Positions 1 to 32,000 of a stretch of DNA of 32,000 nt are shown here, one piece after another. This DNA is from Thermoproteus tenax Kra 1 (GTDB taxonomy: Archaea; Thermoproteota; Thermoprotei; Thermoproteales; Thermoproteaceae), in contig NC_016070.1 of assembly GCF_000253055.1 (NCBI RefSeq), positions 1,320,001 to 1,352,000 of the forward strand, read 5' to 3'. The translations under genes and the position numbers were made by a program. The notes below the pieces were generated by a model, which saw only the letters and a list, made by a program, of their open reading frames with translations, was not told where the DNA came from and searched no databases. Positions within the stretch are counted from its first letter, which is position 1. Each line of letters begins with the position of its first letter.

Positions 1-691
1 CCTCGAACGGTTTGAAGGGCCCTGTGAAGCCCTCGGCGGCCAACATAGTTGCAAAGACGGCATTCCTCGTGGAATTGGCCGCTGCGGCCCCCTTCCACAT
101 ACTCAGCTCTCCAACGCGCGTCTGCCTCATAGCCGCGTGAGGCACCGCGTAGATGGCTAGCGCGTGTTGAATCTGTGTCTCGTCCAAGCCCATCAGCTTA
201 GAGGACACTAGAACGCTCCCTATACCCAAATAGTTGACGTGGTCCCACCCATGTCTCCTCAAGCTCGCTGCGTCGCACAAAGATACAGCCGCCTCATATC
301 CTACGGCGATAGCAGCTATCACAGACTTCCCGTCGGAGTTCAATGCATCCCCCAGCGAAAGGGCCGCGGCTATCATATCGCTCGGGTGCAGAGGCTCCTT
401 GGACAGGTACGTGTCGTTGAAGTCGTGGTATCTTATCATGACTCCATCTACGAACGCGGCGAGCTCGGGTAGCGCTCTATATCTAGTGCCCAATACCCTA
501 GCTCCGTTGTCCACCTGATACCTTGAGACCGCCCTACGCGCTAACACTACCGGCTCTGAGTTGAATGCCGCAAAGGCCACGGCGAGGGAGTCCAAGAGCC
601 TCCTCTTCACCTCATGGACGACGTCGGCAGATATCTTGTCGAAATCTATCGCAACTGCGTATTGGGCCAACGTCCTCGATATTCTGTCCAT
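1..691 (-). CDS. prpD: 2-methylcitrate dehydratase, MmgE/PrpD family (N-terminal ~230 aa; C-terminus runs off the left edge)
   Basis: Absent from the ORF track because it is open to the window edge. Own translation of the minus strand from the ATG at 691: MDRISRTLAQYAVAIDFDKISADVVHEVKRRLLDSLAVAFAAFNSEP...IRYHDFNDTYLSKEPLHPSD...RRHGWDHV. This is the typical PrpD/MmgE N-terminal pattern. It starts 6 nt after the stop of the upstream lyase gene. Confidence 0.8.
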   Translation of the reverse strand, partial: MDRISRTLAQYAVAIDFDKISADVVHEVKRRLLDSLAVAFAAFNSEPVVLARRAVSRYQVDNGARVLGTRYRALPELAAFVDGVMIRYHDFNDTYLSKEPLHPSDMIAAALSLGDALNSDGKSVIAAIAVGYEAAVSLCDAASLRRHGWDHVNYLGIGSVLVSSKLMGLDETQIQHALAIYAVPHAAMRQTRVGELSMWKGAAAANSTRNAVFATMLAAEGFTGPFKPFE

Positions 692-696
692 GAGGG

Positions 697-1668
697 CTAA
701 CGCGCCCTTATTTTAAATGATACAGCCTTATCGATAATCTCGGAGATTCTGCTGTCGAACTTTTCGTAGTCGTAATATCCTATAAGCTCATAGAGCTCCT
801 TGCGGGTCATCATCTTGCTCAACAGAGGCTCTTGAGTCCCGAGCTCCGATATTGTCCGTAGGGCCTCCCTCATTGCCCCCAGAGCGACCCTCAGAAGGGT
901 GACGGGATATATCACAAACTTGTAGCCGAGCTCCTCCAATCTCTTGGCCGGCATCAACGGTGATTTCCCGAACTCAGTCATATTGGCCAGTAAAGGCGCC
1001 TTTATTCTCCTTGCGAACTCGGCGAACTCAGCCTCGCTCTCCAGAGCCTCGGGAAATATGACGTCGGCGCCAGCCTCGAGATACAGCTGTGCCCTCTCGA
1101 TCGCGTCCTCTAGACCTGTGACTCCGCGGGCATCGGTCCTCGCCACTATGACGAAGTCGGGATTGCGGCGAGCTTCAGCTGCCGCCTTTATCTTCTTGGC
1201 CATCTCGTCGGGCGGCACCACATGCTTCCCCGACAAGTGGCCGCACTTCTTCGGCAAGACTTGATCCTCTATCTGGACGCCGGCGGCGCCAGCTCTCTCG
1301 AACTCCACCACGGCCCTCACGACGTTTAGCGCCTCTCCATAGCCTGTGTCTATATCCACAATGAGCGGTATATCCACAGAGCTCGCAATATATCGCACTA
1401 CCCTCACCATCTCGTCCATAGTTATGAGCCCTAGGTCGGGCAGGCCCAGAGACGCCGTAACCGCGGCGCCTGAGACGTAGGCGGCCTTGAAGCCCATCGA
1501 CTGTACTAAAAGGGCGCTAATTACGTCGTATACACCGGGCACTATCACTATGCCAGGTCTCTTTAGCTCTGCCCTGAGCTCGGCCACGCGTCTTTCCTCT
1601 CCTTTTTTAGGAGCGGAGCTTGCATGAAGTATACTACTCCTATTTAATTGTGAAATCGAGTGACCCAT
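697..1668 (-). CDS. prpB: 2-methylisocitrate lyase (isocitrate lyase/PEP mutase family)
   Basis: ORF 697..1704. Contains the ICL/PEPM signature (IEDQVLPKKCGHLSGK, DIDTGYG, ARTDA). It lies directly upstream of prpD. The start is more likely Met13 (1668), because the 5' extension overlaps the divergent gene start at 1693. Confidence 0.85.
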   Translation of the reverse strand: MGHSISQLNRSSILHASSAPKKGEERRVAELRAELKRPGIVIVPGVYDVISALLVQSMGFKAAYVSGAAVTASLGLPDLGLITMDEMVRVVRYIASSVDIPLIVDIDTGYGEALNVVRAVVEFERAGAAGVQIEDQVLPKKCGHLSGKHVVPPDEMAKKIKAAAEARRNPDFVIVARTDARGVTGLEDAIERAQLYLEAGADVIFPEALESEAEFAEFARRIKAPLLANMTEFGKSPLMPAKRLEELGYKFVIYPVTLLRVALGAMREALRTISELGTQEPLLSKMMTRKELYELIGYYDYEKFDSRISEIIDKAVSFKIRAR

Positions 1669-1832
1669 GGACAAGTAGATATTGATCTGCTTATGAAAGT
1701 ACAATACGATTTCCCCCTCGTCGACAGACCATTTGAAGAAATAGGGCAGGAGCTAGGCCTCGACGAGGATCAGGTGATACAGAGGCTGAGCGGCTCGCGA
1801 CGGCAGGCGTTCTCAAGAGGATAGGATCCGTC

Positions 1833-2621
1833 ATGAACTACAGAGCCAAGAGACTTGAGGCGGCTCTGATAGGTCTTGCAGTGCCGGAGGAACTCATAGA
1901 CAGAGTGGCCGGCGAGATAAACAGAGACCCCATGGTCTCCCATAACTTCCAGAGAGACTGGAGGCCCTACAACGTCTGGTATGTGACCAAGGCTTCCTCC
2001 AAGGAGGAGCTCGAGGGAAAGGTAAAGACTCTCGCAGATAAGTGGGGGCTCGAATACGTCATATTGTACTCTCTCAAGACCTATAAGCTTGACGTCAGAT
2101 TTGATCTAAGGAGAGGCATATCGCGATCTAAGCTCAAGAGACTTCCGGAAGATCCGCCGCACGTTGATGCCCTGGGGATCCCAAGAGAGTTCTTCTCCAA
2201 AGTGAAGTCGATACCGCTCGTGCGCGAGCCGTTTAAAGGCGTTGCAGACGTGTTGGGCAAGAGCGTGGGCGAGACCTTAGACTTACTACTACAGTTGATA
2301 AAGTTGGGCGTGCTGAGGGACTTCCACGCAACTCTCGACGGAGAGAGGTTGGGGTTCCGAGAAAACGCCATGGTAGTTCTGAGGAGGCCTGAGTGCGACA
2401 GAGCCGCGGACTTGGATGAGTCGACGCACGTCGTCTTGAGGAACACAGTGCCGGGGAAGTGGGAATACCCGTGTTATTTTATGGTACACGCCGTCGACAG
2501 AAAAGTTATAGCCGAGTCTGTGGCCAGAAGTTTCAGAGAGGGCTACGACATGCTGTTCAGCGTCAGAGATCTACTGGGCGGGAGTGATATGGGCAAAAGA
2601 ATTGAGTCCGTAAGCGACTAG
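1833..2621 (+). CDS. Fused AsnC/Lrp-like siroheme decarboxylase (AhbA/AhbB, NirD/L-like); the N-terminal HTH is in another frame (apparent frameshift)
   Basis: Two tandem AhbA/B-like halves are present (...VSHNFQRDW..NVWYV... and ...IPLVREPFKGVADVLG...VVLRN...YFMVHA). The expected N-terminus MKVQYDFPLVDRPFEEIGQELGLDEDQVIQRLS is encoded from the ATG at 1693 in a different frame. That frame meets this one near 1789-1793. Confidence 0.7.
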   Translation: MNYRAKRLEAALIGLAVPEELIDRVAGEINRDPMVSHNFQRDWRPYNVWYVTKASSKEELEGKVKTLADKWGLEYVILYSLKTYKLDVRFDLRRGISRSKLKRLPEDPPHVDALGIPREFFSKVKSIPLVREPFKGVADVLGKSVGETLDLLLQLIKLGVLRDFHATLDGERLGFRENAMVVLRRPECDRAADLDESTHVVLRNTVPGKWEYPCYFMVHAVDRKVIAESVARSFREGYDMLFSVRDLLGGSDMGKRIESVSD

Positions 2622-3073
2622 GAGCCACTCTGAGGCGCCTCGCCTTGATAGCACCAGATCCCTCTCTCCTTCTGGACAAAGCCCTTCCTCCTCAACATAA
2701 CGCTGTTGAGGTTCTTGCCGTAGTACTTCCTCACTTCGGAGAAGGTGAGACATTTATCGGGCCTCTTCAGAGCTTGGTTTATCACTGCGTCCCAACCTCC
2801 CTCATATCCCTCTGCAACAAGCTCTGGTTTCAACTCCTTAACTAACTCGGGCATCTTCTCCGATAGCGTCTCGCTGACGGCCCTCCTCACTACATCGTAG
2901 AATCTCTTGTCGTTTATCAACTCGTTGACGGCCTCCCGCGCCACGTCTATCAATCTAATCTTGCACGGCTGCTCCAACAAAAGTCGTATAGCATCGTCGA
3001 ACGGCGCATCGGGCCTAGGCAAAAGCCTCCTCAGCCTTTCGACGAGGGATTGGTCCCTGATTTCAATATGCAT
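2618..3073 (-). CDS. Hypothetical protein with an N-terminal ribbon-helix-helix/antitoxin-like segment
   Basis: 151-aa ORF. The N-terminus MHIEIRDQSLVERLRRLLPRPDAPFDDAIRLLLEQ resembles small archaeal RHH/VapB-like domains. A TATA box (ttatatattc on the minus strand, 3091-3100) lies about 23 nt upstream of the ATG. Confidence 0.45.
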   Translation of the reverse strand: MHIEIRDQSLVERLRRLLPRPDAPFDDAIRLLLEQPCKIRLIDVAREAVNELINDKRFYDVVRRAVSETLSEKMPELVKELKPELVAEGYEGGWDAVINQALKRPDKCLTFSEVRKYYGKNLNSVMLRRKGFVQKERGIWCYQGEAPQSGS

Positions 3074-3108
3074 AGAGGCGCGTCCTCAACGAATATATAA
3101 CTTTTATA

Positions 3109-3660
3109 TCACTTAAAGACTTGTAGCTTTAGCCTCTTCGGCAGAACCTCCTTTGGTAGCTCGGCTCCAATCAACTCGATATTAACCGTCTGCTCAAACC
3201 ACGGAGTCGATCTCCCGAAGGCGCGGGGCATATAGTTCCTTATCTGAATCCCCTTGTGGGCCGCCGCATGGACTATTACCACTCTCTCTACGTCTAGTCC
3301 ATTGAACCTTGCGTTGTTCTCCAAATTCTGTAGAACCCTCAGATAGTTGTAGGCGACTTTAACGGGCCATTTGGCCACGGGCCATCCGCCCCAAGGCGTC
3401 GCGTGATGCGCTTGCTTCTTCGTGAATCGCCTAATAGGTATGGGTCTCTTGAGGTTTACTGTGTCTTGTAGCCAGGACTGGGCTTGTTTTATGGTCATAA
3501 ACTTTATGAATCTGCCGACCTCTACCGCCTTTTTCCACGACATTCTGAACTCGTTGCCGTAGGCTCTGGCTATTTGATCCTCGGCGATTCTCACTCCGAA
3601 CCTTCTGAGGACGAGCTCTACCACCTCCTCGTTGCTCATGCTGTACTGTAAGCGCGCCAC
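3109..3660 (-). CDS. rpl22: 50S ribosomal protein uL22
   Basis: ORF 3109..3678. The uL22 core is recognisable ([23 protein letters not shown]...[21 protein letters not shown]). The TATA at 3681-3687 abuts the annotated ATG, so the GTG at 3660 (MARLQYS..., the typical crenarchaeal L22 N-terminus) is the likely leaderless start. Confidence 0.9.
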
Positions 3661-3678
3661 GAAGCCCCCGCAATCCAT

Positions 3679-3689
3679 TATTTATAAGT
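3679..3689. promoter_or_regulatory. Shared bidirectional TATA box for uL22 (minus) and the UbiA gene (plus)
   Basis: tatttataag is centred about 24 nt from both the GTG at 3660 (minus) and the GTG at 3708 (plus). This spacing is typical of leaderless crenarchaeal promoters. Confidence 0.5.
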
Positions 3690-3707
3690 GTTAGCACGCA
3701 CAAGGCC

Positions 3708-4556
3708 GTGAAGAGCTATTGGGCGCTGATAAGGGGCGAGCACGGCGTTCTCACCGCCGTATCCTCTGTGGCCTCCTATCTGTTAGCGGGCGGCCGCTCA
3801 GCGCTCTATGCAGGTCTGATCGGGGGCAGCGCCTTTTTGGCCGAGGCAGCTCTATTCGCCCACAACGATCTGGCGAACCAGGCCGAGGACAGAGTCAATA
3901 GGCCAAACGCGCCCTTAGTGACAGGCAAGGTGAGCCAACGCGCTGCTAAGGTATTAGTCGTAAGCAGTGCAATGGCCGGACTGGCGATGGCATCGGCGCT
4001 ATCTGCGCCGGCCCTTTTGATATACATCGCTGCCTTGGCCCTAGGATTCTTTTATAATATTAAGGGCAAGAGAGTGCCGTTGTTGGGCAATCTGATAGTC
4101 GCTTTTCTAACCTCAATGGTGTATTTATACGGTATGGAGGCTGCGTATTCGCAAAATATCTATCTTCTCTTATTGTTTATTGCATCATTTTTAGCAAACA
4201 TTGGCCGTGAATTCGTCAAATCAGCGATAGACTATCACGGCGATCGAGCTGTCGGTATAAGGACCGTTGCCGCGATATTGGGACCTGGGAGGGCCGCCTC
4301 CTTGGGCGCCTATTTCACTCTGGCTTCTGCCTCGGTCGGGCTCTACCTATTTTACGTCCTCGTTAGGGCGGAACTATTAGTTCTAGCAGCGGGGGTGGCC
4401 ATCACCACAGTGCTCCTCTTATACTATTCTATTATCTGCCTAAGGGGATCGTGGAGTAAGTACCGGACAGGCACTCTGTTTGCGTTCGGAGTAACCCTTG
4501 TAACATTGTTGCTACAGGGCATCCTCACTGTTATGATCGGAAGCTTTACCCCTTAG
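3708..4556 (+). CDS. UbiA-family prenyltransferase, probably digeranylgeranylglyceryl phosphate synthase
   Basis: 282 aa and polytopic. Contains the Asp-rich motif HNDLANQAEDRVNRPNAPLVTG, characteristic of UbiA/DGGGP synthases. GTG start. Confidence 0.75.
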   Translation: MKSYWALIRGEHGVLTAVSSVASYLLAGGRSALYAGLIGGSAFLAEAALFAHNDLANQAEDRVNRPNAPLVTGKVSQRAAKVLVVSSAMAGLAMASALSAPALLIYIAALALGFFYNIKGKRVPLLGNLIVAFLTSMVYLYGMEAAYSQNIYLLLLFIASFLANIGREFVKSAIDYHGDRAVGIRTVAAILGPGRAASLGAYFTLASASVGLYLFYVLVRAELLVLAAGVAITTVLLLYYSIICLRGSWSKYRTGTLFAFGVTLVTLLLQGILTVMIGSFTP

Positions 4557-4583
4557 GTCTGAGATAGGCTCTGCGGGTTTATC

Positions 4584-4639
4584 TTCCACGGCAGGGCGAC
4601 GAAGAGAGAGTCTAATAGCGCGCTCCATACGGCAGATGG
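4584..4639. repeat. 56-nt copy (55/56 identical) of the core of the 7171-7460 RNA-like locus
   Basis: ttccacggcagGgcgacgaagagagagtctaatagcgcgctccatacggcagatgg matches 7224-7279 with a single g/a difference (4595 vs 7235). Same orientation, 2.6 kb apart. Confidence 0.9.
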
Positions 4640-4662
4640 CTCTCGATGATGGACATAGGATG

Positions 4663-4681
4663 GCCACAATTTTATTGTGGC
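4663..4681. promoter_or_regulatory. Perfect 8-3-8 palindrome overlapping the TATA region of the HAD gene
   Basis: GCCACAAT-TTT-ATTGTGGC. The AT-rich centre lies about 25 nt upstream of the ATG at 4697. Candidate operator or bidirectional promoter. Confidence 0.5.
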
Positions 4682-4696
4682 TAACGTTGTCGTGAT

Positions 4697-5392
4697 ATGA
4701 CTATAGCCTTAGTCGACCTCGATGGAACATTGATACCTCTGGAGGCTTGGGATCCCGTCTTCTACGAGCTGTCGTCTATAATTGCGTCTAGGGCCGGCGT
4801 TGAGCCTCAGGATGTGTGGGGGCTTGTTAAGGCATTACATTATCAGCTCATGAGGAGGTTCGACCCTAAGGCGTTCGATTGGCAGTACTTGTTCGAGTCT
4901 GTGGGAAGTAGCCTGGGCATATTCGATATTCCCAACATCGAGGATATTCTTTTGAAATACGTGGACAACTTCCCCGTGAACGAGGGAGCCTTTGAGCTTC
5001 TTAGAGATCTCAGATCTCTGGGACTTTCACCTGTTATAGCCACCAACGGTCTGTATAGATATCAGCATATTGTAGTGGAGAGGTTGGGGTTCTCTAAATA
5101 TGTAGATGGCGTCCGCACGTCTGATGCCTACGGTTGTACGAAGAGCTGTAGTAGATTCTTCGAGGGGGCCTCGCTGGTTATTGGAGATAACCCCATCTTC
5201 GACGTATATTTCCCGAAGAAGTTCGGCGTGGCCACTATATTTATCGGCGAGTGGAACAGAGCTGTGAGAAAATACAGCGAACTACTGGGGATAGATGCGG
5301 GCATCGTTAGGCCCGACTACATCGCTGCAGACCTTATTGAGGCCCGCGCCGTCGTCGCGCGGTTCAAGGCCTGGGAGAGGTCGGCCCCATGA
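4697..5392 (+). CDS. HAD-superfamily hydrolase
   Basis: The N-terminal motif I is present (MTIALVDLDGTLIP, DxDGT), and a late GDN motif is present (VIGDNPIFDV). Confidence 0.75.
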   Translation: MTIALVDLDGTLIPLEAWDPVFYELSSIIASRAGVEPQDVWGLVKALHYQLMRRFDPKAFDWQYLFESVGSSLGIFDIPNIEDILLKYVDNFPVNEGAFELLRDLRSLGLSPVIATNGLYRYQHIVVERLGFSKYVDGVRTSDAYGCTKSCSRFFEGASLVIGDNPIFDVYFPKKFGVATIFIGEWNRAVRKYSELLGIDAGIVRPDYIAADLIEARAVVARFKAWERSAP

Positions 5393-6171
5393 TTCTGTTA
5401 AATTTGACGATCCCACCGCTTCTGATCATATACTTGGGGGCCTCCGTGCTCTCCAATTTGTCGCTCCCTGCTCCCCCTATGTCGCAAGTGGCCGCCTTCT
5501 GGCTGAACGGAACGCCCATACCCTCTTGGGTCGTCGGCAACAGATTGTACGTCCTACAGCTGGGCCAACCGGCCTACGTTGAGTACGTGCCCCAATATTA
5601 CAACTCGACGGGGCTCTACGAGTTAGCTCTCAACGCAACGGCTGGAGCAGTAATAATGGCGCCGCCGGGAATCATAGTCGACGTTGAACCTGAGAACTAT
5701 TCCGTGATCGCTATAAATAGATCCGGCCTTTTTATATACATTAAGGCGCCTCGCGTCAAGCTGAATTTTTCTCTAATAGCGATCGTTACTACTTCGACGA
5801 CCACCAAGGGCTCCGTCGTAGCGCCTCCTCCTACGACCTCCCAACAGAGCGTTACGTCGAGCACCACAAGGGGAGGCAACGCGGCCTCGTTAATACCCTA
5901 TGCGGTCGGCTTAGTCGTTGTGGCGGCCATCTTGTCTCTTCTTCTGCTCAGAAGGCGCAGAGACTGCGTAGGACTGGGAGAAACCGATCTGAAGATTCTG
6001 AGGGCTCTACAGGATGGAGGCGGACGCGTTAAAAGGTCAGAGCTTGGGCAAAGATTGGGGCTTCCTGCATCGACGCTCCACAAACATCTCCACAAGCTCT
6101 CCAGGATGGGCTACGTACGTTTAGTTACAGAGCAAGATGGACAAAGGGTGGAGTTAGTCAAGAAATGTTGA
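5389..6171 (+). CDS. Membrane-anchored winged-HTH protein (extracytoplasmic N-terminal domain, Ser/Thr-rich linker, one TM helix, cytoplasmic MarR/TrmB-like wHTH)
   Basis: N-terminal hydrophobic segment with 8 N-x-S/T sequons. The linker is TTSTTTKGSVVAPPPTTSQQSVTSSTT and the TM helix is LIPYAVGLVVVAAILSLLLL followed by RRRRD. The C-terminus is LGETDLKILRALQDGGGRVKRSELGQRLGLPASTLHKHLHKLSRMGYV. ATGA overlap with the HAD gene. Confidence 0.65.
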   Translation: MILLNLTIPPLLIIYLGASVLSNLSLPAPPMSQVAAFWLNGTPIPSWVVGNRLYVLQLGQPAYVEYVPQYYNSTGLYELALNATAGAVIMAPPGIIVDVEPENYSVIAINRSGLFIYIKAPRVKLNFSLIAIVTTSTTTKGSVVAPPPTTSQQSVTSSTTRGGNAASLIPYAVGLVVVAAILSLLLLRRRRDCVGLGETDLKILRALQDGGGRVKRSELGQRLGLPASTLHKHLHKLSRMGYVRLVTEQDGQRVELVKKC

Positions 6172-6262
6172 TTCAGACGGCTGAAAAAAGCTCATCCTCG
6201 CAGCTCAGCGGATTCATCACCTGTAGAGTGTTCTATTGAAGTTATTTTATCTATAGCTTATA

Positions 6263-6814
6263 TTGCCTAACATCCGCTATAGTCAGGTGACCTTCGCCAA
6301 ACCCTGCCTGATGCTCTTCTCGTGCCCAGGGGACGGGGGAGACACGCTGGTGCTCCACAGAGGCAGAGCGCTCCAGGCCTCCAAGGCGGACCCTCTGGTC
6401 AAGCTGTACGGGGCGTTGGACACGGCGGTCGCCTACGCCCACAAGGCCGCAGGCCTCCTCCCCCGCCCGCAGGCCAGAGTCATGAGGCTCCTCGCCTTCT
6501 CTATGACGGAGCTCGGCTTCTACGTGGCCACGGGCAGAGCGCTCCATCTGGACAACGCCGTGGAGCTCTACAGGAGGGCCCTCAAGCTCGCCTACTCGGC
6601 CAGCGGCGATCCCCCGCGCAGCTGGATAGCTTGCTCCTCGCCCGAGTGCTCGGCCGTGGACGAGGCGAGGGTGTGGGCGAGGTGGGCGGAGAGGAGGGCT
6701 GTGGCGCTCGGGGAGGCCGAGGCGGCGAGGCTTCTGAACCAGCTCTCCAACCTGATGTTCGAGGTCATGGCCACCCTCCCGCACATAGAGTACAGATCGA
6801 GGCCTCTGAGGTGA
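6263..6814 (+). CDS. ATP:cob(I)alamin adenosyltransferase, PduO type
   Basis: GDGGDTLVLHRGRALQASKADPLVKLYGALDTAVAYA matches the PduO/MMAB N-terminal pattern (GD.G.T.L..G....K.D.R..A.G..DE). The true start may be Met17 (6311). The gene is about two-thirds G+C, so all frames are open here. Confidence 0.75.
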   Translation: MPNIRYSQVTFAKPCLMLFSCPGDGGDTLVLHRGRALQASKADPLVKLYGALDTAVAYAHKAAGLLPRPQARVMRLLAFSMTELGFYVATGRALHLDNAVELYRRALKLAYSASGDPPRSWIACSSPECSAVDEARVWARWAERRAVALGEAEAARLLNQLSNLMFEVMATLPHIEYRSRPLR

Positions 6815-6927
6815 TCGATTTCGACGTTAAAGCGGTGTGATGCCGGGGTAACCCGCCACTCTCATCCGCCCCACACGGGGGTGTCGGTGTGGCGTCTCTA
6901 TCTACTTGCTTGTTTAAAAGCTTTTGT

Positions 6928-7137
6928 TCAAAACTCCACTATGTTTTTGCCCTTCTCTTTCAATTCGGCGAGTATTGCGTCGGCCTTGCTGATGGGTAGC
7001 CTTATGGTATAGAGATATCCAGAGAGGCGCGCCTTGAGTTTGGCCACGTTCTCCTCTGGAAACCTCTTTACCCTTATCTCCTCCGCCTTTTCGGCATACT
7101 TCCTCCATATTTCTACCAAGAACACCTCCTTAGGCAT
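6928..7137 (-). CDS. rpl38e: 50S ribosomal protein eL38
   Basis: 69 aa. ...KARLSGYLYTIRLPISKADAILAELK aligns with eukaryotic RPL38 ([26 protein letters not shown]). The TATA aaataataaaaag lies about 27 nt upstream of the ATG. Confidence 0.85.
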   Translation of the reverse strand: MPKEVFLVEIWRKYAEKAEEIRVKRFPEENVAKLKARLSGYLYTIRLPISKADAILAELKEKGKNIVEF

Positions 7138-7170
7138 GCCCGAGGATAAGTTAAGACTTTTTATTATTTA

Positions 7171-7460
7171 CGACTGAAGGTCCCGCCATTCAAGTCGGGG
7201 GTGGATTTAAGCTTGCCACATTTTTCCACGGCAGAGCGACGAAGAGAGAGTCTAATAGCGCGCTCCATACGGCAGATGGTCCCCGCCGCGATGCCCGCCC
7301 CAACCGCGGCCTCCCTCGTTAGGGCCGAGTGCCGCCCGGCCCCATGCCCGATAAGCCCGCGCCGGAGGTATCTTGGATGCCGATGAAGGCATGGGCGAGG
7401 AGAAACCCCGCCCTTTAGGGCGGGGAGGCGGAGCGCGGCCATGTGCATATAGGGCGGCAC
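7171..7460 (-). ncRNA. GC-rich structured RNA-like locus A (unknown family; paralog of 31491-31821)
   Basis: About 290 nt at roughly two-thirds G+C between two AT-rich promoters. It contains several perfect 8-9 bp helices (see findings). A TATA-like GATATAGG lies 25-32 nt upstream of 7460 on the minus strand. The only ORF is an implausible Arg/Gly/Pro-rich 111-aa frame. The strand is inferred from G-U pairs in the paralogous hairpin. Confidence 0.5.
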
Positions 7461-7497
7461 GCAAAATATTTTTAAATGGCCTATATCGCGTTGGGTC

Positions 7498-7827
7498 ATG
7501 GAATACGTCTATGCGGCTCTGTTACTACACTATGCAAAACAGGAGATAAGCGAGGAGAATCTGACTAAGGTCCTCCAAGCAGCTGGGCTTCAGCCAGATG
7601 AGGTTAGAATCAAGACGCTAGTCGCCGCCTTGAAGGAGGTTAACATCGATGAGGCCGTAAAAAGCGCCGCCTTCGCTCCAGTTGCAGCCGCCCCAGCTGC
7701 GGGCGCTCCAGCCCAAGCTCAAGCAGCCGGCCAACAACAAGCTGCTGGAGGCGAAAAGAAAGAGGAAGAGGAGAAAAAGGGTCCCAGCGAGGAGGAGATC
7801 GCTGGATCCCTCGCCGCACTGTTCTAA
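7498..7827 (+). CDS. rpl12: Ribosomal stalk protein P1 (aP1/L12e)
   Basis: [26 protein letters not shown]... is followed by an Ala/Pro/Gln hinge and an acidic tail ending [12 protein letters not shown]. The TATA tttttaaat lies about 25 nt upstream. Confidence 0.9.
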
Positions 7828-7848
7828 AATACAGACTCTTTTCTATTT

Positions 7849-8589
7849 TCACTTGGATTTAGTCTCCGGAGGACTCTGTACGACAACCATTTTAGATAAA
7901 GTTTTATGAACTTCTTCGATATCTTTATAGTATATTCTATATAGTTGGTTACCTATTTTTAATTCTATAAATTTTCTTTCTGGAATATATTTGTATTCCT
8001 GCACATGGATAGGGGCCTTAAGACCTGTGTTCTTGTTTATCACAATGCCTGTATCGTATATTTTGACATCGGTCGCTATAATCGGAAATTGTATTGGCCT
8101 GAAGGTAAAATAGTACAGGGGCGAGAAGATCGCTGTAAAGGCCGCAAAGAGCGCCACATATCCAAAATACGTAGCCAGGAAGCGGCCAAGGCTCTGCTCC
8201 AGACTGGCGCTGACCGCCGGCACAATCGTAGACTGAAAAGCGGGAAAAAGCCATATTCCTATCAGCATGATTGGAAACGCCATAAAGTATATCATAAATA
8301 CTCTATTTAGTTTACGCATTTCTTCTTGAAATTCTCTATCTTTTTCTAAAGCTTTATTTGTATCTTTTTCATTTATTTCAAAAAGTAACTTGCCCTTTAC
8401 TATCTCTCTTGCTTGAAGAGATCCCCTTCTATAGGCCCTTATTCCCAAGGCTGTAGTTATCGCGAACACTGATCCTATGTAGAGAAGTCCCACGAGCCAG
8501 AGATACTGCGGGCCCAACACGGCCATAACTGCGGCATAGCCGAATATTGTGCCCACAGTAATTAGAAGTCTAAGGGCCAGCTGATTCAT
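7849..8589 (-). CDS. Hypothetical integral membrane protein
   Basis: 246 aa with about 4 hydrophobic helices, a charged loop (KDTNKALEKDREFQEEMRK) and a soluble C-terminal domain. A TATA lies about 28 nt upstream. Confidence 0.5.
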   Translation of the reverse strand: MNQLALRLLITVGTIFGYAAVMAVLGPQYLWLVGLLYIGSVFAITTALGIRAYRRGSLQAREIVKGKLLFEINEKDTNKALEKDREFQEEMRKLNRVFMIYFMAFPIMLIGIWLFPAFQSTIVPAVSASLEQSLGRFLATYFGYVALFAAFTAIFSPLYYFTFRPIQFPIIATDVKIYDTGIVINKNTGLKAPIHVQEYKYIPERKFIELKIGNQLYRIYYKDIEEVHKTLSKMVVVQSPPETKSK

Positions 8590-8645
8590 ATGCTGCTGTG
8601 ATGTTCTAGGTCTAAAAGTTTTTCAGAAGGCGGTTTATAGCCGCC

Positions 8646-9218
8646 GTGAAGATAATCCCTATATGCAACGATACAGGCGGGCGTCTGCCGCCGTCCCACG
8701 GCTTCGGCGTACTTGTGGGGGAAGTAGCCTTCGATGCATGCACTGAGGCGGCGGCCCGGTCATTCCTTGAGAGAATCGGAGTCAGGCCGACCCTCGGCAT
8801 CGCGGGCTTGGATAACCCCCATCACTCTGGGGGATTTTCTGTGTTTAAAGTACCTGTCATTAAGTGGAAGACGGGAATTCTTGACATTAGACTTAGGGGT
8901 ATTCTCTTTAGGCTATACGGCTTTGGGCGCGAGACCATCATCCAGATAGGAAGAACTGTCATCTCCCCCTGTGGCATCTTCACCGTCCCCTTCGGCAAGT
9001 TATCCGCAACAGATATCAGGGCTGTATGTTTTGTGGGCGGCCTGGGGGGCTCTACGGCGAGTCCCTACGCAGTCGCGAGGATACTCGGAGAGCTACGGGC
9101 CTTGGGAGTTAGGTGCATAATCCCTTTACATACTCCGCCCAACATCATCAGAGAGCTAGAGCCCAAATTCAACGTCTATAGACTCGGCGCAGGTCAAGAG
9201 TTCGAAATACCTATATAG
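8646..9218 (+). CDS. Short metallo-beta-lactamase-fold-like protein with a degenerate metal motif
   Basis: The N-terminus (MKIIPICNDTGG..SHGFGVLV...AFDAC) and C-terminus (FVGGLGG...IIPLHTPP) follow the pattern of archaeal MBL-fold proteins. The HxHxDH motif is replaced by LDNPHHSGG. GTG start. Confidence 0.4.
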   Translation: MKIIPICNDTGGRLPPSHGFGVLVGEVAFDACTEAAARSFLERIGVRPTLGIAGLDNPHHSGGFSVFKVPVIKWKTGILDIRLRGILFRLYGFGRETIIQIGRTVISPCGIFTVPFGKLSATDIRAVCFVGGLGGSTASPYAVARILGELRALGVRCIIPLHTPPNIIRELEPKFNVYRLGAGQEFEIPI

Positions 9219-9237
9219 AGAGCTCCAACAAGACCCA

Positions 9238-10779
9238 ATGGGTTTCCTTGAATCACTGGCTCTATATCTAATTGCGTGGGCCCTATTGGTGCTCGTAGCC
9301 TACCTCCTCAGAAGAGATCTCGTGAAGGGCCTCGTGGTGATAATGTGGAGCTCTGAGAGGGCGGCCCAGTTCATTACGAAGATATCCAAGAGGCTCAGCT
9401 TCGTGCCGTTGAGGATCTACGTCGCAGTCGCGCTCCTCCTATTCTTGTTGGCTGCATATTCGCCGTATTTCCCCATCCCCGCCGGACTCGGGGTGGCCTA
9501 CATGCCCGGCTTCGCATATCTGTTGGTTGGATCGACATATCAGGCCGCGGCTGCGCTCGCCGGAGGGGCCTCAGTGCAAGAGGCGGCCTTGATAGGCGGA
9601 CAGGCCGGCGCCGTGCCTCTGCTCCCCGGAATAACTATCCCGTGGGATCAATTGCCCTACATAGCGTTGGCAGTAGCGGTAGGCGTGGCTCTCCACGAGT
9701 TTCTGCACGGCTACGCGGCCGTGAGGTTCGGAATCAAGCTTAAGACAGCCGGCGTCTTCTCTGCGTTCTTTGTAGCCAGTGGCGCGTTCGTAGAGCCCGA
9801 CGATAAGGAATTGAAGGAAAGTTCTCTAGTGGCAAAGCTAGCGGTCTTCGCCAGCGGCGTCGCGGCCAACGTGGCGTTAGCTCTGGCCGCCTTGGCTATC
9901 TACCTAATCGGCGTGAACCTAGGCTTGGGTGGCGCCGTGCTCACGAACATCAACGCGCCAACACATCAGTTGGGGCTCGAGCAGGGCGATATTGTAAAGG
10001 CCGTCAACGGCTGCGGCATTTCGACGAAGATAGCAGTGCCGGCTCAGCTCCTCTCTGTGTTGAACAAGCTCGTGGGAAATCCCTATGGGGCTCCGTTGTG
10101 TGATCCAAATCAGACAATAACGCTGATAATACAGAGGGGTTCCAACGAGCTCGTCCAAGACGTGCCGGCTGCCGCGTTGATGAGGGGCGCAGAGATACTC
10201 GGGCTAGTATACAACGGACCTCTCTATAGAGCCGGCGTGAGACCCGGCGATGTTCTGACCGCTATCTACGGGTGCGGCGGCGTATACCGCATATACTCCA
10301 GCGGCCAACTCCTTCAGACTCTCCAGAACATTGTTGAGAGAGATCTCTGCAAGCCTGGAGATGAAATCATAGTTACTGTCGTAAGAAACAATACGGCCAT
10401 CAACTACACGGTGATATTAGGCGTCAATCCATCAAATACATCGAGACCGTTCTTCGGAATATATACTAACGGCTTAGGAGAGATAGGCTTTAATACACAG
10501 TTACTAAATATTTCTCTATTTTCTAATACATTATTTGTAAAAATAATTATGTGGTTCTTTTTAATTAATTTGGGATTAGCCATGATAAATGCTCTCCCCA
10601 TCTATCCGCTTGACGGCGGACTCCTCGTACAGTCGTTGTTGGAGAGGGCGCTGGGAGAGAGGGGGGCGCGCCTGGCCATCTACGTTATTTCCCTTGCCTT
10701 CGCAGCGTTCTTGATATTTGACTCAGCTCTGGGCTTTATGGGCGGCATATATAAAGAGGTCTTCAATCTGCTGAAGTGA
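9238..10779 (+). CDS. Site-2 protease (peptidase M50) with PDZ-like insert
   Basis: The HEFLHGYAA (HExxH) and NALPIYPLDGG (NxxPxxxLDG) motifs lie in hydrophobic helices. Two PDZ-like segments (GDIVKAVNG..., GDVLTAIYG...) sit between them. Confidence 0.85.
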   Translation: MGFLESLALYLIAWALLVLVAYLLRRDLVKGLVVIMWSSERAAQFITKISKRLSFVPLRIYVAVALLLFLLAAYSPYFPIPAGLGVAYMPGFAYLLVGSTYQAAAALAGGASVQEAALIGGQAGAVPLLPGITIPWDQLPYIALAVAVGVALHEFLHGYAAVRFGIKLKTAGVFSAFFVASGAFVEPDDKELKESSLVAKLAVFASGVAANVALALAALAIYLIGVNLGLGGAVLTNINAPTHQLGLEQGDIVKAVNGCGISTKIAVPAQLLSVLNKLVGNPYGAPLCDPNQTITLIIQRGSNELVQDVPAAALMRGAEILGLVYNGPLYRAGVRPGDVLTAIYGCGGVYRIYSSGQLLQTLQNIVERDLCKPGDEIIVTVVRNNTAINYTVILGVNPSNTSRPFFGIYTNGLGEIGFNTQLLNISLFSNTLFVKIIMWFFLINLGLAMINALPIYPLDGGLLVQSLLERALGERGARLAIYVISLAFAAFLIFDSALGFMGGIYKEVFNLLK

Positions 10780-11246
10780 GACGGGACGTCCTCAGAGGCC
10801 TCCTCCTGGGCATAGCCACTATAGCCGTAGCTATATTCCTCGCCTTATTTCCGATCGAGCCGCTGTTATCTGATGAGCCCATGGCGAACGTTGCGCCCAT
10901 AGGAGTTCTCAACGGAGTGGTTGAAAAGATATCCAACGATGTTTGGTTCTATCTATGGAAGGTTACAATATTGTTGGTCATATTCTTCTTCGCTGCTCTA
11001 GTGGCATCGTTCTTCGTCAGAATGAACGGCACCATGAGGAGCTTCTTCGCATTGATATCGTTCGCAATAGCTGTGTTCCACTATGCCAACTTTCTCACTA
11101 TGGCTAATGATATCAAGATATATCCCTTCTTCATTGTAATTCCAATAAATATAAATGGTACAATAGTAAATCAATATTATGTTGATATAGGTTTATTATT
11201 TATTATTTATGGATTCTATAATGTGTGGAAATTATTTAAGGAATAG
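10776..11246 (+). CDS. Hypothetical membrane protein, translationally coupled to the S2P protease
   Basis: 156 aa with 4-5 TM helices. The GTG start overlaps the S2P stop (GTGA). Confidence 0.5.
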   Translation: MRRDVLRGLLLGIATIAVAIFLALFPIEPLLSDEPMANVAPIGVLNGVVEKISNDVWFYLWKVTILLVIFFFAALVASFFVRMNGTMRSFFALISFAIAVFHYANFLTMANDIKIYPFFIVIPININGTIVNQYYVDIGLLFIIYGFYNVWKLFKE

Positions 11247-12587
11247 CTCCTCGTATTGTTTGACGTACTCGACAGAGTCTTTAAGAGACGCGAAGAGCCT
11301 CCTTGCGTACTCTACGTCTTTTTGAGTCACGGCATCCCGCCCATCGTCCCTGGCCTTTATATACGCCGGCACCAACAATTGGATTGCGTAACGGAGCGAG
11401 GACTCCAGGCCTATCTTAGTCAGAGCGCCTAGGGCGTCGTCTGACAGCTTTATTCCCTCCTCTGCCGCCTTTATCTTGATTATTTCCTCTATTTCCTTCT
11501 CGTTGTAGGGGTTCGTCTTTATTATGATCAGCCTGTCCAACATATCCCGCGGTATACCGTGGGGCGACTCGATGTCGGTTCCCCTTATGCGGGCCATCCC
11601 TCTGTTTGTCGCCAATATCAATATGGGCGCCATCTCGCTCTCCATAGCCCTTGATAGATAGGCAAAGGATTCTATATCTAAGAGGTGGGCATCGTCTATG
11701 AACAAGATCCCTGGTATTAGTTCGCCCTTACCTTCGTCGATGGTCTTCTTCACAAAGTTGTCCGCCTCGCGCCTCACCTCCTCCGGGATCTCCTTGGTCT
11801 CCTCAACGAAGCCGAAGAGAGCTGCGCTGAGAAGACCCCTCTGTCTGGCCAATGCGGTGTCGATATCATGCAGAGTGAAGAAGCGCGTTATCTCCTTCTC
11901 CTTATAGACGGGGCCCTTCGGCACCTCGATCTTGGCCCTTGTGCGTACATCGTACTGCTCGCCGGACTCTCCTCTGCCCTCCACAATGACTCTGCCGGTC
12001 TCCTCGTCTATCATTATAACATCGCCTTCCTCCACGCCCAGCTCTATGAGCTGTGCTGTTATCTCCGGCGGGATCCTCAGAGTCTTCTCCTCATCTCTAG
12101 TTCTAAGCTTTATAGTGGCCCCTCTGGGTATCTGCATGTAGGGGTTGTAGGGGTGTCTATCGTATCTTATGTCCAACGATCGGACTTCGCCCTCGTATAC
12201 CTTACGCCATTCTCTCACTCTGATGCCGATGGCCTTCCTCAACGCCCTCATGAGGAACTCCGTCTTCTTCATCTCAGCAGAGTAGATCTCGCCGCCAGAT
12301 ATTGCAACAAACGGCGTGTCCTCCCCCAATTCCCTCGCTATGCCCACAGCCAAAGCCGTTTTTCCTGTCCCGGGGGGTCCGACGATCAATACTCCCTTTC
12401 CGGCGAATTTGCCCGCCCTTATCATTTTGACGACCATATAGGCGGCCTCCCTGGCCTCAACTTGGCCTACGAAGCCATCCGCAGAGAACTCAACGCGGCC
12501 ATTCCTTACGCCGAGGCCTCTAATGTGGGTATGCGCTGCAAATCTTTCAAACTTGGACTTGATCTCCTCTATTCTGACTGAGGACAT
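11232..12587 (-). CDS. TIP49/RuvB-like AAA+ ATPase (TBP-interacting protein TIP49)
   Basis: Walker A (GPPGTGKTALA), Walker B (LFIDDAHLLD) and a RuvBL-type inserted domain are present. The TATA at about 12612-12625 favours Met8 (12587) over the ORF-track start at 12608. Confidence 0.85.
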   Translation of the reverse strand: MSSVRIEEIKSKFERFAAHTHIRGLGVRNGRVEFSADGFVGQVEAREAAYMVVKMIRAGKFAGKGVLIVGPPGTGKTALAVGIARELGEDTPFVAISGGEIYSAEMKKTEFLMRALRKAIGIRVREWRKVYEGEVRSLDIRYDRHPYNPYMQIPRGATIKLRTRDEEKTLRIPPEITAQLIELGVEEGDVIMIDEETGRVIVEGRGESGEQYDVRTRAKIEVPKGPVYKEKEITRFFTLHDIDTALARQRGLLSAALFGFVEETKEIPEEVRREADNFVKKTIDEGKGELIPGILFIDDAHLLDIESFAYLSRAMESEMAPILILATNRGMARIRGTDIESPHGIPRDMLDRLIIIKTNPYNEKEIEEIIKIKAAEEGIKLSDDALGALTKIGLESSLRYAIQLLVPAYIKARDDGRDAVTQKDVEYARRLFASLKDSVEYVKQYEELFLK

Positions 12588-12723
12588 GTCGTTGCCTTTT
12601 CTATCCAAATTTTATCTTTATCCCGAAGAGCCCTCAGCTCCATCAACTTGGAGCGCTACCGATATGATGTGGAGCGAGTCTGCGACAGTACAATTGATAT
12701 AATAGTGTTTTACGAGATGTTGT

Positions 12724-13311
12724 ATGATCGACCTTCGCTACCTTAAGCTTCTGACGTTCTTAGCTATGAGCCAGGCGCTGGCAGGAAGGCGTTATATCTC
12801 ATCTAAATTGGGGATGGGGGAGGGCGTCGTCAGAGGGCTCATAGAGTTGGGTAGAGGTCTGGGGCACATCTCAGTAAATAGAGCGGGCGCGAAGATAACA
12901 GACAATGGAATACGATATTTAGCCGAAGTGATCTCGCTGTGTAGACTGAAGCCTCTGGCCTACACTAACAAATTCGCTGAAAAACTGTGCGGAAGAGTGT
13001 GCGTTGCATTCTCTCTTGGTATAAAGATAGACAATATAGTAAAGTTTAGGGATAGCGTAGTCCGTAGAGGCAGTTGCGGCATTATAATCGCCCAATTGAG
13101 AGATAACAACATATACATCCCGCTTGCAGAAATGCGGCTTGAGGATCTCGATCCAGAGATGGCCGGCTCAATTAAGGGGCTCCTATCAAGGGAGGATTTC
13201 CTTATAATCTCGTGTGGCGATAACTTCGGACAAGCCCTGGCCCCTCTCGAGGTGGTCTGCGAAATGATGATAGAACCCGGCCGATCCGATGAAGTACGGC
13301 ATCCTATCTGA
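12724..13311 (+). CDS. Hypothetical wHTH-domain protein with an uncharacterised C-terminal domain
   Basis: 195 aa. The N-terminal segment LKLLTFLAMSQALAGRRYISSKLGMGEGVVRGLIELGRGLGHI is wHTH-like. The C-terminal domain is not recognised. Confidence 0.5.
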   Translation: MIDLRYLKLLTFLAMSQALAGRRYISSKLGMGEGVVRGLIELGRGLGHISVNRAGAKITDNGIRYLAEVISLCRLKPLAYTNKFAEKLCGRVCVAFSLGIKIDNIVKFRDSVVRRGSCGIIIAQLRDNNIYIPLAEMRLEDLDPEMAGSIKGLLSREDFLIISCGDNFGQALAPLEVVCEMMIEPGRSDEVRHPI

Positions 13312-13315
13312 TTTC
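13261..13315 (+). ncRNA. C/D box sRNA candidate overlapping the 3' end and stop codon of the 12724-13311 gene
   Basis: The C box AUGAUGA (13264-13270) is perfect. It is followed by a 12-nt guide UAGAACCCGGCC and a degenerate D' GAUC (13283-13286). A degenerate C' AUGAAGU (13289-13295) is followed by a 12-nt guide ACGGCAUCCUAU and a perfect D box CUGA (13308-13311). The flanks GAA/UUU can pair. Box-to-box length is 48 nt. Confidence 0.6.
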
Positions 13316-13570
13316 TCCTCGCGCCCAGCTCCAGCGTTCCTGCCGCGAGACTCTTGAGTTAGCCTACTGCGAGGGGCGCGAGAGCTGTCGCGAGGCAGAG
13401 GGAGTCCGAGGACAAGTCGGTAGATGCTGTAAGGGCTCGCTCACCGAGAATGAGCATAGGCGGTCAGATAGGGCGCCATAAGAGGCCTCATTGAAAACAA
13501 CAATCATCAATATAGATCTACATATATAGGCTAAGATAACAGATTTCAATGTTCTTAGAGCATATCCACA

Positions 13571-14803
13571 ATGAGCGAACAGACTGTATCAATTAGGACG
13601 ACCGGCAAGATCATACAGTCGCCTTGTGGCCCCATCATTCACGGCCTTGAGGATGTACTGGTGAAAATAACCACCATAAGCGATATAGATGGCCACACGG
13701 GCAGACTCTGGTATAGAGGATATAGAATTGAGGATTTGGCAGAGAATACCACATATGAGGAGGTCGTCTATCTTCTTTTATACGGGAAGTTGCCGAGTGC
13801 GAGAGAATTGGCCGATATAAAGAGCAGGCTCAGCGCAAATAGGGAGCTGAACCCTGCCACGATAGAGATTCTTCGCGCGCTCGCCAAGGCGCATCCCATG
13901 TTCGCTCTGGAGGCCGCGGTCGCAAGCGAGGGCGCGTTCGATGAAGATAACTTAAAGTTGGCCGACGCGCTGAGGGCCGGCCGATATAAGCAAGAGGAGA
14001 AGGACCTTGCGTTAAGAATAGCGGAGAAGCTGATTGCCAAATTGCCCACCATAGTTGCATATCATTATAGATTGTCGAGGGGGTTAGAGCTAGTCAGACC
14101 TAGGGGCGACTTAGCCCACTCGGCAAATTTCCTCTATATGTTCTTCGGAAAAGAGCCTGATCCTCTTGCGACTAAAGCGATAGATCTCTATCTAATCTTA
14201 CATGCAGACCACGAGATACCTGCCTCAACTTTTACGGCGTTGGTCATCGGAGCCACTCTCAGCGATCTGTACTCTGTAATAGCGGGCGCCATAGGCGCCC
14301 TCAAGGGCCCGCTGCACGGCGGAGCCAATGAGGCCGCCGTCAAGTCCTATTTGGAGATCGCAGATCCCTCCAAGGCGAAGGAGATAGTTGAGGCTGCTAC
14401 GAAACCCGGCGGTCCCCGCCTGATGGGCGTAGGACACCGCGTTTACAAGGCCTATGATCCTCGTGCCAAGATCTTCAAAAAGTTGGTGGAGGACTACACA
14501 GCTAAATTCGGCGATCCTCAGAGACTGTACGCCATAGCGAGCAATATTGAGCAAGCAGTGATGGCGCATCCCTACTTCCAACAGAGAAAGCTCTATCCAA
14601 ACGTGGACTTCTGGTCAGGTATAGTGTTCTACTATATGGGTATACCCTACGACTACTTCACGCCCCTCTTCGCCATGTCCAGAGTTGCGGGTTGGACGGC
14701 GCATGTATTAGAATATTGGGAGAACAACCGCCTCTTCAGGCCGCGCGCGTGCTACGTAGGGCCGCACGACCAACAATTTATCCCGCTTGAAAATAGATCT
14801 TGA
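13571..14803 (+). CDS. Citrate synthase / 2-methylcitrate synthase
   Basis: 410 aa with citrate synthase signatures (LILHADHEIPASTF, GPLHGGANE, MGVGHRVYK..DPRA). Confidence 0.9.
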   Translation: MSEQTVSIRTTGKIIQSPCGPIIHGLEDVLVKITTISDIDGHTGRLWYRGYRIEDLAENTTYEEVVYLLLYGKLPSARELADIKSRLSANRELNPATIEILRALAKAHPMFALEAAVASEGAFDEDNLKLADALRAGRYKQEEKDLALRIAEKLIAKLPTIVAYHYRLSRGLELVRPRGDLAHSANFLYMFFGKEPDPLATKAIDLYLILHADHEIPASTFTALVIGATLSDLYSVIAGAIGALKGPLHGGANEAAVKSYLEIADPSKAKEIVEAATKPGGPRLMGVGHRVYKAYDPRAKIFKKLVEDYTAKFGDPQRLYAIASNIEQAVMAHPYFQQRKLYPNVDFWSGIVFYYMGIPYDYFTPLFAMSRVAGWTAHVLEYWENNRLFRPRACYVGPHDQQFIPLENRS

Positions 14804-14806
14804 ATT

Positions 14807-16111
14807 CTATTTTTGTATAATACCGGCGTTGATCAATACCTCCATGGTTTTTATGCTTCTGCCGATGATCTCCTGTGCTATATTTAATTCCTCTCTGTAG
14901 CTCAACGGCTTGCGCGCAAGCCCCAACTCGGACGCTTTAGCCGCTACTGCGGCCGCCTCGCGTGGGTATACCTCCCACTCGGTCATCTTGGGAAGTATAT
15001 AGTCCTCGCTTAGCTTCGGCTCCGCATATCTTGCGAGCTCCTCAGCCGCCGCTATAAGCATCTCGTCCGTCACAGTTACAGCCCGTGCGTCTAATAAACC
15101 CCTAAACACAGCGGGAAACACAAGCGAATTGTTCACTTGGTTTGGGAAATCGCTTCTGCCAGTGGCGACCACCTTGGCTCCCGCCTCCTTGGCCTCCCAT
15201 GGCCATATCTCCGGCGTAGGGTTGGCCAACGCAAACACAATGGGATCCTTGTTCATCGCGGTCACCCACTCCTTCTTTATTATGCCAGGACCTGGGCGAG
15301 AGGCCGCCACAACTATGTCGGCCCCCCTTAGCGCCTCCGGTATCCCGCCCTTTCGCCTCTCGGCGTTAGTCTTTATAGCATATTCATACTTCCACGGGTT
15401 CTCTAACATGAGGCTGTCCATGTCCTCGCGCTCCGGATGTAGTATGCCCTTGGCGTCCACCATGATTATATTCCCAGGCTTTACGCCGTAGGCTATCAAG
15501 AGTCTGGCCGTGTAGATATTAGAGGCACCGGCGCCAATCAGCGCTATCTGGGCCTCTCTCAGCTTTTTCCCCACTATCTTAGTCGCGTTTATTAAGCCCG
15601 CCAACGTCGCGGTGGCCGTGCCCTGCTGGTCGTCGTGCCATACTGGTATTTTAAGCTCTCTGCTCAGTTTATCCAATATCCTGAAACACTTAGGCGACTC
15701 TATGTCTTCTAGGTTTATACCGCCGAAGGCCGGCTCCAACGCCTTGACCACCTCTATGAATTTATCTGCGTCCCTCGCCTTTATGGGCAAAGGAACTGCG
15801 TCCACTCCGCCGAGATACTTGAATATAAGCGCCTTGCCCTCCATGACTGGATATGCTGCCTCTGACCCTACATTTCCGAGACCGAGAACTCTTGTGCCGT
15901 CGGAGATAACTGCGATGACGTTCCATCTAGAGGTCAGCTCGAAGGAAAGATCCACGTTCTCCGAAATCCTTCTCGAGACCTCGGCAACGCCGGGACTATA
16001 ATATATTGCAAAATCCTCCATTGATGTAATTGGAACCTTAGGAATTGTAGCAAATTTGCCATTATATTTCTTATGGATTTCCACGGATAGATTATACCAT
16101 TTATCTGTCAT
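14807..16111 (-). CDS. NAD(P)-dependent malic enzyme (short form)
   Basis: 434 aa. [16 protein letters not shown], the Rossmann motif IGAGASNI and [12 protein letters not shown] are typical of malate oxidoreductases. Confidence 0.9.
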
Positions 16112-16152
16112 TGAGAATTTATGTTTTTAAGGTATAAATATATTTGTTTGAT

Positions 16153-16557
16153 ATGATTTCGCTAATTGGCAAATATGAAGTAAATCTAGACTTCCATAAT
16201 AAATATATATTAATAAAACAAAATAATAATATTATTTATTTTATTAGATTTAATGATATTATATCTAAATTTTATAGGATAGCCAACACGTTACAGGAGC
16301 TGGATAGAGGTCCCGTTGGCCTCGCCCTACGCCTTGAGGCTTGCAATGATTGGACAGCTACAGTATCTCCTAAACTCACAGGCTCTGGCTGGATCGTCGA
16401 TTATGGGCAAAGGAAGATCATAGCCGCGAGATGTCTCAACGGCTCTTGCATCCTAGCGGAGCGTTGTGTCATGCCCGATATATACTATTTAGATAACAAG
16501 ACGTACGACGGCGAGGTCTTAGCCGCCCTTACAAGCTTGCGCCTCGTGGAATTTTAA
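16153..16557 (+). CDS. Hypothetical Cys-containing protein
   Basis: ORF-track start at 16144 is TTG; the first ATG is at 16153. The N-terminal third is extremely AT-rich (Asn/Ile/Lys/Tyr). The C-terminal part has normal composition and 4 Cys. No recognisable family. Confidence 0.4.
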   Translation: MISLIGKYEVNLDFHNKYILIKQNNNIIYFIRFNDIISKFYRIANTLQELDRGPVGLALRLEACNDWTATVSPKLTGSGWIVDYGQRKIIAARCLNGSCILAERCVMPDIYYLDNKTYDGEVLAALTSLRLVEF

Positions 16558-16635
16558 ATATAAGGCCTGCGTCTGACTATACCAGTGATGTAAAGGTTTC
16601 CGGTGGGAGATATGACCGGGCCGCATGTTCTGATA

Positions 16636-18202
<1,567 letters not shown>

Positions 18203-18236
18203 CGCCTCGGGTTTTAATCGAAGTTAATAAAAATTT

Positions 18237-18830
18237 CTATTTCAGCTTCCTCGCCGATAGGATCAAGTTGGCTATGAAGTCGGCCGCTATTTCGGCATGC
18301 TCAAAGGGGCGCGATTGTGGCCTTCCTCTGAAGTTAATTATGTGCACCATGCACTCGGCCGCGTTGGCCGCGGCAAATGCATAGTATCTATTGGCCATCT
18401 GGTGCATCTCTATCTCCTCCTCAGTCTCTTGATCTCTGAACCTCGTTGGATCGCCCTTTCTTCTCTCGAGGATATCCTTGCTGTCGTATTCTATCAATAC
18501 TATGGCGTCCGGCTTGAGCTTTGACACAACTCTGTCGGGCAGCCCCGGATAGTAGCCGCCCATCATCTTGATAGATGCGTGTGTGTCCACCAAGACGTCC
18601 CCAGGCAGAGATGCTATGTATTCCGCTGCCTCCTCTTGCACCTTTCGGTACTCCTCTACAGGTATCTTTTTCCTCATCTCGTCCCTATTCGTTATTCCGT
18701 ATTTCTTCTTCGATATCTCCAACATGACGTCGCCGAAATTAACGATTTGGACATCGGGCACCTTCTTCCTTACATACCCCATTATGGTGGTCTTTCCGCT
18801 ACCCGGGACCGCAACTAGGATTATCCTCAT
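18237..18830 (-). CDS. adkA: Adenylate kinase, archaeal type
   Basis: MRIILVAVPGSGKTT (P-loop), DRDEMRK-like NRDEMRK, DTHASIK..GYYPGLP. Collinear with Sulfolobus AdkA. Confidence 0.9.
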   Translation of the reverse strand: MRIILVAVPGSGKTTIMGYVRKKVPDVQIVNFGDVMLEISKKKYGITNRDEMRKKIPVEEYRKVQEEAAEYIASLPGDVLVDTHASIKMMGGYYPGLPDRVVSKLKPDAIVLIEYDSKDILERRKGDPTRFRDQETEEEIEMHQMANRYYAFAAANAAECMVHIINFRGRPQSRPFEHAEIAADFIANLILSARKLK

Positions 18831-18860
18831 AGGGCGTTTTACTACTACTTTTTTAAAGCT

Positions 18861-19502
18861 TTACTTATTAATTATAGATTTCAACAGAAGAAAGGCGTCC
18901 TTGGGCGATGGGGCCGACGTGATGAATCTGCCTACTATAACCACATCTATATCGCGTTTAGATAAGATCTCAAGCTCCCTCTGGCCTATACCTCCCGCCA
19001 AGGCTACCTTAACTCCGAGCCTCTTAATCCTTTCAGCTTCTTCGATTAACCTATCTATGGGTATGCCTCTCCTTCTCTGGACGTCTATGCCTATATGCAA
19101 CGTGACCATGTCTACGGCGACGTGGCTCACTATCTCCCTCACGCGGGTCTCAGGGTCGGCGACACCTATAGTGTCAACTACGACCTTTAAGCCGAGCTCC
19201 CTCGCCTTGTTTACAAAATCCTCTATAGTTTCTAAGTTCGTGCCGGCCATTACGGTGGCCCAGTCGGCGCCGGCCTTCCAAGCCAGCTCTGCCTCTAGAG
19301 CGCCCACATCGGCCGTCTTTAAGTCGGCGACCACCTCGGCGGTTCTACACGCCGACTTTATCAGGCCCACAGATCCCAAGCCGAAGGTCTTTATCAACGG
19401 CGTGCCGGCCTCTAGGAGGTCTGCGCCGGCCTCGCACAAAGATCTAGCCATGTCGATCGTCCTCAATAAGTCCACTAAATCTAAGGCCACTTGTATCCTC
19501 AC
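18861..19502 (-). CDS. 3-hexulose-6-phosphate synthase (OMPDC-suprafamily)
   Basis: The QVALDL, EAGTPLIK, ADLKTAD, HIGIDVQ and ALAGGI motifs match the HPS/KGPDC pattern. Confidence 0.75.
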   Translation of the reverse strand: MRIQVALDLVDLLRTIDMARSLCEAGADLLEAGTPLIKTFGLGSVGLIKSACRTAEVVADLKTADVGALEAELAWKAGADWATVMAGTNLETIEDFVNKARELGLKVVVDTIGVADPETRVREIVSHVAVDMVTLHIGIDVQRRRGIPIDRLIEEAERIKRLGVKVALAGGIGQRELEILSKRDIDVVIVGRFITSAPSPKDAFLLLKSIINK

Positions 19503-19599
19503 AGGATCTGGATCTCGCTCACTTTTAACAGTCCTCTCTTCAGACCTCGCCGTCTAGACCGCCCAGAAAGTAAATATTTTCAACTGCCGAGTCATACCC

Positions 19600-20040
19600 A
19601 TGGCTTGCCGCAAGCCCGCCGACTATCTCTACGGCGAACATACGGCCGACATACTCATAAGGGCCTACGGTTGTACTCTCGACGAGGCCTTCAAGAACGC
19701 CGCCATAGGAACTGTCGAGATAATGTACGACACAAGCGCCGTCACGCCGGCAAAAGGCGTGGAGGTGAGACTCGAGCATGACGACCTGGAGGGGCTCTTG
19801 TTCGCCTGGATCAGCGAAATCCTCTACCTGTTTGATGGAGAGAAGTTCGCGATAGGCCGCCACATGGATCTAGAGGTAGGAGGGGATGGGCCCTACGTTC
19901 TGGCCGCCACACTGAGGGGGGAGAGATACGACGTCGATAAACACAGATTTAAGGGGCTCATAGTAAAGGCTATGACGTACAATATGATGAAGATAGCGAA
20001 GAACGAGTTCTGGGAGCTTCAGTTTGTGGTCGATATATGA
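19600..20040 (+). CDS. Archease
   Basis: 146 aa. The GEHTADILIRAYGCTLDEAFKNAA start and KGLIVKAMTYNMMKI end are characteristic of archease. Confidence 0.85.
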   Translation: MACRKPADYLYGEHTADILIRAYGCTLDEAFKNAAIGTVEIMYDTSAVTPAKGVEVRLEHDDLEGLLFAWISEILYLFDGEKFAIGRHMDLEVGGDGPYVLAATLRGERYDVDKHRFKGLIVKAMTYNMMKIAKNEFWELQFVVDI

Positions 20041-20330
20041 ACTTCTACGACTTTCTGTGGAGCGCGGTCAAGAGACCGCACCTTATCCGCGAGTATGCTG
20101 AGAGGGTAGGCGTCTCCATAGCCATAAATCAAGCTGGCGACTTCTATGAACGGCTGAGAGATGTCGCAAGGGCGGCGGTGGAGATAATAGAAATTGAGGC
20201 CAGATACGTGGGCCCTCTGCCGCAACTAAAGGACAGATGTCGCGACGTCAGGAGGTTCGTGGCTGAGGCGATCGAGGATCTAATAGAGGCCGGCAGAGAA
20301 ACGGGGGATTTAAGGATGCCCAACTGTTAG
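20037..20330 (+). CDS. Hypothetical protein, translationally coupled to archease
   Basis: 97 aa and helical/charged. ATGA overlap with the archease stop. No recognisable family. Confidence 0.45.
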   Translation: MNFYDFLWSAVKRPHLIREYAERVGVSIAINQAGDFYERLRDVARAAVEIIEIEARYVGPLPQLKDRCRDVRRFVAEAIEDLIEAGRETGDLRMPNC

Positions 20331-20499
20331 ATTATGACCAACTCCTCCTCCTTCAAAGATTCGGCGAGCTTCCTCCTGTCCCCCTCTCTGGGCAACATTC
20401 TGAGGAGCAACACCCAGAGGTTCGTCTTCATATAGTAGGGCCCGCCGAACTAAATAAGGAGAATGGCTATTTTGAGCGAGGGCTATTTTTATTCTGAGG

Positions 20500-20736
20500 A
20501 TGGCTTTCTGCGTGATTGTGTTTCAGACCGATTTCAAATGTCCTCGGTGTGGCCGCCTGCTGACGTTCGTGGAGGACGACTCAGCGATATGGCTTGGTTG
20601 CGACCACTGCCTCAGATATGTCAAAATCGATAGAAGAGGCGTGAGACGCTACTGGAACTATGTCCAACACAGAGTCCTGTGGCGCGACCTATTGAGAGAC
20701 CTCTACGAGTCCTTCGAGCTAGCCGTAGTGAGCTAA
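20500..20736 (+). CDS. Small zinc-ribbon protein
   Basis: 78 aa with CPRCG...CDHC (four Cys ligands). The TATA position suggests the real start may be slightly downstream (GTG at 20512). Confidence 0.5.
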   Translation: MAFCVIVFQTDFKCPRCGRLLTFVEDDSAIWLGCDHCLRYVKIDRRGVRRYWNYVQHRVLWRDLLRDLYESFELAVVS

Positions 20737-21098
20737 TCAGTCTCCCCGAACTTATATTCTCGTCCGTGTCTCACGATTCTTACTCTAGACTTCAGGGGGA
20801 CGATGTACCCTGCGTTGGTGAGAATCTTGTAGAGCTCGTAGTCCCACAGCTCTTTTATGACCCCTTGTTTGTTCAACTCGACTATCTTCTTGAGCAAGGG
20901 AGTCAGAGAGTCGCCGTATAGCTCAAGGGCCGTGTTAAATATCTCGTCGGCCCTATCCCCCCTAAGCAACCCCCTCACCGCGGCGATAATCTCCTCCTTC
21001 GTCATGGGCCGCTCCTCTCTCTTGGTGCTGCTGGAAAGCTGTCTCGCTGCGAGCTCCAACGCCTTTCTCTTAAGGATGGAGTCTATGTCGTCCGACAT
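20733..21098 (-). CDS. PDCD5-like double-stranded DNA-binding protein
   Basis: 121 aa. MSDDIDSILKRKALELAARQ, a central helical region and a basic C-terminus follow the pattern of archaeal PDCD5/TFAR19 homologs. Confidence 0.55.
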   Translation of the reverse strand: MSDDIDSILKRKALELAARQLSSSTKREERPMTKEEIIAAVRGLLRGDRADEIFNTALELYGDSLTPLLKKIVELNKQGVIKELWDYELYKILTNAGYIVPLKSRVRIVRHGREYKFGETD

Positions 21099-21132
21099 AA
21101 GTGGGACTACGTTACAATGTTATATACTTTAA

Positions 21133-22692
21133 TCAGAGAAACATCTCAGCTACGACGATGGGGCGGTATATTTCCAATCTCTCGAGGATCTGAGGATGTA
21201 CCTCTCCAATATAGCCTGCGAGGTCGCCCGTCAGTTGGGCGCATCTTCCTTCGATGCACCAAGGAAGTTTGACATTGGAGGGGACGCATCTGAGCCCCAA
21301 GTTGCCGCAGAGGGCCGTAAGCACCGAGGCCCCATCGGTTATTGTTATATTTTCGCCAGATATTAAATAGGCGATCGACCTAGCCGTTCTGCCTCTCACG
21401 ACGACGTCTCCAACCTCAAAAAGCTTCAAGTGGGGCCTCCTCTGACGTGACGCCGCGTAGAGCAAGCCCGGCACCAACGAACTTCTTACAGCATTCAGAG
21501 TCTCAGAGACGGGGTTGAGAATTAGGGGGTGCTCTGTGCCGAACATCCTGTAGAGTCCGGCGTCCCCCAAAACGCCGCCCATGACTTCTTGGAACCCCAG
21601 TGAGAGCAATTGCCTTCTTGCGTCCTCTGTGAGCACTTCTACGGCATGTCTCCTGCCGATGCTTGCGACGAGCGGTGGCGCGCGCGGGAGTGCGTTGTAT
21701 CCCTTGATTATGGCAACGTCCTCCGCTAAATCTATCCAGCTTAGCAGATTTATTCTGTAGGGCGCCACTTTCACGTTGCCGTCATCTACGTCGTGGCGAG
21801 CTCTTCTGAGGGCGTCTATGTATTCCTCGCCCGACATTTTAAGGCCGAGGACGTCCTCGATATCCTCCTTTCTGACGCCTATACTGCGCGGCTGCGTCGG
21901 ATCAATGTAGCGCCCGTTTATTTTCACAAGTTCCACCACCTTGCTCCTGCTCCTTTCGAGCAAACTGTATACCAATATCGACAATATCTTGGTGAGGGCC
22001 TCTACGCTGTGGCCCGTCACGTCAATTAACACGTCTCTTGTCTGCGGCGTAACTTTGCAACACTCGCTTCCGAGTATCGGTATCACGACCATTATCTTGC
22101 CGTCTGAGTCCACCAAGGCAGGCGGCGCGTCTCTACGCACCAGAGGAGAGTATCTTCTCCCCTTATCGGTCAGCTCGTACATCTCCTTGACCTTGATCGG
22201 TTTATCGAAGCCAAGCGGCGTGTACTCGTCCTCCTGCGAGATCCTCTTGTAATATATAGGCGGCTTTATCTTGGAGAGGTCGTAGAACCCTATCGCCACC
22301 TTCTTTCTATCCCGTCCATACGTCTCATGTAACTTCTCTTGTAACTGTATTATCTGCGTCAGAGATTCGTCGTCCAACGAGAGGTCTCGCACAATCGCCA
22401 TCACCGCGTATGGCCTCTCCTCTATGACGCCTATATATTCTAGCGATATGCTGCCCGCTACTACGCTGGCCTTGGGAAGGCCCGTCTCCACGCCTAGGAT
22501 CCCCTTGATAGATCTCGCGAGTCCCTCTGCAGAGAAGTGATCCGGTCTATCGTGGCTGACCTCTATCCTCAGTCTATCTCCTTTCTGCTCCTCCACCTCT
22601 CCCTTTATGTGCTCAAAGGCCTTTAACACTTCGGACTCCCCTGCCCTCGTCAACCTCTGTAGATCCCACAGAGCTACATCCACTACAGGCAC
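21133..22692 (-). CDS. pheT: Phenylalanyl-tRNA synthetase beta subunit
   Basis: About 520 aa with the archaeal PheT architecture (B3/4-like and B5-like regions, catalytic-like C-terminal domain). The ORF-track start at 22707 is TTG. The GTG at 22692 (VPVVDVALWDL) lies about 23 nt from the TATA at 22711-22718. Confidence 0.85.
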   Translation of the reverse strand: MPVVDVALWDLQRLTRAGESEVLKAFEHIKGEVEEQKGDRLRIEVSHDRPDHFSAEGLARSIKGILGVETGLPKASVVAGSISLEYIGVIEERPYAVMAIVRDLSLDDESLTQIIQLQEKLHETYGRDRKKVAIGFYDLSKIKPPIYYKRISQEDEYTPLGFDKPIKVKEMYELTDKGRRYSPLVRRDAPPALVDSDGKIMVVIPILGSECCKVTPQTRDVLIDVTGHSVEALTKILSILVYSLLERSRSKVVELVKINGRYIDPTQPRSIGVRKEDIEDVLGLKMSGEEYIDALRRARHDVDDGNVKVAPYRINLLSWIDLAEDVAIIKGYNALPRAPPLVASIGRRHAVEVLTEDARRQLLSLGFQEVMGGVLGDAGLYRMFGTEHPLILNPVSETLNAVRSSLVPGLLYAASRQRRPHLKLFEVGDVVVRGRTARSIAYLISGENITITDGASVLTALCGNLGLRCVPSNVKLPWCIEGRCAQLTGDLAGYIGEVHPQILERLEIYRPIVVAEMFL

Positions 22693-22710
22693 GCAACCTA
22701 GATACAATCC

Positions 22711-22718
22711 TTATAAAA
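22711..22718. promoter_or_regulatory. Shared bidirectional TATA box (pheT minus / 22738 gene plus)
   Basis: ttataaaa lies about 23 nt from both the GTG at 22692 (minus) and the ATG at 22738 (plus). Confidence 0.45.
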
Positions 22719-22737
22719 CATATGCGTGCCAGTAGGT

Positions 22738-23037
22738 ATGGGCAGAGAGCTTGTCGAGAAGTATTTTCAGACTTTGTCCGAGGCCCTTAAGGAGCGCGCC
22801 AAGCGTGTGACCGTCGACTGGCGAAGCGATGAGGCGTTGGGGGAGATCCAGTTGGCCGAGGACTTCTATGTTTTCGTAGTCATCTCGTGGGCCGGCGATG
22901 AGTATTATATCGAGTATATGGTAGGCGATGAGAACGCCGTGATCTCGCCCAGGCATATCCAACTCTTGGAGGAGGCAGTGGCGGTCATCAAGACCGCCCA
23001 CAACATTGCGTCTAGGTTAGGCATAGCGTCTCACTAG
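22738..23037 (+). CDS. Hypothetical protein
   Basis: 99 aa from the ATG at 22738 (ORF-track GTG at 22726). No recognisable family. Confidence 0.45.
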   Translation: MGRELVEKYFQTLSEALKERAKRVTVDWRSDEALGEIQLAEDFYVFVVISWAGDEYYIEYMVGDENAVISPRHIQLLEEAVAVIKTAHNIASRLGIASH

Positions 23038-23078
23038 TTGAGGAGGAAGAGTTATAAACACCAGTTCCTCAGCTGACG

Positions 23079-23561
23079 ATGTCTGCGCCTCAAGAGGCTG
23101 AAGCCGCTCAACGCGGAAAAACTGGTTGGCCTCAGCCTGCAGTGATCCCCTCTGAGGAGTGGATAAGCTTTAGATATAGAGGTAAAACTTTGGATGAGAT
23201 TTTATCGATGTCGATGGATGATTTCATAAAGCTCCTTCCCGCTAGACAGAGGAGGAGTCTGCGAAGAGGGCTAAAGCCGGAACACAGGAGACTCCTCGAG
23301 AAAATCAGAAAGGCCAAGGCTCTGGCGGCTCAGGGCAAGAAGGTGGTCATAAAGACTCATTGTAGAGACATGATAATTCTGCCAGAGATGGTGGGACTTA
23401 CCATCCAAGTGTACAACGGCATCACTTGGATCCCCGTGTTTATATCGCCGTGGCACATAGGCCACTATTTAGGCGAGTTCGCTGTGACTGCCAAGCCTGT
23501 GCAACACGGAGAGCCCGGCTTGAAGGCGACTAAGTCGTCGTTGCACATAGCCGCGAAGTAG
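23079..23561 (+). CDS. rps19: 30S ribosomal protein uS19
   Basis: The RGKTLDEIL...[14 protein letters not shown]...[22 protein letters not shown] core of uS19/S15e is present. A TATA lies about 25 nt upstream. Confidence 0.9.
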
Positions 23562-23563
23562 CC

Positions 23564-24007
23564 ATGACCACAATCAAGTTGCCCTCAAGGCCTCATATCG
23601 GTGATGTTGTTACTTTTCCAAACGGCACGAGGGTGAGGGTGGCCAACATAGGGATCCCGTGGATACAGCCGCCCTCGGTTGCTTGCGATGATCCAGAGTG
23701 TCCTTGGCACGGCCATCTCAAGATTAGGCCGAAGACCTTGGAAGTCGTCGTCGAGAGCGTAAGGATGCACAAGGCGGCCGTAGTCATCCACGAGTGGGTC
23801 CACTATGTTCCCAAGTACAAGCGTTACGAGAGAAGGCGCAGGAAGATCCACGTGAGAGTGCCCGAGTGTATAGAGGTAAAGCCCGGAGACAAGGTGATCA
23901 TAGCTGAGACTAGACCTCTCGCGAAGACCATAGCTTGGGTTGTTATAGGGAAGAGCGAGGATGTGGTCAATTGGACCGCCAAACGCGAGGTTTTGACGAC
24001 TGCTTGA
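23564..24007 (+). CDS. rps17: 30S ribosomal protein uS17
   Basis: CDDPECPWHGHLKIRPKTLEVVVESVRMHKAAVV...YKRYERRRRKIHVRVPECIEVKPGDKVIIAETRPLAKT. The GTG at 23633 is an alternative start, giving the usual VR..IG N-terminus. Confidence 0.9.
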   Translation: MTTIKLPSRPHIGDVVTFPNGTRVRVANIGIPWIQPPSVACDDPECPWHGHLKIRPKTLEVVVESVRMHKAAVVIHEWVHYVPKYKRYERRRRKIHVRVPECIEVKPGDKVIIAETRPLAKTIAWVVIGKSEDVVNWTAKREVLTTA

Positions 24008-24654
24008 GCTTCATAGTCATCGCCGACACTAGGGAATATAGATCAGACGTTATAAAATATATCAAAGAGGCTGGCTGTCAAGTCCTCGAAAAACAATTAG
24101 ATGTTGGAGACTATGTCGCAGGTCTTTTTGTCTTTGAGCGCAAAAGCTCACACGATTTCGTCACCTCTATCGTAGACAATAGGCTCTTCGACCAATTAAG
24201 CAGACTGAAGACAAGTGGCCTGAGGCCCGTAGTCCTCATCGAGGGCGACCTCTGGAGGGCTCTCAGCCAGAGGGCCGTTCATCCAAACGCAGTATTAGGC
24301 GCCCAACTGGCAATCCTGAGGATGGGCGTTGGCATAATATATACACAGACTCAAGAACAGAGCGGCAACGCCATATGTCTCGCTGCCAAGCAGTCGGAAA
24401 AAGAGGGCAGAGGCGTAAGATTGCCCCGGAGCAAGGAGGCCGACCTAAACTCGATCAGAATACAGTTGCTCACATCTCTGCCCGGCGTCGGTGTAAAGAC
24501 TGCTGAGGAGCTTCTGAAGAGGTACGGAACCCCTCTACGAGCTCTGCAGAACTATAAGTACTGGCCTCTCTCAACAAAGGCCTTGTTGAAGATAAAGAGG
24601 ATTTTGGAGGGCGATCAAGACGAGGAGGGGGGAGGCCTTCTCTCATTCATTTAA
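24004..24654 (+). CDS. xpf: XPF/ERCC4-type structure-specific endonuclease (short crenarchaeal form, nuclease plus HhH2)
   Basis: The ADTRE...GDYV...FERKSSHDFVTSIVDNRLFDQ (GDXnERKXXXD) nuclease motif and a C-terminal LPGVGVKTAEELLKRYG HhH are present. The ORF-track 5' extension overlaps uS17. The likely start is the TTG at 24004, overlapping the uS17 stop (TTGA). Confidence 0.8.
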   Translation: MSFIVIADTREYRSDVIKYIKEAGCQVLEKQLDVGDYVAGLFVFERKSSHDFVTSIVDNRLFDQLSRLKTSGLRPVVLIEGDLWRALSQRAVHPNAVLGAQLAILRMGVGIIYTQTQEQSGNAICLAAKQSEKEGRGVRLPRSKEADLNSIRIQLLTSLPGVGVKTAEELLKRYGTPLRALQNYKYWPLSTKALLKIKRILEGDQDEEGGGLLSFI

Positions 24655-25710
24655 CGAAATCCTCCACTCAAGGCCCATCCGGCTGGGAACATCGCCGCAT
24701 TCCCGTGGAGGGCTCTCTAATATCCTGCGCATGTTGAGGGCCAGGCGCGTAGGCCTCCGTCTCTCGTCCAATAGAGCAAAGAAGGGTCTATAGCCCAGAC
24801 CCCACTCGTAGCCGTGAAGGAGGGACCACCATATGGCCGCCTCGGGAGCGAGCTCCTTGAATACAGTTGACATATGACAGAGGTAGGCCTCTCTTATGGC
24901 CTCGTTACGCGTAGCTATTCCGTATTCCGTGACGGCGATCTTATATTTTCTCAAGTCAAGCAAAAGCTCCGGCCTTAGAACGTTTTCGAAGTCGCCGAAG
25001 GACACCTCTGTCGCTACGTAGTAGTTCACCGCAACTATATCCATCTCCCTCGCTATATCTAGAGTCGTTGGAGAGAGCCTTGTTAAAATCCAGGCCACGG
25101 GCTTGTGGCGCAAGTTCCTCGCTATATACTTGTTGTACGGATGCGTGAACGTGGCGCGCACTCCATAGCTCCTAGCAATGTCGCGGGCTTCAAGTATAGC
25201 TTCTCTGATGTTATCGAAGGCCCTTTTAGCATGCTTATAAGCAAGATATCCGTAGGGAGGCAGAATCCCTCTTAAATATGCAAGATATACATATATTTCT
25301 GGTTCATTAAAAATAATAAGATAATCTATATTTCTATTATAATTTATCAAAATAAATTCAATATAATTTTTAAAATGAGCCAAAATCTCCTTAGACTCCC
25401 AGGCGCCGATCTTCCATATCCACTTTGGATTCGTGAAGTGGTGCGCCGTAAGCCAGATCTCTAGCCCCGTCTCTTTCACATAGTTCAGATACCGGGCAAA
25501 GAAGTCGGCCCACCTCTTGTCTATGAACCCTCTTTGGGGCTCTATCAGCGCCCACTCTATCCCCGTCCTGAATACGTCGAGCCCTAGGCCCTTAGCCGCT
25601 CTTATATCCTCCTCATAAAACTGCAAGTGTCTTGCCCCCTCTTCGTCGGGAAGATCACAGCCGCAGATACCGAAGTGTTGGTAGGGCGATATGGCGGCGC
25701 CTATCTTCAT
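24643..25710 (-). CDS. Clan GH-A glycoside hydrolase (GH1-like beta-glycosidase, short)
   Basis: 355 aa. FRTGIEWALIEP, the acid/base motif IFNEPE and the nucleophile motif VTEYGIA match family-1-like TIM-barrel glycosidases. Confidence 0.6.
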   Translation of the reverse strand: MKIGAAISPYQHFGICGCDLPDEEGARHLQFYEEDIRAAKGLGLDVFRTGIEWALIEPQRGFIDKRWADFFARYLNYVKETGLEIWLTAHHFTNPKWIWKIGAWESKEILAHFKNYIEFILINYNRNIDYLIIFNEPEIYVYLAYLRGILPPYGYLAYKHAKRAFDNIREAILEARDIARSYGVRATFTHPYNKYIARNLRHKPVAWILTRLSPTTLDIAREMDIVAVNYYVATEVSFGDFENVLRPELLLDLRKYKIAVTEYGIATRNEAIREAYLCHMSTVFKELAPEAAIWWSLLHGYEWGLGYRPFFALLDERRRPTRLALNMRRILESPPRECGDVPSRMGLEWRISLNE

Positions 25711-26126
25711 CTAAGTATTAACACTGAGGTAGGCGCTGTCAGGGCTATTATCGCCGATATTGAGTTGTACAATAGAGCTTGTGCGCCCGTCAGCCCTCTG
25801 GACTCAACTATTATAAGATCATAAAATTCATTATTAATTTCATTGATTATCATAGACGCAATTGTTTCATTATTTTTTAGTTTTTCTATTTTTAGTTCAT
25901 ATGGAATATCATTGGCATATTTCGATAAGAATTCTCTCACTCTATTCTCATCTTCTCCGGCTTGACTCACATAGAAGAACACTATCTTTGAGCCGTACCT
26001 GTGGTAAAAATCGCGGGCCACCTCTATGGAGTTGAGCGAGCGCTCTGTAGGAGCTATTGGGACTAGTATCCTCCTAAACTTGTAGGCCAGTTTATAGGCC
26101 GGTTCATCTATTGTATTTCTTTCCAT
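25707..26126 (-). CDS. Universal stress protein (UspA family)
   Basis: 139 aa. [10 protein letters not shown]...[12 protein letters not shown]... is the Usp fold pattern. It overlaps both neighbouring genes. Confidence 0.7.
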
Positions 26127-27135
26127 GCGTCACAATGCCCAACGATTTATCAGTTTTTTCTATAGAGCTCCACTTGTCCGCAAGTCTGTACATGGCCCTT
26201 ATAGCGTCTATGTTCTCAGGCACGACTACGGCCTCTTGGTGGACCCCATACATTAGATATAGCTCGTTGCCTCTCACCGTCACAGAATCTTGTAGCACGG
26301 AGACCTCCCACACATCACCTCTCGGCCTCCCTATATCGCGGGCCCATTCAATAATCTGGGCCAGGCTCGAGTACCCCTTCTTCGTCTCAAACAAGAGGAT
26401 CCTCGGAGTGGTCGCCAAAGCCTCCATCACGGCGTCTTTTGAGGGGGCCTCATCCAACTCTATGTAGGCCATGTGCATATGCATTATTGTGACTGGTACA
26501 GCTACGGCGAGCGTCACTATATCTATGCCCTCCAACACCGTCTGAACGTCTGGCCCGTGATGGCTCGGCACTGTGGCAGGGTTGGGGACGACGTCGTTTA
26601 TAGGACCCTTCTTGTGCTCCTTGGGATCGGCGCCCCTCCTCGTTATGAAGACTCTGGCCCTTCTTATCTTATATCCGTTGAGCAAGAGCGAGGACAACAC
26701 CCTCGTAATCGATGTAGTGTTGCAACTGACCACTCTGATGTATCTTTTGCCCAAAGCCTTCTCATAGTTGCCAAGAGCGTTGAAGCTGACCTCAGCTACA
26801 TCGGCCTCCTCGCCGCCTTGAAATATTGCGTTTTTCCCCAACTTGACATAGAGCTCCTTGTTCTGCGCGCCTACTCCATCGGGCGTAGCGTCTACTATTA
26901 CGTCAGCTCTCGACGCTAGATCGTTTAAGTCTCCCTCCACCTCTACGCCGATCTTCTTGAATGCGTCTGCCTTCTCCCGCGGCGCAAAGACCCTATAACC
27001 CTTTTGAGCGGCAGCGACGGCCTCGTAGTCGGGAGTCACCTTATATATTCCGACTAAAGTCATGTCATCTTGTCTAGAGACGGCGTCAGCCACACGCTTT
27101 CCTATAGTCCCGTATCCTACTATTGCGACCTTCAT
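26104..27135 (-). CDS. gap: Glyceraldehyde-3-phosphate dehydrogenase, archaeal phosphorylating type
   Basis: [19 protein letters not shown] and the active-site VSCNTT are present. 343 aa, the typical archaeal GAPDH length. Confidence 0.9.
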
Positions 27136-28337
27136 CGCCAGAACTTCTGAGCAGATATTATTAAGGCTCTAAGAGCCGGTAGCTCCTCCGAGAAGGCCAT
27201 CAGGAAGGCCCGCCCGCCTGTTGATACGTGGTACAGCTTATCAATTACGCCTGCCCTCTCGGCCGCCATTATAGTATGACCGCCTCCTATAATGCCCTTT
27301 CTGCTCGCGGCGGCCTTTAGTATCTGCAACGTCCCCTCCGAGAAGAGGGGATCTTCTATCTTGCCCATAGGCCCCGTGATTATCACGACCTCATAGTTTC
27401 TTATCATATCGGTGAACTCCCCGACGGCTTTATCGCCTATATCGCCCGGTAGTTCGTCTAGCTCCTTAAAGCTGCGGCTACCCGATGTGCTCCTGAAATC
27501 CGCCGGTAACAGTATGGCGTCCTTGTACCTCTCTAATAGGCCCCTCGCTCTCTCTACTTCCGATAATAAGCCTTGTCTCTCCAATCCGTTTCTGACGACA
27601 GCATTGGGCGCCTCCTTAGCCGCCGAAAAGACGACGCCCACTAGTCCGCCCACCAACACTTTATCGACGAGACCTCTATCTAGCGTCTCTTTTATAGCCC
27701 TAAGCGATTCGGGCACCTTCGCCCCTCCAACTATTAACAGCGCCTGTTTTCTATACCGCCAAATTTCAGCCAAAGCCGATAGCTCGCGCTCCATCACGTG
27801 GCCCATACATGAGGGGAGAACTAAAGGAAATCCCACAACGCTGGGCTGAGATCTGTGGGCCACCGCAAAGCCGTCGAAAACAAAAAAGCGGGCCTTCGGA
27901 GCTAGCTTCCGCACCAACCACGTGTCTGCTTGTTTCTCAGGGGGATTCTCTATTAGTTCCTCGGACAAAATCCTCACATTCTCCAACAACAGTATGTCGC
28001 CTCCCCTCAATTCCTCTATCATGCCCAACGCGGCAGGCCCAATGACGTCCTCGATGAACTCAATACTTTTTCCTATATACTTTTCAAGAAGAGGTTTGTG
28101 AACAGATAAACTCATGAAATCCTCTTGTCCCGGCCTACCTTGATGGGCCAAGACCACGACTCTGGCCCCTGAATCGGAAAGTATACGTAAGGTTCTCGCG
28201 TGAGCTCTTAACCTAAAATCATCTAATATTTTGCCATTCTTTATAGGAGAATTTATATCTATTCTAACGATAACTGTCGAATTAGGTTCAGCACATTTAT
28301 ATATATTTGGAACATAAGAAATAACTTGTTCTAACAT
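27132..28337 (-). CDS. pgk: Phosphoglycerate kinase
   Basis: 401 aa. [21 protein letters not shown] and the STGGGA-like STGGRAFL motif are present. ATGA overlap with gap. Confidence 0.9.
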
Positions 28338-28424
28338 GGTTTATCAAGATTGTTGAGTATTAAAAATTTTACCATTTCACCTAGTATATAGACTATATAT
28401 GACAACCTTAAAAGAGAGTCTGCT

Positions 28425-29015
28425 GTGTCCCACATGGCTGGATTCGAAAAATACAAGATGGCCTTATTAGAAGTAGCCAAAGCTTTGTCAGATAGCGGTA
28501 TTGACTTCGTCCTTGTGGGTTCCGCCGTCCTCCCCCTAGTTTACAATATCGACTATGAGCCCGGTGACCTAGATATTTTTATAGTTAACAAATCGACTAT
28601 ATTAGATTACGAGTTGTTTGAAGATATAGCGCGGAGACACGATTGGGATATAGGGTCGACGGATCATGGAACGATATACTACGAGATGTTGGTATCCGGG
28701 GAGATGTTGAAGGTAGACCTATTAGAGAACATATTAGATATATATATTCCTCCTGAGATACTCGAAAAAACTATTAGAGTAAAAATTGATGATTTTTATA
28801 TAAAGAGTATAAAATTAGAAGATTTATTAGTACTGAAGGCAAAGATAGCTACGAGGGACGCCGAAGAGTTTATAGCATATGTTGCGAGGCTCCTAGCAGA
28901 TCCTAAATATAATATTAATATTAATAAAAAATATATTAAAGATATAATAGATTTATTCCAAGAAAAAGAAAATATAATTGACAGATTAAATAAAAATGGT
29001 ATATATATCGATTAG
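28425..29015 (+). CDS. Minimal nucleotidyltransferase-fold protein (MNT-like)
   Basis: LVGSAVLPLVYNIDYEPGDLDIF fits the GS-Xn-DxD pol-beta NTase motif. The gene is strongly AT-rich compared with its neighbours. A leaderless GTG lies about 25 nt from a TATA. Confidence 0.55.
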   Translation: MSHMAGFEKYKMALLEVAKALSDSGIDFVLVGSAVLPLVYNIDYEPGDLDIFIVNKSTILDYELFEDIARRHDWDIGSTDHGTIYYEMLVSGEMLKVDLLENILDIYIPPEILEKTIRVKIDDFYIKSIKLEDLLVLKAKIATRDAEEFIAYVARLLADPKYNININKKYIKDIIDLFQEKENIIDRLNKNGIYID

Positions 29016-29206
29016 CCAAGCACTACTTGCTTTACTGCTTGGACAAGCTGATTGAGCATCGAGTCGGTTTGGTTTCTGAAGGACAATATGCTATCTAACG
29101 AACCCTTTATTATTCCGGTCACCGTTAAGGCGAAGGCGACAAATATCCCTATGGCTAAGAACAATAACAGCGTCTCTTCCACAAATATAGAGCCTCTTCT
29201 CTTCAT
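29012..29206 (-). CDS. Small protein with a class III (type IV pilin-like) signal peptide
   Basis: 64 aa. MKRRG/SIFVEETLLLFLAIGIFVAFAL has a basic N-terminus, Gly, then a hydrophobic helix, as in archaeal prepilin/archaellin-like precursors. Confidence 0.45.
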   Translation of the reverse strand: MKRRGSIFVEETLLLFLAIGIFVAFALTVTGIIKGSLDSILSFRNQTDSMLNQLVQAVKQVVLG

Positions 29207-29306
29207 GTCTAATTATTGAAAGATTAAATACACCTTATTAATGAGGGGTGCGCCGAGAGATCGATGAATCAATTGCTTAATTTATGCGGTTTCACTCGCG
29301 TGACCC

Positions 29307-29538
29307 GGGCACCTCCTCCATCTGCTCGCAGGCGGGGACTGGTGAGGGGCTTGCCCTTAAGTCGCTTCTCTGCCTCTACTGATACAGATGGAGGCGGGGG
29401 GGGGGGGGACATAGCCGCCGTGATAAACAACGAAAGGAGGGTGCCGGAGGTGCTCGCGGAGGGCCGCGCGCACTCCGGCCCCAGGGCCTCGCGCCCAAGG
29501 TATTGTGCCGATTAGGGCGCAAGCAAGGAGGAGGTCCC
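29307..29538 (+). ncRNA. GC-rich structured RNA-like locus D (unknown family)
   Basis: A 12-bp terminal helix (29307-29319 / 29527-29538, one bulged C) encloses four hairpins plus an inner 5-bp closing helix. One hairpin is a 15-bp stem (29443-29479). The TATA cttaatttatg (29276-29286) is centred about 26 nt upstream of 29307. A G-U pair in the AGGGG-CUUG-CCCUU hairpin favours the plus strand. Confidence 0.45.
29396..29408. repeat. G13 homopolymer tract
   Basis: Thirteen consecutive G residues were counted directly, inside locus D. Confidence 0.95.
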
Positions 29539-29589
29539 AGAGCGCGATGCCGGTAGTAATCGACTAGGGATAGATGTTTAATGTGGCCT

Positions 29590-31437
29590 CTATAGTTGTT
29601 TATACGTCGGTCTCTCCGATAATAATCTCGGCATATATAACGGCCTCTTGGGATAGCCTTTGATCTCGCTTTTAATAAGCGATATCAGCTCTTGATGCGT
29701 CATCTGACGCTGCGTGCCGCCTCTTATCCTCACCGTGAGAGTCTTAGATTCGACCTCCTTATGCCCTATGACGACAATATACGGTATCCATTCCCTTTCG
29801 GCGTCGCGTATCCTCCTTGAAAGCGTCTCGTTTCTATCGTCGATATCCGCTCTGATATCCGCCCCTTCGAGCTCGTCGGCAAGCTTAAGCGCCTCCTCCA
29901 GTTGCTCTCTATTGATCGGAATTATTCTTACTTGAACGGGCGAGATCCAAGTCGGAAGCCGCGGCACCTGTCCCCTTTTCTCCATGAGGGCTGCTGTATC
30001 AAACAACGCAAAGAGGTATCTCTCAACGCTGCCCAATATGGCCGTATGGATTATTACAGGATATCTTATCTTATTTTCATCGTCTATATATTTGATATTG
30101 AACCTCATCGCGTTGCCGACATCTATCTGGAAGGTCGCAATCTCCCTCGGCCGTCCCAACTCGTCTATTATGTGGAACTCCACGTTGAGAACCCAGTAGT
30201 ACTTCTGCTCTGGCAGTATCCTCAGCAATATTGGCTTGCCCTCGCGCTTGGCCAACTCAATTAGATAGTCCTTGTATCCCCTATAGAACTCGGCTGTTAC
30301 GTTATATAATGAGACGTAATCTCGTCCAATTTTTCTTATTTCTTCAAATATTTTATTATGTAACTTATAGGTTACCTCAATTGCTTGTTTTAAATCTTTT
30401 GTGAAAATATGAAGGTCTGGCATATAAAATCTCCTTAGTCTAAACAGGAGAACAGTTTCGCCGGGTTGTTCGTATCGGTACGAGTCCGCCACTTCCAACA
30501 TTCCGAAAGGCAGATTCCTGTAGCTCACGACCCAGTCTCTCACCATGGCAAACTGTTGGAAACATGCGGCATAGCGGAGTATCGATTCAGTGTCTGCTTC
30601 TACTATGTACAGACGTTCCCCGAATAGTTTAGCATGGGTCTCAATGGGTCTCTCGCTCAGCTTGAACATATTAGTGCCTCTTATCTTGAATATGGGTATT
30701 CCGAGAGACTTCGCGACTTGGTAGGCGTAGTCCTCCACCAGTTCCATCATTATTGTGGCATCAGGCCCATATCTCATGTGGCCCACATCGGACATAGGTT
30801 CCCACTCGAAGCCAAAACGTTTTACATACTCTATGTATTTTGGCTCGCCGCCTGGCAACTCCCTTTTGAATACCTCCTTATCTACCAGAGCTTTTAGATC
30901 GGGGTATTTATCCAACGGATAGTCGGCTGGATTGTACTCTTCACCCTCAGGCGACAGAATAAGATAGATATCAGGAGCTGCGCGCTCGGCTTGAGCTTGC
31001 GGCCTTCCGCTGAAAAGCTCCGGCTTGTACGAGTAAGATCTGCTGAGCTCAGAAAGAGGATGCCCTATACATTTTATTTCAAATGATTTATAATATCCAA
31101 ATGGAGCTTTTAACACTTTAAATTGATTAAATCCATTTAATATATCGAATAACTTATTCAATATTTCTCTTGAGGTATAGGGCTTTGCTAAATTGGGCGA
31201 TAGATGGGCGTATGGATATATTACTATTGTTTGAGCGTCCACCTTCTTAGCAACCTCAACAATATCTCTTGAGATAGCCGCAAGATACGCCTCGTCGGGC
31301 TTATCGCCCTCCTCAACAGTAATAAACGCAACGAGGGCATTATCGGCATTGCCTGAGACAGGGTCATCCCTGATATCTAACGCCGGCTCCTTTGGCTCCC
31401 ACCTAAAATATTGGGCATGTATCAGGAGCACGCGCAT
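29590..31437 (-). CDS. thrS: Threonyl-tRNA synthetase, full-length archaeal form with N-terminal editing domain
   Basis: Class II core motifs and a C-terminal anticodon-binding domain are present. The ORF-track start at 31566 runs through the GC-rich upstream block. Met44 (31437, MRVLLIHAQYFRWEPKEP) is the typical archaeal ThrRS start and lies about 28 nt from the TATA at 31460-31470. Confidence 0.9.
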   Translation of the reverse strand: MRVLLIHAQYFRWEPKEPALDIRDDPVSGNADNALVAFITVEEGDKPDEAYLAAISRDIVEVAKKVDAQTIVIYPYAHLSPNLAKPYTSREILNKLFDILNGFNQFKVLKAPFGYYKSFEIKCIGHPLSELSRSYSYKPELFSGRPQAQAERAAPDIYLILSPEGEEYNPADYPLDKYPDLKALVDKEVFKRELPGGEPKYIEYVKRFGFEWEPMSDVGHMRYGPDATIMMELVEDYAYQVAKSLGIPIFKIRGTNMFKLSERPIETHAKLFGERLYIVEADTESILRYAACFQQFAMVRDWVVSYRNLPFGMLEVADSYRYEQPGETVLLFRLRRFYMPDLHIFTKDLKQAIEVTYKLHNKIFEEIRKIGRDYVSLYNVTAEFYRGYKDYLIELAKREGKPILLRILPEQKYYWVLNVEFHIIDELGRPREIATFQIDVGNAMRFNIKYIDDENKIRYPVIIHTAILGSVERYLFALFDTAALMEKRGQVPRLPTWISPVQVRIIPINREQLEEALKLADELEGADIRADIDDRNETLSRRIRDAEREWIPYIVVIGHKEVESKTLTVRIRGGTQRQMTHQELISLIKSEIKGYPKRPLYMPRLLSERPTYKQL

Positions 31438-31490
31438 TAGGTGATTCCTCGCTCCCTCGTATATAATTTTGGCCCCTTGTGGCGCCCGGC

Positions 31491-31821
31491 CTCCGTGTGG
31501 GCGGCCCCAGGTGTACTCGGAGCGGGGCCCAAGCACGCCGAGGATGCCAAGAGAGGTGGTGAACATCCAGCCGCCGTAGATTTCGTATGAACCTCTATCC
31601 GCTCCACTGTGGGAGTCTCACCGGTTGCCCTCTCCGGGGCTGATGGGAGAGACCACGACTGGATGCCGCGGCGAAGCGGACATCGCGGCGGGGCACCCCA
31701 GCTGACCCCATCCCATTGTGTGAGAAATAAACTATCATCGACTCTTTCTTCATCGCTATGCCATAGAAGATGTGGCTTGCTTAAAATCCATCCCCGATTT
31801 GAAGGGCGAGGCTTTCGGTTG
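31491..31821 (+). ncRNA. GC-rich structured RNA-like locus B (paralog of locus A)
   Basis: The TATA tatataatttt (31460-31470) is centred about 26 nt upstream. 31740-31821 aligns with the reverse complement of 7171-7254 at about 78% identity. 31665-31697 aligns with the reverse complement of 7278-7310. The terminal hairpin 31795-31821 is maintained by G-U pairs only on this strand. Confidence 0.45.
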
Positions 31822-31953
31822 CAAGTTCACATCCAACGATCACTCGCCTAATGATAATATGGGCTGATGCCCTAATTCTCCTCAATACGACAAGTATACA
31901 ATCCTATCTTAAGTAGAAAGCTTTTATACTGGAGCGATTTGCCCTCTCAGCAA

Positions 31954-32000
31954 TGCAAGAAGCACGAGCAAAGTTGGGAAGCATCCCAGTCGTCGGAAAA
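31954..32000 (+). CDS. 5' end of an unidentified gene running off the right edge
   Basis: The ATG at 31954 (MQEARAKLGSIPVVGK...) lies about 26 nt downstream of the TATA gcttttatact. It is too short to identify. Confidence 0.35.

Follow-up and report, generated by a model that had tools for sequence, protein, structure and literature searches.

The window analysed here is a stretch of 32,000 nucleotides of the Thermoproteus tenax Kra1 genome (positions 1,320,001-1,352,000). It includes genes for UbiA (TTX_1501), a HAD protein (TTX_1502), a membrane wHTH regulator (TTX_1503), a PduO-type cob(I)alamin adenosyltransferase (TTX_1504), L38e (TTX_1505) and P1/L12 (TTX_1506). The neighbours named in the original prediction of this repeat (UbiA, HAD, wHTH, PduO and eL38) could all be matched to TTX_1501-TTX_1505. 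A 56-nt sequence in the UbiA-HAD spacer recurs as a direct repeat in the L38e-P1 spacer, where it forms the middle of a non-coding module of ~145-160 nt. The module is complete at two loci, A and B, and the spacers that carry it hold no annotated ORFs. The features are as follows.

4584..4639, plus strand: copy 1 of the 56-nt repeat, an isolated module fragment of ~60 nt in the UbiA-HAD spacer
4664..4680, plus strand: AT-rich palindromic box CCACAATTTTATTGTGG, assigned from its position, and from spacing like that of other local promoters, as the BRE/TATA promoter of HAD, a leaderless gene whose ATG is at 4697
7171..7315, plus strand: full module of locus A, the stretch in common with locus B
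7224..7279, plus strand: copy 2 of the 56-nt repeat, within the locus A module
7316..7465, plus strand: G+C-rich tail (67% G+C) unique to locus A, separating the module from the P1 promoter
31475..31659, minus strand: unique G+C-rich tail of locus B (65% G+C), extending to the thrS promoter
31660..31822, minus strand: full module of locus B, in the speD-thrS spacer

Copies 1 and 2 are identical at 55 of 56 positions and differ by one transition (G4595 in copy 1, A7235 in copy 2). In 100 dinucleotide-preserving shuffles of the window, no 56-mer match with three or fewer mismatches occurred. The pair of near-identical copies, described beforehand as lying 2.6 kb apart, is real and far above chance. 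The smaller features that had been read from the sequence were also recovered, namely a heptamer (CTGCCGT) found twice on the minus strand, a palindrome (AGCGCGCT) and a pyrimidine tract (CTCTCTCTTC) in the 56-mer, and the AT-rich palindromic box near copy 1. The third family member, given earlier as ~78% identical, corresponds to locus B.

BLASTN aligned the locus A module with 31819-31661 at 79% identity in an 81-nt segment and 82% in another of 34 nt, and nhmmer supported the homology of the two modules with E = 1e-37. The best-kept part is the 5' half of the module, GGCAKAGCGAYGAAGARAGAGTC, which is the same in A and in Kra1 copy 1; the core of the module at copy 1 reads GGCAGAGCGACGAAGAGAGAGTC. 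Homology within the family has sharp borders, at 7171-7315 for A and 31660-31822 for B. With nhmmer only 4580-4639 of the copy 1 region aligned to the module, and no significant similarity to A or B was found in its flanks. The tails of A and B are not homologous, as their local alignment scored no better than shuffles, and both are richer in G+C (65-67%) than the window as a whole (51%). Three module copies were observed in the ~50 kb of sequence examined.

Promoters were scored with a matrix built from 28 local promoters. The CCACAATTTTATTGTGG box scored 7.7 bits on the plus strand, where it serves as the HAD promoter, and less than 6 bits on the minus strand. These scores are weak evidence on the minus-strand transcript that had been proposed from this box. 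A candidate promoter within the module (GGATTT(T)AAGC) was rejected with a score below 6 bits in both orientations. We also rejected a small ORF as the basis of the conserved sequence. By eye, A and B have a frame in common (a[ct]g aag ... ccc cgc cgc gat), but the start is missing in A and copy 1, where the ATG of locus B is ACG, the stop of the locus B ORF is lost in a related strain, and 1-nt indels between the two modules break the other frames. Among the 5.8 billion sequences of a database, the locus A ORF had a single match, an orphan ORF call.

The spacers that hold the three module copies are greatly expanded in T. tenax compared with other Thermoproteus genomes. The UbiA-HAD spacer measures 140 nt in T. 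tenax versus ~30 nt or less in seven related loci (L003-L008 and L013), the L38e-P1 spacer 360 nt versus 117 nt in one of these (L013), and the speD-thrS spacer 515 nt versus 104 nt in T. uzoniensis. The genes of 4640-7223 that the repeats enclose (HAD, wHTH regulator, adenosyltransferase and L38e) stand in their ancestral order beside UbiA and P1 in other Thermoproteus and Pyrobaculum genomes. With repeats in direct orientation, the excision of these genes by recombination that had been proposed is formally possible, and recombination at the 56-mer could delete TTX_1502-1505. However, the enclosed segment retains the ancestral gene order and carries L38e and an abundant C/D sRNA, and it is therefore not a cassette.

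Copies of the module were found neither in ~330 kb of other Thermoproteaceae loci nor in species-representative genomes, and JGI metagenomes gave only chance matches to the repeat. No module copy was present in IMG/VR viruses, phage records or plasmids, and a viral or plasmid origin was rejected for lack of similarity in these collections; pattern matches of 23-24 nt in metagenomes and IMG/VR fell in unrelated DNA and are attributable to chance. Judged by these searches, the repeat family is specific to T. tenax among what could be searched. An origin from the adenosyltransferase gene was also rejected: GGCAGAGCGCTCCA occurs there twice and resembles the 56-mer with its middle removed, but its score of 15 was reached by 19 of 60 shuffles. 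The T. tenax genome paper lists repeats only if they exceed 300 bp, and this short repeat family is previously undescribed.

We compared 23.6 kb of the region with T. tenax strains that are ~99.5% identical to Kra1. Coding DNA differed at 0.47% of positions, and four expanded spacers differed at 32 of 1352 nt (2.4%) versus 4 of 1068 nt for all other intergenic DNA. The expanded spacers thus diverge between strains ~5x faster than coding DNA, and these T. tenax-specific expansions are the fastest-evolving DNA of the region. In the copy 1 spacer, 7 of 105 covered bases differ from Kra1, six of them within the 56-mer and clustered at its 3' end (CCA-ATATCCG-ATGG versus CCAT-ACGGCAG-ATGG in Kra1). 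Copy 1 is also present in independent assemblies of the related strains, whose contigs begin inside it; this is the expected behaviour of short-read assembly graphs at a repeat. The patch difference reflects either conversion in Kra1 or a complex change in the other strains.

Related-strain contigs at locus A end at 7379-7408, and four differences occur in the 119 nt of its tail assembled there. Strain differences in the 23.6 kb compared cluster most densely in the locus B tail and the 3' third of the locus B module, with 11 differences in the 289 nt below 31740 versus none in the 215 nt from 31740 upward. The module 5' half is carried by two related-strain contigs (L001 and L002) as far as these reach, and at locus B it does not change between strains. 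Where near-identical genomes differ by clusters of several bases, the pattern is characteristic of patch replacement or gene conversion and not of purifying selection.

Taken together, we consider it most likely, with somewhat more confidence than doubt, that the 56-mer is ordinary low-copy repeat DNA, a fragment of a fast-evolving intergenic family specific to T. tenax. Loci A and B would be older paralogues, 79% identical, that each keep the whole module, and copy 1, 2.6 kb away and in the same orientation, would be a patch of ~60 nt taken from the locus A version. Within the T. tenax lineage, templated insertion or micro-duplication may have carried a short stretch of A into the UbiA-HAD spacer; or else, in the Kra1 lineage, short-tract gene conversion may have homogenised with A a patch that already existed there. 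On either route, the 55/56 identity of copy 1 to A would be due to recency and not to selection on the sequence. The original prediction had offered recent duplication, gene conversion or strong constraint for this identity. The first two fit the data, the patch differences between strains speak against the third, and the comparison as a whole argues for a repeat that was recently duplicated or gene-converted and is not constrained.

Short-tract conversion or micro-duplication between dispersed repeats is familiar in prokaryotes from rRNA, tuf and IS copies, and short-patch recombination occurs in Sulfolobus. The T. tenax family resembles these cases, and shows what gene conversion or recent duplication would leave behind, in the near-identity of nearby copies within sharp borders, the diverged older paralogue (79%) and the patchy differences in sister strains. 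It differs from them in that the putative donor and recipient have only ~60 nt in common, in that the DNA is non-coding and without known function, and in that direction and mechanism are those we infer from the pattern of copies. The 56-mer itself probably has no function.

The main residual possibility, which we regard as unlikely, is that A and B are unannotated paralogous small-RNA genes; the module would be their common 5' domain, and their G+C-rich 3' domains would differ. Copy 1 would then be a truncated pseudogene or minimal version, and the 56-mer part of a functional 5' domain, such as a protein-binding or target-pairing region. Segments rich in G+C are a classical hint of structured RNA in hyperthermophiles, and the intergenic tails of A and B are of this kind. 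Klein, Misulovin and Eddy reportedly screened in 2002 for G+C-rich intergenic ncRNA genes of hyperthermophiles, and the T. tenax module resembles such genes in adjoining G+C-rich segments and in a weak match to HgcC (RF00062) at 7365-7446. This match scored 24 bits (E = 0.008 in a search of 3.2 kb), far short of the gathering score of 50; it was rejected because it is sub-threshold and driven mostly by one 8-bp GC hairpin. It also lacks large parts of the model and leaves the 56-mer untouched.

Several further observations favour small-RNA genes. The 5' core is conserved among A, B and copy 1 and between strains, and a hairpin (GCCGCG...CGCGGC) is present in both A and B. In the long hairpin of locus B, two strain transitions preserve pairing (A-U to G.U and G.U to G-C), and this hairpin contains G.U pairs possible on that strand only. 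For the divergent neighbour genes, the AT-rich promoter boxes reach 9.4 bits (7150-7163) and 13.8 bits (31927-31914) on the A and B strand too and could drive such transcripts, and a T5 run (7472-7476) follows locus A. However, a second T5 run (7219-7223) separates the candidate start from the 56-mer. The tests for RNA structure gave no signal for such genes. Rfam scans by E-value of 4400-7600 and 31200-32000 found no family matching the 56-mer or the module. For the 56-mer with its context, folding z-scores lay between -0.3 and +1.4, and for A and B between -0.5 and -1.2, within the range of shuffles, and the 56-mer showed no excess stability over shuffled sequence on either strand. The RNAalifold covariation term was unfavourable (+2.13); of 42 pairs, 2 had changed on both sides, and the three aligned sequences give low statistical power. 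Hairpins possible in the 56-mer are not kept in locus B, and 4 of 11 pairs of an upstream helix predicted in A are lost in B, as read from the alignment. Strain divergence of 2-4% with indels, versus 0.47% in coding DNA, and the absence of the family from all related genomes searched also count against small-RNA genes.

The only gathering-level Rfam match in the window is PyrR205 at 6838-6896.

Known RNA classes were considered individually. Archaeal C/D box sRNAs combine a C box (RUGAUGA) and a D box (CUGA) ~38-45 nt apart with internal D'/C' boxes and guides of 10-12 nt. The module contains only C-box-like AUGAAGA/ACGAAGA and D-box-like CAGA/CCGA/GGGA, which are non-canonical and in A and copy 1 lie 26 nt apart, and therefore too close for a dual-guide sRNA. 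The T. tenax catalogue holds 152 C/D sRNAs supported by RNA-seq; TtesR131, with 38,827 reads, and TtesR132 of the window are among its entries, and strings from A, B or copy 1 match none of them. A C/D or H/ACA sRNA was thus rejected for want of proper boxes and absence from the catalogue. The permuted SRP RNA of Thermoproteus was rejected because its published gene lies outside the window, between TTX_0683 and TTX_0684, with no Rfam signal here; type-T RNase P RNA likewise gave no Rfam signal, and no tRNA or tmRNA lies in the window. The strong constraint on a functional RNA core that had been suggested for the 56-mer is not borne out, given its strain differences, its unremarkable folding, the hairpins lost in B and its absence from Rfam and the sRNA catalogue.

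In Pyrobaculum calidifontis, MITE-like sRNA elements are species-specific and intergenic and lie in regions that cannot be aligned with relatives; at least 15 copies exist, with C and D boxes close to consensus and conserved inverted repeats on their flanks (Lui et al. 2018; PMC6009581). The T. tenax module occurs in the same archaeal family and resembles these elements in being species-specific, in its small-RNA-sized core and in its C- and D-like boxes. In contrast to them it has degenerate boxes, no inverted repeats, differing ends and three copies in the sequence examined. A speculative reading, less probable than small-RNA genes as such, is that the module is the common 5' domain of a small-RNA family specific to T. 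tenax, or of mobile sRNA-like elements comparable to those of P. calidifontis. Such elements would give rise to new G+C-rich, non-coding transcripts between promoters and stay similar by gene conversion, with the 56-mer as the part copied and exchanged.

Slightly more doubtful still is a decayed non-autonomous mobile element that entered unstable intergenic regions and left copy 1 as a truncated insertion. Insertions that are species-specific and in regions not alignable with relatives, as in P. calidifontis, would suit such an element, as would the number of copies and the C-box-like AUGAAGA/ACGAAGA with D-box-like CAGA/CCGA. However, the spacing and non-canonical form of these boxes weigh against it, and no terminal inverted repeats surround the module or the 56-mer. 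The termini differ among the three copies, those of copy 1 (4580 and 4639) being internal to the A/B module, and no consistent target-site duplication was found, as GGCTCT flanks copy 1 alone, on both sides. In addition, the genome paper gives only five transposase ORFs or fragments.

We think it improbable that the conserved 5' core is cis-regulatory DNA, to which a transcription factor or chromatin protein would bind upstream of HAD, P1/L38e and thrS/speD. All three copies do sit in spacers close to promoters and are oriented alike with respect to the downstream gene, and the core is conserved amid variable surroundings. However, related species regulate the same genes without it, a 140-nt stretch at 79% identity is far longer than an operator, and the flanking genes have no common function. 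Finally, direct repeats of ~56 nt are typical in size for archaeal att sites, but the reading of the two copies as attL and attR of an integrated element (4640-7223) is effectively refuted by synteny, the enclosed genes being ancestral in order, with no integrase, no tRNA gene and no similarity to viruses or plasmids.

The finding is of little weight as it stands. If the module does yield a discrete RNA, it would be an example of small-RNA genes arising and spreading within one hyperthermophile lineage. In practical terms, the 56-mer is long enough to interrupt short-read assemblies.

The near-identical direct repeat of 56 nt (the 56-mer) was confirmed at both intergenic sites of the original prediction. 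Copy 1 at 4584-4639, in the spacer between the UbiA and HAD genes, and copy 2 at 7224-7279, inside locus A (the L38e-P1 spacer), differ by a single transition, G4595 / A7235. With up to three mismatches allowed, a search of the window retrieved these two sites only, and 0 of 100 dinucleotide-preserving shuffles of the window gave a chance match. The sub-features listed for the repeat were all found, namely the duplicated heptamer, the palindrome AGCGCGCT and the minus-strand pyrimidine tract, and the AT-rich palindrome CCACAATTTTATTGTGG was located at 4664-4680. The 56-mer is the middle part of a longer non-coding module, which is present in full in locus A and in locus B (the speD-thrS spacer).

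Genes near the repeats, and the full modules with their tails
TTX_1501, UbiA
TTX_1502, HAD
TTX_1503, membrane wHTH regulator
6311-6814, TTX_1504, cob(I)alamin adenosyltransferase
TTX_1505, L38e
TTX_1506, P1/L12
7171-7315, full module of locus A
31660-31822, minus strand, full module of locus B (79% identity to A across 81 nt, and 82% across another 34 nt)
150 nt beyond the module, unique tail of locus A, 67% G+C
185 nt beyond the module, unique tail of locus B, 65% G+C

Between the two alignment blocks, the segment of B is 18 nt longer than that of A and cannot be aligned with it, and no relationship was found between the two tails. Alignment of copy 1 to the module is limited to 4580-4639, and neither A nor B is significantly similar to its flanks. 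No additional copies of the module were found in the window or in the 9.5 kb beyond. The T. tenax genome paper covers only repeats >300 bp and lists no more than five transposase ORFs or fragments; the module family is therefore so far undescribed.

All three repeat copies sit within spacers that are expanded specifically in T. tenax. Between UbiA and HAD this species has 140 nt, compared with ~30 nt or less, or a gene overlap, in relatives (six Thermoproteus loci and one Pyrobaculum locus), and between speD and thrS it has 515 nt, compared with 104 nt in T. uzoniensis. The spacer from L38e to P1 measures 360 nt, compared with 117 nt in Thermoproteus sp. KM4324-17, where both promoters are recognisably homologous and only ~50 nt lie between them. 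A profile search for the module found nothing in ~330 kb of other Thermoproteaceae DNA, pattern scans of species-representative genomes, JGI metagenomes and IMG/VR gave no true match, and BLAST against phage and plasmid records gave no match to the module. Synteny comparison with related genomes placed the genes between the two 56-mers in ancestral order, and we therefore rejected the enclosed segment as an inserted cassette.

To compare strains, we used public short-read assemblies of sister strains ~99.5% identical to Kra1 (25.4 kb). Coding DNA differed by 0.47%, four spacers expanded specifically in T. tenax (those of copy 1, of loci A and B, and the G+C-rich one at 29016-29589) at 32 of 1352 positions (2.4%), and the remaining intergenic DNA at 4 of 1068 positions. 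The spacer of copy 1 was the most variable (7 differences in 105 nt). At the 3' end of the 56-mer the other strains read CCA-ATATCCG-ATGG where Kra1 reads CCAT-ACGGCAG-ATGG, and at position 4595 they share the A of locus A. The strain contigs start 30-36 nt ahead of the divergence of copy 1 from the Kra1 locus A sequence, which is how a k-mer assembly graph behaves where a second locus shares the preceding sequence. Locus B behaves likewise: a stretch of 289 nt carries 11 differences, among them a deletion paired with an insertion, and no other cluster in 23.6 kb is as dense. The variability of the copy-1 spacer and the strain difference at the 3' end of the 56-mer argue that the high identity between copy 1 and locus A in Kra1 is not kept by selection.

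The 56-mer is most likely an ordinary repeat of low copy number, lying in intergenic DNA that is species-specific and evolves fast. The pattern matches that of dispersed repeats that recently underwent micro-duplication or short-tract gene conversion. In Kra1, copy 1 may have been homogenised with locus A at its 3' end, or that end may have been replaced in the other strains; either would be a patch event. The original prediction had proposed recent duplication, gene conversion or strong constraint, and the differences of copy 1 from the sister strains, as patch events, support the first two. Strong constraint, or a functional RNA core, was not supported, given the fast strain divergence and the lack of a fold or Rfam signal.

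That the module is an unannotated RNA family seems unlikely to us. The tails of A and B are G+C-rich, a GCCGCG...CGCGGC hairpin is found in both, the 5' core GGCAKAGCGAYGAAGARAGAGTC is well kept among A, B and copy 1 and among strains, and the long hairpin of B holds two transitions compatible with pairing. However, no Rfam family reached threshold on any member of the module family, and folding of the 56-mer, its context and the whole of loci A and B was no better than shuffled on either strand. The covariation term came out unfavourable when A, B and the sister-strain form of B were folded as a consensus. Locus B lacks 4 of the 11 pairs of the helix predicted for the left end of A, and nothing in it corresponds to the GAGCG/CGCTC hairpin of the 56-mer. 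AT-rich boxes of the divergent neighbours also score on the A/B strand and could drive read-through transcripts, but none of the 152 T. tenax C/D sRNAs listed with RNA-seq support corresponds to copy 1, A or B. A matrix built from 28 local promoters recovered those of HAD, L38e, P1, speD and thrS and scored the TATA-like string of the module, GGATTT(T)AAGC, below 6 bits in either orientation. Single-base indels separate A from B, and their sole common frame has no start codon in A or copy 1 and loses its stop in a sister strain.

The nearest described elements in the archaeal family of Thermoproteus are the MITE-like sRNA elements of Pyrobaculum calidifontis, which are species-specific and lie in regions not aligning with related genomes (PMC6009581). 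The T. tenax module likewise occupies regions unalignable with relatives but has neither near-consensus C and D boxes nor flanking inverted repeats nor common ends, and we therefore do not class it with them.

Four P1-side strain contigs stop at 7408 or 7379, inside the G+C-rich tail of locus A, possibly owing to within-sample variants, a repeat or low coverage. Beside 7379-7408 the strains have AGCTCCGCCC and Kra1 AACCCCGCCC; the two strain changes allow perfect pairing with GGCGGAGC (7426-7433) in an alternative helix of 8 bp.

Two published C/D box sRNAs match the window exactly.
6164-6226 (genome 1,326,164), minus strand, TtesR131
13258-13320 (genome 1,333,258), plus strand, TtesR132

TtesR131 has 38,827 reads in the published T. 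tenax sRNA list; Rfam gave it only a weak sR11-like match (19.7 bits) and missed TtesR132. The sRNA coordinates and the gene table of the genome paper, which agrees with all ORFs at an offset of 1,320,000, place the window at 1,320,001-1,352,000 of T. tenax Kra1 in the same orientation, and its L38e protein shows 100% identity to the T. tenax protein. Between the adenosyltransferase gene and L38e, at 6838-6896 on the minus strand, Rfam places a Pyrobaculum-type H/ACA-like sRNA (PyrR205, 42.8 bits), and KM4324-17 (L013) has similar sequence in the same place (~6900-6960), below the Rfam threshold. TTX_1504 (68% G+C) is oriented opposite to its orthologue in L013 and in the related loci L004-L006, with the flanking sRNA and L38e unchanged, and no inverted repeats were found flanking it. 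It has a twin >95% identical, TTX_0290 (T. tenax genome paper), and the independent strain contigs L001 and L002 both stop at its start (6317), as expected for a repeat. In Thermoproteus sp. AZ2 (L007), ~3.5 kb is inserted between the adenosyltransferase and wHTH regulator genes (4404-7893 of L007), and L38e and the adenosyltransferase gene differ in orientation from T. tenax and L013. This neighbourhood is a rearrangement hot spot in Thermoproteus.

The expanded spacer at 29016-29589, between thrS and the DUF2204 gene (574 nt vs 242 nt in T. uzoniensis), is unrelated in sequence to the module and reaches 75% G+C in part. Its G13 run at 29396-29408 has fewer G in sister strains. A T. tenax-specific AT-rich stretch of 90 nt (31823-31913, 40% G+C) separates the locus B module from the speD promoter and carries the box-like motifs AATGATAA and CTGATGCC on the plus strand; it has no entry in the C/D sRNA catalogue and does not differ between Kra1 and the sister strains. 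Inside locus B, an in-frame 43-codon extension lies upstream of the thrS start (31438-31566, minus strand), probably an artefact arising where G+C-rich sequence has few stops. Automatic gene calls in the strain assemblies include it (658 aa vs 612-615 aa in orthologues), and through a 1-nt deletion in a sister strain, a small ORF that lies upstream in locus B comes into its frame as well.

Follow-up and report, generated by a model that had tools for sequence, protein, structure and literature searches.

The window, that is, the whole 32,000-nt stretch of DNA that was analysed, encodes proteins that bear the Thermoproteus tenax Kra1 accessions CCC82127 to CCC82160. Within it, the genes of the ribosomal proteins L38e and P1 are divergently transcribed and separated by a gap of 360 nt, and no feature is annotated between them. 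The identity of the left neighbour is clear, since its 69-residue product is 100% identical to T. tenax L38e. The segment 7171-7460 in this gap has a G+C content of 65.2%, compared with a window mean of 50.7% and with values of 48% in L38e and 55.5% in P1, which agrees with an earlier sequence-only reading that had put it at about two-thirds G+C against surroundings near 50%. The genes and boxes of the locus are as follows.

6838-6896: PyrR205, an H/ACA-like sRNA gene
6928-7137, minus strand: L38e gene (CCC82134), left neighbour, start codon at 7137
7153-7168, minus strand: TATA box of the leaderless L38e gene
7464-7478, plus strand: TATA box of the leaderless P1 gene, TTTAAAAATATTTT
7498-7827, plus strand: P1 gene (CCC82135), right neighbour, start codon at 7498

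To place the GC-rich stretch in its context, we compared the locus with 34 L38e-encoding loci from Thermoproteaceae and with 20-kb regions of T. uzoniensis (L073) and another Thermoproteus species (L074). In six of the Thermoproteus genomes, L001-L004, L073 and L074, L38e and P1 are likewise arranged divergently and both TATA boxes are kept, separated by only 11-55 nt, and none of these genomes shows any trace of the GC-rich element at this site. The short box-to-box spacers of these relatives indicate that the segment 7172-7452 was inserted in T. tenax only. The inserted element, referred to as elemA, and the motif that precedes it are:

7168-7171, plus strand: TTAC, candidate target motif, directly 5' of the insertion
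7172-7452, plus strand: elemA, inserted element of about 281 nt, boundaries accurate to 1-2 nt, present in T. tenax and missing in the relatives

The empty site reads TATTTAA/GGCGGCAC in L003 and L074, and the filled site of T. tenax reads TATTTAC/GACTG...(281 nt)...CATATAG/GGCGGCAC. Comparing the filled with the empty sites showed that the target had not been duplicated, and elemA was found to lack terminal inverted repeats. The sequence-only reading, which had proposed an RNA gene here, had held that lack of conservation in related genomes would argue against it, and it is precisely such a lack that the six empty sites display. The box-to-box spacer itself varies among the species, consisting of 11-55 nt of unrelated GC-rich sequence.

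The AT-rich boxes that the same reading saw on either side of the GC-rich stretch do exist at 7153-7168 and 7464-7478. Both lie outside the element, however, and are kept in all the relatives with an empty site, and they are therefore the promoters of L38e and P1 and offer no evidence for a promoter belonging to the GC-rich stretch itself. PyrR205 is the sole Rfam match at gathering thresholds in the window and is a gene separate from the element. The segment formed by L38e and PyrR205, which adjoins the element, is inverted in this clade; as the inversion is also found in species that lack the element, inversion and insertion were separate events.

The TTAC motif in front of the insertion also precedes the left-end hairpin, at a distance of 10-11 nt, in two IS200/IS605 elements, a second Thermoproteaceae-type element (L071) and the tnpB element of T. 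kodakarensis (L070), from which TTAC may be taken as the target motif of the elements compared. An uncultured Thermoproteaceae archaeon (L012) carries a complete IS200/IS605 element, with tnpA and tnpB, just upstream of L38e, and the region upstream of this gene is a recurrent insertion target in Thermoproteaceae.

The left part of elemA belongs to a module, M, that is repeated elsewhere in the window:

7168-7319, plus strand: module M, about 150 nt, common to elemA and elemB, formed by the left-end hairpin and about 115 nt
31655-31824, minus strand: elemB, second copy of M, adjoining the start of ThrRS
7224-7279, plus strand: internal piece of M, 56 nt, duplicated at 4584-4639
4584-4639, plus strand: third copy of M, a 56-nt fragment, 98% identical direct repeat of 7224-7279

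The M copies of elemA and elemB are 79% identical and lie in opposite orientation (BLAST E 1.6e-12; local alignment). The fragment at 4584-4639 lies within about 125 nt by which an intergenic region is enlarged specifically in T. tenax; this UbiA/HAD spacer measures 140 nt in T. tenax versus 12-16 nt in T. uzoniensis and L074. In 38 kb of T. tenax sequence, M is therefore represented by at least one further copy and one fragment. The parts outside M (7320-7452 and 31470-31654) are mutually unrelated, and no right end was detectable in elemB. Because elemB has no right end and the parts outside M are unrelated, elemA and elemB do not represent a uniform family of identical miniature elements; in the roughly 52 kb of T. 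tenax sequence covered, the two copies have only the left half in common. The 115 nt or so of M beyond the hairpin matched nothing. An M 20-mer was absent from viral contigs and gave 10 matches in metagenomes, all of them due to chance, as the similarity did not extend beyond them, and blastn against phage and plasmid collections recovered matches to the hairpin only. T. uzoniensis and a second Thermoproteus species, of which 40 kb were searched in all, yielded no copies. Consensus folding of M gave comparable energies on both strands, the three sequences folded being too few to choose between them.

To characterise the ends of elemA, a covariance model (R1) was built only from six end hairpins, the left and right ones of L012, L071 and T. 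kodakarensis L070, and searched, with filters off, against 82 kb of T. tenax and Thermoproteus DNA. The left ends were also aligned by eye and with MAFFT. The hairpins are listed below, followed by the aligned left ends.

7397-7435, plus strand: right-end-like hairpin with flanks; R1 33.2 bits, E 2.7e-10, the best match in 82 kb
7406-7425, plus strand: right-end stem-loop, CCCCGCCC-TTTA-GGGCGGGG
7406-7425, minus strand: R1 reading of the best match on this strand, hairpin only; 14.3 bits, E 0.012
31784-31820, minus strand: left-end-like hairpin of elemB, exactly at the end of M; R1 18.4 bits, E 2.5e-4, the second-best match
7176-7204, plus strand: degenerate left-end-like hairpin of elemA, aligning with the left ends of L071, L012, L070 and elemB
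Left end of L071: TTAC-(10 nt)-AGCCTCGCCCTTTAGGGCGGGGATG
Left end of T. kodakarensis: TTAC-(11 nt)-GAAAGCCTCATCATTTGGGGTGGGGATGC
Left end of elemB, minus strand: TTGC-AACC-GAAAGCCTCGCCCTTCAAATCGGGGATGG
Left end of elemA, plus strand: TTAC-GACT-GAAGGTCCCGCCATTCAAGTCGGGGGTGG

The right end of elemA (7397-7435) matches the right end of L012 at 25 of 27 bases, and the left end of elemB matches the left end of L012 at 25 of 28. The motif GAA-AGCCTCGCC...CGGGGATG, which follows TTAC or, in elemB, the equivalent TTGC, is shared by the left ends of L071, L012, T. kodakarensis and elemB and is degraded in elemA. Taken alone, the left end of elemA (7172-7210, plus strand) is not significant with R1 (7.3 bits, E 8), and it is assigned as a left end because it is homologous to that of elemB, which reaches 18.4 bits. 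On the other side, the sequence 3' of the right-end hairpin is GAGGCGGAGCG in place of the usual GAGGAGGTCAG, and 17 nt (7436-7452) separate this region from the conserved flank, so that the right boundary is not clean. The IS200/IS605 end hairpins on the plus strand are the only statistically strong features of the locus.

The right part of elemA resembles the 3' ends of tnpB genes. The segment 7365-7446 on the plus strand is tnpB 3'-end-like (HgcC- or omega-RNA-like) and scored 24.4 bits (E 0.0014) with the Rfam family HgcC (RF00062), below the gathering score of 50; genuine tnpB 3' ends likewise remain below 50, with 29.2 bits for L012, 28.5 for L071 and 43.5 for L070. The family sot0042 (RF02656, gathering score 88) matched only the terminal hairpin of the element, with 14.7 bits at model positions 154-173, and scored 38, 41 and 36 bits on the real tnpB 3' ends of L012, L071 and T. 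kodakarensis L070. The hairpin motif CCCGCCCTTTAGGGCGGGGAGG ends tnpB ORFs in viral contigs, and blastx of the element gave a match to the last 14 residues of a Thermococcus TnpB. A Pfam scan of ten of the larger ORFs, together with the other gene assignments, revealed no tnpB in the window, which has no tnpA either. That HgcC and sot0042 both match genuine tnpB 3' ends supports HgcC as a family of the TnpB guide-RNA type; it is still listed with unknown function. The sequence-only reading had left room for a very divergent known RNA, and the right part of elemA bears this out to a limited extent in being similar to HgcC and to sotRNA (TnpB omega-RNA), but the similarity is below threshold and on the opposite strand from the one proposed. 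In the Rfam covariance scan that it had called for, no family reached its gathering score at the element.

The six helices proposed for the minus strand are all present in the sequence as they were written, with the qualification that the last of them is imperfect:

7452-7460/7329-7337: perfect helix of 9 bp
7418-7425/7406-7413: helix of 8 bp, loop UAAA on the minus strand and UUUA on the plus strand
7388-7395/7341-7348: helix of 8 bp
7430-7437/7259-7266: long-range helix of 8 bp
7305-7310/7285-7290: helix of 6 bp
7171-7197: imperfect hairpin

The minimum free energy of the stretch was no better than that of dinucleotide shuffles (z = -0.86 for the minus strand and -1.15 for the plus strand). 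Perfect 8-nt inverted repeats were modestly enriched, with 6 observed versus 1.3 expected, a number reached by about 2% of the shuffles. For the only 9-bp helix, chance suffices, as 25% of the shuffles show; moreover, its arm at 7453-7460 belongs to the flanking DNA and is found too in species without the element. The long-range minus-strand helices obtained no comparative support. The structure at 7171-7460 thus gives a mixed picture and exceeds chance only partly.

Variation between strains was analysed with Logan assemblies of T. tenax-like strains over 24.6 kb. These are 99.5% identical to the window (114 differences, or 0.46%), and both elements are present in them. The most variable 200-nt stretch compared is in elemB, where 10 differences, including three indels, fall in the 195 nt of 31545-31739; the last 85 nt of M in elemB and its flanks show zero differences. 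In elemA, the segment 7379-7497 is 96.6% identical between strains. The 5' arm of the right-end hairpin reads CTCCGCCC in the strains, so that the plus strand keeps a U-G pair but the minus strand acquires a C-A mismatch; in the reference elements, the same hairpin arm has a T-G wobble at position 3, and in the strains at position 2. This pattern fits fast-evolving repeat DNA of which the plus strand would be the meaningful one, and not a constrained minus-strand RNA. Gene conversion between the copies has possibly taken place as well.

The stretch is non-coding, as the sequence-only reading had assumed, because nothing is annotated between L38e and P1 and because its paralog shows indels between strains. 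A protein-coding origin was rejected: the ORFs of the element are neither annotated nor present in the protein collection, a six-frame concatenated query of the element recovered no homologs, and the blastx match corresponds only to the 14-residue read-through tail of tnpB. Small RNAs of other classes were also examined. ARAGORN found no tRNA or tRNA fragment in the window, and by reading no C/D boxes were seen on either strand of the element and no H/ACA box motifs in it.

PATEs are palindrome-associated transposable elements, and IS200/IS605 elements are expected to show neither target-site duplications nor terminal inverted repeats. The left- and right-type hairpins of elemA, in direct orientation and combined with the lack of coding sequence, inverted repeats and target duplication, correspond to the architecture of a PATE. 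We consider it probable that 7172-7452 is a protein-less derivative or relic of an IS200/IS605 element, PATE-like, specific to T. tenax and oriented on the plus strand. The insertion between the back-to-back promoters of L38e and P1 took place in the T. tenax lineage, after TTAC and without duplication of the target. According to this interpretation, the inserted IS200/IS605 sequence would have been internally deleted; it retains a degenerate left-end-like hairpin and a well-preserved right-end hairpin, the latter lying within sequence similar to the 3' end of tnpB genes, which is where these encode the scaffold of the guide (omega) RNA. Any remaining mobilisation would need TnpA supplied in trans, and any RNA produced from the element would presumably be an omega-RNA-like transcript of the plus strand.

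Published data on related elements are compatible with such an origin. Gomes-Filho et al. (PMC4615843) connected HgcC with PATEs and with the loop at the right end of IS1341-type elements; they also report transcription, in haloarchaea, of PATEs whose left and right ends are fused, and a right-end-like loop in the HgcC family. Omega RNAs used in trans are often encoded by PATEs (PMC10055086). Other observations count against this origin. Only five transposase ORFs or fragments have been listed for the T. tenax genome (PMC3189178), the window has neither tnpA nor tnpB, and our search for a parent element through TnpB homologs returned mainly Thermococcus and metagenome proteins and none from T. 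tenax. To these are added the non-significant left end of elemA, its unclean right boundary, the missing right end of elemB, the 115 nt of M without any match and the lack of copies in the metagenome, viral, phage and plasmid collections searched. The papers searched contained no reports of PATEs in Thermoproteus. If the interpretation holds, PATE-like relics of IS200/IS605 elements occur in T. tenax, whose genome has been described as nearly free of mobile elements. The locus also shows that, in hyperthermophiles, a GC spike between ribosomal protein genes need not signal a housekeeping RNA that had been missed.

A functional small RNA transcribed from the plus strand, putatively an orphan omega-RNA or HgcC-like RNA that guides a TnpB encoded elsewhere or regulates the two ribosomal promoters, is unlikely in our judgement. 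Such an RNA would be a functional extension of the PATE-like origin and does not contradict it. It is favoured by the HgcC score of the right part, which is close to those of real Thermoproteaceae tnpB 3' ends, and by the hairpin pairing that the strains keep on the plus strand, as well as by precedent, since in Halobacterium the RNAs derived from PATEs have been found to be expressed and to show a growth phenotype (PMC4615843) and PATE omega RNAs often act in trans (PMC10055086). However, sot0042 matches the terminal hairpin only (14.7 versus 36-41 bits), with most of the scaffold missing, the canonical GGTCAG/GTCAA end is degraded, no tnpB was seen, and the element diverges between strains more than the genome average. 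A related proposal, that the element or the conserved 85-nt end of M is a putative expressed small RNA specific to T. tenax, either an orphan omega-RNA for a TnpB elsewhere or a domesticated RNA influencing the two ribosomal promoters, appears to us quite unlikely. If transcribed, the element would become a candidate for an orphan guide RNA, and were the small-RNA proposal true, a crenarchaeon would have turned a decaying IS200/IS605 end into a functional RNA.

The element could also be filler or scar DNA that arose without transposition, from patches copied into intergenic gaps during break repair or local rearrangement, with the transposon-end hairpin being an accidental acquisition from an old insertion sequence. 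Its mosaic composition is compatible with this origin, as are the 56-nt fragment repeated at 98% identity in another T. tenax-specific intergenic expansion, the unrelated GC-rich sequences of 11-55 nt that occupy this spacer in other species, and the L38e-PyrR205 inversion next to the site. The inversion, however, is also present in species without the element, and left- and right-end-like hairpins in direct orientation at both ends of a single TTAC-adjacent insertion constitute an architecture specific to IS200/IS605 derivatives. We regard filler DNA as quite unlikely.

The sequence-only reading had interpreted the GC spike as a stand-alone structured RNA gene on the minus strand. This does not hold: the stretch is absent from the six relatives, its folding energy is at the level of shuffled sequences and its strong features are on the plus strand. 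The most developed form of this idea, a new structured ncRNA family on the minus strand of the window (the plus strand in the case of elemB) in which M would be the conserved 3' domain and the 5' domain would vary, is in our view very improbable. It has in its favour two paralogs, each downstream of an AT-rich box, and the invariance between strains of the last 85 nt of M in elemB. In addition, the three one-sided changes between elemA and elemB in the terminal hairpin all lead to G-U pairs on this strand, the consensus fold contains one compensatory pair (UUCGUCG/CGAC versus UUCAUCG/CGAU), and perfect 8-mers are enriched. But this covariation comes from two sequences only, and the AT-rich boxes are those of the adjacent genes. 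Between the two copies, the 5' domains share no similarity, and they are hypervariable and contain indels; on the minus strand, moreover, the 8-bp hairpin is disrupted by the strain variant. The proposed family is also absent at this site in six Thermoproteus genomes and from 40 kb of two of them, it folds no better than shuffles, and its strongest motifs are transposon ends of the opposite strand.

That the stretch is an SRP RNA or RNase P RNA in a very divergent or rearranged form has next to no probability: although GGGCUUAUCGG on the minus strand resembles the 3' strand of RNase P P4 and the permuted T. tenax SRP gene was missed by standard models (PMC4731332), no SRP or RNase P model matched 7050-7600 at E up to 10, the type T RNase P model (RF02357) has no match at gathering score anywhere in the window, the permuted Thermoproteus form of SRP RNA was likewise rejected, and both genes have been published at other loci (PMC4731332, PMC3579882), so that the sequence-only reading was right to set these two RNAs aside.

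The permuted SRP RNA and the type T RNase P RNA of Thermoproteus are like the element in being GC-rich, of about 200-310 nt, and once missed by standard models, but they are located at other loci and conserved across species, and the elemA locus is neither of them. The permuted SRP RNA gene of T. tenax lies between ppdK (TTX_0683) and ppa (TTX_0684) (PMC4731332), and T. tenax has a single type T RNase P RNA, which scores near the 124-167-bit training range of a model that is now in Rfam (PMC3579882).

The MITE-like sRNA elements of Pyrobaculum calidifontis (PMC6009581) are likewise lineage-specific, multi-copy, non-coding and intergenic in a member of Thermoproteaceae, but their ends are terminal inverted repeats and their core is like a C/D-box sRNA, and elemA has neither. 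The likeness to HgcC and sot0042 is closer: CCCCGCCC-UUUA-GGGCGGGG followed by GAGG aligns to HgcC, as does the upstream hairpin followed by GAUGA, with a score near those of real Thermoproteaceae tnpB 3' ends. From both families elemA differs in being below the thresholds (24.4 versus 50 and 14.7 versus 88), in lacking most of the scaffold and in having no attached tnpB.

Described PATEs include the Halobacterium VNG_R0052 locus (PMC4615843) and the PATE-like elements of Geobacillus (PMC10055086). Compared with these, the left end of elemA is degraded, its right boundary is not canonical and its genomic copies have only the left half in common. On the other hand, elemA resembles PATEs in its length of about 280 nt, its non-coding and intergenic nature, its right-type hairpin and putative left-type hairpin in direct orientation, its lack of inverted repeats and target duplication, and a right part that is similar to tnpB 3' ends and omega RNA.

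Next to the insertion between the L38e and P1 genes (elemA, read as a PATE-like IS200/IS605 derivative), T. tenax carries an in-place inversion of about 300 bp that contains L38e and the H/ACA-like sRNA PyrR205 (window 6838-7137, minus strand). The inversion is shared by T. uzoniensis and several Thermoproteus MAGs. Cobalamin adenosyltransferase, L38e and P1 follow one another in this order on a single strand in Pyrobaculum and Thermoproteus sp. AZ2, with PyrR205 lying between the first two in Pyrobaculum. This comparison set loci L005, L007 and L021 against L001-L004, L073 and L074. The neighbour of PyrR205 in T. tenax (6263-6814, plus strand) was identified as cobalamin adenosyltransferase, PF01923 being found in the T. 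uzoniensis ortholog. The strain unitigs break within this gene, near 6317, which is consistent with the gene pair TTX_0290/TTX_1504, described in the T. tenax genome paper as duplicated at more than 95% (PMC3189178).

The strain comparison covered 24.6 kb, and its highest variation per 200 nt was found at window 31545-31739 (6570-6770 in locus L054), at about 5% against 0.46%, including three single-base indels. This variability could be due to gene conversion from unseen copies or to a local mutation hot spot. The ThrRS ORF occupies 29590-31566 (minus strand), and the strain assembly gives it a length of 658 aa; this call is probably 43 codons too long, running into elemB, the element that carries the second copy of module M. 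The probable start is at 31437 (MRVLLIHA...), with a TATA box 22-32 nt upstream (31459-31469), a spacing as for leaderless mRNA. A third long GC-rich intergenic stretch, of about 340 nt (29240-29585), contains 13 consecutive G residues at about 29396-29408, and showed neither an Rfam match nor similarity to the elements analysed here; six strain differences fall in 29400-29599.

A complete IS200/IS605 element lies directly upstream of the L38e gene in an uncultured Thermoproteaceae archaeon (L012, 440-2400); therefore, the region upstream of L38e was independently struck by this transposon family. Within this element, two unusual direct repeats occur, one of 36 nt (at 442 and 1316) and one of 24 nt (at 476 and 559). 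Genuine tnpB 3' ends from Thermococcus and Thermoproteaceae were matched by both Rfam HgcC (RF00062) and sot0042 (RF02656), with all scores in the three loci below the gathering scores.

Genes of the L012 element and regions matched by HgcC and sot0042
585-1037, L012, tnpA
1034-2353, L012, tnpB
2229-2383, L012, match at the tnpB 3' end
2696-2859, L071 (Thermoproteaceae-type), match at the tnpB 3' end
2660-2850, L070 (T. kodakarensis), match at the tnpB 3' end

HgcC, listed in Rfam with function unknown, and sot0042 appear to represent one kind of RNA, the TnpB omega/re-RNA, most real instances of which appear to be missed by both families.

Follow-up and report, generated by a model that had tools for sequence, protein, structure and literature searches.

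The last codons of a small archaeal gene raise the question of whether the end of an open reading frame (ORF) can also be a C/D box small RNA (sRNA), and of which RNAs the guides of such an sRNA would address. The DNA analysed here, referred to as the window, is a stretch of 32,000 nucleotides (G000:C1:1320001-1352000) from the complete genome (1,841,542 bp) of Thermoproteus tenax Kra 1. An earlier note on it proposed a dual-guide archaeal C/D sRNA overlapping a gene 3' end, and the boxes, the transcript and the conservation described below bear this proposal out. It is practically certain that the element at 13264-13311 (+) is a real, expressed and already known C/D box sRNA. The full reading favoured here is held with good confidence: the RNA is Tte sR132, a member of the Thermoproteus/Pyrobaculum sR60 family, and its guides are most likely aimed at tRNAs, not rRNA. 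The RNA itself being known, the sole addition is a likely pair of tRNA targets, obtained by prediction only.

The element reads GAA-AUGAUGA-UAGAACCCGG-CCGA-UCCG-AUGAAGU-ACGGCAUCCUAU-CUGA-UUUC over 13261-13315 (+), with a span of 48 nt from the C box to the D box (Table 1). Both terminal boxes are perfect, as had been claimed, with AUGAUGA seen at 13264-13270 and CUGA at 13308-13311; the ORF 12724-13311 does end with its TGA stop inside the D box. The arrangement is that of a C/D sRNA, with a RUGAUGA C box near the 5' end, a CUGA D box near the 3' end, and internal D'/C' boxes that keep the GA dinucleotides needed for a K-loop. The guides (10 nt for D' and 12 nt for D) fit the usual size of about 10-12 nt in a total of about 50-60 nt. 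The earlier description of the interior stands in part. Its C' box AUGAAGU was correct, but its D' box had been placed at GAUC (13283-13286), and the homologues keep CCGA at 13281-13284; across 24 homologues this box appears as CCGA, CGGA, CUGA, AGGA, CAGA or UGGA (NNGA). Since the D' box is CCGA and not GAUC, only one of the two guides described as 12 nt long, the D guide, has that length, and the D' guide measures 10 nt in the homologue alignment. For the same reason the predicted modified base shifts from G51, the fifth G of the earlier proposal, to G53 or, with an alternative register, to G52. The flanks GAA/UUUC are not conserved among the homologues.

Table 1. Features of the sR132 locus in window coordinates
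Feature	Position	Strand	Basis
Host gene, 195 aa, wHTH (CggR_N-like) + DUF4443 domain; last 16 codons = sRNA	12724..13311	+	ORF, Pfam
Tte sR132, published extent 63 nt	13258..13320	+	PMC4644070 Additional file 1; position 1333258 = window 13258
5' flank GAA, complementary to 3' flank UUUC at 13312-13315 (short terminal stem)	13261..13263	+	Stem present in MFE fold
C box AUGAUGA, also Met-Met codons of host gene	13264..13270	+	UGAUGA invariant in 24 homologues
D' guide UAGAACCCGG, complementary to tRNA T-arm C49-C56 (CCGGGUUC)	13271..13280	+	Core A.CC.G conserved
D' box CCGA (degenerate CUGA)	13281..13284	+	NNGA with invariant GA in alignment of 24 homologues
C' box AUGAAGU (degenerate)	13289..13295	+	UGA invariant among homologues
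D guide ACGGCAUCCUAU, complementary to U20a-C28 of tRNA-Val	13296..13307	+	CAUCCUA invariant in 24 homologues
D box CUGA; its UGA = host-gene stop codon	13308..13311	+	Invariant among homologues

At gathering thresholds, Rfam gives no match at the sRNA locus. A permissive covariance-model scan of the sRNA strand, a check that had been proposed for the candidate, returned archaeal C/D families only, with sub-threshold scores, the best being sR18 (23 bits, E 0.0045). Membership of Rfam sR18 (RF01141, Sulfolobus) was considered and set aside, as 23 bits lies under the gathering threshold of 45 bits and all matches to these generic archaeal C/D families are sub-threshold. Sac sR18 likewise bears a CAGAACCCCGG D' guide; the D guide of sR132 is unrelated to that of Rfam sR18. 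The minimum free energy (MFE) fold of the sRNA is no more stable than those of shuffled sequences (z 0.13), which is normal for kink-turn RNAs, and the value is uninformative.

Expression was assessed from contigs of four size-fractionated ncRNA-seq runs belonging to one 2015 study. The contig depth is 2,400-8,000 over 13260-13313, 22-54 over the gene body and 0 over 13340-13560; the sRNA contigs are about 100 times deeper than the host gene body, as is characteristic of a discrete small RNA. The contigs span 13260-13308/13313, and several end at 13308-13313 and run on into A-tracts, in keeping with libraries tailed in vitro. They support a mature species of about 13260-13312, its exact ends and strand lying beyond the contig data. 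The same RNA had been published by Dennis, Tripp, Randau et al. 2015 (BMC Genomics 16:632; PMC4644070, Additional file 1) as TtesR132, at genome position 1333258 on the plus strand, with a length of 63 nt and a coverage of 3842, and its sequence is identical to window 13258-13320. Thus, the small transcript that the earlier note had suggested looking for is present in the contigs as well as in published coverage.

A homologue, Pca sR60, is entered in the same additional file. Its published sequence equals the homologous locus L016 of the present survey, and the family is thus the one that Lui et al. 2018 (NAR 46:5678; PMC6009581) number sR60. In the target sheet of PMC4644070, both Tte sR32 (= sR132) and Pca sR60 are marked 'NP/NP', that is, without an rRNA target; only rRNA targets were predicted in that study, and tRNA complementarities are given as 'data not compiled'. 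A search of published main texts for the guide strings returned unrelated primer matches only. The tRNA targets predicted below for sR132/sR60 may already be given in the supplement to Lui et al. 2018.

For the survey of conservation, the host protein served as query against 29 family genomes, and the DNA at the end of every match was examined. Of 25 orthologous loci from two genera, 24 have the same C/D unit at the gene end or immediately behind it, and in the 25th (genome G008) it is 2.4 kb away. The unit consists of RUGAUGA, a guide whose core is AACCCG, then boxes of the form NNGA and xUGAxxx, and finally CGGCAUCCUAU and CUGA. In its strict form this pattern is single-copy in 24 of the 29 family genomes (7 of 8 in one genus and 16 of 18 in the other); 91 other genomes of the class lack it, and a control pattern gave zero matches. 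The host protein shares 58-68% identity with that of T. tenax within the genus and 33-40% in the second genus. Within the genus, the sRNA is 76-83% identical to that of T. tenax, compared with 55-74% for the 72 coding nt upstream and 15-35% for the 60 nt downstream. Hence, in the comparison with coding sequence that had been recommended, boxes and guides are kept well beyond what the coding sequence shows. The columns invariant in 24 homologues are UGAUGA, the GA of D', the UGA of C', CAUCCUA and CUGA. The D' guide has 10 nt in T. tenax and 11 nt in most relatives, and three Pyrobaculum homologues have diverged D guides (UGUCAUCCUAG, GGUCAUCCUAG) with weaker tRNA pairing.

Pca sR60 and sR132 have three things in common on which assignment to the sR60 family rests: D guide, D' core and neighbouring gene. 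More generally, the Pyrobaculum family resembles sR132 in box layout, D guide (GGCAUCCUAU-CUGA), D' core (AGAACCCG) and wHTH/DUF4443 neighbour. However, the Pyrobaculum copies are intergenic or barely overlapping, with a TATA box at about -27 and an 11-nt D' guide, whereas sR132 of T. tenax lies wholly inside the ORF end, with a 10-nt D' guide and no TATA box. A TATA-like hexamer precedes the C box by 24-31 nt in nearly all Pyrobaculum homologues; at -24 to -31 there is none among the Thermoproteus homologues, which overlap the ORF. Because sR132 is confined to the final 16 codons and lacks its own TATA box, it is probably cut from the mRNA 3' end. In T. tenax, it would be co-transcribed with the wHTH/DUF4443 mRNA and excised from its 3' end. 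Both sense overlap with gene 3' ends and stop codons provided by a box are categories described in Lui et al. 2018 (PMC6009581), in line with the earlier remark that Pyrobaculum sRNAs overlapping gene 3' ends are known. The family is a clear example of an sRNA that switches between two arrangements, with its own promoter in Pyrobaculum and embedded in an mRNA 3' end in Thermoproteus.

The overlap has also left its mark on the protein. In Pfam, the host protein matches DUF4443 (E 1e-08, above the cut-off) and CggR_N (E 1e-06, 28.8 bits, just under the 30-bit cut-off). In every Thermoproteus orthologue, the C box supplies the codons of the final conserved residues (V/M-M/K/I, following ...APL[D/E]VVC). 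The stop codon falls within the sRNA at nt 10 in five Thermoproteus species, at nt 28 in one and at nt 46 (the D box) in T. tenax, where the 13-residue C-terminal tail IEPGRSDEVRHPI is species-specific. As the position of the stop codon differs between species, this tail is best regarded as species-specific read-through of the sRNA and not as a conserved part of the protein. In Thermoproteus, the sRNA sequence thereby dictates the C-terminal tail of the host protein. The drift of the stop position is seen at window 13159-13311 and at loci L004-L008 and L027, where drift of the D' guide sets the tail.

The guides of sR132 find their best partners among tRNAs. In a C/D sRNP, fibrillarin is placed on the target nucleotide that pairs with the fifth nucleotide of the guide, counted upstream from the D or D' box (N+5). 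By analogy with the established C/D family, L7Ae, Nop5 and fibrillarin would be expected on the C/D and C'/D' kink-turn motifs of sR132. The D guide forms 9 contiguous Watson-Crick bp with UAGGAUGCC (U20a-C28) of three tRNA-Val genes, with G23 as the N+5 partner; from the last part of the D-loop this stretch runs through the D-stem 3' strand and G26 into the first two anticodon-stem pairs. Its carriers are tRNA-Val(CAC), tRNA-Val(GAC) and a third gene called Thr(tgt) by aragorn, which is probably tRNA-Val(UAC) with a misplaced intron call, since its body is identical to the two tRNA-Val genes. The Thr(tgt) call lies at G000:C1:725181-725282 (-) and contains an intron. Other D-guide pairings in T. 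tenax are those with tRNA-Ala(GGC) (8 bp) and one tRNA-Pro (8 bp plus a G:U pair). The D' guide forms 8 contiguous Watson-Crick bp with C49-C56 (CCGGGUUC) in 27 of 44 tRNAs (the CCGGG class, tRNA-Val included), such per-class counts being approximate as aragorn mis-types some intron-containing tRNAs. The resemblance of this guide's target to a tRNA T-arm, already pointed out from the sequence, is therefore genuine. The N+5 partner of the D' guide is G53 with the CCGA D' box and G52 in the register of five Thermoproteus relatives.

Taken singly, these pairings are modest. Of shuffled guides 1.9% attain a 9-bp match to tRNA, and of random genomic guides 4.3%; an 8-bp match is attained by 8-11%, so that each match alone is only suggestive in a single genome. 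Short pairings of 8-9 bp, each marginally better than chance in one genome, indeed speak against tRNAs as targets, as do the change of the best D-guide tRNA from one genus to the other and the shift of the D'-guide N+5 position between G53 and G52 among species whose 10- or 11-nt guides have different registers. In Lui et al. 2018 (PMC6009581), a target requires at least 9 contiguous Watson-Crick bp around N+5, and a dual guide requires both sites within 100 nt, at most 1 mismatch and a score of at least 32. With both guides on one tRNA-Val, the hand-counted score is 18 + 16 = 34 against the required 32, which passes the dual-guide rule; on this tRNA the D' guide forms 8 bp, a mismatch and then 1 bp. 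Four families are named as dual tRNA guides in that paper, and sR60 is not among them. The Pyrobaculum D guide forms 9-10 Watson-Crick bp plus a G:U pair with tRNA-Pro(GGG)/(CGG) (GUAGGAUGCCG) and 8 bp with tRNA-Ala. In that genus tRNA-Val has a mismatch to the D guide, and the best D-guide tRNA is Pro or Ala instead of Val as in T. tenax, which suggests that the conserved partner is a D-arm sequence class rather than one tRNA species. In the D' core, substitutions facing U54 are A-to-G only, so that a wobble pair is retained.

The identity of the element has to be weighed against other explanations. C-like and D-like motifs could simply co-occur by chance in coding sequence, and chance alone should give a genome about 14 copies of a bare C...D motif. 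The genome has 46 matches to RTGATGA-N34-44-CTGA, compared with 9-18 in mononucleotide shuffles, and this bare motif is thus weak evidence alone. With internal NNGA and NUGA added at the right spacing, the four-box arrangement occurs 22 times in the genome and 0 times in five shuffles. Expression, conservation, the internal boxes and prior publication contradict chance, which is left with a vanishingly small probability. Alternatively, the element might act mainly in cis at the mRNA 3' end, as a kink-turn bound by L7Ae through which the wHTH/DUF4443 mRNA is stabilised or regulated, with the small RNA as a stable decay product. The sense overlap of the Thermoproteus copy with the ORF end, its lack of a promoter of its own, a contig that bridges the host gene body and the 5' part of the sRNA, and the synteny with the host gene held across two genera all speak for such a role. 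However, the Pyrobaculum copy has its own TATA box and stands as far as about 100 nt from the gene (2.4 kb in one genome), and it is the guides, not the boxes alone, that are conserved. The drift of the stop position inside the sRNA (nt 10, 28 or 46) further implies that the protein adapts to the sRNA and not the reverse. A chiefly cis-acting element is therefore very improbable.

A more serious alternative accepts a real C/D sRNA and regards its guides as orphan for methylation or as acting on another RNA, possibly in a chaperone or scaffold role. The search for complementary targets in rRNA and tRNA, which had been suggested along with the candidate, succeeded for tRNA (27 tRNAs, and 9 bp with tRNA-Val) and failed for rRNA, and the second guide has no perfect target. 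Neither guide has a site with at least 9 contiguous bp in the organism's own 16S and 23S rRNA, in agreement with the published 'NP/NP' entries for Tte sR132 and Pca sR60 that this alternative can also claim. The best rRNA site, at 23S position 580, matches the D guide at 10 of 12 positions with 8 contiguous bp; falling under the 9-bp criterion, it was rejected as a main target. The weak 23S site AGGAUGCC at 582-589, with G584 at N+5, would be one candidate for another RNA. The shortness of the tRNA matches fits orphan guides, as do two figures in Lui et al. 2018 (PMC6009581), where 28% of Pyrobaculum guides are orphan and 61% of guides overlapping 3' ends in sense have no predicted target. On the other hand, CAUCCUA-CUGA and the AACCCG core are kept across two genera, including the intergenic Pyrobaculum copies, and invariance of guide sequences free of coding constraint argues for a conserved pairing partner. 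Moreover, both guides fit one and the same tRNA. Orphan guides, or guides to another RNA, are accordingly judged unlikely, though far from negligible. A perfect 11-nt target of the D guide (AUAGGAUGCCG) was also sought in the 29 family genomes and discarded, as nearly all matches are the antisense of the sRNA gene itself, and the others are a few scattered singles that are not conserved between genomes. In T. tenax, isolated D-guide matches occur at 288078 (-) and, near-perfect, at 659449 (+), the latter not being a tRNA by aragorn.

Returning to tRNAs as the targets of sR132, the complementarities make this reading somewhat more probable than its negation. The D guide would lie on the D-stem 3' strand, G26 and the anticodon-stem start of tRNA-Val and direct a predicted Gm23. 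The D' guide would lie on the T-stem 5' strand and T-loop of the 27 CCGGG-class tRNAs and direct a predicted Gm53, or Gm52. These exact methylated positions (Gm23; Gm53 or Gm52) are rather doubtful predictions, and we know of no report of Gm23 or Gm53 in archaeal tRNA. As both target stretches are base-paired in folded tRNA, the sRNP would need a tRNA that is still nascent or is unfolded. Combining these elements, sR132/sR60 may tentatively be viewed as a dedicated dual tRNA guide that holds one pre-tRNA (Val in T. tenax, Pro in Pyrobaculum) at two places at once, the D-arm/anticodon-stem junction and the T-arm. It would methylate G23 and G52/53, or serve mainly as a high-temperature folding chaperone, and together with sR142 and sR145 it would cover all tRNA T-arms. 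This joint proposal is unlikely to hold in full. If it were true, ribose methyls would occur at stem positions (G23, G52/53) that are not known to be modified. Additionally, sR132, sR142 (C56) and sR145 (the GUGGG-class T-arm) would form a T-arm sRNA set in a lineage that lost Trm56.

The T-arm is a target of other guides as well. No match to PF01994 (Trm56) was found in the T. tenax genome, which is rated 100% complete; all four archaeal control genomes match. Pyrobaculum likewise has no Trm56 and relies on a C/D sRNP for Cm56 (Renalier et al. 2005, as cited in PMC7912444). Lacking a Trm56 gene, T. tenax probably makes Cm56 by an sRNP as well, like P. aerophilum. For this reason sR132 was considered as the Cm56 guide and rejected, since its N+5 partner is G53/G52 and not C56; the proper guide is on Tte sR142 (G000:C1 about 1505857, minus strand). 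In that RNA, the counterpart of Pca sR35, the guide GGGAUUUGAACG-CAGA puts tRNA C56 at N+5. Like sR132, Pae/Pca sR35 and Tte sR142 carry C/D guides that pair with the conserved T-arm of many tRNAs. They differ in register, as sR35/sR142 pair with positions 53-65 and have C56 at N+5 (GGGAUUUGAACG plus box), whereas sR132 pairs with 49-56 and has G53/G52 at N+5. A precedent for a T-stem guide serving many tRNAs is the D guide of Pae sR64, for which Lui et al. 2018 (PMC6009581) give a predicted Gm51 in the T-stem of sixteen tRNA families; as described there, it belongs to another family, is a D rather than a D' guide and has another predicted position.

Furthermore, Tte sR145 (G000:C1 about 1584601, minus strand) has a D' region, GAGUUGAACCCACG, that is complementary to the T-arm GUGGGUUCAA of 14 tRNAs, which is the class unmatched by sR132. 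This suggests that T-arm-directed guides form a set in T. tenax, as a lead and not a result. Guides with the same AGAACCC(C)GG string are found in unrelated archaea, in M. kandleri sR1 and sR46 and in S. acidocaldarius sR18 (PMC4644070 Additional file 1), and in that file Mka sR46 likewise has no rRNA target. T-arm-complementary guides may be widespread among archaea.

As a discovery, sR132 carries little weight, being catalogued and verified by RNA-seq, and sense overlap with gene 3' ends had been described in Pyrobaculum. The case nevertheless illustrates that true C/D sRNAs can be recognised from sequence alone, and it supplies a modest lead in that a published 'no target' sRNA now has a plausible dual tRNA target. 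The window holds further small RNA loci. A second published C/D sRNA, TtesR131 (coverage 38827, PMC4644070), lies at window 6164-6226 (-) with the motif match at 6203-6220; its strand is given as 'pos' in the PMC4644070 table, yet its sequence matches the window minus strand. The only above-threshold Rfam match in the window is the Pyrobaculum H/ACA-like sRNA PyrR205, at window 6838-6896 (-), with 42.8 bits and E 4e-06.

What the first reader, a model, noticed from the sequence alone, without database searches (positions are those of the whole stretch)
29307..29538. Third GC-rich structured locus closed by a 12-bp terminal helix, with its own TATA box
Between the pilin-like gene and the thrS stop lies a 232-nt block. 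Its ends pair (GGG-C-ACCUCCUCC with GGAGGAGGUCCC, 12 bp plus one bulge). An inner 5-bp helix stacks on that (29320-29324/29385-29389). The block encloses four hairpins: 29337-29363 (CUUG tetraloop with a G-U pair that favours the plus strand), GGCGG/CCGCC around the G13 tract, a 15-bp stem at 29443-29479, and GCGCCC/GGGCGC at 29491-29520. A TATA-like cttaatttatg is centred about 26 nt upstream of the first paired base. Short motifs recur in loci A and B (CAUC..GCGGGGAC, GUCGCU..CUGCC), but I cannot exclude chance in such GC-rich sequence. The 83-aa ORF here (Gly/Arg/Pro-rich, containing GGGGG from the G13 run) is implausible. No SRP or RNase P core motifs were found.
Basis: partly seen in the sequence, partly recalled or inferred. 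Interest (0 to 1): 0.7.

Follow-up and report, generated by a model that had tools for sequence, protein, structure and literature searches.

The report
Orphan GC-rich structured insert beside thrS
A 232-base, very stably folding GC-rich block sits inside a ~340-base insertion found in only one Thermoproteus lineage; it looks like a recently acquired small-RNA gene or the relic of a small mobile element, it matches no known RNA family, and nothing yet shows that it is used.

Summary
The sequence features are real. The block 29307-29538 is 67% GC against 43% in its flanks. It has the lowest folding energy of any 232-nt tile in the window (-128 kcal/mol, z about -4.7). Its ends form a 12-bp helix with one bulged C, with pair probability 0.97-1.0 at 37 C and 0.65-0.96 at 85 C. 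An A/T-only octamer, TTAATTTA, lies 21-28 nt upstream.

The motifs said to be shared with the other GC-rich loci are at chance level.

The window comes from a Thermoproteus-like archaeon. Eight other Thermoproteus lineages keep the gene order thrS-pilin-like gene-DUF2204-pgk-gapdh, but with a 36-40 nt spacer instead of 383 nt. The block is therefore part of a lineage-specific insertion of about 331-340 nt, flanked by an imperfect 9-nt direct repeat.

I found no homologue in Rfam, in a model built from the element itself, in viral, plasmid or metagenome collections, or among 5.8 billion proteins searched in six frames. SRP RNA (including the permuted Thermoproteus form), type T RNase P RNA, tRNA and guide sRNAs were tested and rejected.

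Best reading, at about 0.4: an acquired orphan cassette that encodes a stable structured RNA on the plus strand. The main rival, at about 0.3, is a hairpin-rich mobile-element relic with no RNA function. Interest is moderate to low.

The parts
29247..29577 (.). Lineage-specific inserted unit of about 331 nt between the thrS stop codon and the promoter of the pilin-like gene
   Evidence: The spacer is 383 nt here and 36-40 nt in eight other Thermoproteus lineages that keep the same gene order. It is present in three assemblies of this species.
29238..29246 (.). Left copy of an imperfect 9-nt direct repeat (TTAATGAGG); possible target-site duplication or recombination core
   Evidence: (D8): the two copies are 340 nt apart, which equals the size of the insertion. 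About 10% of shuffles give such a repeat. It lines up with the CATTA[A/C] motif upstream of the pilin-like gene's TATA box in relatives.
29578..29586 (.). Right copy of the 9-nt direct repeat (TTAATGTGG)
29279..29286 (+). TATA-like box TTAATTTA, the only A/T-only octamer in the 60 nt to the left of the block; its centre is about 24 nt upstream of G29307
   Evidence: Read from the sequence. The distance fits the archaeal TATA-to-start spacing of about 26 nt, as reported for the T. tenax SRP RNA gene (PMC4731332). Its orientation is not established.
29307..29538 (+). GC-rich structured block, the candidate RNA body
   Evidence: MFE -128 kcal/mol with z -4.69 on the plus strand; -104.7 with z -3.29 on the minus strand. 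Lowest MFE in the window. The plus-strand fold has 11 G-U pairs and the minus-strand fold has 2.
29307..29319 (+). 5' arm of the terminal helix (GGGCACCUCCUCC, with C29310 bulged)
   Evidence: (I6).
29527..29538 (+). 3' arm of the terminal helix (GGAGGAGGUCCC)
   Evidence: (I6).
29337..29363 (+). Hairpin with a G-U pair and a GCUUG/CUUG loop
   Evidence: Helices 29337-40/29360-63 and 29343-48/29354-59 in the MFE.
29365..29402 (+). Long hairpin in which the CU-rich strand pairs with GGAGGC plus the G tract. It holds two of the three strain substitutions (29367 and 29405), and both keep pairing on the plus strand
29396..29408 (+). G13 homopolymer tract; it reads GGGGGAGGG (4 nt shorter) in L081 and L082
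29420..29438 (+). Largely unpaired A-rich linker GUGAUAAACAACGAAAGGA between the 5' and 3' hairpin domains. On the minus strand it reads as a U-rich tract that follows the strong hairpin
29439..29482 (+). 18-bp interrupted hairpin (3+7+3+5 bp) with an AGGG loop
   Evidence: It persists in the 85 C fold.
29575..29603 (+). Only T-rich stretches downstream on the plus strand (GTTTAAT, GTTGTTTAT). These are weak candidate stop sites, convergent with the 3' end of thrS
   Evidence: Read from the sequence. No terminator-like site was found by the scan.

Best explanation
The block is the core of a ~331-340-nt piece of DNA that entered the thrS/pilin-gene spacer in one Thermoproteus lineage. The inserted piece carries its own TATA-like box.

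Most likely (inferred, not shown), transcription starts at about G29307 on the plus strand. It would produce a ~230-290-nt RNA that folds into a closed bundle of hairpins. Both ends would be locked in a 12-bp G/C-rich helix that is predicted to survive at 85 C, which would make the RNA resistant to exonucleases and heat. The transcript would then either stop at the weak T-rich stretches at 29575-29603 or run antisense into the last codons of thrS.

On this reading it is an orphan, recently acquired small-RNA gene cassette. What the RNA does is unknown. The only leads are six GGAGG motifs, which could bind a CCUCC-containing partner or switch partners with the RNA's own CCUCCUCC 5' arm, and its convergent arrangement with thrS.
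For: Shown:
- The insertion is derived. It is absent from eight Thermoproteus lineages with conserved gene order, including the sister clade and outgroups in a thrS tree.
- It is real, being present in three independent assemblies.
- It is non-coding. A 4-nt indel between strains breaks the frame, and no frame has a homologue among 5.8e9 proteins or in Pfam.
- GC is 67% against 43% in the flanks. Its per-nucleotide folding energy (-0.55 kcal/mol) is close to that of a bona fide SRP RNA from this family of archaea, which gives -0.66 and z -7.2.
- It has the lowest MFE and a top ~1.5% z-score among all tiles of the window.
- The terminal helix is robust at 85 C and beats 997 of 1000 shuffles.
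- The plus strand folds 23 kcal/mol better than the minus strand and has 11 G-U pairs against 2.
- The two strain substitutions that fall in helices (U-A to U-G, and C-G to U-G) keep pairing only on the plus strand.
- GGAGG occurs 6 times where 1.2 are expected (2 of 2000 shuffles).

Inferred:
- The single A/T-only octamer in the left flank sits at the canonical ~26-nt promoter distance from the first paired G, which follows a pyrimidine. The spacing is as reported for a Thermoproteus RNA gene in PMC4731332.
Against: - There is no evidence of transcription.
- No homologue was found anywhere, so covariation cannot be tested.
- Within the species the element changes at about the neutral rate: 1.3%, against 0.91% at third codon positions.
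- The z-scores of the two strands are not very different (-4.7 and -3.3). Part of the G-U asymmetry simply follows from the excess of G on the plus strand, so much of the signal could be DNA-level inverted repeats.
- There is no clear oligo-T terminator on the plus strand.
- The TATA-like box is nearly symmetrical and could serve the minus strand.
- Relatives do without the element, so it is not essential.
Confidence: 0.4

Rival explanations
1. A relic of a small non-autonomous mobile or integrated element (MITE-like or palindromic). On this reading the hairpins and the terminal inverted repeat are DNA-level features and the RNA has no function. The element landed next to a TATA box and duplicated 9 bp.
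For: - It is a lineage-specific insertion into conserved gene order.
- It has 12/13-nt terminal inverted repeats (I6).
- It is flanked by a 9-nt direct repeat whose spacing equals the insertion size.
- It is under 400 nt with no ORF.
- It evolves at a neutral-like rate.
- Both strands have significant z-scores.
- The same genome carries a second lineage-specific ~400-nt GC-rich insertion on the other side of thrS, and a repeated promoter-bearing module at three sites.
- MITE-like elements that resemble sRNA genes are described in Pyrobaculum calidifontis (PMC6009581).
Against: - The direct repeat does not abut the inverted repeats. About 60 nt on the left and 39 nt on the right lie between them, and these outer ends show no inverted repeat.
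- No second copy was found in 41 kb of the same genome, in the 83 fetched loci, in the one JGI metagenome scan (exact terminal repeats, gap 192-222 nt), in viral or plasmid collections, or as spurious ORFs among 5.8e9 proteins.
- GC is 24 points above the flanks, and the stability persists at 85 C. That is what selection on an RNA fold in a hyperthermophile would produce, and it is not required of selfish DNA.
Confidence: 0.3
2. A cis-acting element on the minus strand. It would be a structured 3' end or terminator for thrS (a strong hairpin at 29482-29439 followed by CCUCCUUUCGUUGUUUAU), an insulator, or a 5' leader for the pilin-like gene.
For: - It lies 51 nt after the thrS stop codon, on the path to the next gene on the same strand.
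- The minus strand is also significantly structured (z -3.3).
- A U-rich tract follows the strongest hairpin on that strand.
Against: - Eight relatives have a 36-40-nt spacer and need no such element.
- The minus strand folds 23 kcal/mol worse, with almost no G-U pairs.
- The terminator scan found nothing.
- The pilin-like gene keeps its own TATA box at the same distance from its ATG as in relatives.
Confidence: 0.12
3. A divergent or rearranged copy of a known universal RNA: SRP RNA (including the permuted, circularised Thermoproteus form), type T RNase P RNA, or a multi-intron tRNA.
For: - Thermoproteus SRP RNA genes are permuted and were long missed (PMC4731332).
- Short look-alikes exist: CCCUUAAGUCGC here against CCCUUAAGCCGC in T. 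tenax, and similar 3' ends.
- In one Caldivirga genome the SRP RNA gene sits next to thrS.
Against: - Alignment to the published T. tenax SRP pieces is at chance level: 101 of 500 and 210 of 500 shuffles score as well.
- It has no GNAR helix-6 loop, no AGCA helix-8 motif and no bulge-helix-bulge motif at the termini (read from the sequence).
- Archaea_SRP and RNaseP-T give no hit at E<=10. By contrast the SRP model scores 95 bits on the Caldivirga control, and the type T model is reported to score 117-169 bits across Thermoproteaceae (PMC3579882).
- There is no tRNA hit from ARAGORN or Rfam.
- At 232 nt it is too short for an SRP RNA (~309 nt).
Confidence: 0.03

Closest known systems
GC-rich stable small RNA genes of hyperthermophilic archaea (candidates found by composition and structure, such as the Hgc RNAs of Rfam; the class itself is cited from general knowledge)
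   Same: A GC-rich island set in an AT-richer intergenic spacer, with a strong predicted fold, a TATA box about 25 nt upstream and no ORF.
   Different: Those families are conserved across species. This one is confined to a single species-level lineage and has no detectable relative.
MITE-like elements resembling C/D box sRNAs in Pyrobaculum calidifontis (Lui et al. 2018, PMC6009581)
   Same: They occur in Thermoproteaceae. They are short non-coding insertions bounded by inverted repeats, lie in regions that do not align with related genomes, and are transcribed as small RNAs.
   Different: Those have at least 15 copies, C and D boxes, and are about sRNA-sized. Here there is a single known copy, no boxes, a 232-nt multi-hairpin body, and a direct repeat that is not adjacent to the inverted repeats.
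Permuted, circularised SRP RNA gene of Thermoproteus tenax and T. uzoniensis (Plagens et al. 2015, PMC4731332)
   Same: It is from the same genus. It is a GC-rich RNA gene missed by standard models, with a TATA box 26 nt upstream, and the ends of the primary transcript pair with each other.
   Different: The element has no SRP motifs, no BHB processing site, only chance-level sequence similarity, and is 232 nt rather than 309 nt.
Bacterial palindromic intergenic elements such as Correia/NEMIS or ERIC (cited from general knowledge)
   Same: Small, hairpin-forming, promoter-proximal intergenic insertions that can be transcribed and can alter the expression of neighbouring genes.
   Different: Those are bacterial and highly repeated, with defined inverted repeats directly abutting the target duplication. 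None of that is shown here.

Membership tests
Archaeal SRP RNA (Rfam RF01857), canonical | Covariance-model match (Alu domain, helix 5, helix 6, helix 8) | tested here: not met
   No Archaea_SRP match at E<=10 on 29150-29650. As a positive control, the same model scores 95.2 bits (E 2e-22) on the Caldivirga SRP RNA at L024:4637-4959.
Permuted circular SRP RNA of Thermoproteus (PMC4731332) | Helix 6 GNAR tetraloop, and a helix 8 SRP54 site (AGCA with a GNRA tip) restored by joining the ends | tested here: not met
   None of the predicted hairpin loops is GNAR; the loops are GCUUG, AUA and AGGG. The terminal helix is fully Watson-Crick apart from one bulged C, with no AGCA loop.
Permuted circular SRP RNA of Thermoproteus (PMC4731332) | Bulge-helix-bulge motif formed by the leader and trailer at the termini | tested here: not met
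   Read by hand from 29290-29555. The leader UGACCC and the trailer AGAG form a 6x4 internal loop between the terminal helix and a 5-bp outer helix. There is no 3-nt bulge/4-bp/3-nt bulge arrangement.
Permuted circular SRP RNA of Thermoproteus (PMC4731332) | Sequence similarity to the T. tenax SRP RNA | tested here: not met
   Local alignment against the published S-domain, probe and BHB sequences is at chance level.
Type T RNase P RNA (Rfam RNaseP-T) | Covariance-model match; CR-I/CR-V forming the P4 pseudoknot; P1-P2-P3 order | tested here: not met
   No hit at E<=10. The model is reported to score 117-169 bits on all Thermoproteaceae (PMC3579882). The GAAAG and ACAGA look-alikes are both G-rich, cannot pair with each other, and are in the wrong order.
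tRNA, including multi-intron Thermoproteales tRNA | Cloverleaf with T loop and D loop, and a 7-bp acceptor stem | tested here: not met
   ARAGORN finds none in the window. There is no Rfam tRNA match at E<=10. No UUCRANY T loop is present, and the closing helix is 12 bp with a bulge.
C/D box or H/ACA guide sRNA | C/D boxes (RUGAUGA and CUGA), or a pseudouridylation pocket with a K-turn and ACA | tested here: not met
   No Rfam guide-RNA match in the block. The same scan does find the H/ACA sRNA PyrR205 at 6838-6896. No box pair was seen by eye.
MITE (miniature inverted-repeat transposable element) | Terminal inverted repeats | tested here: met
   12 of 13 nt at 29307-19 and 29527-38 (I6); only 3 of 1000 shuffles do as well.
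MITE (miniature inverted-repeat transposable element) | Target-site duplication directly flanking the inverted repeats | tested here: not met
   The only flanking direct repeat (9 nt, 8 of 9 identical) lies 60 nt and 39 nt outside the inverted repeats. The true insertion ends have no inverted repeat.
MITE (miniature inverted-repeat transposable element) | Multiple dispersed copies in the genome | tested here: inconclusive
   No second copy in 41 kb of the same genome, in 83 loci, in one JGI metagenome scan, or in the viral, plasmid or protein collections. The rest of the genome could not be searched.
Functional structured ncRNA gene (generic) | Fold more stable than composition explains, and strand-specific | tested here: met
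   z -4.69 on the plus strand and -3.29 on the minus strand; lowest MFE in the window; 11 G-U pairs against 2. The strand difference is modest.
Functional structured ncRNA gene (generic) | Helices maintained by compensatory changes in homologues | not testable with these tools
   Only two distinct sequences exist, 98% identical. Two helix substitutions keep pairing, but about 25% of such cases would do so by chance.
Functional structured ncRNA gene (generic) | A discrete transcript | not testable with these tools
   No expression data are available. There is only a consensus-type TATA box at the right distance.

The most novel reading that the evidence does not exclude
A new, lineage-restricted structured small RNA of about 230-290 nt, carried on a self-contained promoter-plus-gene cassette that moved into the thrS/pilin-gene spacer. 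That would be an example of an archaeal RNA gene spreading as a mobile unit. Its ends would be sealed by a heat-stable 12-bp helix, and it would display six GGAGG motifs, perhaps as a decoy for a CCUCC-bearing partner such as the 3' end of 16S rRNA.
Probability: 0.3. Interest if true: 0.55.

Novelty: new member of a known kind. Interest (0 to 1): 0.35.

Why it matters
If the element is transcribed, it would be a young orphan structured RNA in a hyperthermophilic crenarchaeon, and one whose time of arrival can be dated by comparison with eight relatives. That would be a rare chance to see how a new RNA gene, or a mobile RNA cassette, appears and whether it acquires a function.

Together with the second insertion on the other side of thrS and the repeated promoter-bearing module elsewhere in the window, it suggests that this lineage is gaining GC-rich intergenic DNA. 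That bears on how RNA genes in Thermoproteus get rearranged, as with the permuted SRP RNA and the fragmented tRNAs.

If it is only a dead insertion, it is a cautionary case. GC richness, a good z-score and a nearby TATA box are not enough to call an RNA gene.

Tried and rejected
1. Known RNA families. Rfam at gathering thresholds and at E<=10 gave only chance-level hits in the block.
2. SRP RNA. I followed the permuted-SRP lead through Plagens 2015 and its supplementary sequences. The similarity is at chance level and the defining motifs are absent. The Caldivirga SRP RNA next to thrS is a coincidence of one genome.
3. Type T RNase P RNA: rejected.
4. tRNA: rejected.
5. Kinship with the other GC-rich loci at 4560-4700, 7190-7470 and 31440-31830: local alignments are not better than shuffles once six tests are allowed for.
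6. Origin as an inverted or direct duplication of thrS coding sequence: chance level.
7. Coding remnant: no frame matches Pfam or any of 5.8e9 proteins.
8. Homologues by DNA. None turned up in blastn or nhmmer against 80 thrS loci, in phage and plasmid collections, or in five viral contigs patterns.
   - The single metagenome scan used the two terminal repeats and returned one unrelated chance match, L083. In hindsight an internal loop sequence might have been a better pattern.
9. A covariance model of the element found only the three same-species copies in 328 kb.
10. An apparent z -7 at 233-464 was noise from using only 12 shuffles; it is -3.0 with 100 shuffles.

Full report
**What is in the sequence**

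Window 29307-29538 is a 232-nt block of 66.8% GC. It lies in a 383-nt spacer whose remaining 151 nt are 43% GC. The spacer runs from the stop codon of a threonyl-tRNA synthetase gene (minus strand, 29590-31437/31566) to the start of a 64-aa pilin-like gene (minus strand, 29012-29206). That small protein has a class III signal-peptide-like N terminus and no Pfam family.

On the plus strand the block folds to -128 kcal/mol, with z -4.69 against 200 dinucleotide shuffles. On the minus strand it folds to -104.7 kcal/mol, with z -3.29.

I tiled the whole 32-kb window in 232-nt pieces on both strands. The block has the lowest MFE of all tiles and ranks third or fourth of 276 by z-score. Equally GC-rich coding DNA at 6265-6730 has z near 0. 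For scale, a bona fide SRP RNA from a related genus gives z -7.2 and -0.66 kcal/mol per nt, against -0.55 here.

- The terminal helix is solid. GGG-C-ACCUCCUCC pairs with GGAGGAGGUCCC as 12 bp with one bulged C. Its base-pair probabilities are 0.97-1.0 at 37 C and 0.65-0.96 at 85 C. Only 3 of 1000 shuffles give as good a long-range inverted repeat.
- The hairpin 29337-29363 and the 15-bp stem 29443-29479 are both in the MFE.
- The proposed inner 5-bp helix (29320-24/29385-89) is complementary, but its ensemble probability is about zero and forcing it costs 11 kcal/mol.
- The GGCGG/CCGCC and GCGCCC/GGGCGC hairpins are outcompeted. The first loses to a long hairpin at 29365-29402, in which a CU-rich strand pairs with GGAGGC and the G tract.
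- The 5' arm CCUCCUCC has four alternative GGAGG-containing partners (I2, I6, I8, I9). GGAGG occurs six times where 1.2 are expected (2 of 2000 shuffles).

The TATA-like TTAATTTA at 29279-29286 is the only A/T-only octamer in the 60 nt to the left of the block. It lies 21-28 nt upstream of G29307. This matches the ~26-nt spacing reported for a Thermoproteus RNA gene (PMC4731332).

**It is non-coding**

Two Logan assemblies of the same species (L081 and L082, 99.2-99.5% identical to the window over 3.6-12.4 kb) carry the element. In both, the G13 tract reads GGGGGAGGG, which is 4 nt shorter and destroys the 83-aa frame. The ORF, and a concatenated six-frame translation of the block, have no match among 5.8 billion proteins or in Pfam.

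**The key result: it is a lineage-specific insertion**

ThrRS is 76-80% identical to that of Thermoproteus uzoniensis and several Thermoproteus MAGs, so the window comes from a Thermoproteus-like archaeon.

- Six species-level relatives (L001-L006), plus T. uzoniensis (L085) and a more distant Logan lineage (L084), keep the order AdoMet_dc - thrS - pilin-like gene - DUF2204 - pgk - gapdh.
- In all of them the thrS-to-pilin-gene spacer is 36-40 nt, against 383 nt here.
- In a ThrRS neighbour-joining tree the window branches between L006 and the L001-L005 clade. Absence on both sides therefore points to a gain.
- An imperfect 9-nt direct repeat brackets a 331-nt unit: TTAATGAGG at 29238 and TTAATGTGG at 29578, 340 nt apart. 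It aligns with the CATTA[A/C] motif that precedes the pilin-gene TATA box in relatives.
- By shuffling, such a repeat arises about 10% of the time, so this is suggestive only.
- The outer ends of the unit show no inverted repeat.
- The TATA-like box lies inside the inserted unit. The pilin gene keeps a TATA box at the same distance from its ATG as in relatives.

**No relatives anywhere I could look**

| Search | Result |
|---|---|
| Rfam, gathering and E<=10 | only chance-level hits |
| blastn and nhmmer against 80 thrS loci | nothing |
| Rest of the window and 41 kb of the same genome | nothing |
| Phage and plasmid collections | nothing |
| Five patterns against viral contigs | nothing |
| Covariance model of the element (232 positions, 79 pairs) over 328 kb of Thermoproteaceae loci | only the three same-species copies |
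| Metagenome scan with both terminal repeats | one contig, unrelated between the repeats |

**Known families tested**

The most attractive lead was the permuted, circularised SRP RNA of Thermoproteus. It is also GC-rich, was missed by standard models, has a TATA box 26 nt upstream, and has ends that pair (PMC4731332). I took the T. tenax S-domain, probe and BHB sequences from that paper's supplement.

- The block shows only chance-level similarity: 101 of 500 and 210 of 500 shuffles score as well.
- It lacks the GNAR helix-6 loop, the AGCA/GNRA helix-8 tip and a bulge-helix-bulge motif at its ends.
- It is 77 nt too short.
- Rfam's Archaea_SRP model is sensitive in this family of archaea. It scores 95.2 bits on a Caldivirga SRP RNA that happens to lie next to thrS in L024. 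It gives nothing on the block at E<=10.

The type T RNase P model, reported to score 117-169 bits throughout Thermoproteaceae (PMC3579882), also gives nothing. No tRNA, C/D or H/ACA signal is present.

Other origins were tested and rejected. Similarity to the other GC-rich loci of the window is at chance level. Similarity to thrS itself, on either strand, is at chance level too.

**Selection**

Between the window and L081, divergence is 0.22%, 0.08% and 0.91% at codon positions 1, 2 and 3. The block has three substitutions (1.3%) and one 4-nt indel, which is about neutral. Two substitutions fall in the long hairpin and convert U-A to U-G and C-G to U-G. Both keep pairing on the plus strand only, and the third is in a loop. 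With two events this is not significant.

**Interpretation**

What is shown is a real, non-coding, exceptionally stable, hairpin-rich block. It is closed by a heat-stable helix and was delivered as part of a ~331-340-nt insertion that includes a TATA-like box at promoter distance.

What is inferred is that it is transcribed on the plus strand into a stable small RNA. Several features favour an RNA-level reading:
- a GC content 24 points above the flanks;
- the plus-strand advantage of 23 kcal/mol and 11 G-U pairs against 2;
- the promoter geometry;
- the ends being sealed in a helix.

Against this:
- both strands have significant z-scores, so much of the signal is ordinary inverted repeats;
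- the excess of G on the plus strand explains part of the G-U asymmetry;
- there is no clear terminator;
- no conservation can be shown.

I put an acquired orphan sRNA cassette at about 0.4. A mobile or integrated-element relic without RNA function is at about 0.3. A minus-strand cis element for thrS or the pilin gene is at about 0.12, and a disguised known RNA is at about 0.03. The rest is unassigned.

The first two readings are not exclusive. MITE-like elements that look like sRNA genes are known in Pyrobaculum calidifontis (PMC6009581).

**Context seen along the way**

The spacer on the other side of thrS is also inflated: 515 nt against about 100 nt in relatives, through a ~400-nt GC-rich insertion. 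That insertion is not significantly structured (z +0.5). It begins with a TATA-bearing module that recurs at 7190-7290 and 4575-4640. This lineage therefore seems to be accumulating GC-rich intergenic DNA, which fits a mobile origin for the block.

**Verdict**

The interpretation as a functional RNA is possible but unproven. Interest is moderate to low (0.35) unless expression or further copies are demonstrated.

Noticed in passing
window 31470-31880 (minus strand, upstream of thrS): A second lineage-specific GC-rich insertion of about 400 nt. The AdoMet_dc-thrS spacer is 515 nt here and about 100 nt in L002-L005, L084 and L085. It is not significantly structured (z +0.5). It differs from L081 at about 10 sites in 300 nt, which is faster than third codon positions. 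Gene callers fuse part of it to thrS as a 43-aa N-terminal extension (658 aa against 615 aa).
   Followed up: partly
window 4584-4639, 7224-7279 and 31690-31810 (minus strand): A repeated module with a TATA-like box followed by GGCAGRGCGAYGAAGARAGAGUC. The first two copies are 98% identical over 56 nt, and the third is a diverged copy that opens the insertion upstream of thrS. It may be a mobile promoter or sRNA cassette. No Rfam family matches it.
   Followed up: partly
window 7232-7452: A GC-rich (~65%) non-coding stretch next to the ribosomal protein P1 gene; the 111-aa ORF across it has no Pfam hit. Its only Rfam signal is a weak HgcC-like match (24 bits, gathering score 50) at 7365-7446. 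Fold z-scores are -1.4 and -1.95.
   Followed up: partly
window 6838-6896 (minus strand): The only Rfam gathering-level hit in the window is the H/ACA-like sRNA PyrR205 (42.8 bits), just downstream of a cobalamin adenosyltransferase gene (6263-6814). The three overlapping ORFs at 68% GC in that gene could be mistaken for an RNA locus.
   Followed up: yes
L024 4637-4959 (Caldivirga sp. MU80): A canonical SRP RNA gene lies directly upstream of thrS. It scores 95.2 bits against Archaea_SRP, just under the gathering score of 96.5, so a default Rfam annotation misses it. Blastn with it found no match in the other fetched loci, including the other Caldivirga locus (L017).
   Followed up: yes
window 29396-29408: The G13 homopolymer is polymorphic between assemblies of the same species (13 G against GGGGGAGGG). 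This could be real tract instability or an assembly effect.
   Followed up: partly
window 29390-29534: There are six GGAGG motifs on the plus strand where 1.2 are expected (2 of 2000 shuffles). The 5' arm CACCUCCUCC resembles an anti-Shine-Dalgarno sequence, so the terminal helix looks like an SD/anti-SD duplex.
   Followed up: partly
window 29423-29436 and 29590-29603: The unpaired linker AUAAACAAC of the block repeats, in inverted orientation, the last codons and stop codon of thrS (14 nt, 86% complementary at the DNA level). A read-through plus-strand transcript could fold back on it. This may be chance.
   Followed up: no
window 29012-29206 (minus strand): The 64-aa pilin-like protein (MKRRG/SIFVEE..., followed by a hydrophobic helix) is conserved at 64-75% identity and at the same position in six other Thermoproteus lineages (L001-L006), with a similar-sized gene at that position in L084 and L085, but it has no Pfam family.
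   Followed up: partly
L083 1189-1409 (JGI contig Ga0068714_10010076): Both 12-13-nt terminal-repeat sequences occur with exact matches, 196 nt apart, in an unrelated GC-rich contig. This shows that a 25-base split pattern can match by chance in the metagenome collection.
   Followed up: yes

Follow-up and report, generated by a model that had tools for sequence, protein, structure and literature searches.

The RNA biology of Thermoproteus tenax is already known as unusual, its SRP RNA being a permuted, circularised molecule of ~300 nt, an orthologue of which is found in T. uzoniensis (Plagens et al. 2015, PMC4731332). The RNase P RNA of T. tenax is of type T, scores in or near the 124-167 bits spanned by the training set of its dedicated model, and occurs once per genome. 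The T. tenax genome paper describes five transposase ORFs or fragments, rare IS elements and no short repeat family, and a small-RNA-seq data set for the organism exists as GEO GSE72127. In the literature on T. tenax repeats, MITEs and sRNAs no description was found of the elements reported here, and their sequences were absent from the supplements of the T. tenax C/D sRNA catalogue.

The window analysed is a stretch of 32,000 nucleotides of T. tenax Kra 1 (contig NC_016070.1, positions 1,320,001 to 1,352,000), in which two paralogous GC-rich loci, A and B, were located. Locus B is a block of about 415 nt at 31475..31890 on the plus strand (bounds +/-10 nt). It is flanked on one side by thrS, on the minus strand at 29590-31437 with its true start (MRVLLIH) at 31437, and on the other by the AdoMet decarboxylase gene speH, which starts at 31944 on the plus strand and was identified via synteny. 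Locus A, a block of about 250-280 nt at 7171..7452 on the minus strand, lies between the TATA boxes of rpl38e and rpP1; GC-rich spacer of ancestral origin may account for its first ~30 nt. The product of rpl38e (69 aa, 6928-7137, minus strand) is 100% identical to T. tenax ribosomal protein L38e, while rpP1 (7498-7827, plus strand) is the gene for acidic ribosomal protein P1.

The similarity on which the original prediction was built is sound. Comparison of the loci with the window by BLASTN matched 31740-31819 (plus) to 7173-7252 (minus) with 79% identity over 81 nt (E = 1.6e-12). In an alignment of the whole 3' module (31740..31821, plus, in B; 7171..7254, minus, in A) with two compensating 1-nt indels placed by hand, 69 of 88 columns were identical, the remainder being 14 transitions and 5 transversions. 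The module, of ~85 nt, is made up of a CU-rich stretch, hairpin H1 (31755-31780 in B, 7211-7237 in A), the sequence UUAAAUCCAYCCCC (UUAAAAUCCAUCCCC in B) and the terminal hairpin H2 (31795-31821 in B, 7171-7197 in A). The terminal hairpin was found as predicted, all eight pairs being Watson-Crick in locus A and all eight being kept in locus B, three of them as G.U.

A second shared part, likewise anticipated, is a hairpin block of the form GCCGCGG-N-CATCGCGGCGGGG, common to 7281-7310 (minus) and 31665-31697 (plus); the locus B version reads GCCGCGG-N13-CGCGGCGGGG and matched 7281-7314 at 82% over 34 nt (BLASTN, E = 0.003). The window contains CATCGCGGCGGGG at just two places, one per locus, and when the gapped pattern of the block was used in a scan it was found again in T. 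tenax-like loci only. Upstream of these parts the two bodies showed no homology, with a local alignment score of 16 against a shuffle mean of 16.7. The earlier impression that the bodies are not clearly alignable is therefore accurate, as is the layout proposed from it, a common 3' module preceded by variable, unrelated 5' domains. In locus B the module is followed by a 69-nt tail (31822..31890, plus), to which nothing corresponds in locus A or in the relatives described below.

A third, partial copy (copy C), which was not among the loci originally described, was identified at 4584..4639 on the minus strand. It is identical to 7224-7279 at 55 of 56 positions (98%), is oriented as locus A and lies 2.6 kb from it, in the spacer between the UbiA and hydrolase genes. 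Its content is the linker and the first 29 nt of the module, stopping in the loop of H1, and it would be a dead remnant, 56 nt long, of an A-type copy. In the T. tenax DNA examined, about 41 kb, the count is thus two full copies plus a fragment.

Homologues of L38e and ThrRS led to the orthologous regions in four further Thermoproteus lineages, namely T. uzoniensis, an AZ2-like lineage and two uncultured ones. Gene order was conserved among them and spacer lengths differed. The rpP1-rpl38e spacer measures 79, 100 and 119 nt in the relatives (L001, L003, L005-L010) and 360 nt in T. tenax; the speH-thrS spacer measures 104-108 nt (L019, which is T. uzoniensis, L020 and L021) as compared with about 506-514 nt; and the UbiA-hydrolase spacer 2-16 nt as compared with 143 nt. 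Locus B is absent from the other Thermoproteus speH-thrS spacers, homology with which picks up again near 31892, and locus A is likewise confined to T. tenax. Since the spacers are so much shorter in the other lineages, A, B and the fragment are T. tenax-specific insertions, and by parsimony all three copies are gains of the T. tenax lineage.

Searches of wider collections gave the same picture. No trace of the module was detected in about 300 kb of the relatives' DNA by BLAST or with an nhmmer profile of the module, the matches of which in the Thermoproteus DNA examined were confined to loci A and B, copy C and the versions of B in the strain assemblies. A degenerate pattern of the module gave five matches in species-representative genomes, all in unrelated bacteria and attributable to pattern length only. 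There were four matches in JGI metagenomes, in unrelated organisms, and 0 and 9 in two scans of IMG/VR viral sequences, again reflecting pattern length only, these collections evidently being without the T. tenax genome; BLAST of phage and plasmid collections returned nothing relevant to the loci. A and B do not belong to a conserved RNA gene family, all copies being specific to T. tenax and absent from four other Thermoproteus lineages.

Two further GC-rich expansions specific to T. tenax were noted in the window, at 29207-29589 and 13312-13500. A permissive Rfam scan of 29150-29650 gave chance-level matches only.

Recent insertions and a truncated fragment are typical of RNA genes and selfish repeats alike, and the main rival to an RNA family is a non-autonomous selfish repeat that spread into promoter-proximal spacers of the T. 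tenax lineage. The 3' module would then be recognised by a mobilising machinery, the 5' body would be variable cargo, and any structure would serve the propagation of the element itself, as ssDNA or RNA, rather than the host. This reading accounts equally well for three independent lineage-specific insertions within 32 kb, at spacers which are tiny in relatives, and for a 98%-identical fragment so close to locus A. The absence of the element from the searched genomes, metagenomes and viral sequences, the modular build with a shared end and unrelated bodies, and the terminal hairpin H2 lying flush with the insertion boundary in locus A also agree with it. The lack of element ends is less well explained. 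The longest TIR run was 4-5 nt, equal to the shuffle mean, no TSD was found in the flanks at any plausible boundary, and the left ends of A and B have nothing in common, so that a classical MITE was rejected. Moreover, the module of locus B is not at the end of its insertion, the tail intervening; transposases and IS elements are few according to the genome paper; and two full copies and one fragment are a small yield for about 41 kb. A selfish repeat is regarded as the strongest rival, one which may be right and is on balance rather unlikely.

The structure of the loci was evaluated by folding and by strain comparison. The description of the bodies as highly structured found no support in single-sequence folding, which was no better than for shuffled sequences (z = 0.0 for B, -0.55 for A), and for structure in locus B the support comes from comparative data only. 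A second strain was available in run assemblies L022 and L023, the ThrRS of which is 100% identical to that of the window. Over 12.4 kb they differed from the window at 62 positions (0.5%), with a divergence of 0.93% at third codon positions and 0.40% in coding DNA. The body of locus B (31476-31745, about 270 nt) carried seven substitutions and three single-base indels relative to strain L022, which is as fast as synonymous (neutral) change or faster. Between the strains no difference was seen in the 204 nt running from the module to speH, the module itself included, a result which alone is not significant.

Four of the seven body substitutions form two pairs of partners. In L022, 31585 G>A and 31739 C>T together convert a G-C into an A-U pair in long-range helix 1, the strands of which are at 31583..31590 (UCG-U-AUGA) and 31735..31741 (UCAU-CGA). 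Similarly, 31614 A>G and 31711 T>C convert an A-U into a G-C pair in long-range helix 2, formed by 31602..31614 (CUCCAC-U-GUGGGA) and 31711..31724 (UCCCAU-U-GUG-U-GAG). A fifth substitution, 31652 A>G, replaces a U-A by a U.G pair, so that pairing is kept, in a local stem (GUCUC / GAGAC) around a small hairpin at 31615..31653. The remaining two, at 31545 and 31642, break weakly predicted pairs of the single-sequence minimum free energy (MFE) fold. All of these helices were placed on the plus strand, as was a predicted 5' irregular hairpin domain at 31480..31531, part of the consensus fold and invariant between the strains. The 3' strand of helix 1 overlaps the shared module by the first two bases of the latter.

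Both compensated pairs were already present in the MFE fold of the window sequence alone, with five fold boundaries and on both strands, at pair probabilities of 0.61-0.98. When seven substitutions were placed at random on the fixed structure, the probability of at least two compensated partner pairs was 1.3e-4. RNAalifold on locus B gave 104 pairs, of which two had changes on both sides and one on a single side, all three keeping their pairing; no pair was broken. Compensatory change of the kind expected of a structured ncRNA was accordingly found in locus B, with two double changes and one wobble-retaining change among the seven substitutions. Because the body changes at or above the neutral rate while its pairs are kept, the sequence appears free to change and the pairing does not. 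These observations, from one strain comparison at one locus, are good evidence that selection acts on a single-stranded nucleic-acid structure in locus B, and to this extent the proposal of a constrained secondary structure was upheld, on two long-range compensatory doubles rather than on folding energy. Between loci A and B the module stems showed one-sided (G.U) changes; two of seven differing pairs were broken and none was doubly compensated. Pairing of the body with the linker preceding the module is a layout common to A and B in the predicted folds, the predicted closing helix of A joining 7430-7437 to 7259-7266.

The same data bear on two of the rivals. Compensation across strands 97 and 154 nt apart would be unexpected for the ends of a DNA transposon, and a selfish repeat explains it less well. 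The body rate and the folding z-scores of about 0, taken by themselves, are in keeping with functionless GC-rich filler, grown by ectopic or templated repair and local duplication. Likeness among A, B and C would then be a neutral remnant of duplication, copy C resembling a templated patch, and the G.U pattern would be due to chance and transition-biased mutation. Bounded by the same pair of TATA boxes, the GC-rich spacer measures 7, 31, 52 and about 290 nt among Thermoproteus lineages, and this, like the two other expansions, would suit such growth. The statistics of compensation disfavour neutral filler DNA, both doubles being in helices predicted beforehand (P about 1.3e-4). The wobble-compatibility of all five module-stem transitions on one strand and the invariance of the 3' 204 nt between strains, the latter not significant by itself, also tell against filler, which is judged unlikely.

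Strand was examined in both module hairpins. On the proposed strand H1 and H2 together formed 18 of 18 pairs in A and 16 of 18 in B, compared with 15 and 12 of 18 on the complement. Five of five transitions in the module stems were wobble-compatible on the proposed strand; the broken pairs in B are due to two transversions. The pair affected by 31652 A>G had a probability of 0.994 on the plus strand versus 0.08 on the minus strand, and the change is tolerated on the plus strand only. In addition the MFE was lower on the proposed strand, the margin being 7 kcal/mol in A and 4 kcal/mol in B. The double compensations say nothing about strand. Taken together, these data lend moderate support to the orientation first proposed from the hairpin, with B read from the plus and A from the minus strand.

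Promoter sequences near the loci were reconsidered in the light of the relatives. The TATA boxes previously reported upstream of both bodies do exist, and are the promoters of the divergent neighbours thrS (locus B) and rpP1 (locus A) rather than of the elements. The BRE/TATA of thrS (GGCCAAAATTATATAC on the minus strand) is at 31460..31472, with its A-rich BRE on the thrS side and directed towards thrS; it occupies the same place in relatives without locus B. The rpP1 TATA (AAAATATTTTTAAAT, 7463..7477, plus) is conserved in relatives without locus A, and in these relatives both boxes are at the same distance from their genes. The elements sit between two divergent core promoters, both of which were left intact. 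Neither a dedicated BRE/TATA in the sense orientation of A or B nor an oligo-T terminator after the module was found.

In their sense orientations locus A points into rpl38e, locus B into speH, and copy C into the 3' end of a convergent gene. The first two directions, together with the adjoining core promoters, raise the possibility of a cis-acting RNA of the neighbouring genes, either a structured leader or an upstream antisense RNA, for speH and rpl38e (sense) or for thrS and rpP1 (antisense). Each flanking gene has its own TATA at leaderless distance, downstream of the element, as in the relatives, and a cis-regulatory leader is disfavoured because the proximal promoters of all four flanking genes are intact. 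The flanking genes are unrelated in function, the orientation of copy C does not fit, and the relatives do without the elements; on these grounds cis-regulation is considered quite improbable.

Loci A and B are non-coding. Differences between the A and B modules were distributed 9/7/3 by column modulo 3, most frames contain stops, and translations of the loci, including concatenated spurious ORFs, had no match in the protein database. With neither codon periodicity, nor a consistently open frame, nor a protein match, the earlier conclusion that conservation is not at the protein level stands.

Known RNA classes were sought with Rfam models and dedicated tools. The sole match in the window at gathering score was the Pyrobaculum H/ACA sRNA PyrR205, at 6838-6896 on the minus strand and outside the loci, and no other H/ACA-like sRNA of the Pyrobaculum type was found. 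At E <= 10 both loci gave chance-level matches only, with no SRP RNA, RNase P RNA, tRNA, riboswitch or ribozyme among them. A match to HgcC (RF00062) covered part of locus A on the opposite strand (24.4 bits, E = 0.0026, against a gathering score of 50) and was driven by a near-palindromic hairpin, CCCCGCCCTTTAGGGCGGGG. Box C/D sRNAs were rejected, no RUGAUGA motif (at most one mismatch) being followed by CUGA 30-85 nt downstream on either strand of A, B or C. Processing at bulge-helix-bulge (BHB) motifs, suggested earlier as a check, was assessed by requiring 3-nt bulges on opposite strands, 4 bp apart, formed by the two ends. One relaxed match was found in B (plus) and none in A (minus), where shuffled sequences give 0.7-2.3, which is chance level and gives no sign of circularisation.

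T. tenax is known for its annotation-evading permuted SRP RNA and for heavily interrupted tRNA genes, and the loci could on that account be suspected of being an overlooked housekeeping RNA, whether a permuted SRP RNA, an RNase P RNA or a tRNA that is split or rich in introns. The T. tenax SRP RNA has been mapped between ppdK (TTX_0683) and ppa (TTX_0684), and no SRP model matched at E <= 10. The type-T model would detect the T. tenax RNase P RNA and found none in the window, and a genome contains one copy. ARAGORN reported no tRNA in the window and Rfam none at E <= 10, a combination that multi-intron tRNAs could evade. In addition, orthologues of such RNAs would be expected in T. uzoniensis, where the known SRP RNA has one and A and B are without counterpart. 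Models and literature together exclude the simple resolution of locus B as SRP or RNase P RNA, and a housekeeping RNA of any of these kinds is barely conceivable.

The reading preferred here, with a probability of about 0.5, is that A and B are paralogous structured ncRNAs specific to the T. tenax lineage, of roughly 250-350 nt and with a shared 3' module. Each RNA would consist of a GC-rich, multi-helix, fast-drifting 5' body, the helices of which are preserved by compensatory change, and long-range helices would join this body to the linker just 5' of the conserved 3' part, namely the GC hairpin block and the module. Transcription would proceed on the strand originally proposed, probably as read-out from the divergent promoters alongside. 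The slow-evolving module may serve as a functional platform shared by the family, on which proteins bind, processing occurs or targets pair, and the body as a stabilising scaffold which drifts freely while its helices hold. A bolder variant, regarded as doubtful, is a modular archaeal RNA element of a kind not described before, in which the 3' module is combined with interchangeable, rapidly co-evolving GC-rich scaffolds. Such an element would colonise the narrow divergent-promoter spacers of a single lineage, possibly via an RNA or single-stranded intermediate, and would be transcribed by hitch-hiking on the promoters there; the expansions at 29207-29589 and 13312-13500 could then be more diverged members.

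If the preferred reading of paralogous structured ncRNAs is true, T. tenax has a species-restricted family of large structured ncRNAs which arose or spread after the split from T. uzoniensis. It would also afford a rare view of the birth and duplication of a structured RNA family, the fold of which is kept amid faster-than-synonymous change. Should the loci instead be selfish repeats, they would be the first short repeat family in a genome reported as nearly free of mobile elements. Nothing similar is present in Rfam or in the literature searched, and A and B probably represent a structured RNA not described before; within the reach of these data, they are a family confined to one species.

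Among described systems, the permuted SRP RNA of T. tenax resembles A and B in being GC-rich, highly base-paired, intergenic, of the same organism, and missed by annotation and covariance models. It differs from them in its ppdK-ppa locus, its SRP54/SRP19 motifs, its own TATA lying 26 nt upstream of where transcription starts, and the BHB at its ends. The Hgc RNAs, such as HgcC, are like A and B in being intergenic, GC-rich relative to the genome, structured, orphan and of hyperthermophilic origin, and differ in that they are conserved across genera whereas A and B are restricted to a single species. MITEs and other small non-autonomous repeats, including palindrome-associated ones derived from IS200/IS605, share with A, B and C that they are short, non-coding, multi-copy, lineage-specific and intergenic, form hairpins and leave partial fragments. 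Unlike MITEs, A and B have no TIR, TSD or shared left end and a very low copy number in the DNA examined. Of the subterminal hairpins at both ends that an IS200/IS605-derived element or a TnpB omega-RNA would have, a right-end one flush with the boundary is found in A only, and the left ends are unrelated; long-range compensatory substitutions, as in locus B, are not a known property of MITE-type elements. Telomerase RNA, RNase MRP RNA and Y RNAs exist as single copies and are ancient, and their protein partners have been identified. Their sequences drift fast, their helices are kept by compensation, and a short module is conserved. By analogy, A and B may be likened to these RNAs in joining a drifting scaffold to a conserved module.

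A third, partial member of this T. tenax-specific family of GC-rich structured-RNA-like insertions, copy C, was found at 4584-4639 (minus-strand sense), where it is identical to 7224-7279 of locus A at 55 of 56 positions and is cut off at both ends. It lies in the UbiA-hydrolase spacer, which is 2-16 nt long in relatives. The same T. tenax-specific spacer carries a perfect palindrome, GGCCACAATTTTATTGTGGC (4658-4677), whose centre is the HAD-hydrolase TATA box; it therefore seems that even the promoter of this gene was replaced in the T. tenax lineage.

A further T. tenax-specific, GC-rich expanded spacer was identified at 29207-29589, bounded by a gene of 64 aa and the thrS stop codon, and measures 383 nt versus approximately 32 nt in relatives. 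Folding is much better on the plus strand, at -154 to -161 kcal/mol, than on the minus strand, at -129 to -134 kcal/mol. A G13 run in this spacer is four G shorter in the second strain, and one strain difference converts a predicted U.G pair to C-G. The spacer gave no match to Rfam. It may represent an additional structured RNA candidate. Gapped local alignment of the locus A body (7321-7390, minus strand) with 29460-29518 (minus strand) gave a score of 29, above all 300 shuffles. The alignment consists of GC-rich hairpin words and uses the worse-folding strand of the spacer; a distant relationship between the two is possible.

At the other end of thrS, the open reading frame extends 129 nt further into locus B (31438-31566, minus strand; P0032), and ThrRS is consequently called as a protein of 658 aa in the run assemblies. 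Based upon the length of ThrRS in relatives (612-613 aa) and the conserved TATA box, which a thrS start at 31437 fits, the extra 43 aa at the N terminus are an annotation artefact.

The DUF4443-citrate synthase spacer of relatives contains a sequence, GTGATGAAATAACCCGGACGGAGTTGATGAAGTTCGGCATCCTATCTGA, that clearly resembles a C/D box sRNA (orthologous regions L001 of T. uzoniensis, 3960-4100; L003, 4103-4245; and L005, 3640-3760). In T. tenax (13312-13500) its place is taken by a longer GC-rich stretch in which the boxes are degenerate at best.

Across Thermoproteus lineages, the TATA boxes of rpP1 and rpl38e are separated by a GC-rich spacer of 7, 31 or 52 nt (rpP1-rpl38e spacers at 9882-10000 in L005-L010, 9901-10000 in L001 and 9922-10000 in L003), and the T. 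uzoniensis spacer includes a segment, CGGCCTCCCC, similar to the initial 30 nt or so of locus A. Taken together, the variable length and this likeness suggest that GC-rich DNA may have expanded repeatedly in the TATA-to-TATA spacer. Immediately 3' of rpl38e, the Pyrobaculum-type H/ACA sRNA PyrR205 was identified at 6838-6896 (minus strand) with 42.8 bits, above the gathering threshold, and its position is kept in T. uzoniensis (L001, about 10240-10300).
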